This document shows positions 1 to 64,000 of a DNA stretch of 64,000 bases, in pieces. Each line of letters begins with the position of its first letter. Positions within the stretch are counted from its first letter, which is position 1. This stretch comes from Candidatus Eiseniibacteriota bacterium (GTDB lineage Bacteria > Eisenbacteria > RBG-16-71-46 > CAZAMP01): NCBI GenBank assembly GCA_965224245.1, contig OZ245046.1:2336001-2400000 (forward strand). Reading direction: 5' to 3'. Position numbers and translations under genes: made by a program. The notes under the pieces are model-generated. The model was not told where the DNA came from. It searched no databases and saw nothing but the letters and a program-made list of their open reading frames with translations.

Positions 1-313
1 GGACGTCGTGGCCGGCGTGGCCTTCTCCGGGGGACGGGCCCTCGCCCGGGAGCTCGAGGACGGATCGGCGCTGGCCACGCGCATCCGGGTGCCCGTCTTC
101 TTCTCGCTGCCCGTGTGGGAGTACGACCTCGCCTGGAAGGCGCGCTTCGACTCGGTGGCCAGCGAGGACAAGTGGCTCTACGTCCCGACCGAGGGTGGGG
201 CGCACGGCTCGTCCATGCTCCGTCCCGATCGCAATCCGATCGGACACGAGGCGGCGTGGGCGGAGCTGACGGCGTTCATCGACGCGTTCGTCCCCGCGCG
301 GCAGGGCTCGTAG
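1..313 (+). CDS. alpha/beta-hydrolase-like protein, C-terminal part (truncated by window start)
   Basis: Frame is open from the window edge. 'RIRVPVFF...GAHGSSML...AWAELTAFI' resembles the C-terminus of an alpha/beta hydrolase including the catalytic His. Confidence 0.55.
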   Translation, partial: DVVAGVAFSGGRALARELEDGSALATRIRVPVFFSLPVWEYDLAWKARFDSVASEDKWLYVPTEGGAHGSSMLRPDRNPIGHEAAWAELTAFIDAFVPARQGS

Positions 314-350
314 AACGCCGTCCTCGCGCGGCGACTCACCGGCCGCGCGA

Positions 351-1051
351 CTACCGGTACACGGTCCGCAGCCGTGACCAGCCCAGCCTCCGGACCGGGG
401 TCTCGTCGACGCACTCGGGATCCACCCGGAGGATCATCGTCGTTCCGCATGCCGGGCAGTCGATGATCTCCGGGAGTCGAACCCAGTCGGGATGGCCGAG
501 GCCTCGCTCCGGAACACCGCGGGCTGGCTCGCGTCGGGAACGGCGCCGATGCCCCACTGGAATCCGCGGAGGTCGGGGGTCACCGACACCCAGTACGGTC
601 TCTCGGCGTGGAAGGTCAGCGGCTCGGGAAGCCGGAGCCCCGCGCACTGCCCGAATGCGGCACTGTCCCCGTCCGGGACGCGCCAGCGCCAGATCTCGGT
701 GCCCGGCACACCGTCCGCGTCGGCGTAGAAACGGACCGTCCACCAGTAGATCGGGTGGCCGAACGCGGTCCCGATCTCCCAGGCGACCCAGCCGAGCTCC
801 AGGATCGGGCAGGTGCCCGGCACGAACCGCGTGGCCGCCTCGGCGGAGACCGGATCCCCGTCGTGAGAGGCCACGGCCAGGAGCTCGTCCGGCCAGCCGG
901 GAGCGGGGCAATCGTCGTACTCGCCCCCGTACCAGCCCGGATTGTCGGGCCGCATCTCGAACGGGCCATCGACGATGACCTGGCTCCGGGACGACGTGGC
1001 CCCGGCGGCGATCAGCACGAGAAGCGTCACCATGCAGCACGAGAGCTTCAT
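351..1051 (-). pseudogene. secreted protein with C-terminal TPV..W..LR.VYR motif, split by a 1-nt frameshift near 500 (pseudogene or sequencing error)
   Basis: GGAGGA RBS, ATG at 1051, signal peptide MKLSCCMVTLLVLIAAGA. One added base at GG 500-501 joins ...AVFRSEA to LGHPDWVRL...TPVRRLGWSRLRTVYR*, which parallels 53427..54110. Confidence 0.7.
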
Positions 1052-1081
1052 CGATCCTCCGATCGGCAGCACGGAAGCACG

Positions 1082-4000
1082 CTAGCGCAGAATCACGAGC
1101 TTCGCCGCTCCCCGGAAGCCGCGCGCCGTGACGAGTCGTGCCCAGTAGATCCCCGACCCGACGGCCGCACCGCCGTCGTCGCGACCGTCCCAGACGATCA
1201 CGTGACGGGCGGCCGTCCGTGCCTCGTCGGCGAGCGTTCGCACGTGGCGACCCGTGACGTCGAACACCTCCAGCCGGACGTGCGTGTCGTGGGCGAGATC
1301 GAAGCGGATCGTCGTCCGCGGGTTGAAGGGGTTCGGTGAGGAACCGTGGAGCACGGTGCGCCTCGGGGCCGATGCCGCGGCCTCGTCCGCCGCCACCACG
1401 ATGTCCTCGGGGTTCCAGAGCGCATCGCTCCCCGCCGGGACGTTCATCCACGTGAAGACGTCCTCGACGCGGCGCGTGATCGCGGCGCGATCGGAGCCGC
1501 AGTCAGTGCCAGTCCACCCGTCCGGCGTGGACCGGAGGTGATGGAGCGAGAACGCGTCCAGGAGCACCGTGTAGTTCACCGGATACCCCGGTGCAAGGCG
1601 CTCGTTCGAGACCGAAGCCACGAGGGTGGCCTGGTCGTCGTCCTGATCCACGTACAGGAGGTTCTCCGCACCGTCCCCGGCCGGCTCGATGACGTCGAGA
1701 CGGATCAGACTCGAGCATCCGTTGCCCCGGACCGACGCGTAGGAATCCGCCGACATCGGGAAGTGGGCGCCCGCGCCCCGGTCCAGGCGAACACACAGGC
1801 TGTGGTCACCGGTCGCGCTGTAGTAGTACCGCGTGGTGGCGAGGTCGGCCATCGCGTAGTCGGCGAGAAGCGCGTTCGCCGCGGGTCGATCGGCGTCCGC
1901 GAGGGTCCGGGGCAGCCGGTCACCCGACAGCCAGAGACCGCGTGTGACGGACCAGCGATCGAAGGCGTCCGTGTCCAGCCACTCACGCAGCAGCTCGGCA
2001 TCGTCGTCCCGGAGCGCCTCGGCCAGCGTGCCCGTGTTGTAGATGAGCGTCCGGTACATCATCGACTGGTAGCGCGTCATCCCGTTCTCGCCGCCGGATT
2101 GCCGGGCGAGGGGGACGCCCGACTCTGCGGTCGCGCGCTGGTAGTCGTAGCGATCCCACCGGTCGTGTGCGCCACCACCGTCGTCGATGGCGGTCCCGAG
2201 ATGGGGCCGGAGGCCGTCGTCCTCGATGACCCGCTGCGCGCCCGTATCGAAGGCATCGACGTACAGGACCATCGGCGCCAGCACCTCTCCCCCGAACGTG
2301 CCGTAGCCGGGGAGCGCCTCCATCTCGAGGAAGAAGCCGCCGGTGGTGTCGGGCGCGAACGACTCCTCGATCGCCCCGGGACGGCGGCCGGTGAAGAAGT
2401 ACTCGACCGTGGTGCCCGGTGTGAAGAGCCCGTCCGGAAGCACCTTCGACGTCGCACGGCTCTCCTCCCCGTCCGGCCAGTAGTACGTCGCGTAGCGATC
2501 GGGCTCGACGCCGATCGCGGTCTCTGCCGTGTCGAGCCGGGCCTTGGCCCAGCCCGGGAAGAGCGGATCGGACCCGGGCTGGTTCCGGGGATCGGTGAAG
2601 AACGGATGCCCGAGGTCAAGCGCGGGGCCCGGTCGCACGCGGAAGTTCAGGTACGCCTCGATCCCCTCGGGGCCGATGACGACCGCGGAGTCTCCGAGGA
2701 GGGCAACGGGGTAGAAGGGGTTTCGAGTGGTGATGGGCACGTTCACGTCGATCGGGGACGAGGGGTGGAGGGAGCTCACACGCGGGTACGCGTCCTGGAA
2801 CGCGAGCTCGACCGACAGCGGCGGGTCGGGCGAGTCGAAGAAGCCGAGTCGCACATCGTCCCAGTAGGGTGACTGGTTCGTCTGCTCGGGTCCCGTGCAG
2901 TAGGCGGTGCCAAAGTCGTCGCACTCCCCGAGGAGCACAAAGACGGCCCGGATCGAGTCGACCTCGGCCGGAACGAACTCGCTGTTGTCCACTTGGAGCG
3001 TCGTGCAGCGCGCCCCGCCGAGTCCCGAGAAGACGTACCCTCCCTCACCCGCCGGCTGGAGCGTCCAGCCCACGACCCCGGTCATGGGGCAGGTCCACGG
3101 GTAGTAGTCCATCGTGACGCGGTACCCGACGCCGTTCGACGTGGGCGTGTCCTCCCAGACGCCCCACCGGAAGAGCTTCCGCAGTCCGTGGACGCCACTG
3201 CCCGAGCCGACGTAGGCCACGTTGGAGCCGATCTCTTCTCGTTGCCCGTCCGGATGCGGCCAGTTCGACCCATCTGTGACCGCGGCGAGCATGACGTGTC
3301 CGTCCACCGGACACACACACGTCTCCTCGAAGGATTCGAGATCCTCGAGCGGGGCGACGAGTAGATACGAGCCGATCGGGTCGTCGGCCTCGGCCACCCA
3401 GCCGTCGGTGGGGGTTCCGTCGGGCTCGAAGGTGGCCAGATCCTCGAAGCCGGTGCCGCTGACGTGCACGTCGTCCACCCCGAAGGGTCCGAACCGGGAG
3501 TTGAGATAGCCGCTGAACGAATCGAGCCCGTCGGAGTAGAGCGGATCGGACGCGAAGCAGAAGACAACGTCGAACGCTCCCCCCACGTCCGGGAGATCGC
3601 CCGCCTGGATCTCGATCACGTCGTGCGCGGGCGCGTCCGGGGTTCCGATCGCCGTGCCCTCCTCGTGGGCCCCCGAGTAGCCCCACCCCTCCGGCGTGGC
3701 CCATGCGGACGAGTTGAGAGGGTTCGACCAGACGCCGTCGACCCGGGTGTAGACGTACGTGTAGTCGAACTGGGTCTCGCTGTCGGCGAAGTAGTCGAAG
3801 TCGAGGGCGACCGTGCCGCCGCCGTACGTGAACGTCTTCGACAGATACTGATCCCAGTTGTTCGTGTAGCCCGCGCCGCCGGGCCAGCAGAGCGCACGCG
3901 CCTCGTCCTCGTGCGCGCCCACCCACATCGATCCCGTCGACCCGCCCTCGGTGATCACCGGGCACGGCGTCGTGATGTGAGCCGCACAGGAGTCCGCGGT

Positions 4001-4381
4001 GACGTGACGGAACCAGATCCCCTCGTCGGTGAGATCGATGGACGACCATCCCTGCAGCGTGCCGTCCTCGAAGTCCCAAACCCCGCCCTCCACGGCGAGG
4101 CCGGTGACGGGGTCCTGCCCGCCGTACCAGGTGGTCTCCACGAGCGCCGCGCTCGCGCGGGCGTGTGCGAGGGCCGCCTTCGGGGGATCGAAGCGCTCGT
4201 CGGCCGTACCAGGCGACGAGACGTCGAGACGCTCGCGGACCGGGGACGTCGCGACGGCGCCGCTCGCGATCACGAGAGACCCGAGGAGGATGGCGATCGA
4301 TCGACGCCCGACCGAGTGACATCCGATCAGATCACGGCAGGCGACGAGCAACCCCGTGGCGCTTTGACGTTTCGGGCGCAC
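1082..4381 (-). CDS. large secreted protein with C-terminal FlgD-Ig/T9SS-like domain (paralog A)
   Basis: GGAGG RBS and GTG at 4381, signal peptide, acidic Cys-containing body, tail 'PNPFNPRTTIRF...VFDVTGRHVRTL...WDGRDDGG..VGSGIYWARL'. Confidence 0.85.
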   Translation of the reverse strand: MRPKRQSATGLLVACRDLIGCHSVGRRSIAILLGSLVIASGAVATSPVRERLDVSSPGTADERFDPPKAALAHARASAALVETTWYGGQDPVTGLAVEGGVWDFEDGTLQGWSSIDLTDEGIWFRHVTADSCAAHITTPCPVITEGGSTGSMWVGAHEDEARALCWPGGAGYTNNWDQYLSKTFTYGGGTVALDFDYFADSETQFDYTYVYTRVDGVWSNPLNSSAWATPEGWGYSGAHEEGTAIGTPDAPAHDVIEIQAGDLPDVGGAFDVVFCFASDPLYSDGLDSFSGYLNSRFGPFGVDDVHVSGTGFEDLATFEPDGTPTDGWVAEADDPIGSYLLVAPLEDLESFEETCVCPVDGHVMLAAVTDGSNWPHPDGQREEIGSNVAYVGSGSGVHGLRKLFRWGVWEDTPTSNGVGYRVTMDYYPWTCPMTGVVGWTLQPAGEGGYVFSGLGGARCTTLQVDNSEFVPAEVDSIRAVFVLLGECDDFGTAYCTGPEQTNQSPYWDDVRLGFFDSPDPPLSVELAFQDAYPRVSSLHPSSPIDVNVPITTRNPFYPVALLGDSAVVIGPEGIEAYLNFRVRPGPALDLGHPFFTDPRNQPGSDPLFPGWAKARLDTAETAIGVEPDRYATYYWPDGEESRATSKVLPDGLFTPGTTVEYFFTGRRPGAIEESFAPDTTGGFFLEMEALPGYGTFGGEVLAPMVLYVDAFDTGAQRVIEDDGLRPHLGTAIDDGGGAHDRWDRYDYQRATAESGVPLARQSGGENGMTRYQSMMYRTLIYNTGTLAEALRDDDAELLREWLDTDAFDRWSVTRGLWLSGDRLPRTLADADRPAANALLADYAMADLATTRYYYSATGDHSLCVRLDRGAGAHFPMSADSYASVRGNGCSSLIRLDVIEPAGDGAENLLYVDQDDDQATLVASVSNERLAPGYPVNYTVLLDAFSLHHLRSTPDGWTGTDCGSDRAAITRRVEDVFTWMNVPAGSDALWNPEDIVVAADEAAASAPRRTVLHGSSPNPFNPRTTIRFDLAHDTHVRLEVFDVTGRHVRTLADEARTAARHVIVWDGRDDGGAAVGSGIYWARLVTARGFRGAAKLVILR

Positions 4382-4478
4382 GAAGTACCTCCACGGGTTC
4401 GGAGGGCGCTTGCAGTCTCGCAAACGCGCCCTGGTTGCATCCCGAGCTCGCGGCGTGATCGCGTCGCCGACGGACACG

Positions 4479-7400
4479 CTAGCGGAGCATCACGAGCTTC
4501 GTCGCTCCCCGGAAGCCGCGCGCCGTGACGAGTCGTGCCCAGTAGATCCCCGACCCGACGGCCGCACCGCCGTCGTCGCGACCGTCCCAGACGACGACGT
4601 GACGGTCGGCGGCCCGCATCTCGTCGATTAACGTGCGCACGTGGCGACCCGTGACGTCGAACACCTCCAGCCGGATGTGCGTGTCGTGGGCGAGATCGAA
4701 GCGGATCGTGGTCTGTGGGTTGAACGGGTTCGGTGACGACCCCTGGAGCACGGTGCGGCGTGGAGTCGATGCGGGCGCCTCGTTCGCCGCGACGACGATG
4801 TCCTCCGGGTTCCACAGCGCGCCGCTCCCCGTCGGGACGTTCATCCACGTGAAGACGTCCTCGACCCGTCGCGTAACCGCGGCACGATCCTCGCCGCAGA
4901 CGGTGCCCGTCCACCCGTCCGGCGTGGACCGGAGGTGATGGAGCGAGAACGCGTCCAGGAGCACCGTGTAGTTCACCGGATACCCGGGTGCAAGGCGCTC
5001 GTTCGAGACCGAGGCCACGAGGGTGGCCAGGTCGTCGTCCTGGTCGACGTACAGGAGGTTCTCCGCACCGTCGCCGATCGCCCGGAGCACGTCGAGGTCG
5101 ATCCGTCGCCGGCATCCATTGCCCCAGACCGACGCGTACGAGTCCGCCGTCATCGGGAAGTGCGCGCCCGGGCCCCGGTCCAGGCGGACGCACAGGCTGC
5201 GGTCACCGTTCGCGAAGTAGAACCCGGAGGCCAGCTCGGCCATCGCGTAGTCGGCCAGAAGCGCGTTGGCCGCGGGCCGGTCGCCGGCCGCGAGATGGGC
5301 CGCCATGTCGTCGCCCGAGAGCCAGAGCCCCCGCGCGACGGACCACCGATCGAACGCGTCGGTATCCAGCCAGTGCGTCAGGAGCGCGGCGTCCTCGTCC
5401 TGGATCACCCCGGCGCGGCCCGAGTTGTAGAGCACCGTGCGGTACATCAGCGACTGGTATCGCGTCATCCCGTTCTCGCCCCCGACCTGGCGCGCGAGGG
5501 CGACGTCGGCGCCGGGGTCGGGGCGCTGGTAGTCGTAGCGGTCCCACCGGTCGTGTGCGAGCCCCTCGTCGTCGATGGAGGTCCCGAGATGGGGCCGTAG
5601 ACCGTCGCCCTCGATGACCCGCTGCGCGCCGGTATCGAAGGCGTCGACGTACAGGACCATCGGCGCCAGCACCTCGCCCCCGAACGTGCCGTAGCCGGGG
5701 AGCGCCTCCATCTCGAGGAAGAAGCCGCCGGTGGTGTCGGGCGCGAAGGACTCCTCGATCGCCCCGGGGGCGCGGCCGGTGAAGAAGTACTCGACCGTGG
5801 TGCCGGGCGTGAAGAGCCCGTCGGGGATCACCTTCGACGTCGCGCGGCTTTCCTGTCCGTCGGGCCAGTAGTACGTCGCGAAGCGATCCGGGTCGACGCC
5901 GGTCGCGGTCTCGGCGGTGTCGAGCCGCGCCTTGGCCCACCCGGGGAAGAGCGGGTCGGAGCCGGGCTCGTTCCGGGGGTCGGTGAAGAACGGATGCCCG
6001 AGGTCCAGCGCGGGGCCGGGACGCACGCGGAAGTTCAGGTACGCCTCGATCCCCTCCTCGCCGATCACGACGGCGGAGTCGCCGAGGAGCGCCATCGGCT
6101 CGAGGGGGTCTCGGAGGTTGATGGGCACGTTCACGTCGATCGGGGACGCCGGGTGCAGCGAGTTCACCCGCGGGTAGGCGTCCTGAAACGCGAGCGCGAT
6201 CGACAGGGGCGACTCGGGCAGATCGAAGAAGCCGAGTCGCACGTTGTCCCAGTACGGCGAGTGATTGGTCTGCTCAGGTCCCGTGCAGTAGGCGGTACCA
6301 AAGTCGTCACACTCACTGAGGAGCACGAAGACGGCCCGGATGGAATCGACCTCCGCCGGAACGAACTCGCTGTTGTCCACTTGCAGCGTCGTGCAGTGCG
6401 CCCCGCCGAGCCCCGAGAAGATGTAGCTTCCCTCCCCCGCCGGCTGGAGCGTCCAGCCCACGACCCCGGTCGTCGGGCAGGTCCAAGGGTAGTAGTCCAT
6501 CGTGACGCGGTACCCCACGCCGTTCGACGTGGGCGTATCCTCCCAGACGTCCCACCGGAAGAGCTTCCGCAGTCCGTGTACGCCGCTGCCCGGCCCGACG
6601 TACACCGGGTTGGAGCCGATCTCCTCGCGCTGCTCGTCGGGATGCGGCCAGTTCGACCCATCGGTGACCGCGGCGAGCATGACGTGACCCTCCACCGGAC
6701 ACGCACACGTCTCCTCGATCGGCTGGAGATCCTCGAGGGGAGAGACGAAGAGATACGCGCCGATCGGGTCGGCGGCCTCGGCCACCCAGCCGTCGGTGGG
6801 GGTTTCGTCGGGCTCGAAGGTGGCGAGATCGTCGAGACCGGTGCCGGCGACGTGCACATCGTCCACGCCGAAGGGTCCGTAGCGGGAGTTCAGATAGCCC
6901 GAGAAGCTGTCCAGGCCGTCGGAGACGAGCGGATCGGACGCGAAGCAAAAAACGACGTCGAACTCTCCGCCCACGTCCGGCAGATCGCCCACCTGGATCT
7001 CGATCTCGTCGTGCGCGGGCGCGTCCGGGGATCCGATCGCCGTGCCCTCCTGGTGGTTGCCGGAGTAGCCCCACCCCTCCGGCGATTCCCACGCGGACGA
7101 GTTCAGCGGCAACGACCAGACGCCGTCGACCCGGGTGTAGACGTACGTGTAGTCGAACTGCGTCTCGCTGTCGGTGAAGTAGTCGAAGTCGAGGGTGACC
7201 GTGCCGCCTCCGTACGTGAACGTCTTCGTCAAGTACTGATCCCAGTTGTTCGTATAGCCCGCGCCACCGGGCCAGCACAGCGCACGGGCCTCGTCCTCGT
7301 GAGCACCCACCCACATCGATCCCGTCGAGCCGCCCTCGGTGATCACGGGGCACGGCGTCGTGAGGTGAGCCGCGCAGGAGTCGGCGGTGACGTGACGGAA

Positions 7401-7835
7401 CCAGATGCCCTCGTCGGTGAGATCGATGGACGACCATCCCTGCAGCGTGCCCTCCTCGAAGTCCCAGACCCCGCCCTCGACGGCGAGGCCGGTGACGACG
7501 TCGACTCCGCCGTACCACGTGGTGTCCAGGAGCGCCGCGCTCGCGCGAGCGTGCGCGAGAGCCGCCTCCGGGGGATCGAAGCGCTCGTCGACGGTGCCGC
7601 GCGGAGCAACGTCCAGACGCTCGCGGACCGGAGACTTCGCGACGGCGCCGCTCGCCATCAAGACGGACGCGAGGACGATTCCGATGCAGTGCGCTCCGGG
7701 TGGGCGGCGTCCGATCGAGCGGCGTCCGATCGAGCGGCGCCCCGTCGAGCGGCGCCCGGCCGAGCGGCGTCCATTCGGGCCACGTCCCACCGGGTGTGAC
7801 CGCGTCGAGAGACGTCGCCGCGCACGAGGACTCAT
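4479..7835 (-). CDS. large secreted protein with C-terminal FlgD-Ig/T9SS-like domain (paralog B)
   Basis: ATG at 7835 after GGGGGAG. Colinear and highly similar to 1082..4381. The ORF-track extension to 9098 overlaps the real upstream gene. Confidence 0.85.
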   Translation of the reverse strand: MSPRARRRLSTRSHPVGRGPNGRRSAGRRSTGRRSIGRRSIGRRPPGAHCIGIVLASVLMASGAVAKSPVRERLDVAPRGTVDERFDPPEAALAHARASAALLDTTWYGGVDVVTGLAVEGGVWDFEEGTLQGWSSIDLTDEGIWFRHVTADSCAAHLTTPCPVITEGGSTGSMWVGAHEDEARALCWPGGAGYTNNWDQYLTKTFTYGGGTVTLDFDYFTDSETQFDYTYVYTRVDGVWSLPLNSSAWESPEGWGYSGNHQEGTAIGSPDAPAHDEIEIQVGDLPDVGGEFDVVFCFASDPLVSDGLDSFSGYLNSRYGPFGVDDVHVAGTGLDDLATFEPDETPTDGWVAEAADPIGAYLFVSPLEDLQPIEETCACPVEGHVMLAAVTDGSNWPHPDEQREEIGSNPVYVGPGSGVHGLRKLFRWDVWEDTPTSNGVGYRVTMDYYPWTCPTTGVVGWTLQPAGEGSYIFSGLGGAHCTTLQVDNSEFVPAEVDSIRAVFVLLSECDDFGTAYCTGPEQTNHSPYWDNVRLGFFDLPESPLSIALAFQDAYPRVNSLHPASPIDVNVPINLRDPLEPMALLGDSAVVIGEEGIEAYLNFRVRPGPALDLGHPFFTDPRNEPGSDPLFPGWAKARLDTAETATGVDPDRFATYYWPDGQESRATSKVIPDGLFTPGTTVEYFFTGRAPGAIEESFAPDTTGGFFLEMEALPGYGTFGGEVLAPMVLYVDAFDTGAQRVIEGDGLRPHLGTSIDDEGLAHDRWDRYDYQRPDPGADVALARQVGGENGMTRYQSLMYRTVLYNSGRAGVIQDEDAALLTHWLDTDAFDRWSVARGLWLSGDDMAAHLAAGDRPAANALLADYAMAELASGFYFANGDRSLCVRLDRGPGAHFPMTADSYASVWGNGCRRRIDLDVLRAIGDGAENLLYVDQDDDLATLVASVSNERLAPGYPVNYTVLLDAFSLHHLRSTPDGWTGTVCGEDRAAVTRRVEDVFTWMNVPTGSGALWNPEDIVVAANEAPASTPRRTVLQGSSPNPFNPQTTIRFDLAHDTHIRLEVFDVTGRHVRTLIDEMRAADRHVVVWDGRDDGGAAVGSGIYWARLVTARGFRGATKLVMLR
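7702..7776. repeat. 5 x 15-bp in-frame tandem repeat (GRRS/P-x) in the signal-peptide n-region
   Basis: Units such as gagcggcgtccgatc at 7702, 7717, 7732, 7747 and 7762. Confidence 0.85.
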
Positions 7836-7855
7836 GTCCGTCTCCCCCGTCCCTC

Positions 7856-10800
7856 TCAACGGACCCTCACGACTCGAAGCGGGCCCACGTCCGGACGATC
7901 GTCCAGCTTCAGGAAGTACACGCCGGCCGCCACGGGCAGATCGCGCGCACCGGGCCAGAGCGTCGGCCGGGTCGTGGAGACCGGCACCCGGGCCACGCGT
8001 CGCCCCGCGACGTCGTACACGTCGACCCACGCCGTCGACCGCACACGCGCGGACCCTCCGACCAGCGACAGCCGGAGCGCGGCCCGGAACGGATTCGGTC
8101 CCACCGTCAGCCGAAGGCGCTCGGCGCCGGGCTCGTCGTCGACGCCGATCGTCGTGCAGCCCTCCCCGAGGGCGCCCACGCGTTCGCCGCACGGGCTCGC
8201 CGCGGGAAGGCACGGAGAGGTGTCGGCCAGTCTGAGATCGCCGCCGGCCACGTCGCACAGGAGCGGGTCCAGCGAGAAGTTGTCGTCGATGCCGTCGAGC
8301 CCCGCCATGCATCCGGTCCAGTCGCCGCCGGAGTTTCCGTAGATGTCGGTGCAGGTGGCGCTCGGCGTCTGCGTACTCGTGCAGCGGACCGCCTCGTCCC
8401 CGGAGTTCCAGGCCACGAGCGTGCGCTCGAGATGCACCGTGCCCCCGCCCCCCTCGACGTACACGGCGGCGCCCTGGTCGGCCTCGTTCGAGACGAGCGT
8501 GCAGCCGATCAGGACCGGCGCGCACTGGCGTGCCCGGAGCGCGCCGCCGATCGGTGACGTGTTGCCGTAAGCCACGCAGTCGATGAACGTGGGCGTGCAG
8601 TCGTCGTCGGCCGACATGGCACCGCCGGCAGTGTTCGCGTGGTTGTTCCGGAAGACGCAGCCCTCGATGGTGGGGGACGCCCTGGACGACGCGGCCACGG
8701 CGGCGCCGAAGTGGGTCACCCAGGCGCCCTGGATCGTGAGATTCTGGACGCGAGTGAGGACGCCCTCGCCCTGACGAAACCAGATGCCGCGGTGGGCCTC
8801 GCCGGGCGTTCCGCCCACGTCCAGGATGCACGCGGCCGGGTCGCCGCTCAGCGAGCGAAGGGTGACCGTCTTCGCCCGGAAGTCGAGATCGCGGTTGCCG
8901 TCGCCGGTGTAGACGCCGTCGGCGAGCGCGATCGCGTGCCCCGACGGCACCGCGTCGATCGCGGCCTGGATCGTGGAGAACTCCCCCGTCCCGTCGTCCT
9001 CGAGGACGTGCACCACCGGACCATCGGGGTCGCAGCCCTCCCCGAGCGCGCCGATCACGCCGCAGTCGGCGCCGTCGGGGTGCTGACCGGGCAGGCACGG
9101 CGACCCGGCCAGGAGACCCACGTCGACGAGACCCGGCTCACAGAACAGCGGATCGGCGGAGAAGTTGCCGTCCACGCCGATCTGGTCCCAGATGGACCCC
9201 GTCCAGTCCCCGTCGGTGTTGCCGAAGACGTCGCTGCAGGACAGTGAGGCTCCGGTGCCGCCGACCGCGTCCCCTGCGCCGTTGAAGGCGACGATCGAAG
9301 CCGAGATCGTCGCCGTGGCGTCGGTGTCGGTCCCGATGGCGCTGCCGGAGTCTCCGGCGCGATTGTCGACGAAGGTGCACCGGTCGACGACCACCGCCGA
9401 GCCGGCGCTCGCGCCGAGACCGCCGCCGACGCCGCCGTCGGCGAGGTTCGCGAAGAACACCGAGCCGACGACCGTGGGCGCGCTATCCCACGAGTGAAGG
9501 GCACCGCCGTCGTCCCCGGCTCGGTTGTCGATGAACCGGCAGGACTCCACGACCGGCGCCGCGCCGCCGGTGCAGTAGAGCGCGCCTCCGTCGGCCGTGC
9601 CGCCGGCCTCGTTGCCGACGAAGTCCACGTTGCGGAGCGTGGGCGACGCGGAGATGCAGCGCACGGCGCCGCCGCATCCCGTGGGACAGCCCCCGCTGAC
9701 GCGGCCGCCGGTCAGCGTGACCCCCTCGAGGACCGAGCCCGACCCCTCGCCGAGATCGAACGACACGAGCCGGGATCCGCCCTCGCCGTCGAGGATGCAG
9801 GTTCCGGGATCGCCCGAGATCGAACGTACGACGATCGCCTTCCCGAGGTACGACAGGTCGACGTTGCCGGGGCCGGCGAACCGGCCGTCGCCGAGCGCCA
9901 CCGTGTCCGAGGTGGCGGCGGCGAGAATCGCGTCCTGGATCGTCGGCAGGTCGCCGCTCCCGTCGGGGTGCACGACGTACGTGACCGCACCCGTGTACAC
10001 GCAGCCCTCGTCCCGCGCGCCGATCCGGTCGCAGGCGGCGCCGTCGGGATGCTGTCCGGGCAGACACGGCGAGTCGCTCCGGAGCGTGAGGTCTCGCGCC
10101 AGGAGATCGCAGAAGATCGGATCCGCCGAGATGTTCCCGTCCACGCCGAGCTGGCCGGCGATGGCGCCGGTCCAGCTGCCACCCACGTTGACCGCGAGAT
10201 CCGAGCAGGTGAGAGATGCGGCGCCGGTGATGGCGCCGCCGCCCGCGGTGTAGGCGATGATGGATCGGTCGACGGTCAGCGTGGACGCGGACACGTCGAT
10301 CGCACCGCCATCGGTGGCCAGGTTGCCCACGAACGTGGAGGTCGCGATGGCCACGTCGGCGCCGGTCGAGAGCCGGAGCGCGCCGCCCCGCCCGCTCGGT
10401 GACCCGTTGTCCACGAATACCGACCCGACGATGGTCCCCGTCGAGCTGTTCCAGCCCATGGCGCCGCCGAACACGTCGGACACGTTGCCCTCGAGCGTGC
10501 ACCCGTCGAGGGTCACGCTGGAGAGGTGGATCCACATCGCGCCCCCGCTCCCCGCGGTGCAGTCGACGACGTGCGTGTCCTCGAACCGCGTGGTCGCGTT
10601 CCGGCAGTAGACCGCGCCGCCGGCCAGCACCGCCTCGTGGCTCTCCAGCACGCAGTCACGGATCGTGGGGCCGGCGCCGTTGCAGAACATGGCGCCGCCG
10701 CGACCGTCGTCGCCGCTGCCGCCCGCGTATCCGTTCCGGATCGTGATCGACTCGACGACGGTGCCGGCACCTTCACCGGTGACGAAGGACATCGCGCGAT

Positions 10801-11092
10801 CGAGCCCCACGCCGTCGGTCTCGCAGTCGAGGATGCACGCGTCCCGGTCACCCGTCTGCGAGCGCACGGTGATCGCCTTGCCCAGGAAGTCGAGGTTGCG
10901 ATTGCCGGGGCCGGTGAAGACGCCGTCGGTCAGCTCGACGACGTCGCCGTCGGAGGCGGCGGCGATGGCGTCGGCGATGGTGGCCACGTCGCCTGTGCCG
11001 TCGGGATGGACGACGATCACGTCGGCCGACGCGAGGGCCGGGAGGAGGACGGCGAGGGACAGCCCCGTGGCGCATGGACGGCTCGGACGCAC
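7856..11092 (-). CDS. secreted right-handed beta-helix repeat protein (3 modules) with C-terminal sorting-like domain
   Basis: Signal peptide; three modules starting 'VxPDGxGDxxTIQxAI' with GGA(I/L) repeats and ending 'GNxSADPxFC...SPCLP'; tail 'PNPF...YDVAGRRV...GVYFLKL'. Confidence 0.85.
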   Translation of the reverse strand: MRPSRPCATGLSLAVLLPALASADVIVVHPDGTGDVATIADAIAAASDGDVVELTDGVFTGPGNRNLDFLGKAITVRSQTGDRDACILDCETDGVGLDRAMSFVTGEGAGTVVESITIRNGYAGGSGDDGRGGAMFCNGAGPTIRDCVLESHEAVLAGGAVYCRNATTRFEDTHVVDCTAGSGGAMWIHLSSVTLDGCTLEGNVSDVFGGAMGWNSSTGTIVGSVFVDNGSPSGRGGALRLSTGADVAIATSTFVGNLATDGGAIDVSASTLTVDRSIIAYTAGGGAITGAASLTCSDLAVNVGGSWTGAIAGQLGVDGNISADPIFCDLLARDLTLRSDSPCLPGQHPDGAACDRIGARDEGCVYTGAVTYVVHPDGSGDLPTIQDAILAAATSDTVALGDGRFAGPGNVDLSYLGKAIVVRSISGDPGTCILDGEGGSRLVSFDLGEGSGSVLEGVTLTGGRVSGGCPTGCGGAVRCISASPTLRNVDFVGNEAGGTADGGALYCTGGAAPVVESCRFIDNRAGDDGGALHSWDSAPTVVGSVFFANLADGGVGGGLGASAGSAVVVDRCTFVDNRAGDSGSAIGTDTDATATISASIVAFNGAGDAVGGTGASLSCSDVFGNTDGDWTGSIWDQIGVDGNFSADPLFCEPGLVDVGLLAGSPCLPGQHPDGADCGVIGALGEGCDPDGPVVHVLEDDGTGEFSTIQAAIDAVPSGHAIALADGVYTGDGNRDLDFRAKTVTLRSLSGDPAACILDVGGTPGEAHRGIWFRQGEGVLTRVQNLTIQGAWVTHFGAAVAASSRASPTIEGCVFRNNHANTAGGAMSADDDCTPTFIDCVAYGNTSPIGGALRARQCAPVLIGCTLVSNEADQGAAVYVEGGGGTVHLERTLVAWNSGDEAVRCTSTQTPSATCTDIYGNSGGDWTGCMAGLDGIDDNFSLDPLLCDVAGGDLRLADTSPCLPAASPCGERVGALGEGCTTIGVDDEPGAERLRLTVGPNPFRAALRLSLVGGSARVRSTAWVDVYDVAGRRVARVPVSTTRPTLWPGARDLPVAAGVYFLKLDDRPDVGPLRVVRVR

Positions 11093-11315
11093 GACGGACC
11101 CCCACGGGTTCGGAGGACGTCGGGAGTCTACCAGAGCGACGAGGATCGCGTCATGATCTCACCGCATGGTGATCGTCGACGAGCGACCGCGGGGCGTTCA
11201 CCGACAGGAATCGAACGCCCATCGACCGCAGCTGCTATCGTCGCGCTTGCCGATCGACTCGACAGCACGCGACCGAGTGTGACGGAACGCGACCGGACGC
11301 GGCCCAGGCGAACGC

Positions 11316-12587
11316 ATGATGCCCATCGACCCGACACAGCACGAGATCGCCGAGCTCTTCCGGCGCGAGTCCGGACGGCTCACGTCGGTCCTCACGCGTC
11401 TCCTCGGTCCCCACAACCTCGAGCTGGCCGAGGACGTCGTGCAGGAGTCGTTTGCCGCGGCGCTGACGCACTGGTCGGACGACGGCGTCCCCGACAATCC
11501 GAGCGCCTGGCTCCTCACGACGGCACGCAACCGCGTCATCGACGTGATCCGCCGCGAGCGCACGCGCCGCACGTTCGCCGACGATCTGGTCCGTTACCTC
11601 GACAGCGACTGGACGCTGAGCGCCACCGTCGACGACGCCTTCGACGAGGACGGCATCCGCGACGATCAGCTCCGGATGATCTTCATGTGCTGCCACGAGT
11701 CGCTGACCCTGGAGAACCGGATCACGCTCATCCTGAAGGTGCTCTCCGGGCTCAGCGTGCCCGCGATCGCACGCGCGCTCCTGACCACCGAGGCCACGAT
11801 CAACAAACGCCTCTACCGAACGCGACGGCGCCTCGAGGGCGTGGCGTTCGCGCTGCCGCCGCCCGATGTGAGGCGGGCCGCGCTCGACACCGTGCATACG
11901 GTGCTCTACCTCGTGTTCAACGAAGGTCATCTGTCGACGAGCCGCGAGCCGATCCTGCGCGAGCTCTGCGGCGACGCGATGATGCTGACACGCATGCTCG
12001 TCGACACACCGGGCCTCGGCAACGCGGACACCGTCGCACTCCTGGCGCTGATGTCGCTGAACGCGGCGCGCCTCGACGCACGGCTCGACGAGGACGGCGC
12101 CCTGGTGCCGCTCGACCGACAGGACCGCTCGAGGTGGAACCGATCGCTGATCACCGAGGGGTTCCGGTACCTCCAGCGCGCGTCCCGGATGGAGGCCACG
12201 ATGGCCGGGCGCTATCACCTGGAGGCCGCCATCGCAGCGCGTCACTCGTCGGCCGCGTCGTTCGCGGAGACCGACTGGGTCTCGATCTGCAATCTCTACG
12301 ACCGACTCCTCGAGGTGAGCCCGAGCCCGATGACGGCGCTGAACCGCGCGGTGGCGATCTCGTATCGCGACGGTCCCGCGGCCGCGATCCCCATGGTCGA
12401 GGCGCTCGGGCGCGATGGATCCGGGGTTCCGCGCCACACGCTGGCCGCGGTGCTGGGCAATCTCCATGCGCGGGCGGGATCGGTCCTTCGCGCGCGCGAG
12501 TGCCTCGACGATGCGCTCGCGACGGCGCCGACCGATCCCGATCGCGCGATGATCCGGGGCCAGATCGACCGCCTGCCCGGGGCATAG
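11316..12587 (+). CDS. ECF sigma-70 factor with long C-terminal extension (ECF42-like)
   Basis: 'AEDVVQESF..AL..W...GVPDNPSAWL..ARNR.ID', 'LRMIFMCCH', 'LYLVFNEG', 'LDRQDRSRW', 'YHLEAAIAA', 'LNRAVA'. Confidence 0.9.
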   Translation: MMPIDPTQHEIAELFRRESGRLTSVLTRLLGPHNLELAEDVVQESFAAALTHWSDDGVPDNPSAWLLTTARNRVIDVIRRERTRRTFADDLVRYLDSDWTLSATVDDAFDEDGIRDDQLRMIFMCCHESLTLENRITLILKVLSGLSVPAIARALLTTEATINKRLYRTRRRLEGVAFALPPPDVRRAALDTVHTVLYLVFNEGHLSTSREPILRELCGDAMMLTRMLVDTPGLGNADTVALLALMSLNAARLDARLDEDGALVPLDRQDRSRWNRSLITEGFRYLQRASRMEATMAGRYHLEAAIAARHSSAASFAETDWVSICNLYDRLLEVSPSPMTALNRAVAISYRDGPAAAIPMVEALGRDGSGVPRHTLAAVLGNLHARAGSVLRARECLDDALATAPTDPDRAMIRGQIDRLPGA

Positions 12588-12619
12588 CCCCGAGAGGCGG
12601 CCGGTCCCGGTGTGGCGAC

Positions 12620-12997
12620 TCAGGAGCCCCGCGTGTACTCCTCGGCCGTCATCACGCGGCGCACGAGCACCCGGCCGTCGGGGTTGTTTCGGAGGAACGG
12701 GCACCCCTTGGCCAGCTCGGTCGCGTGATCGAGCGACTCGGCCTGGATGACCGAGAAGCCGCCGATCAGCTCCTTGACCTCCGGCAGCGTGGTGTCGGTC
12801 ACGATGTCGGCGCCCCGCTTCCGCAGCGTCGCCGTGTCGGACTTCAGCGCCGCGCCGGGATTGCGGAGGTTGCCGGAGGTCTCGAGCTCCTTGAACCACG
12901 CGCCCCACTGCTCCATGACGGCCTGGAGCTCCGCCGGGGTCGCATTCGTCATCCAGTCGGGATCACCGCCCTGGTACAGAAGTAGATACTCGGTCAC
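12620..12997 (-). CDS. YciI/DGPF family protein
   Basis: GAGGAG RBS and GTG at 12997. 'EYLLLY...W..W..EL...EVKELIGGFSVIQAESLDHATELAKGCP'. Confidence 0.85.
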   Translation of the reverse strand: MTEYLLLYQGGDPDWMTNATPAELQAVMEQWGAWFKELETSGNLRNPGAALKSDTATLRKRGADIVTDTTLPEVKELIGGFSVIQAESLDHATELAKGCPFLRNNPDGRVLVRRVMTAEEYTRGS

Positions 12998-13066
12998 GTC
13001 TCTCTCCTCGGTTCGGATCGTTCGTGTCGTCGACAGTATGTCTCGGAATGCGCGTTCCGATCCAAT

Positions 13067-13093
13067 GACGATCGGGCGGGGTGAAATGGGACA
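13067..13093 (-). promoter_or_regulatory. possible ECF promoter upstream of the YciI gene
   Basis: TGTCCC-N17-CGTC on the minus strand, resembling the TGTC(GA)/CGTC ECF42-type motif. Confidence 0.35.
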
Positions 13094-13278
13094 GCGTGTC
13101 CGAGTTTTTGTCGTACTCCAGGCGTGCGGGGAGCCGTCGAGGCGCGTCGCGTCACGAGACGCCGGCGGCGACGTCGAGCCTCGTGCACGGGTCGGCCCGC
13201 ACGTGCAGCACGTCGTTCTGCCGGAGGTGCCGGTGCTCGTGCACCCGGGTATTGCGGTTCGACCAGCGTGGGCGCTAC

Positions 13279-13530
13279 GGCTCGGGGTGGGCGCCTCGGG
13301 GCTCGGGGTGGGCGCCTCGGGGCTCGGGGTGGGCGCCTCGGGGCTCGGGGTAAGCGCTGTGCGGCTCGGGGTGAGCGCCTCGCGGCTCGAGGTGAGCGCC
13401 TCACGGCTCGGGGTAAGCGCCTCGCGGCTCGGGGTGAGCGCCTCGCGGCTCGGGGTGAGCGCCTCGCGGCTCGAGGTGAGCGCCTCACGGCTCGGGGTCA
13501 GTACCTCGTGGCTCCGGATGAGCGTGGCCA
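13279..13530. repeat. tandem array of 21-bp units (11 good + 1 degenerate), no spacers
   Basis: Consensus ggctcggggtgagcgcctcgc repeats contiguously from 13279. Confidence 0.95.
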
Positions 13531-13751
13531 AGGGTCAGTACGTGAAGGCGCGGGGGCGGTGGGCGCCGAGGGCGCGGACCGAGCGTCGTGCGGCACGCGC
13601 TTTGACGGATCGCCCGGTGTCTTGCGCGGCCACACGACCGGATCGTCCTGGATCGATCGCCACGGCGGGTTGACGACCCTCGGCGGTCGGCGCGGCAACG
13701 ATCCAGGCACACCTGGCAGCCTGTAACCTATTGTGTACAATCGCTTTATGC

Positions 13752-13780
13752 TTGACTTCGCCCGACGGTTCCGGTAGCCT
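13752..13780 (+). promoter_or_regulatory. sigma70-type promoter upstream of the HNH gene
   Basis: TTGACT-N17-TAGCCT with an AT-rich upstream tract. Confidence 0.55.
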
Positions 13781-13977
13781 CCTCAGGTCGATCAGCCCCA
13801 GGTCGGCGAAGCACTCTCCCCTGTCGATCGAGCAGTTGCCCCGGTTCCTTCGCCGCGCACGCCCCGGGCGATGGCGTTCATCGGTCGATCTCCGTCAGCG
13901 CCGATTGATGACGCGGCTCCGTTCGCTCGGGTCGGCCGGTCGTCCGAGGCTCAACACCGTCGACTGAGGGGTGCATC

Positions 13978-15555
13978 ATGCGGGTGTCCAGGTCCGACTC
14001 ATCGCGGGTCGCGAACATGTCCAGCACGAACACGAACCGTCTTCAGGGGACGAACGCGCAGCGCGACGCGCGCTCCCGTCTTCAGGGGACGAACGCCGGG
14101 CGCGAGGCGCGCTCCCATCGCGCCTGCCGGCGTCTGGAGCGCGTGCGACGTCTGGAAGGCCGCGCGAGCGTCGCGGTCGCGCTGTCGTTCGCCGAGATCG
14201 ACGCCGAGCACCACTATCGCGTGCTCGGCTTCACCTCGATGCTGGCGTACGCGATGGAGCGACTGGAGATGTCGGCGTCGCGGTGTCATCAGCTGCGGGG
14301 GCTGTCCGAGCGGATGCGGGAGTTCCCGGCGCTCCGCGACGCGATGGCGTCGGGCCGGCTGAGCTGGACGAAGGCGCGCGCGATCGCCCCGATCCTGACC
14401 GCCTCGTCCGCGGATGCGTGGATCGGGCTGGCGTCGCGCCTGTCGCGTCGGGAGCTGGAGCAGCGGATCGCGGACGCCCGGGGGGCGGCGCGGCGTGCGG
14501 TCGGTGGCGGGGCGCAGGAGACGATCCGGGTCGATCCGGTGCCGGCGAAGCCATCGTCACGAGGGGACGCGGCGGCGTCGCCGACGATCGGCGCGGCCGA
14601 CGTCGCGCGGGCCGCCGATGAGGCCATCGCGGCCGATCTCGCCAACGCGGACAGCATCGCCGTGTCCGGCGCCGGCGCGGACGCGGTGGCTGACTCGGCC
14701 GCAGCGGTCGACTCCGCCGCGGGGACCAACTCCACCGTCGCGGACGACTGCCCTTCGGTGGCCGACTCGGTCGCGGACGTCGACTCGGTCGCTGGGGTCG
14801 GCGATGCGGCCGTGACATCGGCGCCGACGCTCGAGGTGACTCTCGAGCTGCGCGTGCGGCTCGACACCCTCTCCCATGCGCACGCCGAGGCCGCGTGGGA
14901 GCACGCCCGGAAGCACGGGTTCCGGGGCTCGAAGGCGGAGTTCGTCGTCGCGGCGATGGCGATGTTCGCGAACGCCCTGTCGTCGGGGTCGGCGCCTCGG
15001 TCGACGTCGGCGGAAGCGGCGGCTCGGTCGACGGCGCCGTCTTCCTCATCCCCGTCGGCTTCCTCATCCCGCGTGCCTCCGTCGTCTCCGGCGTCGGCGT
15101 CGTCGGCAGCGTCCTCCTCGGCGTCATGCTCCACGCCGTCTTCCTCGTCGTCGGCGATGGTGGCAGAGGCGGGACCGCGGTCGTGCTATCAGATCGTCGT
15201 CCAGGACTGTCCGACCTGTCATCGGGCGCGCGTCGGCGATCGTCCGCTCAACGATGTCATGCGCCGGGCCATTCTCGCCGACGCGGACGTCGTCGACGCT
15301 CGCGGTCGGCGGCGCGCCAGCATCGCGCCGAGCCTGCGGCGACGCGTGCTCGCGCGCGACGAGCACCGATGCCGTGTACCCGGGTGCAACAGCCGTCATC
15401 ACCTCGCGGTGCATCATCGGCTGCCCGTGGAGCGCGGGGGTCGGAACACGATGGAGAACCTGGCCACGGTGTGCTGGCGCTGTCACGCCGCGTTGCACGC
15501 GATGCCGGTGGCCGCGGCGCGCGAGGTATGGCTCGTCGCGCGACGGCGTGAGTGA
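13978..15555 (+). CDS. DUF222-like helical N-terminus, Ala/Ser-rich linker and C-terminal HNH endonuclease
   Basis: 'LGFTSMLAYAMERL...P.LR.A...GRLSWTKA'; C-terminal 'RRRVLARDEHRCRVPGC...HH...GGRNTMENLATVCWRCH'. Confidence 0.85.
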   Translation: MRVSRSDSSRVANMSSTNTNRLQGTNAQRDARSRLQGTNAGREARSHRACRRLERVRRLEGRASVAVALSFAEIDAEHHYRVLGFTSMLAYAMERLEMSASRCHQLRGLSERMREFPALRDAMASGRLSWTKARAIAPILTASSADAWIGLASRLSRRELEQRIADARGAARRAVGGGAQETIRVDPVPAKPSSRGDAAASPTIGAADVARAADEAIAADLANADSIAVSGAGADAVADSAAAVDSAAGTNSTVADDCPSVADSVADVDSVAGVGDAAVTSAPTLEVTLELRVRLDTLSHAHAEAAWEHARKHGFRGSKAEFVVAAMAMFANALSSGSAPRSTSAEAAARSTAPSSSSPSASSSRVPPSSPASASSAASSSASCSTPSSSSSAMVAEAGPRSCYQIVVQDCPTCHRARVGDRPLNDVMRRAILADADVVDARGRRRASIAPSLRRRVLARDEHRCRVPGCNSRHHLAVHHRLPVERGGRNTMENLATVCWRCHAALHAMPVAAAREVWLVARRRE

Positions 15556-16038
15556 CCGCGAGTCGTCGCACAACGGAACGAGCCCACGCGCCGGGTGCGG
15601 GAGCCGTCTCCCGCGTGCGCAAACCTGTCGGCGACGCGAACCTGTCGGGGACGCGAACGGGTGACGGGCTTCATGCGGATCGCGAGGGCCACGCGACGCC
15701 GAGGGGACTGCGACCGTCACGCGCCGCCGAGACACTCGCCATCGTCGCCGGCGCCGAGAGGCTGACTCGGATCCCGACGCTCTCGAGACACTACGCGAAG
15801 GCATCACCCAGGGATGGCCCGTGAAGATCGTGATGGCCCGTGAGGATCATGATGCACGACGGTCTCGATCTGCCACGATGGTCGGCGGGGTCACCCGGTC
15901 GAACGAGCATCCACGTGTACCATGACGTAGCCCGGCGTCCGCGGTGCCCGAGCCTCCGGAGCATCGCTCACGCAAGCGACGTCTGCAGATGCCTCGGATG
16001 CACCGCTGGTCGGCCGTCTCCACCGAGCATCCCGCTCG

Positions 16039-17454
16039 TCAGGCATCGTCTCCGACGATGGCGCGGAGCGCCCGCGCCACGTCGATGGCCGATGTGATCC
16101 CGGCGCCGCGATCGCCGAGCCCCATGACGATCGGCTGGAGATCGCCCGGCATCTCGGCCCGGCCGTGCGATCCCCGGACGAGTGACGCGTCGAGCGGGAT
16201 CACGTCCAGGAGGGTCCGGAACCCGAGCTTCTTCTTGACGATGCGCGAGCCGACGGCCAGCTTCGGCGCCTTGAGCCGCGGATCCAGGAACAGCTCCACC
16301 GGGTCGTAGCCGGGCTTGCGGTGAATGTCCACGGTTCGCGCGAAGTCGGGCGCCACGCGGTCGTCGAGCCAGTAGTAGTACGTGAACCATGCGCCCGATC
16401 GCGCGACGGCCACGAGATCCCCCGCCCGCTCGTGGTCGAGACCCGCGTCGCGCTTGCCGTCGGCTCCGAGGACGCGCTCGATGTCGGGCTCGCCCGCCAG
16501 CAGACGCGCGACCGGCTCGACGTCGTGCGGATCGCGAACGTACACGTGCGCGACCTGGTGGTCGGCCACCGCGAACGCACGACTGGCCCCGGGATCGAGC
16601 ATCTCGAGCCCGTCCTCGACCCGCACTCGCACGAGCCCCTCCCGGCGGAGGAGTCGATTGACGTGGATCGGTGTGTCCACGGGCTCGATCCCGTACTCGG
16701 ACAGGATGACCGTGCGCACGCCGCGCGCGTCGTAGTGGGCCACGAGCTCCCCGAGCACGGCGTCCACCTCGGCCACGGCGTCGCGTGCCGGGGCGCCGTC
16801 GGGGCCGTGCTTCTGGAGCGCGTAGTCGAGGTGCGGCAGGTACACCAGCGACAGCGACGGCGCGTGCCACTCGTCCACCAGACGCGCCGCGTCCGCGATC
16901 CAGCGGGTGGACACGATGGATGCCCCCGGGCCCCAGAACTGGAACAGCGGGAACCGTCCCAGCCGCTCGGTCAGCCGATCGCGGAGCTCGGGCGGCTCGG
17001 CGTAGCAGTCGGGGATCTTGCGCCCGTCGGCCTTGTAGAGCGGGCGCGGCGTCACCGCCACGTCCACCGGCGCGTACATGTTGTACCACCAGAAGAGCTT
17101 CGCCACCGAGAAGCCCGATCGCTCGCGACGCGCGCGCTCCCAGAGCTTCTCGCCGTTCACGAGACGGTTCGACTGCTTCCAGAACCGGATCTCGGCCGAC
17201 TCGCGGTCGTACCAGCCGTTGCCGACGATGCCGTGCTCGCGCGCGGTGAGCCCGGTCAGGAGGGTGGACTGCGACGTGCACGTGACCGCCGGCAGCGGCG
17301 GCGTGAAGCGCGCGTGGCCGCGCTCGTCCCGGAACGCCCGCAGCACGCGCGTGTGCTCTCCGATCAGGCGATCGGACAGCGCCACGACGAGGATGACGGC
17401 GAGTCGGTCGGACATCTCTCTCTCCGTCCTCGATGCGGGTGCGTCCGCGGTCAT
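16039..17454 (-). CDS. eboF: alkaline phosphatase superfamily nucleotide pyrophosphatase (EboF)
   Basis: 'PAVTCTSQST..TG...HGIVGNGWY', 'FWWYNMY', 'YLPHLDY.LQK.GP', 'VDIHRKPGYDPVELF'. Start is 17454 (TGATG overlap) or 17415. Confidence 0.85.
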   Translation of the reverse strand: MTADAPASRTEREMSDRLAVILVVALSDRLIGEHTRVLRAFRDERGHARFTPPLPAVTCTSQSTLLTGLTAREHGIVGNGWYDRESAEIRFWKQSNRLVNGEKLWERARRERSGFSVAKLFWWYNMYAPVDVAVTPRPLYKADGRKIPDCYAEPPELRDRLTERLGRFPLFQFWGPGASIVSTRWIADAARLVDEWHAPSLSLVYLPHLDYALQKHGPDGAPARDAVAEVDAVLGELVAHYDARGVRTVILSEYGIEPVDTPIHVNRLLRREGLVRVRVEDGLEMLDPGASRAFAVADHQVAHVYVRDPHDVEPVARLLAGEPDIERVLGADGKRDAGLDHERAGDLVAVARSGAWFTYYYWLDDRVAPDFARTVDIHRKPGYDPVELFLDPRLKAPKLAVGSRIVKKKLGFRTLLDVIPLDASLVRGSHGRAEMPGDLQPIVMGLGDRGAGITSAIDVARALRAIVGDDA

Positions 17455-19193
17455 CACTCCCGGAAGCGATGCGCGAAGTGCCAGCGGAGCCGCGCGTCGA
17501 TCTGCCAGCCGTCGGCGCCGAGATCGGTGCCGGCGGCGTCGCGCCACGGGCCGCTGCGATCGATGCGCGCGGCGCTCAGCTCGACGTCGGCGCGACCGGC
17601 CAGCGGCATCGCGACGTCGGTCCGGCTCCACGTGACGCGGGCGACGCGCTCGCGTGCAACGTCCCCGGTGATCCAGTCCTTGTCCTTCTTCTCGAGCCCG
17701 AAGAACCCGATCTCGTCGCCGCGCCGACCGTCGACGAGCCCCCAGCGCGCCTGCTCGAGCTCCAGCGCGATCATCCCCCGCGTGCGCGGAATCGGCATCC
17801 GGAACGCGACGTACACGTCGTCGGCGTTCGGTCCCAGCCAGTGTCCGAGGAGCCGTCCCTCGCCGCCCAGGAGATCGTCGCGCACCAACGCGCGGCGGAT
17901 GTCCCGATCGTGGTGGAAGTACACCTGCGGATCCAGGTGCGCGAGCTCGACGTCGAGATCGGCGCCGGAGATCCCGAACGGGTTCGCCCAGCGCACCCCG
18001 ACGAGCTCCGCGAAGCTCGAGATGCCGGCCTCGTCCCCGTCCTCCGCGGCGTCCAGCACCACGAGCCGATCCAGCAGGAACTCGCCGTAGATCGTGAACG
18101 GTCGCAGGCCGACGCTGGCGTCGAGGCCGGCCACCTTCTTGTCGTCGGTGCCGGACTGATCGTAGATGTCCTGCGTCATCGCCAGGAGCACGCCCACCGG
18201 GTTCACGTACGCGAGGTCGATCCCGCGGCCCCCGTACGCCGCCGCCTCGTACAGCCCGAGGGTGACCCGTCCCGGCAAGCGCACCTCGAGCCGGTGCATT
18301 GCCACGTACGCGTCGCCGGGCACGTGGACCTCGGTGCTGTCCGGTGGGAACTTCTCGCCGGGGATGACGCTCGGCGGATCGGGTCCCCGCTGGGTCTGCG
18401 CGAACAGGCTCGTCAACGACACACGCCGCGTTCGGAGGTGTACGGACAGACCGTCCAGCGGATACGGGTTCTCGCTCAGGAAGAGTCCGCCGCGCCGACC
18501 GGTGCCCCAGCGCCGATCCTCGCGCCCGAAGCGCACCTCGGCCCACGACGTCGCGTAGAACAGCACCGCGCGGTCCAGACGGATCGACGGATCGATGGTC
18601 ACCCGATCGACGGCGGTGGGCAGGTTGTCGACCCAGGCCCGCGAGTCGGGGCGTCGCTTGAAGCGACCGTAGTCGGCGTAGAGACCCAGCTGCGCCCCGA
18701 ACGACCGTCGCACCTGAGCGTCGAGGCTCAGCTCGAAGAGGCCGCGGCGACGGGGACGCCGATCCACGAGCATCACCGAGTCGACGGTGGCCGGTCCCCC
18801 GAAGAACTCGATCGCGGCGCCGGCCTCCCACAGCACCCGCGGCGCCCCACCGGCGCCCCGGGGAACGTCGGACGGTGCAGCCGCGCCATCGGTGTCCGGC
18901 GTCCACGCATCGGCGTGGGCGGCGAGCCGCGCGAGGCGCCCGCGATCGCCGGCTCCCGCCGCCGGGTCGAGCGCGATGGACGCGATCGCATCGCGGAGGT
19001 CGCGGCGGCTCATCGGGCGCATCGCGAGCGCGCCGTCCCAGGCCCCGAGCGCGCGGAAGTGCTCGAGATGGTCGTATACCTCGTGTTCGGGCTCGACCCG
19101 GTGGATCTCCTGGGCATGCGCCCAGCCGGGAGCCGAGAAGACGATCGCCATCGCGATCCGAGTGCGTCGTCCGACACGATCCACCACGCGCAA
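17454..19193 (-). CDS. Wzi-like capsule assembly outer-membrane beta-barrel
   Basis: Signal peptide ...AHA-Q; 'GREDRRWG.G..GGLFLSEN', 'AMHRLEV', 'LGLYEAAAYGG', 'YGEFLLD', 'LGHWLGPNAD'. Start uncertain (TTG 19193 after GGAGG). Confidence 0.7.
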   Translation of the reverse strand: MRVVDRVGRRTRIAMAIVFSAPGWAHAQEIHRVEPEHEVYDHLEHFRALGAWDGALAMRPMSRRDLRDAIASIALDPAAGAGDRGRLARLAAHADAWTPDTDGAAAPSDVPRGAGGAPRVLWEAGAAIEFFGGPATVDSVMLVDRRPRRRGLFELSLDAQVRRSFGAQLGLYADYGRFKRRPDSRAWVDNLPTAVDRVTIDPSIRLDRAVLFYATSWAEVRFGREDRRWGTGRRGGLFLSENPYPLDGLSVHLRTRRVSLTSLFAQTQRGPDPPSVIPGEKFPPDSTEVHVPGDAYVAMHRLEVRLPGRVTLGLYEAAAYGGRGIDLAYVNPVGVLLAMTQDIYDQSGTDDKKVAGLDASVGLRPFTIYGEFLLDRLVVLDAAEDGDEAGISSFAELVGVRWANPFGISGADLDVELAHLDPQVYFHHDRDIRRALVRDDLLGGEGRLLGHWLGPNADDVYVAFRMPIPRTRGMIALELEQARWGLVDGRRGDEIGFFGLEKKDKDWITGDVARERVARVTWSRTDVAMPLAGRADVELSAARIDRSGPWRDAAGTDLGADGWQIDARLRWHFAHRFRE

Positions 19194-19345
19194 GCGTCGC
19201 CCTCCGGGGTTCGGGAGTCCTCGGTCGACCGTGGGGCCGGCCGAACGCGGCGGCATTCTAGTGGAGCGCGATGGCGGCGACAAATCGCGGTCCCGGGCGC
19301 GAACGATCGGCCACGGCACCGCGCCCGGCGATCGTGCGGGATCGA

Positions 19346-20242
19346 CTACGTGCCGGCGATCCGGCGCTGCGCGAGTCGTGCGGCGGCGAACAGCCCGACC
19401 GCGGCGCCCGCAAAGCCGGTGTGTCCCAGTCGCGCGAGGACGAGCGCGTCCAGAAGGCAGAAGCCCGCGATCCACGCGGTCACCGCATCGCGCGTCCGTG
19501 CCGGAGACGATCGAGCCCGGCGCGCGGCGATCCAGAGCCACACGAGGCTCGCGATCGTGAGCACGGCAGTCGCCGGCGCCAAGCCCTGACGGTTGGGCAC
19601 CGCGATGGACAGGGCCAGCGGCGCCAGCATCGGGGCAAACGGCGTCAGGGACGCCGAGCCCCGCGCCGCTCGCTCGTGCTCGTGGCGCGCGACCACGGTC
19701 AGCCCCACCGTGTACGCGAGCACGATCAGCGCCACCGGTACGATGGGGGCGGCGAACGGCCCGTGGGTGGCGGCGTCCGCGCCGACGATCGCGGCCGCGA
19801 CGGGATACACGAGCGCGCGGCAGAGCCCCATGATCCACACCGCATGGGACCATCGCTTGTGCACGAGATCGTAGGTGATGATGGCCGCCGCGAGCCCCAT
19901 CGCGAGCGCGGCCGCGGCGACCGAGGCCGACGCGGCCGCGAGCACGCCCGCACCGAGGAGCATGCCCCCGAGACCGGCGGCCGCTCGACGTCCGATGCGG
20001 CCGGACGGGATCGGTCGGCGCGGGTTGGCCTCGCGGTCGAAGTCCGCGTCGACCACGTCGTTCAGGACCATGCCGCCGACGTACAGGCACGCCACGGACA
20101 CCAGAGCCACCGCCAGCGATCCGGGCGCGGGCCGGGCGTCGGCGATCAGCGCGCCGACGAGCACGTTCGTCAGGACCGTGGGCAGATTGGAGACACGGGC
20201 CAGCTCCGCCACCGGCGCCGCGTAGCGGAGGGATCTGGTCAT
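19346..20242 (-). CDS. eboC: UbiA family prenyltransferase (EboC)
   Basis: 'RVSNLPTV.TNVL.G', 'YVGGMVLNDVVDADFD....P.RPIPSG', 'YD..HK', 'MGLCR'. Confidence 0.85.
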   Translation of the reverse strand: MTRSLRYAAPVAELARVSNLPTVLTNVLVGALIADARPAPGSLAVALVSVACLYVGGMVLNDVVDADFDREANPRRPIPSGRIGRRAAAGLGGMLLGAGVLAAASASVAAAALAMGLAAAIITYDLVHKRWSHAVWIMGLCRALVYPVAAAIVGADAATHGPFAAPIVPVALIVLAYTVGLTVVARHEHERAARGSASLTPFAPMLAPLALSIAVPNRQGLAPATAVLTIASLVWLWIAARRARSSPARTRDAVTAWIAGFCLLDALVLARLGHTGFAGAAVGLFAAARLAQRRIAGT

Positions 20243-21390
20243 GCGGGTCCGATGGCGTCTCGCACCCAGGTCATCTCGGCCGCGATGGCGCTGTCGAGAT
20301 CCGCGGCGCGGTACGCCTCGGGCAGGACGTTCCATGCGTACGTCTCGACCTCGAAGTGCCGCGTCCCGTGGTGCACGAGGGCGGTCTCGATCGCATCGGC
20401 GATCTCCGACTGCGTGGTCCCGAGGATGCCCAGCGTGGACGCGAACACCGGGACGTGGAAGTGCACGCGCACCTCCGATCCCGACTCCATCGACGTCATC
20501 GGCCCCGTGGCCAGCGGGAGATCGTCGAAGAACTCCCGGCGTCCCTGGGCCTCGATCATGGTCTGGTGCAGGTAGCGATCCTCCGCGAAGTCGGAGAGCG
20601 CGGCCACCACGAGGCCCTCCTCGTCCAGCGTGGCCCGGATCGCCGACGAGATCTGGACCTTGCCCACGACGATCCCCGCCCGCGCGAGGTGCTCGATCAC
20701 CTCGGCCTGCGGCTCGAACATGACCGCGGCGTGGCACACGTCGTGACAGACGCGGATGTACCGGCGCACGGTGCGCTCGTCGCCCACCCGGAACAGGTAC
20801 TCGTGGAAGAACGTCACCACGTCCCGCACGGTGTCGAGCACGCAGCCGGGCTCGGGCTCGAGATCCAGGTGGATCGTGCGCCCGGTCTCGGCCTCGACGA
20901 GCGCCAGGTGCGCGGCCATCGCGACCAGGCGCCGCGAGGCCATCTCGAGCCCGGCGGGGGTCACGTCGCCGCGCCAGCCCACGGGCAACGTGGAGATGCT
21001 GCCCTCTTCCCCCTCGGGCAAGAGTGCGGCCAGCACGGCCACCAGCTCGCGCGTGTAGACCTCGCGAGCCTCCTCGGTCCAGTTCGGGCGGTAGACGTCG
21101 TGCTTGACCCGGCGGCCGTGGAAGTCGCCATACGGAAACCCGTTGATCGTGTACGCGATCAGGCCGCTGGACCCGAGCGTCTCGGTGAGCTCGCGCGCGC
21201 GACGAGCCCCGTCACGCGCGGCCGAGGCCGAGAGCCAGATCCCGATGGCCAGGCCGTCGGACGCCTCGATGTGCCGGCGCACACCGGCGCCGTGCCGGGC
21301 CAGGTTGGCCAGCGTCTCGGTCCACGTCGGCCCCTCGTGGACGTTCGTGCAGTACCCGAGGCGGGTGCCCGGTCCGAGTGCGTCTTTCAT
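20239..21390 (-). CDS. eboE: EboE (xylose isomerase-like TIM barrel)
   Basis: 'YCTNVH', '[16 protein letters not shown]', 'LEPEPGC', 'CHAAVMFE', 'RYLHQT', 'RVHFHVP', 'EVETYAW'. Confidence 0.9.
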
Positions 21391-22190
21391 GAGGCGTGGA
21401 ACTTCCCCGACTGCGACAGAAAGTGAAGGGGGTTCTCGTACGAGATCCGCGAGATGATCGCGTCGGGGTGACCGCGACGGCGCATCTCGCGCTGGCACTT
21501 CGGGACCGCCAGCGGATCGGACGGCCCCCAGTCGCCCGCCGAGTTGATCCACAGCCGCTCGGGGCCGACCGTCTCGATGATGTCGGCCGCGCGCTGGGGC
21601 GTGCACTTCGTGTCGGGATAGAGCGTCATGCCCGCCCAGAAGCCGCGGTCGAGGACGTCGGCGACCGTGTGCTCCTCCACGTGGTCGATGAGCACGCGTC
21701 CGGGATCGATCGCCGCGTTCGCGGCCACGCAGTCCATGATCAGGCGCGTGCCCTTTCGCTTGTCCTCGAGGTGCGGCGTGTGCACGAGGATCAGCTGATC
21801 GTGCGCGGCCGCGATCGCGATCTGCTCCTCCAGGATCGTCATCTCGTTCCGGCTGTTCTTGTTCAGCCCGATCTCGCCCACGCCGATCACGTTGGGGCGG
21901 CTCAGGAACTCGGGGATGATGGCCAGCACCTCGCGCGCGAAGCCGACGTCCTCGGCCTCCTTGGGATTGATGCAGATCCACGCGTGATGCCGGATGCCGT
22001 ACTGCGCGGCGCGCGCCGGCTCCTGCTCGGTGAGATGACGGAAGTAGTCGTGGAAGCCCTTGGCCGAGCTGCGATCGAAGCCGGCCCAGAACGCCGGCTC
22101 GGTGATCGCGACGCACCCCGCGTGGGCCATCCGCTCGTAGTCGTCGGTGGTGCGCGAGACCATGTGGATGTGAGGGTCGATGTACTTCAC
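21387..22190 (-). CDS. eboB: TatD family hydrolase (EboB)
   Basis: '[16 protein letters not shown]', 'EPAFW', 'GVGEIG', 'VHTPH..DK'. Confidence 0.9.
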
Positions 22191-22543
22191 GAGCCGTCTC
22201 CCGGCCAGGCGCCGTGCGCGCCCTTCATCCCCGCAGCGGACGGGATCGGATCGGGGGTGGGATCGCTGAACACGTCGAGCACCCGGCGGGCGCGCTCGCC
22301 CGATCCGTCGTCGAGGAGCGCCAGCGCACGCCGGAACGCGGCGACCCGGAAGTCCTCCCCGGCGCCGGCGGTATCCGCCGCGCCGGCGGTATCCGCCGCG
22401 CCGGCGGCATCGGCGGCGCCGACTACCTCGGCCGCGCCGACTACGTCGGCGGCGCGATCGAGTCGATCCAGGAACGCGGCCACGTCGATCAGCTTCGCGC
22501 GATGCTCCAGGAAGTAGGCGTCGAGAATCTGGGCCGTCGTCAT
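22187..22543 (-). CDS. small hypothetical protein in the ebo cluster
   Basis: '[25 protein letters not shown]...DFR...RARRVL..FSDPT..PI...KGA.GAW'; overlaps the eboB start. Confidence 0.75.
22362..22451. repeat. 5 x 18-bp in-frame tandem repeat (e.g. ADTAGA)
   Basis: gcgccggcggtatccgcc-like units at 22362, 22380, 22398, 22416 and 22434. Confidence 0.8.
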
Positions 22544-22592
22544 CGGGCACCGACCACCGGACATGTTGCCTCCCGCCGGAACCGGGTGAACC

Positions 22593-23726
22593 TCAGGCCG
22601 CGCGCGCCAGCGAGCGCATCGCGTCGATCATCAGGCCGTGATCGATCTCACCCACGTCGACGGGCCGTCCGATGCCCTCGAGCAGCATGATCGACAGCGC
22701 GCCGCCCAGATGCTCCCGGAACTCCTCGAGTCCGGCGAGCACCGCCGCGGGCTCGGCCAGAGCCGGATGGTACAGCGAAAAGCCGAGCGCTTCGAGACAC
22801 TCCCGAATGCGAGCGCCCTCGGCCGGAGCGAGGAGCCCGGCCCGCTCGGAGTAGGCCACGTCGAGCGCGATGCCGATCGCGACCGCGGCGCCGTGGGACA
22901 GCGCGTAGCCGGTGACGGTCTCCAGACGGTGGGCGGCCCAGTGCCCGAAGTCCAGTGGACGGGAGTCCGTCAGCTCGAACGGGTCGCCGCCCTCGGTGAT
23001 GTGATCGAAGTGCAACCGGGCCGAGGCCTCCAGGAGTGGCCCCGCCGTGTCGAGATCGCGCGCGAGAATCGCGGGAGCGGCCCCTTCGACGCGCTCGAAG
23101 AGCGTTCGGTCCTTGATCAGCGCGACCTTCACGACCTCGCTGAAGCCCGAGCGCCAGGGCTCGTCGGGCAGCGACGTCAGGAGCTCGAGATCGTTCACGA
23201 CCGCCCAGGGCGGGGCGAACGTGCCGATGAAGTTCTTCTTTCCGAACGCGTTGATGCCGTTCTTGACCCCCACGCCCGAGTCGCACTGCGAGAGCGTGGT
23301 GCTGGGGACGCGAACCAGGCGAACCCCCCGGTGCGCGATGGACGCCGCAAAGCCGACCGTGTCGAGCACGGCCCCCCCGCCGACCGCGAGCACGGTCGAC
23401 CGGCGGCAGATGCCGGCGGCGTCCAGCGTGGTCAGGATCCGTTCGAGAGCGGAGCGGTCGTTCTTGATCGCCTCGCCCCCCGGCACGATCACGGGCGCCA
23501 CCGGCACGTCGACGCGCGAGGCGTGACGGTCGAGATAGGTCGCCAGCGCGCCGGTCAGCTCCGGCCGCGCCGCGGCGAGACCGCCGTCGACGAACGCGGC
23601 GACGCGGGCCCGATCCCGTCCGCCCGCGTCCAGAACGGACGCAAGCGTGGCGTTCGACGCCCCGAACACGTCGCGCGTGGTCAGGAGGCGATGACTGAAG
23701 CGGATCGAGAAACGCTGTTCGAGCAT
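22593..23726 (-). CDS. eboD: 3-dehydroquinate synthase-like sugar-phosphate cyclase (EboD)
   Basis: 'PGGEAIKN', 'GGGAVLD..GFAASIAHRG', 'DSGVGVKNG', 'PLDFGHWAAH', 'HGAAVAIG'. Confidence 0.9.
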   Translation of the reverse strand: MLEQRFSIRFSHRLLTTRDVFGASNATLASVLDAGGRDRARVAAFVDGGLAAARPELTGALATYLDRHASRVDVPVAPVIVPGGEAIKNDRSALERILTTLDAAGICRRSTVLAVGGGAVLDTVGFAASIAHRGVRLVRVPSTTLSQCDSGVGVKNGINAFGKKNFIGTFAPPWAVVNDLELLTSLPDEPWRSGFSEVVKVALIKDRTLFERVEGAAPAILARDLDTAGPLLEASARLHFDHITEGGDPFELTDSRPLDFGHWAAHRLETVTGYALSHGAAVAIGIALDVAYSERAGLLAPAEGARIRECLEALGFSLYHPALAEPAAVLAGLEEFREHLGGALSIMLLEGIGRPVDVGEIDHGLMIDAMRSLARAA

Positions 23727-23786
23727 GGCGTCGATGCACTTGGTTGGCGAGTGGTGGGGACCGTCCGGCCGAATCAACGAGGTTCT

Positions 23787-23816
23787 AGCATACGGGAGCG
23801 GACGCCATCGCGCCAA
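23787..23816 (-). promoter_or_regulatory. candidate sigma70 promoter of the ebo operon
   Basis: TTGGCG-N18-TATGCT on the minus strand. Confidence 0.4.
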
Positions 23817-23871
23817 GCGAGGCACGACGGGACCCGTGTAAACGGTCCGTAAAATACCCCCCGACAAGGAG

Positions 23872-23901
23872 TTGCCGACACCCGAGCCCGTGCGCTAGCC
23901 T
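23872..23901 (+). promoter_or_regulatory. candidate sigma70 promoter of the selenoprotein gene
   Basis: TTGCCG-N18-TAGCCT, then AGGAGAGG RBS before GTG 23933. Confidence 0.4.
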
Positions 23902-23932
23902 GGATGACGTCATCCACGAAGGAGAGGTTCGC

Positions 23933-25312
23933 GTGCGCTGCAGCTCCCGTCGGTCGATCGCGATCGGTCTCGTCGTCCTCGCCGGCGCCGCCTGCCACGC
24001 GGGCTCCCGCGCGGGGGACGTCGCGATCGACGCGCGCGACGTCACCGCTCGAGGGGTTCCCGAGGGCGCCCTCATGCTCCAGCTCCTGGCCACCGCGCGA
24101 GTCGACGGCCAGGTACTGCCCTGCGGCTGAAAGGGCAACCGGGGCGGGTTGGCCCGGCGGGCCACCCTCATCGACTCGCTTCGGGCGGCGAACCCGAACA
24201 CGATCGTCGTGGATGCCGGCAACTTCAGCGACAACACGACGGGCACCGGCCTGCCCCTCAGCCAGTTCATCTGCGAGGTGTACGATCGGCTCGGCTACGA
24301 CGCGATCTGCCTGGGCCCGACCGACCTCCTGCACGGGCTCGACGCGTTCCACGTGGAGACGCCGATCGTGATGTCGAACGTCGAGGTCCGCGACGGCGAC
24401 TCGACGCGGCCCGCGTTCGAGCGCCATGCGATGCGCACGCTGCCCGGCGGTCTGCGCGTCGGCATCTTCGGGCTCCTGACCCAGGACCTCCCGCTGACCG
24501 TGCTCGACGCCGCCCCCGACATCGTCGTGAACGACCCCTTCGCCGTGACCGAGGAGATGCTCGACACCCTGGACCGCGAGGGCGCGGATCTCGTGGTGCT
24601 CCTGTCGCAGCTCGAGAACGCCCTGACCGACTCGGTCCTGGCCCGGAACCCGCGCATCGACGCCGCCGTGTGCGGGAGCACCACGGCCCGCCACCCGCGA
24701 CGGGCCCCGGAGGCGCTCGACGCCCGGGTCCTCTACCCCGTCTCGCGGGCCCCGAGCCTGGCCCACCTGACCCTGACCGTGTCACCCGAGGGCGACGTCC
24801 TCGACGCCGTCGCCACCGAGACCGACGTTCGTCACGCGCTCGTGCCCGATCGCGAGCTCGAGGCTCGCATGTCCGAGCTCTTCGTCGAGCTTCGCGAGCT
24901 TCGGGCCGAGACGATCGCGTCCCTCGTGACCGAGGCCGGCGGCGAGGACGCGGCCGACCGGTACGTCGGGTACGACGAGTGCGCGCAGTGCCACGTGCGC
25001 GAGCACGAGATCTGGAAGGGCTCGCCCCACGCGGGTGCGTATCGGACCCTGATCGAGCTGGGGCTCTCGGAGAACGTGGACTGCCTTCGCTGCCACGTGG
25101 TCGGCTACGGCCGGGAAGGCGGCTTCCGATCCGGGTCGGCCGAGCCCGATCTGGGCGGCGTGCAATGCGAGAGCTGCCACGGGATGGGATCGAAGCACTT
25201 CGAGCCGATCCCCGAGCATCGGCTGGAGGGCCTGTGCGTGAGATGTCACGATCAGGAGAACTCGCCCGACTTCGACCTCGACGTCTACCTCGAGCAGATC
25301 CGGCACTGGTAG
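23933..25312 (+). CDS. probable selenoprotein: UshA/5'-nucleotidase-like domain with C-G-U motif fused to a tetraheme cytochrome c (459 aa with UGA readthrough)
   Basis: ORFs 23933..24130 and 24149..25312 are in the same frame, split only by TGA 24128-24130: 'QVLPCG(U)KGNRGGLARRATL'. Signal peptide; 'VVDAGNF', 'LGYDA'; CAQCH, CLRCH, CESCH, CVRCH. Confidence 0.85.
24133..24155 (+). promoter_or_regulatory. putative bacterial SECIS hairpin
   Basis: GGGC-AACC-[GGGGCG]-GGTT-G-GCCC begins 2 nt after the UGA and has a G-rich loop. Confidence 0.6.
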
Positions 25313-25361
25313 CGCGCGCTCGCCGGCCCCTCGACGCCCGCGCGATCGCGGCGCCTCGACC

Positions 25362-26138
25362 TCACCCTGCCGATCGGATGAGGCGCGCCAGGTAGCGTCC
25401 CTCGTCCTCCTCGCAGACCACGCTCGCGTGCCAGCCCCGCGCGGCGGCGGCCCGCTCCAGCGTCCACGGATCCGCGAACAGCCACGGGTACTCGGCGCCC
25501 CGCGAGCCGCGGTACTCGAGGTGAAAGCGAACGTCTCCGGCGTATCGTCCGGATACCTCGCGCGAGAGCACGCCCGCGAGCACCGACGGCTCGCGGGATC
25601 GCCGGAGATCGATCGAGTCGACGAGCGCGGAGCCCGACGGGGCCACGAGCCGCTCCAGCGCATCGAAGAGCCGCGGCAGGTCGGCGAGGGCGCCGACGAG
25701 ACCGAGCCCGTTCATCAGCATCAGCACGGTGTCGAACGGCTCGGTCGGATGGTGATCGAACAGATCGGCCGCCCGGGCGTCGGATATGCCCCGGGCGCGC
25801 ATGACGTCGACCGCCTCGGGCACGACGTCGATCGCGCGAACCGACCGGCCGTCCGCGATCAGGGCCAGCGAGTGGCACCCCGCACCCGCCCCGGCATCCA
25901 GCACGCGCGACCCCGAGAGCGTCAGCGCGGTCTGCTCGATGGCCGAGAAGTCGGACTCGCCACGGAAGAACGTGGCGGCCGGCATCGACTGCCGGCCGCC
26001 GTCGTCCCGATGCGCCACCACGGGATGGCCGGTGTCACCGGCGTTCCAGTCGGCCAGCGCGCGACCGAGCGGCGCGAACGCGGGCGCAGGGGGCGAGCTC
26101 CCGCGTACCCGCTCGCCGGGTGGGCGCTCAGCGCCCAC
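25362..26138 (-). CDS. class I SAM-dependent methyltransferase
   Basis: 'RVLDAGAGAGCHSL', 'FDTVLMLMNGLG', 'PWLFAD'. Start uncertain. Confidence 0.85.
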   Translation of the reverse strand: MGAERPPGERVRGSSPPAPAFAPLGRALADWNAGDTGHPVVAHRDDGGRQSMPAATFFRGESDFSAIEQTALTLSGSRVLDAGAGAGCHSLALIADGRSVRAIDVVPEAVDVMRARGISDARAADLFDHHPTEPFDTVLMLMNGLGLVGALADLPRLFDALERLVAPSGSALVDSIDLRRSREPSVLAGVLSREVSGRYAGDVRFHLEYRGSRGAEYPWLFADPWTLERAAAARGWHASVVCEEDEGRYLARLIRSAG

Positions 26139-26140
26139 CG
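26116..26140. other. perfect 11-bp inverted repeat over the SGNH gene stop codon
   Basis: ccggtgggcgc-tca-gcgcccaccgg. Confidence 0.6.
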
Positions 26141-27519
26141 GCGAGAAGTGCCTGCATGGCCTCGAGCGCCTGGTGGCCGGACGCGTCGAACAGGTCACCC
26201 GGTCCGCGGCGCGCACCCGGCGCCGCCTCGAACCCGGTCGCGTTGGTCACCCCGGACACGTCCTCCGGCGGGATGCCCAGACCGTACGCGCCGTTCAGTG
26301 CCTCGATGAACAGGTTCGCGACGTGCGCATAGCCCTTTTCGCTGGGGTGAAATCCGTCGAGGCTGAACGCGGAGTTCACGTTCTGCCCGGTGGGGCCCCA
26401 TGCGAACAGCGAGTTCAGCTGGGACGGGTCGGCCGGCAACCCCGAGAGCCCGGCGGCCACGTCCACCAGCGCCCAGCCGTTGGCCGCCGCCGTGCTGGCG
26501 ATGATCGCGTTCAGCTGCGAGACCGCGCCGGTGACCAGCTCCATCTCCGCCGAGGTGAGCGTCGCATTCGACGGCAGCGTGTTCTCGCCGGTCCCGTACG
26601 GCGGCGGCAGGTACGTGGCCGCCACCGCGGGGTCGGCCAGCGCGGACTGGGTGAGCAGCACGCGCTCCACGTCGCCCTCGACGCTCTGGAACGGGACGAA
26701 CGTGCCGCCGGCGTCCACGCCGGTCGGAACCGTCGTGAAGAACGGGGTGGCGGTGACGTTCACGACGTTCGCGATCGCGACCCTGTCGATCTCCGCCGAC
26801 GCGAGCGCGGACACGACCGCGTTCAGCGTGGGCTGGAGGAGCGTCGTGAACACGTTCAGCGACGTCGGGTTCCCGCCCGCCGCGCCGCCGAGCACGTCGT
26901 TGCTGCCGATCCAGAGCGTCAGCACGTCCGGCGCGAGGGCGACCGCCTGCTCGAGCTGCGTCTGACCGCCGGGCGGCAGGTTCGCGTTGCGGAGGATCAG
27001 ATCGAAGAACGGGTTCGGGATCAGGATCGTCGAGCCCGAATCGACCGTCGTGAACATCTCCTGCGAGAACGCGCCGGGCACCCCGAGGTTGTCGTACGGC
27101 ACCGGATGCTCGGCGTTCCGGAGGAGTGCGAGGATCGCGTCGAGCGGGTTTGCGGGGTCGAACCCCGGCAGGATGTCGGCGCCGATCGATCCGTCGGGGC
27201 GGACGTGGAGCGCCGTCAGGGGCGCGCCCGAGGGGTGCCGGGTGCTCCCGAGCCCCGGCGCGGCGACGATCGGCTGTGCGTACGCCTGCCATCCCGCCTG
27301 CGTCGCGATGCGACGCCCGTACGAGGCCTCCTGCCCCCCGATGATCAGCCCGCCGTTGAGGAAGCCGGCCGTGAAGCTGTCTCCGATGGACGCGAGCCGG
27401 AGCGTGTGATGGGCGCTCCGCTGCGAGCTGACGACGTCGGGTGTCCGGGGGCATCCCGTGATCACGAGCCCGGCGACGGCCGCAAGGACGATGGACCACG
27501 ATCGTGACGTGCGAAGCAT
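26128..27519 (-). CDS. SGNH/GDSL hydrolase lipoprotein
   Basis: Lipobox 'ITGC'; blocks 'GDSFTAG', 'NLGVPGA', 'IGSND', 'DGFHP'. Confidence 0.85.
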   Translation of the reverse strand: MLRTSRSWSIVLAAVAGLVITGCPRTPDVVSSQRSAHHTLRLASIGDSFTAGFLNGGLIIGGQEASYGRRIATQAGWQAYAQPIVAAPGLGSTRHPSGAPLTALHVRPDGSIGADILPGFDPANPLDAILALLRNAEHPVPYDNLGVPGAFSQEMFTTVDSGSTILIPNPFFDLILRNANLPPGGQTQLEQAVALAPDVLTLWIGSNDVLGGAAGGNPTSLNVFTTLLQPTLNAVVSALASAEIDRVAIANVVNVTATPFFTTVPTGVDAGGTFVPFQSVEGDVERVLLTQSALADPAVAATYLPPPYGTGENTLPSNATLTSAEMELVTGAVSQLNAIIASTAAANGWALVDVAAGLSGLPADPSQLNSLFAWGPTGQNVNSAFSLDGFHPSEKGYAHVANLFIEALNGAYGLGIPPEDVSGVTNATGFEAAPGARRGPGDLFDASGHQALEAMQALLAGGR

Positions 27520-27537
27520 GAGTCATCCTCCCCGTGG

Positions 27538-28854
27538 CTAGAAGTGGACGTTGACGCCGAGCGACCCGATGTGGGCCACCGAGTCGTAGACGCCGTCGAA
27601 CGAGTCGTAGTTCCGGCCGACGCCGTCGACGATCGTGGACCGCTCCGCGAAGTCGACGAACATGTAGGCGCCGGCGATCTGCCACTTGCCGTTCGTCCAC
27701 GAGAGTCCGCCGCTGTAGTCGAGACGATCGGCGTCGGGCAGTAGCGGGCTCACCGACGAGACGGGCTGCGGTGAGTCGTCGTAGACGAAGCCGGCCATGA
27801 ACGTGAGCGACTCGCCGAGCGGGTACTCGACGCCCGCGCGCCACTGCTGGCCGTCCTGATAGTACTCTTCGAGCACCTGATCCGGGAGCGCGGGGGTATC
27901 GAACTCGAGGACGACCTCGTCGAACTCGCTCCAGCTGAACCAGACGAAGTCGGCCATCACCGCGAGCCCGCCGAGGTCCACGCGCGCGCCGGCCGAGACG
28001 ATCGACGGGTACGCGAGGTCGCCACGGGCCTCGACCCCGGTGCCCGACGCGGCCAGCTGCGCGGCCACCGCGGCGTCCAGGAGCGCGATGCCGGTCTCGA
28101 TCTGCTCGAACGTGGCCGTGCCGTCCTTGAACTCGTTGTTGACACCGCCCTTGTAGTTGACGCCGATCGAGACGTCGTCGGTCGGCTTCCACATGAGGGC
28201 GGCCGCGGCCGACGCGGCCAGCGAGCTGGTGCCGCTGAGTCCGACGTCGGCCACGTTGTACGCGGCGTTGTCGGTCCCGAAACGCTGGGTCTGCACGCGG
28301 TCCAGATCGAGCTCGGAGATGACGAAGTTGACACCGACCGAGATCGCCACGCGATCGGTGGGCCGATGAGTGATGACCGGCGACAGGTAGTAGCCGCGGA
28401 TGTTCGCGTTCGTCGACAGCGCGCGACCCGCGAAGCTCTCCGGATCGTCCCACTCCACCCCGAGGCCGAACGGCGTGAACACGCCCAGGCCGCCCGACCA
28501 GCGCTCCGACGCGCGGAGCGTCACGTAGAGGCCCGACGGAAAGAAGACGTTGCTCGCGGTCTCGGACGACACGTCCCCGGGATAGAGATCCGTCGTGAGC
28601 CCCGCCGCCCGGGTGTACCTGGAGTCGGGCACGATCGCCGACGTGTTCAGCGAGAGCGCGTAGCCCTCGTCCTGCCACGCCAGCCCGGCGGGGTTGTAGA
28701 AGAGCGCGGACCCGTCGTCCGCGGTGGCCGTGAACGCGCCCCCGAGGGCGGTGGCGCGAGCTCCCATCTCGTAGATGTTGAAGCCACCGCTCTCTGCGGT
28801 ACCGGCCGCGGCACACGCGAGCGCCGTCGCCAGGACAATCCGTTGACCTCGCAC
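27538..28854 (-). CDS. FadL/OmpP1 family outer-membrane transporter
   Basis: AAGGAGG RBS and GTG at 28854; 'GFNIYEMGARATALGGA', 'FYNPAGL', 'PFGL', 'LPDADR'; terminal Phe. Confidence 0.9.
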   Translation of the reverse strand: MRGQRIVLATALACAAAGTAESGGFNIYEMGARATALGGAFTATADDGSALFYNPAGLAWQDEGYALSLNTSAIVPDSRYTRAAGLTTDLYPGDVSSETASNVFFPSGLYVTLRASERWSGGLGVFTPFGLGVEWDDPESFAGRALSTNANIRGYYLSPVITHRPTDRVAISVGVNFVISELDLDRVQTQRFGTDNAAYNVADVGLSGTSSLAASAAAALMWKPTDDVSIGVNYKGGVNNEFKDGTATFEQIETGIALLDAAVAAQLAASGTGVEARGDLAYPSIVSAGARVDLGGLAVMADFVWFSWSEFDEVVLEFDTPALPDQVLEEYYQDGQQWRAGVEYPLGESLTFMAGFVYDDSPQPVSSVSPLLPDADRLDYSGGLSWTNGKWQIAGAYMFVDFAERSTIVDGVGRNYDSFDGVYDSVAHIGSLGVNVHF

Positions 28855-29118
28855 TGGTACCTCCTTGAGCGGAGCGCTCGCACGTGCGTTCCGGCGTGCG
28901 AGCGCTCGAACGCCCGCGCACGGCGTCGTGCGGGGCGGAAACGCGATCCACCGCGCGCGCCCGGGGCACACGCGAACTCGGCGGTCGTCCGTCGGCGGCC
29001 GGGCCAGCCCCACCGGAGCGTCGCGGGCGAGCGTGCCCGGTCCTCCCGGGCACGCCTCAAATCAAAGCAACCGAAAGACTTAGCACGCGTTCGCCAGAGA
29101 CACAAGCATCTCGCGCGT

Positions 29119-30135
29119 TCACCAGCGGATCAGCATCGATCCCCAGGTGAAGCCGCTCCCGAACGCGGCCGACGCCACGAGCATCCCCGGACGCAACCGG
29201 TCCTCGGCGATCGCCGTGTCCAGCCCCAGCGGGATCGTGGCCGCCGTCGTGTTCGCAAAGCGATCGATCGTGTTGAAGACCTTCTCCGGGGGCAGCTCCA
29301 GCGCCTCGGCGACCGCGTCGTTGATCCGGATGTTCGCCTGATGGTTGACGACGAGATCCACGTCGTCGAGGGCCAGGCCGTTCGCGTCGAGCGCCTCGCG
29401 AATGGCGTCCGGCATCCGGCGTACGGCGTTCACGAACACCTGCTTGCCGTTCATGCGCGGAAAGTGCCGGCGTGCCTCCAGCATCTCTGGCGTCAGGCGC
29501 TCGCCGCCGAGCGCGAAGCCCGGGGCCTCGGTCCAGAGCTCTCGCGCGAACCGACCGTCCGCGTGGAGATGCGTGGACAGCACGTGCGGGTCGGCCGGCT
29601 GGCCAACCTCGCACGCCTCGAGGACCACGGCCCCCGCCGCGTCTCCGAACAGCACCGCGACGTCACGACCCGCCGTCGTGCAGTCGAGTCCTTTCGAGTG
29701 CACCTCCGCCCCCACCACGAGTGCGCGATCGCACCGCCCGGTCTCGATGAACGACGTCGCGACCGACACCGCGTAGATGAAGCCGGTGCACTGCTGCCGG
29801 AGATCGATCGCGGGGATGCCGGGCACGCCCAGCTTGGCCTGGAGAAAGCACGCGGTGCCTGGGAACTCGTGATCGGGGCTCAGCGTCGCCACGACGATCA
29901 GGTCCACGTCGCCGGCGGCAATGCCCGCGCGAGCCAGCGCACGCGTGGAGGCCTCGAGCGCCAGGTCGGACGTCGTCGTCTCCGCGTCGACCCAGTGCCT
30001 CGTCTTGATGCCGGTGCGCTGGGTGATCCACGCGTCGGACGTGTCCATCATCCGGCTCAGCTCGTCGTTCGTGACGACGCGCGGCGGGAGATACGAGCCG
30101 ATGCCGCTGACGCGGGCGTGTCGCTTGCCGGTCAC
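29119..30135 (-). CDS. fabH: 3-oxoacyl-ACP synthase III
   Basis: 'DTSDAWITQRTGI', catalytic C in 'QQCTGF', 'LFGDAAGA', 'HQAN.RI', 'NTTAATIP', 'FGSGFTWG'. Confidence 0.9.
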   Translation of the reverse strand: MTGKRHARVSGIGSYLPPRVVTNDELSRMMDTSDAWITQRTGIKTRHWVDAETTTSDLALEASTRALARAGIAAGDVDLIVVATLSPDHEFPGTACFLQAKLGVPGIPAIDLRQQCTGFIYAVSVATSFIETGRCDRALVVGAEVHSKGLDCTTAGRDVAVLFGDAAGAVVLEACEVGQPADPHVLSTHLHADGRFARELWTEAPGFALGGERLTPEMLEARRHFPRMNGKQVFVNAVRRMPDAIREALDANGLALDDVDLVVNHQANIRINDAVAEALELPPEKVFNTIDRFANTTAATIPLGLDTAIAEDRLRPGMLVASAAFGSGFTWGSMLIRW

Positions 30136-30327
30136 GTCGAGCTCCCTTCACTGGCGGCCCGGCCGGTGCCGGCCCGACCGCATGACGACCGTCGGCGGGC
30201 GCGACACCGAGCGATCCAGGAGGTGGCGTATCTGCGAAGTGTCCTCGACGTGCGGCCACCGAGTCCAGCCGGGAGGGCCGGTTGCGGGGCCGGACCGAAC
30301 GGAAGTCGACACGCGCCCCGCGCTCGC

Positions 30328-31443
30328 TCAGAGATGCACGTTGATCCCGGGAAGCCACCGGAGACCGGCCGGGTTGTTCGCGGCGTGATTCAACAGCCCG
30401 ATCTGCACGCCGCGCAGCTCGCGCGCGTGATTGTACAGCGCGATCGACAGGCCGGTCTGCGACCCGTGTGCGAGCGACACGCCGGCCATCGTGAGCCCCG
30501 TCGAGCGCGCGGCGCGCGCGAGACCTCCGGCGATCATCAGTCCGGTCAGCTCCGTCGATCGGAGATAGGCGCCGGTGACGAGGATGCCCGCCGCCCGCTC
30601 GCCGGCGCCGACGGCACCCAGCGACACCGCGACGCCGTCGAGCCGCTCGCCGGCCCCCACGGCGAGCCCGGCCACCGACAGCCCGATGAGCTCCTCTCCG
30701 GCGCCGGCCGCGAGCCCGGCCAGGTGCACACCGACCGCGCGCTCGCCGGCGCCCACCGCGAGCAGCGCGGCGAGCAGGCCCTGCGAGTGCTCCCCCGCAC
30801 CCGCGGCGATGCCACCCAGGGCCGCCCCGCGCACCTCGGCGCCGGCGCCGGCGGCCAGTCCCCCGACGAGGATGCCGCGAGCGTCGCCGCCCGCACCGGC
30901 GGCGAGACCGCCCACGCTCACGCCGACCGCATCGTCCCCGGCGCCGGACGCCACGAGCCCCACCGCGATGCCGCGCGAGGACCCGCCCGCGCCCGCCGCG
31001 AGGCCGCCGATGAGGATCCCCCGGGCGTCGCCGCCCGCACCGGCGGCCAGCCCGCCGACGAGCAGCCCGACGCCCTGGTCGCCCGCCCCGGCGGCGAGGC
31101 CGCCGATCGCGATCCCGTGGAGGTCGCGCTCGGCCCCGGCGGCCAGGAGTCCGACGCTGACGCCGTCGGCGGAGCGGGCGGCGGCGCCGGTCACCCCGAG
31201 GCTCAGGCCCCGCACGTCGGGAGCTCCGTCCTGGCTGGCCGCGAGAAGCGTCACGTTGATGCCGGTCACGCGGTCCGCATCGCGGTCGCGCCAGTTCAGT
31301 CGGAGTCCGGTCCACCGCTCGGAGTCGCCGATCGAGATGCCGACGCCGCCGGCACCCAGATCCAGCGATCCGGCCATGGCGCTCCCGGTCGAGACGACGA
31401 GGCCCAGCATCAGGGCCGATATCCGACGACAGGGTCGATCCAT
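30328..31443 (-). CDS. secreted Gly/Ala-rich 15-aa repeat (beta-solenoid-like) protein
   Basis: GGAGG RBS and ATG at 31443; signal peptide; many 'G(I/V)x(V/I)GGLAAGAGxxxx' repeats; ends 'GVQIGLLN...WLPGINVHL'. Confidence 0.8.
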   Translation of the reverse strand: MDRPCRRISALMLGLVVSTGSAMAGSLDLGAGGVGISIGDSERWTGLRLNWRDRDADRVTGINVTLLAASQDGAPDVRGLSLGVTGAAARSADGVSVGLLAAGAERDLHGIAIGGLAAGAGDQGVGLLVGGLAAGAGGDARGILIGGLAAGAGGSSRGIAVGLVASGAGDDAVGVSVGGLAAGAGGDARGILVGGLAAGAGAEVRGAALGGIAAGAGEHSQGLLAALLAVGAGERAVGVHLAGLAAGAGEELIGLSVAGLAVGAGERLDGVAVSLGAVGAGERAAGILVTGAYLRSTELTGLMIAGGLARAARSTGLTMAGVSLAHGSQTGLSIALYNHARELRGVQIGLLNHAANNPAGLRWLPGINVHL

Positions 31444-31458
31444 CGGGGTGTCCTCCAC

Positions 31459-32490
31459 TCACGGCGTGCTCGACGAGGGCCGCTGGATCCGCGCGACGAT
31501 CGCGTCGGTCATCGCGACCGTCCCCACGCCGTGCTCCCGGTTCAGGTCGCGGGTGACGTGGGTGCCCTCGGCCAGTACGTCGCCGACAGCCCGTTCGATG
31601 CGCGAAGCGGCGGCCGACTCGCCCAGGTGACGCAGCAGCATTGACCCGGCGAGGATGATGGAGGTGGGATTGGCCAGGTCCTTGCCGGCGATGTCGGGCG
31701 CGGTTCCGTGCACGGCCTCGAAGATCGCGACGTCGTCGCCGAGGTTCGCGCCCGGCGCGACCCCGAGCCCCCCGACCAGTCCCGCGGCGAGGTCGGAGAG
31801 GATGTCCCCGAACATGTTGGTCGTCACGATCACGTCGAACTGACCCGGATCTCGCACCATCTGCATCGCCATCGCGTCGATGATGCGATCCTCGAACGCG
31901 ACTCTCGGAAACTCGGTGGCCACCTCGCGCGCGACCTCGAGGAAGAGCCCGCTCAGGATCTTCAGAATGTTGGCCTTGTGCACGGCGGTGACCTTCCGCC
32001 GTCCCTCGCGCTCGGCATGGCGGAACGCGAACCGACACACGCGCTCCATGGCCGGACGCGTGTTCACGCCGATGGCCATCGCCGACTGCCGGCCGGGGCC
32101 GATCCAGTGCTCCATGCTGCTGTAGAACCCTTCGAGGTTCTCGCGGACGACCACGAGATCGAGGCCGGGAAACAGGCACGGGACGCCCTCGAACGCGCGC
32201 ACCGGCCGGACGTTCGCGTAGAGGGTGAAGTGCTTCCGGAGCGCGACGTTGACGCTGCGAAAGCCCTCGCCGACCGGGGTCTCGCACGGCCCTTTCAGCG
32301 CGACGCCGGTCTCGGCGATGGCGTCGAAGGTGGCCTCGGGGAGCGGATCGCCCAGACGCTCCAGCGCGCCGGAGCCCGCATGGACCTCGCGCCACTCGAC
32401 GTCGACGCCGGTCGCCTCGACGACGCGGCGGGCGGCGGCCACGATCGCGGGACCGATGCCGTCACCGGGAATGACCGAGACGCGATGCAT
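31459..32490 (-). CDS. isocitrate/isopropylmalate dehydrogenase family protein (IDH-like)
   Basis: 'IPGDGIGP', 'RSVNVALRK', 'RENLEG.Y', 'VHKANI', 'NMFGDILSD', '[17 protein letters not shown]'. Confidence 0.92.
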
Positions 32491-32678
32491 GGAGGCTCCG
32501 TTCGTGCCGGGTGGAGCGCGGCGAGTGCGAGACGCTCGGCCGACCTCGACGCCTCGACACGGGATCCGGAACTCTAGCGCATCGAGCGCGGGATCGACCA
32601 GATCGCATGGACCGGCCGGCGGGTCGGTCGAACCTTCGCGTCAACGGCGGGCCCGCAGCCGATCTCCGGTGCGAGACG

Positions 32679-33326
32679 CTAGTCCGCCACGAAGTCGATC
32701 CGGTTGTGCGTGCCATCGCAGAACGGCTTCGTCGACGAGTGGCCGCACCGGCAGAGCGCGCCCTTGCCACCGCGCGCGGTGGGCGCGCCGCCGCGCGCCG
32801 CCGCCGTGAACGGACCATCCAGGAGCAACGGGCCGTTCCGAGCCGGCGAGATCTCGAGCGTCTCCCCGCCCGACCCCGCCCCGAGCGTCTTCTCGGGAAC
32901 CGCCCCCGGGTCGGCGAATCCCGCGGCTCGATGCGAGCCGTCACAGTAGGGCTTCATGGCCGACGCGCCGCACCGGCAGAGCGCCACCCGTGTCTCCTCG
33001 CGAACCTCGCCCCCCGGCAGCCTCAGCCGGATCCGACCCCGGACGTACACCGGCCCGTCGGGCACGACCTCGATCGTGTTCCGGTCCGGCGCGCGTTCGG
33101 GATCTCCCCCGTCGCGACGCTCGTGGAACAGCGCGCCGCTCGGGCAGGCCTCGACGACGCGCGCGATCGCATCGGCTCCGGCCTCCGCCGGTCGGATCCA
33201 TGGCCGCGCGCCGGGGTCGAACACCGACGGCAACCTCGCGACGCACTCGGCCGCGTGAATGCATCGCGCGGTGTGGTATCCCACGACGACGGCATCGGAC
33301 TCGTAGCGCCGCGGCTTCTTCTGCAT
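32679..33326 (-). CDS. divergent 4Fe-4S domain plus two CDGSH iron-sulfur domains
   Basis: 'CIHAAEC...P.VF....RPWI...CPSGAL'; 'LCRCG.S..KPYCDGSH' and 'LCRCGHS..KPFCDGTH'. Confidence 0.9.
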   Translation of the reverse strand: MQKKPRRYESDAVVVGYHTARCIHAAECVARLPSVFDPGARPWIRPAEAGADAIARVVEACPSGALFHERRDGGDPERAPDRNTIEVVPDGPVYVRGRIRLRLPGGEVREETRVALCRCGASAMKPYCDGSHRAAGFADPGAVPEKTLGAGSGGETLEISPARNGPLLLDGPFTAAARGGAPTARGGKGALCRCGHSSTKPFCDGTHNRIDFVAD

Positions 33327-33650
33327 GCAACACGCTCCTGGCGAGGGTCGGTGAACGCAGCCGAGCCGAGTGTGGCATCGAGTGGCCGCGGGGCCAAGCC
33401 CCGGACGGCGCATCGGCGGTCGCCCGACCGAGCCCCCGGGCGCCCTCACGCCGTGGACGACTCGACGCTCCCGGCGGCGGGCCGCGTGTGATAGTCTTGA
33501 CGGGATTCGATCGCCCATCTCGACACGATCGTCCCGGCGCCACGGTCTCCGGCACCATGGTGATCCTCCGCCCGACCTGGCGGCGCAGGATGCGGACCCG
33601 CGCTCGCGCGCGCCCCCACCGCCCGACGCCGGCCCAGAGGACCTCTTCGC

Positions 33651-35594
33651 ATGCTCTCCCTCAGCCGCCGGGGGCTCACCCTGGTCGCCCTGACCGGTCT
33701 GGTCGCGGCCCAGAGCGCCGACGCGATCCGGGTGATGACGTACAACGTCCTGAACTACTCGAGCGGGCGCACCACCGAGTTCCGCGAGGTCCTGGCCGCA
33801 ATCCAGCCGGACGTGCTGGTGCTGCAGGAGGTCCTGTCGCAGCCCGCGGTCGACACGTTCCACGTGCTGGTGCTCGAGAACGTCAACCCCGGCGAGTGGA
33901 CGGCCGGGGAGTTCGACAACGGCCCCGACACCGACAACGCGATCTTCTACCGGACCGCCCTGATCGACGAGATCGACCACTACCTGATCTCGACCTCGCT
34001 GCGCGACATCGACGAGTGGACGATCCGCCCGGACGGATACACGTCCGAGGCCGCCAAGCTCCGGGTGTACTCGGTGCATCTGAAGGCGTCGCAGGGGTTC
34101 GAGACCCAGCGTCTGGGCGAGGTGCAAGCCATGCGCGCGCGCATGGAGACGTATCCCCCGGGCCAGAGCTACCTCGTGCTCGGCGACTTCAACATCTACA
34201 CGAGCAACGAGCCGGCCTACATCTACATGCTGGGCACCACCGGCGGGTTCGCCGGAGTGGTCGAGGATCCGATCGACATGCCCGGCGACTGGCACAACGA
34301 TGCGAGCTTCGCGTCGATCCACACGCAGTCGCCGCGCACGTCGGACTTCGGCGGCGGCTCCACCGGCGGGATGGACGATCGGTTCGACATGATCCTGACC
34401 TCGCCCTCGCTCCAGCCCGACGTCGAGGAGGGCTGGTCGTTCATCACCGGCACCTACGAGGCGTTCGGCAACGACGGCTTCCACTTCAACGATGCCATCA
34501 TCGATCCCCCGGCGCACCCGACGCTGCCGGCGTCGGTCATCCAGGCGCTGCACGACGCGTCGGACCACCTTCCGGTGATCGTGGAGCTGAGCGTGCCGTC
34601 GAAGATGGTCGTGGGGCCCGCGAGCATCGACTTCGGCCCGTGGATCACGGGGTCCACCGCGTCCACCGACCTCACGGTCGAGAACCCGGCGATTCCCCCC
34701 GCCGACGTCCTCCAGTTCGACTTCTCGATCTCGGGGGCGTTCTCGGCCCCGGCCGGTGAGTGGGAGGCCGAGCCCGGCGAGGGGCCGGTGACGCACCCGA
34801 TCACGATGATCACCGACACCCCGGGCTTCATGACCGGAGACCTGTTCGTCTCCGGTGACGCACCGGACAATCCGGCGATCCTGGTGCCGGTGTCCGGCGT
34901 CGTCATCGAGCCGGCGGACCCGTCCACGTCGAGCGACGTCCTCGCCACGACCGCACCGCTCGACTTCGGCACCCACGCCACGGGCGAGTTCACCGACCAG
35001 ACCGCGACGATCTACAGCTACGGTCACTACGTCTTTCAGTCCGACACCGACATCTACGCCGCCGAGCTGACCGGCGATCCGCGCTTCTCGATCGTCGGCG
35101 GCTTCACGCCGTCCTTCGCGGGCTTCGCGCCGGCGACGTACGACGTCGCGTTCGACGACACCGGCGCCCCCGACGGCACGTACCTCGCCACGCTGACGTT
35201 CTCGACCCGTGACAACCCGGTCGCCGGTGGCGCCCAGAACCGGGCCGACATCGTCTTCGAGCTGAGCGCCACCGTCGACGGCGGCACGCTCGCGTCGGGC
35301 GACCCGGCAGGTCCCGTCCCTGCCGGGTTCGTGGGCATCGCGCCGAACCCGTTCTGGCCGTCGACGCGCATCGCGTTCGGCGTGGGGGAGCCCGGCCGGG
35401 TGGATCTCGACATCTACGACGTGTCGGGGCGCGCCCTGCGGCGCGTCGTGTCACGCGCGTTCGCCTCCGGTGTGCACACGGTCAGCTGGGACGGACGCGA
35501 TGACGCCGGACGGCGTCTGGGATCGGGCATCTACTTCGCCCGGCTGCGCACGCCCGAGTCGAGCGAGACCCGTGTCGTCATCCGCGCGCGCTAG
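33651..35594 (+). CDS. secreted endonuclease/exonuclease/phosphatase protein with FlgD-like tail
   Basis: 'MTYNVLN', 'QE', 'HLKAS', 'GDFN', 'DDRFD', 'SDHLPV'; tail 'PNPF...YDVSGR...WDGRDDAG..LGSGIYFARL'. Confidence 0.9.
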   Translation: MLSLSRRGLTLVALTGLVAAQSADAIRVMTYNVLNYSSGRTTEFREVLAAIQPDVLVLQEVLSQPAVDTFHVLVLENVNPGEWTAGEFDNGPDTDNAIFYRTALIDEIDHYLISTSLRDIDEWTIRPDGYTSEAAKLRVYSVHLKASQGFETQRLGEVQAMRARMETYPPGQSYLVLGDFNIYTSNEPAYIYMLGTTGGFAGVVEDPIDMPGDWHNDASFASIHTQSPRTSDFGGGSTGGMDDRFDMILTSPSLQPDVEEGWSFITGTYEAFGNDGFHFNDAIIDPPAHPTLPASVIQALHDASDHLPVIVELSVPSKMVVGPASIDFGPWITGSTASTDLTVENPAIPPADVLQFDFSISGAFSAPAGEWEAEPGEGPVTHPITMITDTPGFMTGDLFVSGDAPDNPAILVPVSGVVIEPADPSTSSDVLATTAPLDFGTHATGEFTDQTATIYSYGHYVFQSDTDIYAAELTGDPRFSIVGGFTPSFAGFAPATYDVAFDDTGAPDGTYLATLTFSTRDNPVAGGAQNRADIVFELSATVDGGTLASGDPAGPVPAGFVGIAPNPFWPSTRIAFGVGEPGRVDLDIYDVSGRALRRVVSRAFASGVHTVSWDGRDDAGRRLGSGIYFARLRTPESSETRVVIRAR

Positions 35595-35612
35595 GCACCC
35601 CGCGGGGACCGC

Positions 35613-36770
35613 ATGGCCATCCCACCGGCGCGGAGCCGCGTGCCGATGACCCGCCCGCCCTCGTCACTGACCGATCGTCGCGTGTTCCGACCCGCGGCGA
35701 TCGGACGACTCACGCTCCGCAATCGCGTGGCCATGGCGCCCATGACGCGCCGCATGGCCGCCGAGGACGGCGTCCCCACAGCCGAGATCGCCGCCTACTA
35801 CCGCCGGCGCGCCGAAGGCGAGGTCGGCCTGATCATCAGCGAGGGCACGGCGATCGACGACGTGCACGCGTACGACACGCTCACGGTTCCCCGCTTCCAG
35901 ACCGACGAGCAGCTCCGGGGATGGACGCGCGTCGTGGACGCGGTCCACGACGCGGGCGGGGCGTTCGCGCCCCAGCTCTGGCACACCGGACGCGCCGCCG
36001 CGAACGCCATCGGCCCGTCGGCCGGATCGCGCCCGCCGCGCCCCGACGGCACGCCGCGCTCGCCGGTGCGCGAGATGACCGACGAGGACGTGGCCCAGGT
36101 GCTCGACGCATACGCCCACAGTGCCCGCGCGGCGCGGGAGATCGGCTGCGACGCGCTCGAGATCCACAGCGCGCACGGCTATCTCCTCGACTCGTTTCTG
36201 AGTGCCGCGACCAACCAGCGCGACGATCGCTACGGTGGCTCGGCCGAGGCCCGGATGCGCTTCCCGCTCGAGGTGCTCGATCGTGTGCGAGCGGCCGTGG
36301 GTCCGGCGTTCCCGATCATCTACCGCTTCAGCCAGTGGCGGATGAGCGACTACCGCGAGATGAAGTTCCGCACCCCGACCGACCTCGAGCCGTGGGTTCG
36401 CGCGCTCGGCGAGCACGGTGCCGACATCCTCCACGTCAGCACGCGCGAGGCCACCGACCCCGGCTTCCCCGACGATCCTGAACACCCGGAGTGGAGCCTC
36501 GCGGCGTGGACGCAGCACCTGTCCGGACTCCCCACGATCGCCGTGGGCAAGATCTCGGTGACGCTCGGCATGGACGAGACGCGGGGGCGGAGCGACAACC
36601 GGATCGCCGACCCCACGCCCGCGATCGAGATGGTCGAGCGCGGCGAGGTCGACATGATCGCCGTGGGGCGGGCGCTGATCGCGAACCCGGACTGGGTCCC
36701 GATCGTGCGAGCGGAGCGCTGGAGGGAGCTGACGGCCTACGAGGCGTCGCTGTTGACCGAGCTCAGGTGA
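35613..36770 (+). CDS. NADH:flavin oxidoreductase (old yellow enzyme family)
   Basis: 'NRVAMAPMTR', 'YY.RRA', 'QLWHTGR', 'EIHSAHGYLLDSF', 'N.R.D.YGGS', 'VGRALIANPDW'. Start may be 35646. Confidence 0.92.
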   Translation: MAIPPARSRVPMTRPPSSLTDRRVFRPAAIGRLTLRNRVAMAPMTRRMAAEDGVPTAEIAAYYRRRAEGEVGLIISEGTAIDDVHAYDTLTVPRFQTDEQLRGWTRVVDAVHDAGGAFAPQLWHTGRAAANAIGPSAGSRPPRPDGTPRSPVREMTDEDVAQVLDAYAHSARAAREIGCDALEIHSAHGYLLDSFLSAATNQRDDRYGGSAEARMRFPLEVLDRVRAAVGPAFPIIYRFSQWRMSDYREMKFRTPTDLEPWVRALGEHGADILHVSTREATDPGFPDDPEHPEWSLAAWTQHLSGLPTIAVGKISVTLGMDETRGRSDNRIADPTPAIEMVERGEVDMIAVGRALIANPDWVPIVRAERWRELTAYEASLLTELR

Positions 36771-36826
36771 GGGCACGAAGGAGCCCCCCGCTCGGCCGCA
36801 CTGGGCCGATCGAGGGGCTGACGATC

Positions 36827-36903
<77 letters not shown>

Positions 36904-36925
36904 GCGCGATTTCTGAGCGACGGGG

Positions 36926-36955
36926 AGGCTATCACGGGCGTTTCCGCGTCGTCAA
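36926..36955 (-). promoter_or_regulatory. candidate tRNA promoter
   Basis: TTGACG-N18-TAGCCT on the minus strand. Confidence 0.5.
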
Positions 36956-37118
36956 CAAGCCGATCGTCTCCCGGCCCCCGCTTGACGGTCCGCGGCGACC
37001 CGGGCGACACTCCATCCCCTCGGCCCCGCGAAGGGGCTTCGGATCTCGGTGTGTCGCCGGACGAGCCCGGCGACACCCGGCGCACCCACGCCGCGCGGCG
37101 GTCCTGCCGGAGGTTGTC

Positions 37119-37280
37119 GTGTCAGAACGAACGGGGCTCCTGGGCGAGCTGTGGGCCTTTCTGAAGGTCCGGAAGAAGTGGTGGATCGGCCCGATCGTGC
37201 TCTTCGTGGCTGCCCTGACCGTCCTCATCCTCGTGGCCGAGCGCTCGCAGAACACGCCGTTCATCTACGACATCTTCTAG
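37119..37280 (+). CDS. 53-aa membrane peptide, DUF5989-like (absent from the ORF track)
   Basis: GGAGG RBS and GTG: MSERTGLLGELWAFLKVRKKWWIGPIVLFVAALTVLILVAERSQNTPFIYDIF*. Confidence 0.85.
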   Translation: MSERTGLLGELWAFLKVRKKWWIGPIVLFVAALTVLILVAERSQNTPFIYDIF

Positions 37281-37323
37281 CGGCTACCCGGGGGCGTCCG
37301 GCTCGCGGACGCGCCGCCCACTC

Positions 37324-38859
37324 TCAGGAGTGCCGCCCCGCGGTCCACGCGTGGGCCAGGGCGGCGAATGCACTCTCGTGACACCCCGTCGCGCCGACGG
37401 CCCCCCATTCGGCGGGCACGGCGTCCAGGGCCGCGTGATCGGCCACCGCCAGCGCCACGGCGTTCCGGCTCGGGGCGCCGTTCGACCCCGACGACCGTCT
37501 CCACGCCTCGAGCCGGGCGATCGCATCGCGGTCGGCGTCGGAGGGGACCGCCCCCCGGACGTACAGCACGATCACCGCCGTGCCTCCGGCCTCGCCCCGG
37601 CCGCCGCCGGACGGATCGAGCGCCGAGCCGGCCCCGTAGCGGCGGATGACGACGGTCGCGGGCGCGAGCCCCGGCACGAGGGCCGCCAGACCGGTCCGCA
37701 CCGCGTCCTCCCGGAGCACGAACGCGGGCGCGGCCTCGGGGAGCCAGATCGTCAGCGGTCCCGTCGGCGGCGCCGGTGGCCGCACGACGCGGGTGAGGCG
37801 CCGGTGCGCCTCCATCGGGTCGGTCGACGGTGACGGCTGCGCGCGCTGGCGCACGAGGCCGCACCAGGTGTGGAGCGCGGCGACCGCGCCCGCCGCCCGC
37901 TCGAGCGCGTGGAGTCCCCCCGGCTCGCCGCGGGCGGCCGAGAGCGCGGCGCGGATCTCCGAGGTGACGCCCACGTCGCGCGCACGCAGGAAGAGATCGA
38001 CCCCTGCCCTCAGCGCGGCCACGACGCCGGTCCCGAGCCCCTCCTCCTCGCCGAAGCCCGCCATCTCGAGCGCGTCGGACACCACCGCGCCCCGGAAGCC
38101 GAGCCCGCCGCGGAGGAGATCGGTCAGGATCCTCGACGACCGGGTCGCCGGGCCGGGCGCCGGGTCCAGCGCGGGGACGTGGACGTGGGCGCTCATCACC
38201 AGCGGCACGTGATCGGCGAGCACGGCCCGGTAGGGTGCGAGATCCCGGCGCTCGATCTCGGCGCAATCGTCCGGCACGACCGGGAGCCCGTGGTGGCTGT
38301 CGGTCGTGGTCGCCCCGTGCCCGGGGAAGTGCTTCGGACACCCCACGACGCCCCCGGCGGCGAGGCCCCGCAGCGCCGCCCGCGCATGTCGGGCCACGCG
38401 ATCGGGCGTCGCCGCGAACGACCGTCGCCCGATGACGGGATTGTCCGGGCGGACGTTCACGTCCACGAGCGGTGCGAAGGCGACGTCGATGCCGGCGTCG
38501 GCGAGCGCGGCTCCGGCGCGATGGAAGACCCGCTCGGTCAGCGCGACGTCGTCGGCCTCGCCGAGCGCGCCCGGCGCGGGCGCCATCACGAGCCGATCCG
38601 GCCCGCCCGGGATCAGGGGCAGCCCGTCGAGCTGGCTGACCAGCCCCCCCTCCTCGTCGACGGTCACCAGGATCGGATGGGGTGAGAGCGCACGCGCGGT
38701 CTCGATCAGCGTGCGCGTCTCGGCGAGCGAGCCGAGATCCTCGCGAAAGAGGATCAGCCCCCCCAGCTCACCTCGCTCCAGCGCCCCCGCGACCGGCTCG
38801 AGCCCGCGCCCGTCGAGCCCGGACACGACGAGGCGTCCGGGGTTCGGCTCAGTACACAC
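37324..38859 (-). CDS. nagZ: GH3 beta-N-acetylhexosaminidase
   Basis: 'DEEGG.V', 'AP..DVN..P.NPVIG.RSF', 'KHFPGHG....DSH', 'SDALEM'. Confidence 0.9.
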   Translation of the reverse strand: MCTEPNPGRLVVSGLDGRGLEPVAGALERGELGGLILFREDLGSLAETRTLIETARALSPHPILVTVDEEGGLVSQLDGLPLIPGGPDRLVMAPAPGALGEADDVALTERVFHRAGAALADAGIDVAFAPLVDVNVRPDNPVIGRRSFAATPDRVARHARAALRGLAAGGVVGCPKHFPGHGATTTDSHHGLPVVPDDCAEIERRDLAPYRAVLADHVPLVMSAHVHVPALDPAPGPATRSSRILTDLLRGGLGFRGAVVSDALEMAGFGEEEGLGTGVVAALRAGVDLFLRARDVGVTSEIRAALSAARGEPGGLHALERAAGAVAALHTWCGLVRQRAQPSPSTDPMEAHRRLTRVVRPPAPPTGPLTIWLPEAAPAFVLREDAVRTGLAALVPGLAPATVVIRRYGAGSALDPSGGGRGEAGGTAVIVLYVRGAVPSDADRDAIARLEAWRRSSGSNGAPSRNAVALAVADHAALDAVPAEWGAVGATGCHESAFAALAHAWTAGRHS

Positions 38860-40150
38860 GTCGGATGTCGACGTCGCGGTAGTAGTAGCGGAGGATCTCG
38901 TCGTACGACCGGCCGCGCTCGCTCATCGCGATCGCGCCCATCTGGCACATTCCCACGCCGTGGCCGTAGCCGTGCCCGTCGGCCGTGATGGTGCGGACGC
39001 GGCCGTCCCGGCGATCCACGTTCAGGTCGAAGAGCGTGCTGAGCAACGCGCGGTGCCGGGGCCCCGGCTGGCGAATCGTCCACCGGATCGAATCGCGCTC
39101 GATCCGGTAGCGCCCCGTCGTCGTCTCGACCTCGAGAGAGACCACGCGGCCGGATGGACCGCGCTCGCGAACCCGGACGTTCGTGAGCGTCCCGAACGGG
39201 GATCCGTCGTGGGGGTGAAAGCGCGGGTAGTACGTGCGAAGGACGCTCATGAACTCCTCGGCGGTCCAGCGGACCTTCCAGTGGTAGTACTTCGACGCCT
39301 CGCACCAGTCGTGGCCGCTTCCGCGATCGCGTCGCGACCGCAGATGCTCCTGACCGTCACCGCCCCACACCTCGATCGGCGAGGCGGTGTGTCCCCCACA
39401 CGTGGACGAGTAGAGCGCGTCGGCCGGGACGTCGTCGTGTAGCAGCACCTGGCCGGCGGTCTCGACGCATGCCCGGCGAACCGCCGGGGACTCACCGTGG
39501 AGGCCCGTGTAGACCTGGTCGCCGGTCGTGCTGGCCACGTCGAAGTCGTCGTCGCGCGGGCGCGAGATCCGACGGTACGCGTACGTGCGTGCGGCCACGG
39601 CCTGGGCCTTGAGCGCTTCGGTGCGTTTGCCGCCGTCGCGTCCGAGCTCGTTGCCGACCACGCCGGCCACGTAGTCCTCCAGACGCAGGCGGTTGACCAC
39701 GGTCAGGCCCTCGGAGTCCGCCGACAGGACGAGATAGCCCCGGTACAGGCGATCGTCGAGCTGTATCGTGGCCCCCGGCGTCGCCGGGTACAGAAGGAGC
39801 CGATCGGACGCCTGGCCGCGGTCGACGCCCGCGCCGTCGACGATCCGCACGAAGGTGTCCCCGGTGTGCTGAAACCCCCAGAGGACGTTCGGGGCGATCT
39901 CGAGCGGGGCGCGATCCTGCCCGTCGAAGCCGATGCGCCACGCGTGACGCGAGCCCACCGAGACCCGATCGACACCGGTGGCGATGGCGACCCGCACCAC
40001 CGGGCCGTCGGTGGCGGGGCGCACCGTTCTCGTCGGAGCCGTGCAGGACGACGTCGAGAGGATGCCCAGGATCAGCGCCGCCGCGGCGCGGCGCGAGGTG
40101 ACGCTGTACGACACGCATGCTCCCGGGTGCATGACACGCCCGGGGCGCAT
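38849..40150 (-). CDS. SpoIID/LytB domain lytic transglycosylase (probable lipoprotein)
   Basis: 'VNRLRLEDYVAGVVGNE', 'EALKAQAVAARTYA', 'QVYTG', 'YSSTCGG', 'GHGYGHGVGMCQMGA', 'IL.YYY'. Confidence 0.9.
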   Translation of the reverse strand: MRPGRVMHPGACVSYSVTSRRAAAALILGILSTSSCTAPTRTVRPATDGPVVRVAIATGVDRVSVGSRHAWRIGFDGQDRAPLEIAPNVLWGFQHTGDTFVRIVDGAGVDRGQASDRLLLYPATPGATIQLDDRLYRGYLVLSADSEGLTVVNRLRLEDYVAGVVGNELGRDGGKRTEALKAQAVAARTYAYRRISRPRDDDFDVASTTGDQVYTGLHGESPAVRRACVETAGQVLLHDDVPADALYSSTCGGHTASPIEVWGGDGQEHLRSRRDRGSGHDWCEASKYYHWKVRWTAEEFMSVLRTYYPRFHPHDGSPFGTLTNVRVRERGPSGRVVSLEVETTTGRYRIERDSIRWTIRQPGPRHRALLSTLFDLNVDRRDGRVRTITADGHGYGHGVGMCQMGAIAMSERGRSYDEILRYYYRDVDIRRVY

Positions 40151-40159
40151 GCGCCCCGA

Positions 40160-41356
40160 TCACGTGTCGTTCGCTCGCTCCCGGCGACCGCTCGGCACCA
40201 CGGCGCCCAGAACCACCGGATGATGCGCTCCGGTCGCCGCCGGCAGGTTCGCCGGCCGACCTTCCAGAGTTTCGTTACCCAGGATCGCGAACGCAATGGC
40301 TTCTTTCGCGTCGGGGTGTAGACCGTATTCCCGCGAGGTGACGACCGCCGACGACTTGAACGTGGCCTGGAGCGCCCCCATCACCGCGGCGTTGTGCACC
40401 CCGCCGCCCGACACGATCACCTCGTCGGGATGCCGGAATCGCGGCGCGACGAGTGTCTCCAGCGCGTTCCCGATCGACTGCCCGACCAGCATCGCGGCCG
40501 AGGCGAGGATGTCGTTCGCGCCCAGACCGAGCTTGCGCCCCGCCGAGAGCACCGACGAGGTGAACCGGTGTCCGAACAGCTCGCGCCCGGTCGACTTCGG
40601 CGGCCTGGCGGCGTAGAACGGATGGCGCAGCACCTCCTCGACGAACCGGCGGCTGGGGCGACCCGAGGCCGCCGCCGCACCGTCTCGATCGTACGCGGTG
40701 TTCAGGAGCAGCTCGGAGAGCCCGTCGAGGATCATGTTGCACGGCCCCACGTCGAACGCGACCACGTCGTCGAGCCGCGCACCGGCGGGCACGATGGTCA
40801 GGTTGACGATCCCGCCCAGGTTGATCAGCACGCGCGAGCGCGCGTCGTCGCGGAACAGCATGTAGTCGACGTAGGGAATGAGGGGGGCCCCGGTGCCTCC
40901 GGCGGCCACGTCGCGCGCGCGGAAGTTGCAGACGACCGGACACCCGGTGCGCTCGGCGATCACGGCGGCCTCACCGATCTGAAACGTGGAGCGGTGACCG
41001 CCGGCGCCCGCGGGATCGTGGTGCACGGTCTGCCCGTGCGAGGCCACGAAGTCGACGTCGTCGATGGACACCCCGGCGCTGCCTACCACCGCGAGCACCG
41101 CGTCGCCGAACGTCTCCCCGAGCTCGTAGTTGAGCGAGGACAGGTGCCCCGTGTCCGCGCGGCCGGCCTCGAGCACCCGCTCGCGGAGCGCCGGCTCGTA
41201 GGCGATCATCTGGAACGCGACCGTCTCGACGGTCGTCTCGAGGCCCGACCCGCCGAGCCGGACCAGCGCCGCGTCGACGCCGTCGGCCGACGTGCCGCTC
41301 ATCAGTCCGACGGCCAGCCGCTGGGGCTTGGCCAGGATGGAGGGGAGCTCGCGCAT
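40160..41356 (-). CDS. anmK: anhydro-N-acetylmuramic acid kinase
   Basis: 'GLMSGTSADGVDAAL', 'SHGQTV', 'DVAAGGTGAPL', 'NLGGI.N', 'PKSTGRE.F', 'KEAIAFA'. Confidence 0.95.
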   Translation of the reverse strand: MRELPSILAKPQRLAVGLMSGTSADGVDAALVRLGGSGLETTVETVAFQMIAYEPALRERVLEAGRADTGHLSSLNYELGETFGDAVLAVVGSAGVSIDDVDFVASHGQTVHHDPAGAGGHRSTFQIGEAAVIAERTGCPVVCNFRARDVAAGGTGAPLIPYVDYMLFRDDARSRVLINLGGIVNLTIVPAGARLDDVVAFDVGPCNMILDGLSELLLNTAYDRDGAAAASGRPSRRFVEEVLRHPFYAARPPKSTGRELFGHRFTSSVLSAGRKLGLGANDILASAAMLVGQSIGNALETLVAPRFRHPDEVIVSGGGVHNAAVMGALQATFKSSAVVTSREYGLHPDAKEAIAFAILGNETLEGRPANLPAATGAHHPVVLGAVVPSGRRERANDT

Positions 41357-41369
41357 CTCGGTGACCCTT

Positions 41370-42338
41370 TCAGCGGGATCGATCCCGCATCGCAAACGGT
41401 GCTCCGGCGACTCCGAACGTGCCGAGCGCGCCGCGAACCTGCCCGCCGGCCGCCGCGAGCGCCTCGTCGGCGTGCTCGGCGGTGACGCCCGCCAGCACCA
41501 TCACGATCGCTCGCTTGACGTGTCCGGACGCGGCCTCGAGCGCCGCCTCCGCGTCGTCGTAGCCGAGGCCGGTCGCCAGCATCAGGACGCGCTTCGATCG
41601 CTCGGTGAGCTTTCGGCTCGTCGCGCGCAGGTCGACCATCATGTTGCCGTAGACCTTGCCCAGTCGGACCATCGACGCCGTCGTGAGCATGTTGAGAACC
41701 ATCTTCTGCGCCGTGCCCGACTTCATGCGGGTGGACCCCATGATCGGCTCCGGACCCACGTCGGGTGCGATCAGGACGTCCACGGTGAGCTCGACGCGCT
41801 CGGGCGGATTCGTGGTCAGGAACAGCGTCTTCGCCCCGCACTCGCGGGCCCGCCGGACGGCGGCGACCGTGTAGGGCGTACGCCAGGAGGCCGCGATGCC
41901 GGCCACGACGTCGTCGGGCCCGACCGCGAGCGCGTCCATGGCCGCGCGTCCCGCGGCCGGATCGTCCTCGGCTCCCTCGACCGCGCGCACGAGGGCGCGC
42001 TCGCCCCCCGCGATGACGCCCACGATGCGATCGGGATCGGTGCCGAAGGTCGGGGGACACTCGGCGGCGTCGAGGACGCCGAGGCGGCCGCTGGTGCCGG
42101 CACCGACGTACACCAGGCGCCCCTCGCGTCGCAGCGCGGCCACCACCAGATCCACCGCGCGCGCGATCTCTGGCAGACACGCGGCGACCGCGTCGGCCAC
42201 GGACCGATCCTCGGCGTTGATCAGCGACACGACGTCCAGCGCGGACAGCGTGTCGAGATCGACCGAACGCGGGTTGATCGCCTCGGTGGTGAGCCCGGTC
42301 AGCCGGTCGAACAGCTGTCGGCCGCTCTCGTCGTGCAC
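41370..42338 (-). CDS. murQ: N-acetylmuramic acid 6-phosphate etherase
   Basis: 'GAGTSGRLGVLDAAECPPTF', 'AVEGAED', 'GSTRMKSGTAQK', 'GKVYGNMMVD'. Confidence 0.95.
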   Translation of the reverse strand: MHDESGRQLFDRLTGLTTEAINPRSVDLDTLSALDVVSLINAEDRSVADAVAACLPEIARAVDLVVAALRREGRLVYVGAGTSGRLGVLDAAECPPTFGTDPDRIVGVIAGGERALVRAVEGAEDDPAAGRAAMDALAVGPDDVVAGIAASWRTPYTVAAVRRARECGAKTLFLTTNPPERVELTVDVLIAPDVGPEPIMGSTRMKSGTAQKMVLNMLTTASMVRLGKVYGNMMVDLRATSRKLTERSKRVLMLATGLGYDDAEAALEAASGHVKRAIVMVLAGVTAEHADEALAAAGGQVRGALGTFGVAGAPFAMRDRSR

Positions 42339-42530
42339 GTCGGTCTCCTCCGCGCCGCGTGATGCCCCGGTCCCGTGATGCCGCCGTTCTCACGATGGAC
42401 GCACGCCATCGGCGCCGTCAACGCCGAAGTTCGGACCGGCACGGACACGAGAACGCCCCGCCGCGGCGAACCACGACGGGGCGAGCGGATCGAGCGGCCG
42501 CCCGGGGACGGCACCCGTCACCTCAACGCG

Positions 42531-43985
42531 CTAGCCGGCCTTTCGCATCGCGCGAGCGTCGTCGCGCTCGGACTCGAGACCGTGCTTGGCGATCTTGTAG
42601 CGGAGCGCCCCCCGGCCGATCTCCAGGAAGCGCGCGGCCTCCATGACGTTGCCGCGGCAGCGTTCGAGCGCGCTCTCGATCACGCGCTTCTCGATGTTGT
42701 CCAGGTTGGCGCCACCGTCGGGCAGGCGCACGCTGAACTGATCCTCGGAGAAATCGACCAGGTACAGCGGTCGGCGTGCGGACTCGATCGGGAAGTCGTC
42801 CGGACGCAGCTCGCCCCCAGACTTGCTCATGACGGCCCGCTCGACGGCGTCGTACAGCTCGCGGACGTTGCCCGGCCAGTTGTACTCGAGCAAGAGCCGC
42901 TCCGAGTCGGCGTTGAGCGTCATCGCGCTCTTGCCCAGGCGCCGCGTGGAGACGTCCACGAACTTGCGCGCGAGGTCGACGATGTCGGCCCCTCTCTCGC
43001 GAAGCGGCGGCAGGTGCACCTGCACCGATCCGAGACGGTTGTACAGGTCGGTGCGGAAGCAGCGCGTGGCCACCTCGCGCGACAGATCTCGGTGCGACGA
43101 GGCGATCACGCGCACGTTCACCGAGACCTCGGCGTCGCTCATGACCCGGCGGATCGTACCCGAGTCCATGAAGCGCAGGAGCTTCGCCTGGAGCGGAAGC
43201 TCGAGCTCCCCGATGCCCTCGATGTACAGCGTGCCGCCGCTGGACAGCTCGATGAGGCCGATCTTGCGACCGGTGGCGTCGGTGAACGCGCCCGCCTCGT
43301 GACCGAACAGCTCGCTCTCCATCAGCTCGTCCGCGATGGCGGCGCAGTCCACGTGGATGAACGGCGCGCCCCGGCGCGGCGACTGATCGTGGATCGCGCG
43401 CGCGACCAGGCTCTTGCCCGTCCCGGACTCACCCAGGATCAGCACCGGCGTGCTCGGGCTCTTGGCGGCCTGGTCGGCCACCTTCACCGCGGAGCGGAAC
43501 GCCGGGCTGGACCCGATCATCTTCGAGAAGCACTGCTCGGGTCCGTCGGTCGCCGCGGCGGCGCGCACCGGCGCCTCCTGGTTCGTCGCACGGTCCGAGA
43601 AGTGGATCAGGCGGCGCAGCACGTCGAGGTTGATCGGCCGATGCAACAGGTTGCGCACGCCCAGCTGCGGAGGGATCTCCCGCTGTCGCATGGCTTCCTG
43701 ATCGGTGATGATGATCACCTGACATCGAGGACGGTCGTCCTTCACGCGCTGGATCAGCTCGAGCGCGCGGGCCTCGCCGCGGTACTCGAGGATCATCAGG
43801 TCCGGCGCGGCGTCGGCGAGCGCGCGAAAGGCGCTCTCGGGCACCGCACGGACGTCGGTTTCGTGGCCGAATTCGGTCAGCAGCTCCAAGACCCGGTCGC
43901 GGGTCTCGGGATCCTGGAGAACGGCAAGCACTTTCAGGGCCAAAAGAGGTCCCCCTCCTTTCGAGACGCGGAGGACAGCGTGCAA
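42531..43985 (-). CDS. NtrC-like sigma54 activator with degenerate motifs
   Basis: Receiver-like, AAA+ (GESGTGKS, ESELFG) and Fis HTH domains. GAFTDA replaces GAFTGA, Walker B reads 'YIEG', and the receiver has 'MILE'. Start uncertain. Confidence 0.85.
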   Translation of the reverse strand: MHAVLRVSKGGGPLLALKVLAVLQDPETRDRVLELLTEFGHETDVRAVPESAFRALADAAPDLMILEYRGEARALELIQRVKDDRPRCQVIIITDQEAMRQREIPPQLGVRNLLHRPINLDVLRRLIHFSDRATNQEAPVRAAAATDGPEQCFSKMIGSSPAFRSAVKVADQAAKSPSTPVLILGESGTGKSLVARAIHDQSPRRGAPFIHVDCAAIADELMESELFGHEAGAFTDATGRKIGLIELSSGGTLYIEGIGELELPLQAKLLRFMDSGTIRRVMSDAEVSVNVRVIASSHRDLSREVATRCFRTDLYNRLGSVQVHLPPLRERGADIVDLARKFVDVSTRRLGKSAMTLNADSERLLLEYNWPGNVRELYDAVERAVMSKSGGELRPDDFPIESARRPLYLVDFSEDQFSVRLPDGGANLDNIEKRVIESALERCRGNVMEAARFLEIGRGALRYKIAKHGLESERDDARAMRKAG

Positions 43986-44214
43986 GAGGACCGTGAGGCC
44001 GAGCCTCGGATGCTCTCAACGCTAGTATTTCTCGACGAGAAGGGCAGAAACTGTACCGCGAGACGCAATCGAGGGCCCGTCTGACCGAAAACCAAGGGCT
44101 TGCCGCCGCGGATGGCGCGTTTCAACCATCTCCCCTGCCGTCAGTTTCGGCAGCCGACGGTGCGTTCGGGAGCGAAACGTCGGTCGTGGGGGTGGGAGGG
44201 CCGGAAACGAAGAC

Positions 44215-44241
44215 GCGCGCCACCGCTGAGCGGTGGCGCGC
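44215..44241. terminator. GC-rich hairpin downstream of degP
   Basis: cgcgccaccgc-tga-gcggtggcgcg, with a second hairpin at about 44298-44315. No clear U-tract. Confidence 0.4.
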
Positions 44242-44354
44242 GGACCGCGGGCAGGAGTGCCTGGAAGCCTCCGGTGCGGTCTCAGCGGACGGTGGATGGC
44301 TCCGCGAGCGGAGCCTCTCCGGCATCGGCCGGCCGGCGCGGCGCCGGATCCGGG

Positions 44355-45812
44355 CTAGGGCTTCTTGAGCGCCACGAACCGCGTGCGGCCGTCGCGTTCG
44401 ACCAGCAGCAGCACGGTGTCGCCGGAGTCCAGCGAGTCGACGCGCTCGCGATACTCGCTCGCCGACGAGATGGGCTCCCGCCCCATCTGCCGGATGATGT
44501 CGCCGGGCTGGAGCTGCTTGTCCTCGGCGACACTGCCGCGCTCGACCGACTCGATCACGAGCCCACCGTCGCCGAGGGTCGTGTCGAGCTCGCGCGCCAC
44601 GTCGTCGGTGAGCTCCATGACGCTCGCGCCGAACGGGTCGGACCACGCGCCGCGATCGGTGCTCGGGAAATCCTGCTGGGCCAGCTCGCTTCGCTCCATC
44701 AGGGTGACCCAGAACGTGCGCTCGGCCCCGTCGCGCGACACCACGACCTCGACCTCGGTCCCCGGGCGCGTCAGTGCCACCCGGTTGCGCAGGTGGTTCG
44801 TGTCACGGATCGTCTCGCCGTCGAACTTGACGATGACGTCGCCCGACGTGAGACCGGCGGCGCGCGCCGCCCCGTCGTTCGAGACCTCCCGGATGATCGC
44901 GCCCATCGGCCGGTCGAGCCCGATGGACTCGGCCATGTCCTGATCCAGATCCTGGATCATGACGCCGAGCCAGCCGCGGATGACCCGCCCCTCGCTCATC
45001 AGGTCGTTCATGATCGAGCGCGCCATGTTGGCCGGAATGGCGAAACCGATTCCCTGGTAGCCGCCCGATCGCGTCGCGATCGCGGTGTTGATCCCGACGA
45101 CCTCGCCGTCCAGGTTCACCAGGGGCCCGCCGGAGTTGCCGGGGTTGATCGCGCAATCGGTCTGGATGAAGTCCTCGTACTCGGTCACGACGCGTGTGGA
45201 GCGCCCCTTCGCGCTGACGATGCCCGCGGTCACGCTGTGCTCGAGGTGGAACGGACTGCCCACCGCGATGACCCACTCGCCCACGCGGAGCCGGTCGGAG
45301 TCGCCGATGATGGCCGACGGCAGATCCTCGTCCGGCTCGATCTTGATGACGGCCAGATCGCTCGCGGCGTCCGCACCGACCAGCGTGGCCTCGTACACCC
45401 GACCGCTCGAGAGGCGGACCTTCAGCTCGTCGGCCTCGCCCGCGACGTGATTGTTGGTCAGGATGAACCCGTCGGAGCTGACGATCACCCCCGAGCCGAG
45501 TCCGCGCTGCCGGTACGCCTCGTCGGAGCGGTTGCGGAACCGATCGCCGAAGAACTCCTGCAGCCCGGGAAGGTTGTGGAACCCGCTGATGTCGCGCTCG
45601 ACGTCGGTCTCGGTCGTGATGGACACCACGAACGGCTTGACCGTCTCGGAGACGTTCGCGAACGCGTCCGACATCAGATTCAGCACGCGGGCGGCATCCT
45701 CGGGGACCCCGGTGGGAGCCTCCGGACCCGCGGTCGCGACGCCGGCGTTTCCGAAGAGCAACGCGCTCGAGACGGCCGCCGCCACCGCGCGGGTGATCAG
45801 TCGGGAGCTCAT
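44355..45812 (-). CDS. degP: DegP/HtrA (Do family) serine protease with two PDZ domains
   Basis: Signal peptide; 'GLGSGVI', 'TNNHV', 'DLAVIKI', 'IQTDCAINPGNSGGPL'; two PDZ domains. Confidence 0.92.
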   Translation of the reverse strand: MSSRLITRAVAAAVSSALLFGNAGVATAGPEAPTGVPEDAARVLNLMSDAFANVSETVKPFVVSITTETDVERDISGFHNLPGLQEFFGDRFRNRSDEAYRQRGLGSGVIVSSDGFILTNNHVAGEADELKVRLSSGRVYEATLVGADAASDLAVIKIEPDEDLPSAIIGDSDRLRVGEWVIAVGSPFHLEHSVTAGIVSAKGRSTRVVTEYEDFIQTDCAINPGNSGGPLVNLDGEVVGINTAIATRSGGYQGIGFAIPANMARSIMNDLMSEGRVIRGWLGVMIQDLDQDMAESIGLDRPMGAIIREVSNDGAARAAGLTSGDVIVKFDGETIRDTNHLRNRVALTRPGTEVEVVVSRDGAERTFWVTLMERSELAQQDFPSTDRGAWSDPFGASVMELTDDVARELDTTLGDGGLVIESVERGSVAEDKQLQPGDIIRQMGREPISSASEYRERVDSLDSGDTVLLLVERDGRTRFVALKKP

Positions 45813-46807
45813 TCATGTCCTCCTGGTTTCCGCGCGCGCGCGCGGCGTCGAGTGCGGGCTTCGACCCGGATCTCGACGATTTGATCTCCTCGCTTGCCGC
45901 CGAACTCGATGCCCTCGCCCTCCAGACGGATCACCGATCCGTCGGAGGTACCCGGCGGAACGACGAGCCGCTCCTTGCGGCCGCGGAGGGTCCGGACCTG
46001 GATCGTCGACCCGTTTCGAGCCGCATCGCGACTGACCGGGACCCGGCAGTGCACGTCGTGCCCGTGCCGCGTGAAGAACGGGTGCTGGGAAACCTTGGCT
46101 CGGATGAACTGCGGTCTGGATCCGGCAGCGTCTGGCTCTCGAAACCCGGGAAACGGAAGCAAAGTTCCGTCGTCGGTGCCCGATGGAATCTCGAGGTTGA
46201 CGGTGCCGAACGCCGCATGCCAGCCCTCACCGCCGCATCGCTCGCACGGCGCGGCGGTACACCATCCGCGCCCCCCGCACTCCTCGCATGGCTCCTCGCG
46301 CAGGACGCCCCTGCAGACCGGACACGCGTACGCCACCCCGGCGCTGCCGCCGGTTCCCCCGCAGCCGCCGCACGCGATGCGCACCGGCATGCGCAGCCGC
46401 GCACGCCCTCCGAGTGCCGCGATCTCGAACGGCAGCAGAATCTCGACGACCTCCGGATGATCGGATCCGGACGACAGGAACCGCCGGAGCAGCGTCTCGA
46501 CGACGCTCGGCGTGTCGGGCGGCGCATCGTCCTCGGCCGGCCAGTAGTCGTCCTCGTCGAACTCGCTCCACCACGCGGCCTCGCTCCTCAGAGCGTCATA
46601 CGACTCGCGCTGCTCCGCGTTGCTGAGAACGTGATACGCCTCGGTGGCCTCCTGCCGGAGTCGCACCAGCTCGGCGCTGTCGCCGAGAAACTCGAGCTCG
46701 TCCTCGAGCTGAGAGAGGATCTCCCGGTAGGCGCGTTCGATGGTCAGGGAGTCCGCATCCGGGTCGACGCCGAGCACTCGGTAGTAGTCCTTGGCCAGGC
46801 TGGCCAT
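45809..46807 (-). CDS. DnaJ-like protein (J-like domain lacking HPD, zinc finger, C-terminal domain)
   Basis: 'KDYYRVLGV...IERAYR...EAYHVLSN...R..YD'; CGGCGGTG, CPVCRG, CEECGGRG, CERCGGEG; no HPD. Confidence 0.85.
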   Translation of the reverse strand: MASLAKDYYRVLGVDPDADSLTIERAYREILSQLEDELEFLGDSAELVRLRQEATEAYHVLSNAEQRESYDALRSEAAWWSEFDEDDYWPAEDDAPPDTPSVVETLLRRFLSSGSDHPEVVEILLPFEIAALGGRARLRMPVRIACGGCGGTGGSAGVAYACPVCRGVLREEPCEECGGRGWCTAAPCERCGGEGWHAAFGTVNLEIPSGTDDGTLLPFPGFREPDAAGSRPQFIRAKVSQHPFFTRHGHDVHCRVPVSRDAARNGSTIQVRTLRGRKERLVVPPGTSDGSVIRLEGEGIEFGGKRGDQIVEIRVEARTRRRARARKPGGHE

Positions 46808-46932
46808 TCAATCTCCTTCCCGCCCGGATCGGCGAGATCGATGCTCGTACACGCGCGGCGGCGGGGCCGGCACGGGGAACGCGACTCATGGCGCGTTCCC
46901 CGTCGATTGTCGACACCTGCGCCGCGGGCGGG

Positions 46933-48864
<1,932 letters not shown>

Positions 48865-48919
48865 GATCGATTCCTTTCGAGCGGGAGCCGCGCGGGCCTC
48901 CGTTGGTTCGTATCAATCG

Positions 48920-49435
48920 TCAGCCTCGAGGGGAGTCCGTCGGCGGCACGGCATTCCACATCGACGTGGATCGACGAAGTCGCCGGTCCTCCAGGAATGC
49001 ACGCGTGCGCGCGTCCAGACGCGCACCGTCGACGCGATCCGAGAGACGATCCACCACCTGCACCGCCGCGGCGACCGGTACTTCGCTCAGCCGCTCGACG
49101 TGCAGCGCGATCCCCAGGGCCCGGGCCTCCCGGGCATCGGCGTCGGCCTCGCGTCCGGACCCACGCAGGATCTCCGCCTCGCCCACGAGCATCTTTGCGT
49201 ACAGCGCCGCGATCTCCGGGTCCTGGATCAACGTCGTGGCCGACTCGGGATCCAGCGTCGTGATGACGTCTGCATGGGGGCCGAGTAGGCCGCGCGTGGC
49301 CTCTTCGTGCAGCTCCTGCGCCTCGGACAGATTGCCCGACGCGGCCACCGCGAAGAGGGCGAGGAGTGCGACGCCGACCTCGCGCGTGAGCCGGACGATG
49401 TAGTCCTCGTGACGGGGGATGTCTTCTGGCTTCAC
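48920..49435 (-). CDS. hypothetical all-helical protein, first gene of the dnaK operon
   Basis: AGGAG RBS and GTG; 'EDYIVRLTREVG' N-terminus (weak DUF6483-like resemblance). Confidence 0.65.
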   Translation of the reverse strand: MKPEDIPRHEDYIVRLTREVGVALLALFAVAASGNLSEAQELHEEATRGLLGPHADVITTLDPESATTLIQDPEIAALYAKMLVGEAEILRGSGREADADAREARALGIALHVERLSEVPVAAAVQVVDRLSDRVDGARLDARTRAFLEDRRLRRSTSMWNAVPPTDSPRG

Positions 49436-49541
49436 TCGAGTCTCCTATCTGCGATCGAGGGCGCCCGGGCCCGCGCTGGGACCCGACCCTCGTGTGCGAT
49501 CGGCCTTCGGTCCCGGACGGACCGAATCAGCCGAACGTAAC

Positions 49542-49556
49542 GCAAGCGCAGTGCCA
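49542..49556 (-). promoter_or_regulatory. sigma54 (-24/-12) promoter for hyp-dnaK-dnaJ-like-degP
   Basis: TGGCAC-TGCGC-TTGC matches the TGGCAC-N5-TTGC consensus exactly. Confidence 0.8.
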
Positions 49557-49582
49557 AGGTTGCCTCGACCCTGCGAATCGGC

Positions 49583-49691
49583 TAAATCATTATGGATCAA
49601 TCATCTGGATAGTGACTGGCGGCCCGGGTCACGACACCTCGCGCCAGATCGTCTCATCTTGAGACGGTCAGGTCCGCTTCAGAACGAAACA
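49583..49691. promoter_or_regulatory. IHF-like AT tract and upstream activator palindrome
   Basis: AT-rich taaatcattatggatcaatcat; perfect CGTCTCA-tct-TGAGACG at 49650-49666; a degenerate copy at 49675-49691. Confidence 0.6.
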
Positions 49692-49734
49692 GTGTTTGCC
49701 GGAAGGAACCGACCCCGGCTCGCCTCGGCTGACC

Positions 49735-50796
<1,062 letters not shown>

Positions 50797-50848
50797 GGAG
50801 GGTTTCCTTGCACGCGATGGTCCGGCGGGGCCGTTCTGACGCGGGGAA

Positions 50849-50877
50849 ACTATACTGAGGCCCACGACCGGCGGCAA
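50849..50877 (-). promoter_or_regulatory. sigma70 promoter of the activator gene
   Basis: TTGCCG-N17-TATAGT. Confidence 0.55.
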
Positions 50878-50900
50878 CCGCCGGCGCTCGCCCAATTCGC

Positions 50901-51581
50901 CTACTCGGTCGCCTCCGTGCTCTCCGGCGCGGGACGCGGTGCGGCCAAGAGCGGCGTGATGGCGGTCACGAGCGCATTCTTCGGCTGATAGCCCTGGATC
51001 ATCTTGACGACGTAGCCGTCGCGATCGATCAGGAACGCGGTCGGGATGGATCGGATGCCGCCATACGCCTCCTGCACCGCGCCGGTGCCCATCACGACCG
51101 GGTAGTTGATGCCCGCCTTCTCCACGAACCTGGACACGACGTCTCGCCCCGCCCGATCGAGCGACACGCCGAGCACCGTGAAGCCGTCGTCGGCGTACTC
51201 GTTCTGAAGCTCGATGAGGTGCGGGATCGACATCCGACACGGTCCGCACCACGTGGCCCAGAAGTCGAGCAGAACGACGTCGCCGCGGTAGTCGCTCAGA
51301 CGAACCGTACGTCCCTCCAGCTCGGCGAGCGTGAAGTTGGGAGCCGGATTGCCGCGCGGCTTGGCACTCGGCACGGGCGTGCGGACGGTCCGGGGCGTGC
51401 GATCCGCCGAGGCGTCGGAGACGACCGCGTCGCCGCCGGCGTCCGACGTCGTGGGCACGACGCTCGGGGTCGCGTCCGCGGAGATGGCGGCGTCCGCCTG
51501 GCCCGATCCGTCGCATCCCAGCGAGACGCTGATCACGACGAGCGCCATCGCGCGAATCCAGTGGAGATGTGTGGCCTTCAT
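50901..51581 (-). CDS. TlpA-like thiol-disulfide oxidoreductase lipoprotein
   Basis: Lipobox 'SLGC'; 'APNFTL', 'DFWATWCGPCR', 'IPTAFLIDRDG'. Confidence 0.92.
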   Translation of the reverse strand: MKATHLHWIRAMALVVISVSLGCDGSGQADAAISADATPSVVPTTSDAGGDAVVSDASADRTPRTVRTPVPSAKPRGNPAPNFTLAELEGRTVRLSDYRGDVVLLDFWATWCGPCRMSIPHLIELQNEYADDGFTVLGVSLDRAGRDVVSRFVEKAGINYPVVMGTGAVQEAYGGIRSIPTAFLIDRDGYVVKMIQGYQPKNALVTAITPLLAAPRPAPESTEATE

Positions 51582-51868
51582 GCTCGCGGTCTTCCTTCCC
51601 ATCGGTGTGGACGGACGGCGTCGTCTCGACATCGGCGGGAGCATACCGCATGGCTTCGGGCGTACCCAACGCGACCGCTCCCCTCTCGGATTCTCGGTTT
51701 GGATGCCCGAGGCGCTCATCGGGTTCCCGTCCCGTACGGGACACCGCCGGTGCCGCGGCTGATCCTCGAGGGACAGCCCATCGCGCCGGTGGACGTCAGG
51801 CCGGGCATCCCCCGCCATAAACGACACGAATACAACGACCTACAATTCCGTACACACCTGGCCGTCGT

Positions 51869-51884
51869 TGGCATGCGCGTTGCA
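51869..51884 (+). promoter_or_regulatory. sigma54 promoter for the lipoprotein gene at 51992
   Basis: TGGCAT-GCGCG-TTGCA; A-rich tract at about 51817-51847; palindrome GTCCCG-TA-CGGGAC at 51729-51742. Confidence 0.7.
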
Positions 51885-51991
51885 AATCCCAGGGGCATGG
51901 TCGGCGGCGGGTCGAACTCGACCGGCCCCGCCGGACCGACGACCGTCTCCGACACGACGACGTGCACCCGGATGGTGGAGGGATACTCACG

Positions 51992-53128
51992 ATGAAATCC
52001 ACGAAGCGCGCCACACTGGCATCCACGCTGGGACTCGGCGCCCTGATTGGCGCCACGATGGTGGGGTGCGACTCCTCGACGAACGCGCCCGGTACGAACG
52101 ACGACTCGCTGACGCAGGTCGAGGACCTGAACGATCCATACGGCGGCTACAACCGCTCGGCCGAGCCTGCGGGCTTCGGCGATCCCTTCCTGTTGAGCGA
52201 CCAGGGCGAGGTCACGTACGTCGACCCGATGGCCGACGAGCCCGGCATCCTCGACTTGATGGGCGGCGCCGAGAACGATCTGTACGCGGTCCGTCTGACC
52301 TGGGGGTTCCTCGCCCGCGACGAGGCCTTCGGCGGCGGCGACCCGGTCGACTGGTCGGGCGGCGCGACCGTCGGCGAGGGCGCGGTGCTCGCCGTCCGGA
52401 CGATCCACTTCGAACAGGCACAGAACGACCACATCGTCCGGCCGCGCGAGGATCGCAAGGTGCTCGAGTGGGTGTCCACGACGAGCGGCGGGCTGGACGG
52501 CGTCCAGCTGCTCGTGCTGGATCCGCCCACCGTCGCCGACGGGGGTCGCGCCGAGGGCAACACACTCAGCATCGAAATGCCGCTCGTCTCCGAGTCCTTC
52601 GAGGTGGCTCTGATGGACGGTCTGGACATGACCCTCGCCGTCGACGGCGACGGACACCAGTTCCGCATCCAGGCCCGCAAGGTCGAGCTCCTCGCCGAGT
52701 GTCGCCGCGGCTGGATGAGCGGACGCTGGCACAGTCGCGCCAACACCGACGATCTCGGGGACGATCTCGCCGAGGGCCGTCGCGGTGAGTTCCGCGGTCA
52801 CTGGGTCAACGCCCGGGGCGAGATCGGCGGGTCCATGAAGGGGTTCTATGGCGTGAACGCGCGGGGACACCGCGTGTTGTTCGGGAAGCTCATCGATTCG
52901 AACGGGAACTTCCGGGGTCTCGTGCGCGGGACGTGGAACACCGCGGAGTCGCTGGGAGTGGGCAGCTTCAGGGCACACTGGCTCGATGCCGATCACAACG
53001 TCGTTGGAGGCATGCGAGGCGTCTGGGAACGTCGCGATCGCAACGGAGCCGGCCTGTTCCATGGAGCGTGGGCCACGAACTGCGACTCGAGTGAGGACGA
53101 GGTGGAGATCGACGAGTCGATCTTCTAG
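51992..53128 (+). CDS. lipoprotein of unknown function
   Basis: GGAGG RBS; lipobox 'MVGC'; C-terminal GxF/MxGxW repeats. Confidence 0.85.
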   Translation: MKSTKRATLASTLGLGALIGATMVGCDSSTNAPGTNDDSLTQVEDLNDPYGGYNRSAEPAGFGDPFLLSDQGEVTYVDPMADEPGILDLMGGAENDLYAVRLTWGFLARDEAFGGGDPVDWSGGATVGEGAVLAVRTIHFEQAQNDHIVRPREDRKVLEWVSTTSGGLDGVQLLVLDPPTVADGGRAEGNTLSIEMPLVSESFEVALMDGLDMTLAVDGDGHQFRIQARKVELLAECRRGWMSGRWHSRANTDDLGDDLAEGRRGEFRGHWVNARGEIGGSMKGFYGVNARGHRVLFGKLIDSNGNFRGLVRGTWNTAESLGVGSFRAHWLDADHNVVGGMRGVWERRDRNGAGLFHGAWATNCDSSEDEVEIDESIF

Positions 53129-53152
53129 CTCCGACTCGCCTCACGGCCCCAT

Positions 53153-53187
53153 GGGGACGCCTCCGCGAGAGGCGTCCCCTCTTTTTT
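53153..53187 (+). terminator. rho-independent terminator
   Basis: ggggacgcctc-cgcga-gaggcgtcccc followed by tctttttt. Confidence 0.85.
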
Positions 53188-53426
53188 CTCCACGCGCGAG
53201 ACTTCGGCGACCCCCCGGGGATGATGCACTTGCATCATCGACGCCTCCATCACTACACACCATACTTCGTCATGATTGAGGCCGTTTCCCATGAATCGGC
53301 CACGTGCCGTTCCGTGATCGCTCTCGGTGAGAACGATCGCTCGGGAGACGATCGGGCGTGGTCCGGCGACCAACATTCGAGTACGGCCGATCCTGGAAGA
53401 CGAATTCAGCAGTAAAGGAGCATCTC

Positions 53427-54110
53427 ATGAAGTGGCTCGCCACAATCCTCGTCATCAGCACGACTGCCGCCGTCCCCGTCCATGGGGAGGTCGAGCTGAA
53501 CTCCCCTTCGTTTGCGCCCGACCTCGACGGCCTCGATGCCTTCGACTGCGATGGCCAGATCCGGTGGGTACAGGATCCCGACGGCGCCAGTGGTCTCGCA
53601 GCGCAGGACGACGTCTGCTATCCGTTTCTGGCCCAGACAGCCGACAACTTCGTCGGCACCGGTTACGACATCATCGGAGCCGGCTGGTACGGCGTCTACT
53701 GGAATGGCAGCCCGCTTCCTCCCGACCGTTTTCGGATCGAGATCTACGATTGCAGCACGTCGTGCATCGGTGCGCTCCTTTATTCGGCAACGACGACCGA
53801 CTACAACGAGACGCTCGGCGCACCCAACGGCTACTGTTCCAACATTCCCGCGTTCAGTACGACCGACGGCATGTGCTATGGGATCTCAATGACGGCCGAG
53901 TTCTGCTTCCCACCCCAGTACGGCGCCGCGACCGGCGTCGGCGATGGTAGCGAAGCGTGCTTTCGCTCGGCCTTCTTCGGATTCTCGAGCTGGACGCCCG
54001 CCAGTGATGTGTTCGGGCTGCCGTATGAGCTCGCGTTCCTGCTGTACTACGACGAGCCCACACCGACGACGGCGACCTCGTGGTCGACGATCAAGAGGAT
54101 GTATCAGTAG
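53427..54110 (+). CDS. secreted Cys-containing protein with C-terminal TPTTATSWSTIKRMYQ motif
   Basis: AAGGAG RBS; signal peptide; resembles 351..1051 ('FRS..FG...W'). Confidence 0.85.
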   Translation: MKWLATILVISTTAAVPVHGEVELNSPSFAPDLDGLDAFDCDGQIRWVQDPDGASGLAAQDDVCYPFLAQTADNFVGTGYDIIGAGWYGVYWNGSPLPPDRFRIEIYDCSTSCIGALLYSATTTDYNETLGAPNGYCSNIPAFSTTDGMCYGISMTAEFCFPPQYGAATGVGDGSEACFRSAFFGFSSWTPASDVFGLPYELAFLLYYDEPTPTTATSWSTIKRMYQ

Positions 54111-54216
54111 GTTCCGGGGCTGCTCGATTGACGAGGGTCGATTCGGTCGCTGGATCGACCGCCGGTGCTTCAGGCGAGATGAGACCCTGCGAAAGGGCTC
54201 CGACGTCCGCGCGGCG

Positions 54217-54684
54217 CTAGGCCGATTCCAGCCGGACGAGCAGGCGATCGATGCCATCGCCGATGAGCTCCAGCGAACCGGTCACCGTTTCGTGTCGATC
54301 GAGTCGATCACAGATCTCGGCCAACGCCGCCATCACGTTCAACAAGAACGCCCTCTCGTCTCCGCTCAGCTCGAGGGACGAGCGGGCCAGCGCCGCGAAG
54401 ACGGCCTCGCACGACTCGGCGATCTCGGCCAGCGCGTAGAGCCGTCGCAATCCGGCGTCCTCGGAGACCGTCGCGAACGCCCCGCGCAGCGCCTCCGCAT
54501 CGGTGGTCCGGCGGCTCGGCGTTTCGCCCGTCGACTCGACCGCCAGCTCGGCTCGCGCGAGCGCGATCGCCTCGCGGGCGTCGTCCAGCAGGATCGACAG
54601 TCGATCATCATGGTCGTCGTGCCCGGCCCGCCCGGCTGCGTCGGCGCCGAGCCGGGGTCGATCGTGCGGATTCGACAGCGCCAT
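54217..54684 (-). CDS. Hpt/CheA-P1-like helical protein lacking the phosphoacceptor His
   Basis: 'LLDDAREAI...LRGAFATVSEDAG...LAEIAESCEAVF..L' parallels 'F.EEA.E...LFRAFHTLKG.AG...L..LAH..E'. Confidence 0.55.
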   Translation of the reverse strand: MALSNPHDRPRLGADAAGRAGHDDHDDRLSILLDDAREAIALARAELAVESTGETPSRRTTDAEALRGAFATVSEDAGLRRLYALAEIAESCEAVFAALARSSLELSGDERAFLLNVMAALAEICDRLDRHETVTGSLELIGDGIDRLLVRLESA

Positions 54685-55072
54685 CGGGGAACCGCTCCTG
54701 CGGTGAGAAGACACGGACCACCACGAGCCTCCAACACGAGGATTATCGGCCCGGGTGGATACGGCTTGAGCCGGCGCCGGCTGGACTGATCCGCCAGGCG
54801 GCACCGGCGCCGGGGCATCCGGGATCCGCGGCCACATCCTCCGGCCGTGAGGTGATCCGGTACCGCGCCGGTCGATCACTCGACGGCGTCGGCGCGGTCC
54901 TCGGCCAGGGCGTAGCGCTGCCGGAGCGGTACGAAGTGGTCGGCGGTCCGCGTCAGCTCGACCCGGATCGACGGGCGACCGCGTGCGAGCCGGTCACGCA
55001 CGGCGTGTGCCACCGACAGCGTCGACGATCACGCGGGCGAGAAGCACCGAGAATCCGCGCCGGACCGGGCGT

Positions 55073-56026
55073 CTAGTCGACGACGACATCCTCGGGCAGG
55101 ATGTAGCCGAACGGATTGACGTGCTTCTCGTCGACGACGACCGCGTAGTGGAGATGGGGCCCCGTGGAGCGTCCCGTCGATCCCACGGTCGCGATGACGT
55201 CGCCGCGTTCGACACGTTGACCCTTCTTGACGAGGTTCGATTCGTTGTGCGCGTAGACCGTCACGATGCCGTTGCCGTGATCGATCTTGACCGACTTCCC
55301 GTAGAAGCCGTTGCGGCCGGCCTGGATGACGACGCCGTCGGCCGTGGCGTGCACCGGCGTTCCGGTGGGGGCCGAGATGTCGACGCCGGCGTGGAACGCG
55401 CGCCGCCCGGTGAACGGGTCGTTTCGATGTCCATACCCCGACGAGTACCAGCCGTTCCCTTCCAGCGGGTGGATGGACGGGACCTGGCTCAGGGACTCGT
55501 TCCGCGCGCCCAGCTTCTCGACGATGGCCTGATAGCTGCGGCGACGGTCCTCGGCGCCGCGGATCATCTGATTGAGCTCGACCTCCGCATCGACGACGAG
55601 CTGGTGCAGCGGGGTACCGAGCGCGCCGCTCTCGCGCGGGCCGTCCTCCAGGCCGCCGAGTCCGAGCGGGCTCGTGTCCTCGTCGCCGTCGTGGAGCCCC
55701 GCCAGGGCCCTCGCGCGCAGCTCGTACTCGGCGAGCTTGTCCATCGACGAGCGCAGCACGTCGATCTCGCCGTCCATCTGGTACAGCTCCGCCCGGAGCC
55801 GCTCGTTCTGATCGGAGACCGCGGCCAGGTCGCGCCCGCGCTCGGCCGCGACCACGAACACGCGCAGGGACACCATCAGCAGCAGCAACGTGACCCCGAG
55901 CCCGCAGGCGACCGATCGTGACACGCCCCGCCGTACGCGAAACGATGCGATCTCCGCACCGCTCTCGGGAATCAGCAGGATGTTGAGGTTCTCGCGAAAC
56001 AGCTTTCGCGGGATCTTTTGCAACAT
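55073..56026 (-). CDS. M23 family peptidase with N-terminal TM and coiled coil
   Basis: 'SSGYG.R.DPF', 'HAGVD', 'YAH', 'GSTGRSTGPHLHY'. Confidence 0.92.
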   Translation of the reverse strand: MLQKIPRKLFRENLNILLIPESGAEIASFRVRRGVSRSVACGLGVTLLLLMVSLRVFVVAAERGRDLAAVSDQNERLRAELYQMDGEIDVLRSSMDKLAEYELRARALAGLHDGDEDTSPLGLGGLEDGPRESGALGTPLHQLVVDAEVELNQMIRGAEDRRRSYQAIVEKLGARNESLSQVPSIHPLEGNGWYSSGYGHRNDPFTGRRAFHAGVDISAPTGTPVHATADGVVIQAGRNGFYGKSVKIDHGNGIVTVYAHNESNLVKKGQRVERGDVIATVGSTGRSTGPHLHYAVVVDEKHVNPFGYILPEDVVVD

Positions 56027-56325
56027 GAACCCGTCCTCGGGTTGCGGACTCGATCGCGTGCACGTCCGACCGGTTTTCGCGACGCCGGTGGGACACGGGC
56101 GCCACGGGCTGGATCGACCGACGCCGTACGGAGCCACGTCGATCCGAAGGCCGGGAAGCTTAACAAGCGATCGGATCGTCCGCAACCCGACCCCAGATCG
56201 CATCGCCGGCCGGGCCGAGGTCCGCCGGGGACGTGTGTCATTTCGGCCGCGACCACGCCTTCCTTTGGCTTTCCCGGCGAAAACGAGCCTCGCGCGGCCC
56301 CCGACGATCCCGTAGGCTGGCGCCC

Positions 56326-57135
56326 ATGTCGAACGCCATGTCCCTCGGCGAGAAGCCGATCTTCTTCCTCGCAGATGCCCATTTGACGACGAGGCGCGTT
56401 CCCGAGGAGATGGCACGAGAGCGACGGGTGGCCGGTTTCCTGGCGTACGCCCGCGACCACGCGTCGCACGTGTACATCCTGGGGGACCTCTTCGACTTCT
56501 GGTTCGAATACCGCCACGCGTTGCCGGGTGGTCACTTCCAGCTCTACCGCCGGCTCTACGAGCTGGCCGAGGCCGGGGTGCGAACGACCTTCCTGGCCGG
56601 GAATCACGATTTCTGGTGCCTGCAGTTTCTCGCCCGGGAGTTCGGGATCGAGACGCATCCCGATCCGATCGAGGTGACCCACCAGGGCCGGCGCATCTGG
56701 CTCGCCCACGGCGACGGGCTCATCCGCAAGGACTGGGGCTATCGCGCGCTGCGCCGGATCCTGCGAAACCGCCTCTGCATCGCGGCCTACCGGATCGTGC
56801 ACCCGGACCTGGGAATCCCGCTGGCCCACGACAGTTCCACGACCAGCCGGAACTACACCGAGGAGCGCGACATCGACTGGTCGGCGTACTGGGACGAGGT
56901 CGTGATCCCCAGGTTTTCGGAGGGCTACGACGCGGTACTGATGGGCCACATCCACGTCCCCACGCATCGGCAACGCGACGGGAAGGACTTCTTCTTCGTC
57001 GGCGACTGGATGGGGCCGTGCACGTTCGTGTCGCTCAGCGGGGGCCGGTTCCAACACCTACGTTGGGAGACGACCGGACCGGAGCCGTACGTGGAGACCG
57101 GCTCGAGGGCCCCGGCGTCGCGTGGACGCACCTGA
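56326..57135 (+). CDS. lpxH: UDP-2,3-diacylglucosamine diphosphatase
   Basis: 'ADAH', 'LGDLFDFW', 'GNHD', 'HGDG', 'GHIH', 'GDW'. Confidence 0.85.
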   Translation: MSNAMSLGEKPIFFLADAHLTTRRVPEEMARERRVAGFLAYARDHASHVYILGDLFDFWFEYRHALPGGHFQLYRRLYELAEAGVRTTFLAGNHDFWCLQFLAREFGIETHPDPIEVTHQGRRIWLAHGDGLIRKDWGYRALRRILRNRLCIAAYRIVHPDLGIPLAHDSSTTSRNYTEERDIDWSAYWDEVVIPRFSEGYDAVLMGHIHVPTHRQRDGKDFFFVGDWMGPCTFVSLSGGRFQHLRWETTGPEPYVETGSRAPASRGRT

Positions 57136-57155
57136 CCGCGGCGACGTCACCACGA

Positions 57156-57182
57156 TTTAATGGACCCACATGGCCACAAATA
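57156..57182 (+). promoter_or_regulatory. candidate Rrf2 operator, site 1
   Basis: tttaATGG-acccacatgg-CCACaaata. Confidence 0.5.
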
Positions 57183-57242
57183 CCCTATGATGCGGATGCA
57201 CACGGGCGAGGTCGTTCCCGCCGTCGCAGGAGCTCGACCATC

Positions 57243-57731
57243 ATGATCACGCAGACCGGCGAGTACGCGTTGAGGGCAATCGTCCACCTCGCCGCTCGGC
57301 CCGAGCGTGGGCCGGCTACCGCGCAGGACATCGCCTCCGCCACGCAAGTGCCCGTGGGGTACCTGCAGAAGATCCTCCGGATGCTGGCCAAGGCCCGGAT
57401 CCTCTCCGCCCAGCGCGGCAGCGGCGGGGGGTTCGCGCTGGCCAAGGTCCCGACCGCCATCAGCGTGATGGACATCCTGCTGGCCGTGGATGCGCGCCCG
57501 GTGCGAATCGAGCGGTGTCCGCTGGGACTCGACGGACACGCCCGTCTGTGCGCGCTCCATCGCCTTCTGGACGAGCAGATCGCGAACGCCGAGAGGGCGT
57601 TCGCCGTGACGTCCGTGGCGGATCTGGCCAGCGGGCTCGTCGACGGCGAGGTGGGTCCGCTCTGTGACGCGCCCTCGCCCCGGAGACGGTCCGCGCGCCC
57701 CGGCAGCTCCGGCAGCTCCGGCAGCCGGTAA
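57243..57731 (+). CDS. Rrf2 family transcriptional regulator
   Basis: AGGAG RBS; 'TGEYALRAIVHL', 'YLQKIL..L', 'RGSGGGF', 'CPLG......LCALH'. Confidence 0.92.
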   Translation: MITQTGEYALRAIVHLAARPERGPATAQDIASATQVPVGYLQKILRMLAKARILSAQRGSGGGFALAKVPTAISVMDILLAVDARPVRIERCPLGLDGHARLCALHRLLDEQIANAERAFAVTSVADLASGLVDGEVGPLCDAPSPRRRSARPGSSGSSGSR

Positions 57732-57744
57732 GTAGGATCCCCTA

Positions 57745-57807
57745 TTGACCGGACGCCAGAAGTGCTCTAGCGTGCCGATCGTAAAGTGGAGTTGTGGAGC
57801 CACAATG
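57745..57807 (+). promoter_or_regulatory. nos operon promoter and candidate Rrf2 operator, site 2
   Basis: TTGACC-N17-TAGCGT (57745-57773), then taaaGTGG-agttgtggag-CCACaat. Confidence 0.55.
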
Positions 57808-57839
57808 ACACTATGATCGTCCCCGCAGGAGCCGTCACC

Positions 57840-58760
57840 GTGGAGCAGCCGGATCCCTACAAGTGGCATGCGATCACGGCCAGCGCCCTCGCGATCCTGA
57901 CGCTTCCCGCGATCGTCGCGATCGTGAGCCTGGCCAAGCCCGCACCCCCCGTCGATCCCTGGGCGGCCGACGCCGAGAGGCTGGGCGTCTACCCCATGAC
58001 CCTCGCGCGCGGACAGGCGCTGTTCGGCGAGACCTGCGCCACCTGCCACGGCCCGGACGGGAACGGCGTCATGCGCCTGGGCAAGCCGCTCCGGAACAGC
58101 GCCTACGTGCAGGCGCACACCGACGAGGAGCTCTTCGCCTTGATCGCCCGCGGGCGGCGACCCACGGACCCGGAGAACACCACCGGGATCGACATGCCGC
58201 CCCGCGGCGCGCGCGCTCTCTCGGACCATCAGATCCACGCCATCGTGCCCTATCTCCGAACCCTCCAGGACACGACGGCCCCGTTCGCGTCGGTCGAGCC
58301 GTGGCTCACCCCGGTCGTGGCCGCGATCGCCCCGGCGCAGGCGGCGGGAACGAGTCCGACCGGCGCCGCGGCGCCAAACGGGTCCTCAACGCTGACGACG
58401 GCCCCCGATACGCCGCCGGTGGCGTCGGGAGACGCCCAGGATCACGACGTGGACACGGCCGCCGGGAGCGGAGCGGCGCCGGTCCCGGTCGCAGGCCACC
58501 AGGCGTTCGTCTCGTTCTGCTCCTCCTGCCACGGCCCCGACGGCGGAGGCTTGCCGAACCTGGGGAAGCCGCTGAGGTCGAGCGAGTTCGTGCAAGGGAA
58601 GACGGACGCCGAGCTCATGACGTTCATCAAGACCGGCCGGCCGATCTGGGACGCCGAGAACACCACGGGGATCGACATGCCGCCGAAGGGCGGCAACCCG
58701 GCGCTCACGGACGACCAGATCGCCGACATCATCACGTACATTCGGGCGATTCAGCCGTGA
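57840..58760 (+). CDS. membrane-anchored diheme cytochrome c
   Basis: N-terminal TM helix; CATCH and CSSCH domains, each with 'LGKPLR...ENTTGIDMPP.G'. Confidence 0.9.
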   Translation: MEQPDPYKWHAITASALAILTLPAIVAIVSLAKPAPPVDPWAADAERLGVYPMTLARGQALFGETCATCHGPDGNGVMRLGKPLRNSAYVQAHTDEELFALIARGRRPTDPENTTGIDMPPRGARALSDHQIHAIVPYLRTLQDTTAPFASVEPWLTPVVAAIAPAQAAGTSPTGAAAPNGSSTLTTAPDTPPVASGDAQDHDVDTAAGSGAAPVPVAGHQAFVSFCSSCHGPDGGGLPNLGKPLRSSEFVQGKTDAELMTFIKTGRPIWDAENTTGIDMPPKGGNPALTDDQIADIITYIRAIQP

Positions 58761-58834
58761 GTCGCTCAGGAGACGGATACGGCCCCCGTTCCCGGCGGGC
58801 CCAACCCGGTAACTCGAGCCAGGACGATGCCACC

Positions 58835-60817
58835 ATGCAAGGGAAACGGACGGTGTTCGGAGCGAGCATCGCGCTCGCGGGACTGCTCTTCGGGACCGGT
58901 TTCATCGTGCCAGCGTGGGGCCAGTCCATGAGCGACGTGCAGCGCGTGGCGACCGAGCGCGGGCTGAGCACGGCGGATCTGCTCGCGGCCGCGAAGACGT
59001 ACACCCCCAGCGGGGTCAAGGACCCCTACATCATCTTCTCCTCCGGCGGCCACGCGGGCCAGGTGTTCGCGATCGGCGTTCCGTCGATGCGGATTCTCCG
59101 GTCGATCGGCGTGTTCACTCCCGAGCCCTGGCAAGGCTGGGGATACGGCGTCGGCAACGACGTGCTGGCCGAGGGCTTTCCCGATGGCAAGCCCAACCTC
59201 TGGGGCGACACGCACCATCCCGCGCTGTCCGAGACGGCGGGTGACTACGACGGCCAGTGGCTCTTCATCAACGACAAGATCAATGCCCGCGTCGCCGTCA
59301 TCGACCTCCGGGACTGGGAGACCAAGCAGATCCTGAAGAACCCGCTCACGGTCAGTGATCACGGCGGTACGTTCGTCACGCCGAACACCGAGTACGTGAT
59401 CGAAGGCGGCCAGTACGCGACGCCGTGGGGCTCCGAGTTCGCCCCGATCAGCGAGTACAAGACCCGCTACAAGGGATCGGTCACGCTCTGGAAGTTCGAT
59501 CGGAAGCGCGGGCGCATCGATCCGTCGAAGTCGTTCGCCATCGAGCTTCCCCCGTACTGGCACGACATCGCCGACGCAGGAAAGCTCGTCAGTGACGGCT
59601 ATCTCTTCATGAACTCGCTGAACTCCGAGCTCGCCACCGGCGGCATCCAGGACCAGAAGCCGCCCTTCGAGGCCGGCGTCAGCCGGAACGCGACGGACTT
59701 CCTGCACGTCATCGACTGGCGAAAGGCCGAGAGCGTGTTCCAGGCCGGTGGCGTCGAGACCATCCAGGGCTTCCCCGTGATCACCCTGGGCACCGCCATC
59801 GCCGAGAAGCTTCTGTACATCACGCCCGAGCCGCGGAGCCCACACGGCGTGGACGTGGCGCCTCGGGGCGAGTTCATCGTCGTATCCGGGAAGCTCGACC
59901 CCCACACCACCGTCTACTCGTTCACGAAGATCAAGGCCGCGATCGACGCGGGCACGTTCAGTGGAAACGACGAGTTCGGCGTCCCGATCCTGGACTTCGA
60001 TGCGGTCGTCGAGGCTCAGGTGGAGGTCGGGCTCGGCCCGTTGCACACGCAGTTCAGCTCGGACGGGTATGCGTACACGTCGCTGTTCCTCGACTCCGCC
60101 GTGGCCCGGTGGACGCTCGGCGGTGACTACGGCCCGAGCACGCCGGAGCCCGACTGGACGCTCGTCCACAAGACGCCGGTGCACTACAACGTCGGTCACA
60201 TCGGAACGCTCGAGGGCGACACCGTCAGTCCGGACGGCAAGTTCCTCGTCTCGTTCAACAAGTGGTCGGTGGACCGCTTCTTCCAGACCGGCCCGCTGCT
60301 TCCTCAGAACTTCCAGCTCATCGACATCTCCCAGGGCGGCACCAACATGCCGGTCATCTACGACATGCCGATGGGCCTCGGGGAGCCGCACTACGCGCAG
60401 ATCATCAAGGCCGACAAGCTCGAGCCGTGGACGGTGTATCCCGAGGTGGGCTGGGACGCGCACGAGCAGCGTCTGGATCCGATGGCGCCGAAGGCCAGCG
60501 CCGAGCGGATCGTCAGGAACGGCAACACCGTCGAGGTGTACATGACCGCCATTCGCAGCCACTTCAATCCGGAGCACGTGACGGTCAAGGCGGGCGACCG
60601 GGTCGTGTGGCGGATCACGAACACCGAGCGCGCCGCCGACGCGACGCACGGCTTCGCGATTCCGGTCTACAACGTGAACGCCAGCCTGGAGCCGGGCGAG
60701 ACCGCCACCATCGAGTTCGTCGCGGACACGCCGGGCACGTTCCCGTTCTACTGCTCGGAGTTCTGCTCCGCGCTTCATCTGGAGATGATGGGGTACCTGA
60801 TGGTCGAGCCGAGCTGA
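58835..60817 (+). CDS. nosZ: clade II (Sec-pathway) nitrous-oxide reductase
   Basis: Signal peptide without twin Arg; 'AAKTYTPSG..D', 'GDTHHP', 'SPHG', 'GPLHTQF', 'EPHY'; CuA motif 'CSEFCSALHLEM'. Confidence 0.97.
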   Translation: MQGKRTVFGASIALAGLLFGTGFIVPAWGQSMSDVQRVATERGLSTADLLAAAKTYTPSGVKDPYIIFSSGGHAGQVFAIGVPSMRILRSIGVFTPEPWQGWGYGVGNDVLAEGFPDGKPNLWGDTHHPALSETAGDYDGQWLFINDKINARVAVIDLRDWETKQILKNPLTVSDHGGTFVTPNTEYVIEGGQYATPWGSEFAPISEYKTRYKGSVTLWKFDRKRGRIDPSKSFAIELPPYWHDIADAGKLVSDGYLFMNSLNSELATGGIQDQKPPFEAGVSRNATDFLHVIDWRKAESVFQAGGVETIQGFPVITLGTAIAEKLLYITPEPRSPHGVDVAPRGEFIVVSGKLDPHTTVYSFTKIKAAIDAGTFSGNDEFGVPILDFDAVVEAQVEVGLGPLHTQFSSDGYAYTSLFLDSAVARWTLGGDYGPSTPEPDWTLVHKTPVHYNVGHIGTLEGDTVSPDGKFLVSFNKWSVDRFFQTGPLLPQNFQLIDISQGGTNMPVIYDMPMGLGEPHYAQIIKADKLEPWTVYPEVGWDAHEQRLDPMAPKASAERIVRNGNTVEVYMTAIRSHFNPEHVTVKAGDRVVWRITNTERAADATHGFAIPVYNVNASLEPGETATIEFVADTPGTFPFYCSEFCSALHLEMMGYLMVEPS

Positions 60818-60847
60818 TCGGGCACCGGTCCCACCCGCCGCGATGAC

Positions 60848-60905
60848 GATCGCGTGTGATCACCGATCGCGCGCGATCACTGATCGCGCGCGATCACTGA
60901 TCGCG
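60848..60905. repeat. 17-bp self-complementary tandem repeat between nosZ and nosB
   Basis: gatcac(c/t)gatcgcgcgc x ~2.8; 7 GATC sites in 55 bp. Confidence 0.8.
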
Positions 60906-60949
60906 GCGGGCGACTCCACCTCTCCCCACCACATCCAGTCAGGACGTTC

Positions 60950-61639
60950 GTGATGAGTCGTACGTTTCTCGATCGGGTACTGGGTCCGCGCGTCGATCCG
61001 GCCGAGCAGTCCCGCCACGGGCTTCGCTACGGCGCCCCGAGCGCGGTCCTTCTGATCGCACGCGTGCTTCTGCTCGTGTCGCTCTTCATGCCCTACTGGC
61101 ACATGGAGCTGATCGCGCCCCAGTACCCGGACAACCTGCATCTCACGGCCTACGTCACCCACCTCACGGGCGACGTGGCCGAGATCGACGGACTCAATCA
61201 CTACATCGGCATGCGGTCGCTGGAGGAGGCCGCCCAGTTCGAGCGCCACGTCGGCGTCTACGTGTTGATCGGCTTCGTGGTGCTGCTCGAGATCGCCAGC
61301 GTCGTGCACACCCGGTGGGCGTCGCTGATGGCCGCCCCGGTGGTGCTCTTTCCGGCCGCGTTCCTGATCGATCTGCACCTCTGGATGAGTCACTTCGGGA
61401 CGAACCTGGACCCCGACGCCCCCCTGTCGTCGGCCATTCAGCCGTTCGTCCCTCCCATCCTGGGGACGGGTGTCGTCGGCCAGTTCAAGACGATCGCGAC
61501 GCCCGGAGCGGGTCTCGTGATGGCGGCGGTCACATCGTGTCTCGTCCTGGTGGCGCTCTTCCTGCATCGACGCGCCTACCGGCCACTGGTCGAGGCGGCG
61601 GGCGCGGCGCGGGCCGCGGACGCATCGAGCCCACGATGA
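60950..61639 (+). CDS. nosB: NosB-type membrane protein of clade II nos clusters
   Basis: 'PYWHMELIAPQYP', 'EIDGLNHYIGM', 'FGTNLDP.APL', 'PPILG'. Confidence 0.85.
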   Translation: MMSRTFLDRVLGPRVDPAEQSRHGLRYGAPSAVLLIARVLLLVSLFMPYWHMELIAPQYPDNLHLTAYVTHLTGDVAEIDGLNHYIGMRSLEEAAQFERHVGVYVLIGFVVLLEIASVVHTRWASLMAAPVVLFPAAFLIDLHLWMSHFGTNLDPDAPLSSAIQPFVPPILGTGVVGQFKTIATPGAGLVMAAVTSCLVLVALFLHRRAYRPLVEAAGAARAADASSPR

Positions 61640-63051
61640 ACGCCGGACGGCCCGTGACCCTCGCGCTCGGGCTCCTGGCCGCGGCGGGAACGTCTCACGC
61701 CGAGCCTCCCGGAGCGGCGGACACCCTCGATGCGCTCTTCCGAGGCGCCGAGCCGGGGGCGATCGTCCACGTGCCCCCGGGCGTCTATCACGGGCACCTG
61801 ATCGTGGATCGTCCGGTGACCCTGGACGGCGGCGGCGCCGTGACGATCGACGGCGACGGCGAGGGCACCGTGGTCACGCTGGCCTCCGCCGACGTCACGT
61901 TCCGGGGCTTCACGGTGCGCGGTTCGGGCTCCACGGTCGGCGACGAACCCGCGGGGATTCGTGTGACCGCCGGGCCGGTGGTGGTGGAGGCCAATCGCGT
62001 CGAGGACACGCTCTTCGGCATCGACCTCCGCGAGTCGTGGGGGTCGGTCGTGCGCGACAACGTCGTGATCGGGAAGGACCTCTCGCTCGGGCGCCGCGGC
62101 GACGGGATCCGGCTCTGGTGGAGCCACGACTGCCTGGTGACCGGCAACGAGGTCAGCGGGGTTCGGGACATGGTCTTCTGGTACTCCGAACGGCTCTCCA
62201 TCACCGGCAACCGCGTGACGGACAGCCGCTACGGACTCCACTTCATGTACAGCCACGACACGACCCTCGCCGACAACACGCTGATCGCGAACTCCGTGGG
62301 CATCTACCTGATGTACAGCAATCACATCGTCCTGCACCGGAATCGCCTGCGCAGCAACCGGGGCGCCAGCGGGTACGGCATCGGCCTCAAGGATTGCGAC
62401 GACATCACCGTGGACGAGAACGTGATCCTGGCAAACCGGGTCGGCGTGTACGTGGACAACAGTCCGTCCTCGATCGGCAGTGCGGGGCTGATCCGCGCGA
62501 ACCTCGTCGCCTTCAACGAGATCGGTGTCCTGGCCACGCCCAACACGCACGACAACGTCGTGACGGGCAACGGCTTCGTGGAGAACGAGGAGCAGGTGGC
62601 GGTGCACGGACGAGGATCGCTGGAGGCCAACCGATTCTCCGACGGCGGCACCGGCAACTTCTGGTCCGACTATGCCGGGTTCGACGGGAACGGGGACGGT
62701 CGGGGTGATCTGCCGTACGAGCCGAGGAGCCTGTTCGAGAGCCTTCTGGCCCGGGAGCCCAATCTCCGCTTCTTTCTTCACAGTCCGGCCGAGCAGGCGA
62801 TCGAGTTCACGGCCAGGGCTTTCCCCGAGATCCGACCCGAGCCGAACTTCGTGGACGCCCACCCGCTCGTCACCCCGGTCGAGGTTCGCGTCGCCATGGC
62901 CGACGACCGGGCCGGCGGCCTTCCCATGGCCGCCTTCGCGGCGGGCCTCGTCGCCATCGCCGCCGGCGCGTCCCGGTGGCTCGGACGCGAGCGATCCCTC
63001 ACCCCGTGCGGCGGTGACGCGAGCACCGTCTCGAGGAGGCTCCGGTCGTGA
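61636..63051 (+). CDS. nosD: N2O reductase maturation protein NosD
   Basis: Beta-helix; 'RGDGIRLW', 'RYGLHFMYS', 'GNFWSDYAGFD.NGDG.GD.PY'. Confidence 0.95.
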   Translation: MNAGRPVTLALGLLAAAGTSHAEPPGAADTLDALFRGAEPGAIVHVPPGVYHGHLIVDRPVTLDGGGAVTIDGDGEGTVVTLASADVTFRGFTVRGSGSTVGDEPAGIRVTAGPVVVEANRVEDTLFGIDLRESWGSVVRDNVVIGKDLSLGRRGDGIRLWWSHDCLVTGNEVSGVRDMVFWYSERLSITGNRVTDSRYGLHFMYSHDTTLADNTLIANSVGIYLMYSNHIVLHRNRLRSNRGASGYGIGLKDCDDITVDENVILANRVGVYVDNSPSSIGSAGLIRANLVAFNEIGVLATPNTHDNVVTGNGFVENEEQVAVHGRGSLEANRFSDGGTGNFWSDYAGFDGNGDGRGDLPYEPRSLFESLLAREPNLRFFLHSPAEQAIEFTARAFPEIRPEPNFVDAHPLVTPVEVRVAMADDRAGGLPMAAFAAGLVAIAAGASRWLGRERSLTPCGGDASTVSRRLRS

Positions 63052-63929
63052 TCCACATCCACACCGTCACCAAGCGATACGGCCGCGTCACCGCGCTCCA
63101 CGACGTCAGCGCGCGGATCCGTCCCGGTGAGGCGCTCGCCCTCTGGGGGCACAACGGCGCCGGAAAGACCACGTTGATCCGCTGCCTCCTCGGTGTCATC
63201 CGGTACGAGGGCGAGGTGACGATCGCCGGCGTCGACGTTCGCCGGGACGGCAAGCGCGCGCGTGCGCTCGTCGGGTACGTCCCCCAGGAGCTCGCGTTCC
63301 ACGACGACACGCAGCTGGGCGCGGCGATGGCGTTCTTCGCCGAGCTCCGACGGGTCGGACGCCGGGATGCCGCGGCCGCGCTGCGGGCGGTCGGCCTCGA
63401 GGGCCACGACTCGAAGCGGCTGCGCGAGCTGTCGGGCGGCATGAAGCAGCGTCTCGCGATGGCGATCGCGCTGCTGTCGGATCCGCCGGTGATCGTCCTC
63501 GACGAGCCCACGTCCAACCTCGATGCCGCCGGTCGGCGCGCCGTGGTCGAGATGCTCCGCGACCTTCGTACCGGCGGCAAGACCATCGTGTTCGCGTCCC
63601 ACCGATCGGACGAGGTACTCGCCCTCGCCGATCGCGTGCTCGTCCTCGACGACGGACGCCTCGTCGAGGATCGCGTGCCCGGAGAGCTCTGGCCGGGAGA
63701 GGGCCCGGGCCAGCGGCTCCGACTTCACGTGGCCGAGGGGCAGGAGACCTCGGCGCTCGCGGTGCTGGACCGAGGCGGTCACGTCGCCGAGCTGAACGGC
63801 AACGGTCTGTGTGTCACGACGCCGCGGAACCGAAAGGGTGACCCGATCACGCTCCTGGTGCGCTCCGAGATCGACGTGCGCGACTTCGAGGTGCTGGCGG
63901 ATCCGTCGCCGCACGGGGAGGGATCATGA
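63048..63929 (+). CDS. nosF: ABC transporter ATPase NosF
   Basis: 'GHNGAGKTT', 'LSGGMKQR', 'LDEPT'; translationally coupled to nosD. Confidence 0.9.
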   Translation: MIHIHTVTKRYGRVTALHDVSARIRPGEALALWGHNGAGKTTLIRCLLGVIRYEGEVTIAGVDVRRDGKRARALVGYVPQELAFHDDTQLGAAMAFFAELRRVGRRDAAAALRAVGLEGHDSKRLRELSGGMKQRLAMAIALLSDPPVIVLDEPTSNLDAAGRRAVVEMLRDLRTGGKTIVFASHRSDEVLALADRVLVLDDGRLVEDRVPGELWPGEGPGQRLRLHVAEGQETSALAVLDRGGHVAELNGNGLCVTTPRNRKGDPITLLVRSEIDVRDFEVLADPSPHGEGS

Positions 63930-64000
63930 CGACCTCGACCCCCTCCTGGGTCGCCGTCCCCGGGGCCAGGCTCTCGTGGCGGCGTGGTGTGCTCGCGTTC
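63926..64000 (+). CDS. probable start of NosY permease (truncated by window end)
   Basis: ATGA overlap with the nosF stop; identity inferred from gene order only. Confidence 0.45.
   Translation, partial: MTTSTPSWVAVPGARLSWRRGVLAF

Follow-up and report, generated by a model that had tools for sequence, protein, structure and literature searches.

A divergent UshA-like selenoprotein with a tetrahaem cytochrome domain predicted in a Candidatus Eiseniibacteriota genome

Gene structure and annotation

The window analyzed here is a 64,000-nt stretch of DNA from a Candidatus Eiseniibacteriota genome. Two of its open reading frames, at positions 23933-24130 (65 aa, GTG start) and 24149-25312 (387 aa, TTG start), lie in the same frame and have a TGA at 24128-24130 as their sole separator. 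Translation with this TGA read as U gives a product of 459 residues with U at position 66, in the context '...VLPCGUKGNRGGLARRATL...', and with no other irregular codon. The initial annotation of this DNA had joined the two fragments into one frame with a single TGA, which yields 'LPCGUKGNRGGLARR' upon read-through, and it had assigned a ribosome-binding site and a signal peptide to the upstream piece and four CxxCH motifs to the downstream piece. All of these elements are found (Table 1).

The N-terminus of the read-through product forms a hydrophobic helix in an AlphaFold model of the protein, and the N-termini of its homologues are similarly hydrophobic. This N-terminus indicates that the protein is probably exported, and its S-R-R-S-I-A-I segment might hint at the twin-arginine pathway. 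The usual export route of c-type cytochromes is Sec export.

It had also been anticipated that standard gene callers would split the gene, and this is what has happened: the sole record of it in the public protein collection (P0002) is the 387-aa downstream piece. Many homologues in the collection are likewise fragments of 390-404 aa, and they carry names such as 'hypothetical protein', '2',3'-cyclic-nucleotide 2'-phosphodiesterase (5'-nucleotidase family)' and 'Cytochrome c-554 precursor'. The correct annotation would be one selenoprotein gene of 459 codons rather than a 65-codon ORF followed by a 387-codon 'cytochrome', and many homologues share this error.

Table 1. Positions in the window of the elements assigned to the gene, with the basis of each assignment
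Feature	Position	Strand	Basis
Shine-Dalgarno-like AGGAG	23920..23924	+	8 nt 5' of the GTG start; read from the sequence
Whole coding sequence: 459 codons, Sec at codon 66, TAG stop at 25310-25312	23933..25312	+	One frame, one TGA
Signal-peptide-like N-terminus, about residues 1-25, n-region S-R-R-S-I-A-I	23933..24007	+	Helix 5-23 in the model; similar homologue N-termini
Cys64-Gly65-Sec66 codons TGC GGC TGA, proposed redox centre	24122..24130	+	C-G-(U/C) in 56/56 covering alignment rows
SECIS-like hairpin GGGUUGGCCC-GGC-GGGCCACCC over the G-L-A-R-R-A-T codons	24146..24167	+	Comparison and covariation
TTG, the gene caller's false start for the 387-aa fragment, inside the hairpin	24149..24151	+	ORF list and public record P0002
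UshA/5'-nucleotidase-like N-terminal domain, about residues 45-300, without metal-ligand motifs	24065..24832	+	NCBIfam, structure and alignment comparisons
Long linker helix, residues 307-335	24851..24937	+	Secondary structure of the model
Cytochrome c554-like tetrahaem domain, residues 344-459	24962..25309	+	PF13435, 55.7 bits (gathering cut-off 20.8); PDB 1bvb, E 2.1e-9
CxxCH motif 1, C350-H354	24980..24994	+	Invariant in homologues
CxxCH motif 2, C384-H388	25082..25096	+	Invariant in homologues
CxxCH motif 3, C412-H416	25166..25180	+	Invariant in homologues
CxxCH motif 4, C435-H439	25235..25249	+	Invariant in homologues

Selenocysteine machinery and homologues

The genome that contains the window encodes all of the components for selenocysteine insertion that the initial annotation had proposed to look for (selA, selB, selC and selD). 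In this 6.94-Mb assembly, which is 97.39% complete, selA (427.6 bits) and selD (378.4 bits) score above their curated cut-offs, and selB reaches 353.4 bits when its matches are summed (cut-off 242). A single tRNA-Sec with the anticodon tca is found by ARAGORN. The selD gene itself has one in-frame TGA.

Homologues were expected to have either Cys or TGA at the position of the in-frame UGA, and they do. A six-frame search finds matches in all 41 genomes of the same class, and exactly one TGA is present in 35 of the best-scoring 40 rows across these genomes, with none in the other 5. Nineteen of the 20 loci that were fetched encode C-G-U followed by four CxxCH motifs in one frame, and the twentieth reads P-C-G-C. 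This is also the reading of the TGA-free relatives at the Sec column, with the exception of one (L048) that is without any Cys.

In a single scan of species-representative genomes, 513 loci were confirmed as relatives. Among the best 80 of these 513 loci, the column holds Sec in 38 and Cys in 35, and it is unreadable in 7. Candidatus Eisenbacteria accounts for 13 of these 80 record titles, which also name Blastocatellia and other Acidobacteriota, Nitrospirota, Thermodesulfobacteriota, Krumholzibacteriota, Fibrobacterota, several Gammaproteobacteria, Myxococcota and others. The family is widespread, with relatives in lineages as named here from Eisenbacteria, Acidobacteriota and Nitrospirota to Fibrobacterota and Gammaproteobacteria.

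SECIS-like hairpin and decoding of the UGA

A conserved hairpin starts 15 nt 3' of the UGA, and its GGC loop (24156-24158) is 28 nt from the U of this codon. The same 22-mer occurs without change at another locus (L022), where its fold has a free energy of -15.0 kcal/mol. The initial annotation had instead described a hairpin starting 2 nt after the UGA, which is not upheld: the 63 nt from the UGA fold no better than shuffled sequences (z = -0.73; 41 of 200 shuffles fold as well). An Rfam scan of positions 24050-24300 at E up to 10 detected no SECIS family, and its only two matches were to sRNAs at chance level. The expectation that SECIS-type folding would be found near the codon is borne out by the element at 24146-24167, which is backed by covariation at synonymous sites.

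Every Sec form compared can form this hairpin from its G-L-A-R-R-A codons. When 32 Sec forms are aligned, pairing extends to 90.3% of cells, a value reached by 0 of 500 shuffles, and it falls to 55% if the partner strand is slid by one column. The third bases of the Leu and Ala codons pair with each other as G-C (18 sequences), C-G (7), G-U (4), U-G (2) or A-U (1), and they are never unpaired. A second synonymous pair, between the third bases of an Ala and an Arg codon, varies from C-G (30 sequences) to U-A (2) and is likewise unpaired in none.

The hairpin is also largely specific to Sec forms. When all distinct sequences collected are considered, the five inner pairs are complete in 66 of 71 Sec forms versus 3 of 46 Cys forms, and a GGC or GGA loop is present in 66 of 71 versus 13 of 46, although these sequences are related and the counts are not independent, so they overstate the independent support. 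Codons for A-R-R-A are naturally partly self-complementary, as the 3 of 46 Cys forms that can make the same small hairpin illustrate, and among forms with an x-A-R-R-A peptide the five inner pairs are found in 58 of 60 with Sec versus 3 of 10 with Cys. The LARRA peptide itself is encoded by 53 of 71 Sec forms and only 2 of 46 Cys forms, and the RNA therefore constrains the protein at these positions. A hairpin made from G-L-A-R-R-A codons together with a far more uniform peptide in the Sec forms can be put to direct use for selenoprotein gene finding and for the design of expression constructs.

Two other origins of the TGA have to be weighed against selenocysteine. It might be a true stop codon, either in a pseudogene or between two genes, one for an exported peptide of 65 aa and the other for a cytochrome of 387 aa. 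Gene callers make exactly this split, and the 63 nt that follow the UGA have no significant fold by themselves. Nevertheless, a true stop is very improbable, since the Sec-form loci fetched from many genomes in several phyla all have TGA at this column while others have Cys there, the great majority of the best matches in related genomes also contain a single in-frame TGA, and the hairpin specific to Sec forms coincides with a complete Sec machinery. The downstream piece would furthermore be without a signal peptide, even though the attachment of c-type haems needs export. Even less credible is that a TGC, TGT or TGG was misread in sequencing or assembly, a concern that the initial annotation had raised and for which the general possibility of such errors is all that speaks. 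Three runs of a single sample, which may be the one behind the assembly, yield Logan contigs that all span the TGA with 0 differing letters (word depth of about 11 for two of the runs and of 2 for the other). TGA is also present at the same column in most relatives and in two paralogues of this genome. With the machinery complete, Sec or Cys in the homologue column and a covarying hairpin specific to Sec forms, the TGA at 24128-24130 almost certainly encodes selenocysteine, as had been claimed at the outset.

Family membership and paralogues

The whole protein matches the NCBIfam model NF041198 ('UshA_like_PCGU, UshA-like (seleno)protein') with E = 3.2e-57 and 194.3 bits, which is below the curated cut-off of 275 bits for this 519-position equivalog model. 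Model positions 24-238 match the N-terminal part of the protein, and positions 359-517 match residues 301-448 in the cytochrome part. The P-C-G-U/C motif of the model is present as L-P-C-G-U at residues 62-66, with Sec at the same column, and so is the two-part architecture of a UshA-like domain followed by a CxxCH-rich C-terminal region, which here has four such motifs under the same model. An N-terminal export signal and the interchange of Sec and Cys among members are further points of agreement. Relatives score from 142 to 306 bits against NF041198, and 11 of the 41 genomes in the class have a match over the cut-off. The relative at locus L030, a bona fide member, passes at 306.3 bits.

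A second model, NF049981 (UshA-like (seleno)protein family 2), describes the same fold with Sec in the same loop. Scores against it are weak, with 34.7 bits for the window protein and 59 bits for a haem-less paralogue in the same genome, both far under the cut-off of 140. Unlike the window protein, this model (262 positions) does not include a cytochrome part.

That UshA-like proteins with a CxU motif had already been reported, as the initial annotation stated, is correct. The 2008 ocean (GOS) survey of Zhang and Gladyshev lists 'COG0737, UshA-like, CxU' with 76 Sec sequences and 92 Cys homologues (PMC2398784), the UshA-like CxU selenoprotein appears in the tables of a 2022 review (PMC9312934), and a table in a 2026 review cites both NF041198 and NF049981 (PMC13188914). 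The NF041198 family is the 'COG0737 UshA-like, CxU' selenoprotein of the 2008 study. In a full-text literature search, nothing beyond such table rows was found to describe a function or the fusion to a cytochrome. Since the family has been in print since 2008 and NF041198 spans the cytochrome part, the gene was hidden from gene callers and not from the field. The family has been catalogued for nearly two decades, and all that the window copy contributes to it is a divergent paralogue.

Several paralogues occur in the same genome. A Cys form and a Sec form lie in tandem behind an LptD_2-type gene (C1:2986677-2991490), a haem-less copy with P-C-P-U resembles a lipoprotein (C1:5175192-5176142), and there are two more Cys-form copies. 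A quick tree places the window protein on a long branch within a clade (SH-aLRT 99) that is limited to copies from the window genome and its one relative of the same family. Its grouping with the haem-less paralogue has an SH-aLRT support of only 82. Judged by its sequence, the window protein belongs with the known UshA-like 'PCGU' family as a divergent paralogue specific to its lineage, with a score under the model's cut-off that does not imply the same function.

Loss of the phosphoesterase site

An AlphaFold model computed with a 59-row alignment has a pLDDT of 87.4 and a pTM of 0.81, and the block that contains C-G-U has a pLDDT of 56. The top PDB matches of this model in Foldseek are 5'-nucleotidases and CD73, to which the N-terminal domain is similar in fold with E of about 1e-18. 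Structures of these two-metal phosphoesterases include 5h7w, 7d0v, 2z1a, 4h2i and 1oi8. The GG(L/V)ARRAT start of a helix and the invariant Asn149 in an 'S/A-N-V/L' strand are shared with these enzymes. In contrast, the window protein is without their DxH, GD, GNHE, H and GxH residues and their C-terminal domain, and it adds a Cys-Gly-Sec loop and four haem sites.

The DxH, GD, GNH(E/D), H and GxH motifs, a list taken from general knowledge, were scored in an alignment to the true 5'-nucleotidase that is encoded in the same genome. None of the seven metal and catalytic positions is kept in the window protein; the replacements are D to R, H to D, D to N, N to P, H to T, H to Q and H to S. The segment HTNDIHG of the true 5'-nucleotidase corresponds to ATARVDG in the window protein, DAGDF to DAGNF, GNHEF to GPTDL, LLTHIG to LLSQLE and GGHSH to CGSTT. 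The initial annotation had read the GNH motif as GPTD, and the GNHE of the true enzyme does align with G-P-T-D at residues 128-131. Opposite the nucleotide-binding C-terminal region of the true 5'-nucleotidase, this alignment has a gap. A Pfam search at E up to 0.1 gave no match to the phosphoesterase domain or to the 5'-nucleotidase C-terminal domain in the window protein.

Loss of the metal site extends to varying degrees through the family alignment. The Asn and the His of GNH are each present in 0 of 59 rows and the His of DxH in 2 of 59, while the Asp of DxH is retained in 30 of 59 and the Asp of GD in 23 of 59. The NF041198 member at L030 keeps 4 of the old metal-ligand positions, unlike the window protein. 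All 56 rows that cover the column have C-G-(U/C). The complete absence of the GNH Asn and His and the invariance of C-G-(U/C) therefore argue that the conserved chemistry is that of two chalcogens and haems and not that of a two-metal centre. The alignment indicates that the window protein is not a phosphoesterase.

The haem domain

Cytochrome_C554 (PF13435) is the only Pfam family that matches the protein. The haem domain is also similar by sequence to cytochrome c554 of Nitrosomonas europaea (PDB 1bvb, 1ft5 and 1ft6), with which it shares the tetrahaem arrangement. In the alignment of the two, residues 344-433 correspond to 5-106 of the 1bvb chain, and three CxxCH motifs are in register. Cytochrome c554 is a free electron carrier, whereas the domain found here stands behind an enzyme-like domain of 300 residues, where it could serve as an internal wire. 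Outside of the CxxCH motifs, the only histidines that are conserved in homologues are H366 and H422, which are invariant, and H458, which is present in at least 90%. These three are candidate distal ligands for the four haems.

Gene neighbourhood

The gene's neighbours in the window are a divergently transcribed 3-dehydroquinate-synthase-like gene, a TatD-like gene, a methyltransferase gene and a GDSL lipase gene. An LptD_2-type outer-membrane gene is located upstream in 5 of 19 loci and in 8 of 36 loci of relatives, and also upstream of the tandem paralogue pair in this genome. Unlike these loci, the window gene stands alone, with no LptD_2-type gene ahead of it. The LptD_2-type gene next to the paralogue pair is the only LptD-like gene found in the genome, so this adjacency may reflect lineage synteny. 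Genes for Cys/Met PLP enzymes, rhodanese, DsbA-like proteins, ResB and other multihaem cytochromes each occur at a few loci.

No gene partner is constant across the flanks, of which 190 of 300 listed ORFs were scanned, 73 of them from 23 chosen loci in the range L097-L140. The rhodanese, Cys/Met PLP enzyme and DsbA-like genes give a faint hint of a sulfur theme. Assignment of a substrate from gene context was rejected, as no partner is constant among the scanned loci.

Proposed function

We consider it highly probable that the locus encodes an exported selenoprotein in one intact gene, that SelB, tRNA-Sec and the hairpin bring about the insertion of Sec, and that the product is a divergent PCGU paralogue with a tetrahaem domain. 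The UGA at 24128-24130 would be read by SelB and tRNA-Sec under the direction of the hairpin 15 nt downstream. The protein would retain a 5'-nucleotidase-type fold minus its two-metal site and nucleotide-binding C-terminal domain, with Cys64-Gly65-Sec66 in a loop just past the former first metal motif, and a long helix would fuse this UshA-like part to the cytochrome c554-like domain. After export, the haems would be attached in the periplasm.

Such a protein is likely to function as a periplasmic redox enzyme in which electrons move between the haems and the Cys-Gly-Sec loop. A more specific periplasmic scheme seems moderately probable. In it, electrons would travel along the four c-type haems, which would deliver them to a Cys64-Sec66 selenenylsulfide on a mobile loop or accept them from it. 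This loop would reduce (or in the reverse direction oxidize) a small substrate, for which a sulfur or selenium compound is the most plausible candidate. Flexible shuttle motifs are found in enzymes whose cofactors are flavins, as in the C-terminal Gly-Cys-Sec-Gly of mammalian thioredoxin reductase and in the Cys-Gly-Cys arm of Erv2. The Cys-Gly-Sec loop might similarly present two close chalcogens on a mobile segment that moves between a fixed cofactor and the substrate. This is an analogy of mechanism only, since the folds are unrelated and haems take the place of flavins, and no membership in these families is claimed.

Two specific alternatives bear on this function, and a further share of the probability goes to redox roles of another kind or to no redox role. 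The protein might still be a working 5'-nucleotidase or phosphoesterase in which Sec is only an accessory, a reading that both its fold and sequence resemblance to 5'-nucleotidases and the phosphodiesterase names given to public homologue fragments would favor. This is very improbable given that every one of the seven motif positions is replaced, that the GNH Asn and His are missing throughout the family rows, and that a cytochrome domain occupies the place of the nucleotide-binding C-terminal domain. A less remote but still unlikely alternative is that Sec or Cys64 is a ligand, either an axial one on the haem without a conserved distal His or part of a new metal site, rather than one half of a selenenylsulfide. 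Three candidate distal ligands for four haems in a c554-like domain would be consistent with it, as would the four old metal-ligand positions that are kept at L030. Cytochrome c554 has one five-coordinate haem, and the Cys-ligated haems of sulfur-oxidizing cytochromes would be a precedent for chemistry at a Sec- or Cys-ligated haem. However, the invariance of both positions of C-x-U/C-x-C in all covering rows usually marks a two-chalcogen redox couple, the low model confidence of the CGU loop suggests that it may be flexible, and the window protein is without any old metal ligand.

It is possible, though on balance doubtful, that PCGU proteins are a class of periplasmic selenoenzymes that combine a demetallated phosphoesterase scaffold, a mobile Cys-Gly-Sec loop and a c554-like haem chain with one haem that is without a conserved distal His. 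Selenium and an open or Sec-ligated haem would then make up a composite site that acts on a sulfur or selenium substrate. If this reading is true, then the window copy, which has 0 of the old metal ligands and all of the CGU and haem features, would be a natural minimal version of the class.

Genes around the selenoprotein

The selenoprotein gene (23933-25312) appears to be monocistronic because unrelated genes on the opposite strand lie on both sides of it. Of these minus-strand neighbours, one is TatD-like, one resembles 3-dehydroquinate synthase (116.5 and 93.1 bits), one encodes a SAM methyltransferase, and one encodes a GDSL-type lipase that begins like a lipoprotein. The signal peptide of the selenoprotein itself has an n-region (window 23933-23965) that reads S-R-R-S-I-A-I and is similar to a twin-arginine motif, and such a motif would be unusual on a c-type cytochrome. 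R-R is found at the corresponding place in several homologues as well.

Locations of the genes discussed (G000, genome containing the window; G019, genome of a relative; L, homologue or paralogue loci)
Feature	Coordinates	Strand	Remarks
Flanking genes	window 21387-23867 and 25362-27519	-
Three-gene run, L142	G000:C1:2986677-2991490	-
Haem-less paralogue	L141:284-1294; G000:C1:5175192-5176142	+	lipoprotein-like; motif P-C-P-U
selD	G000:C1:4218184-4219107	+	outside window; 378-bit match
tRNA-SeC	G000:C1:2266365-2266462	-	about 70 kb ahead of window start
DsbA-like gene	L073:1210-1950	same as Cys-form homologue
DsbA-like gene	L090:1579-2211	same as Cys-form homologue
DsbA-like gene	L093:2610-3266	same as Cys-form homologue
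L048 homologue	G019:C59:741-2525		full-length; four CxxCH motifs

Paralogues and selenocysteine genes in the same genome

The L142 genes likely form one operon, in which an LptD_2-type outer-membrane gene (177.6 bits) is followed by a Cys-form UshA-like tetrahaem protein (motif E-C-G-C) and then by a Sec form (motif E-C-G-U) that scores 235.5 bits against the UshA_like_PCGU model NF041198. An LptD_2 gene is again upstream of homologues in 5/19 and 8/36 loci of other genomes. Classical LptD (PF04453) was not found in the window organism's genome. The haem-less paralogue shares the SECIS-like hairpin with the window gene, and its scores against NF041198 (81 bits) and the family 2 model NF049981 (59 bits) are each under the cut-off.

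The selD match contains one in-frame TGA, and the selenophosphate synthetase of this organism is therefore probably a selenoprotein too. A translational-GTPase-like match (C1:2265005-2265688) occurs within about 700 bases of the tRNA-SeC gene and scores 67.5 bits against the selB model, under its cut-off; the true selB is at C1:3604087-3605955, away from the tRNA-SeC gene.

Homologues in other genomes

The Cys-form homologues of L073, L090 and L093 come from Thermodesulfobacteriota and Nitrospirota MAGs, and each is followed immediately on its 3' side by a DsbA-like thioredoxin-fold gene. ResB-like cytochrome c biogenesis genes are close to the homologue in L061, L073 and L083. The L048 homologue lacks the C-G-U/C motif, reading '...YLEPLEREGEVRGGLARRA...' there, and is a natural loss of both chalcogens.
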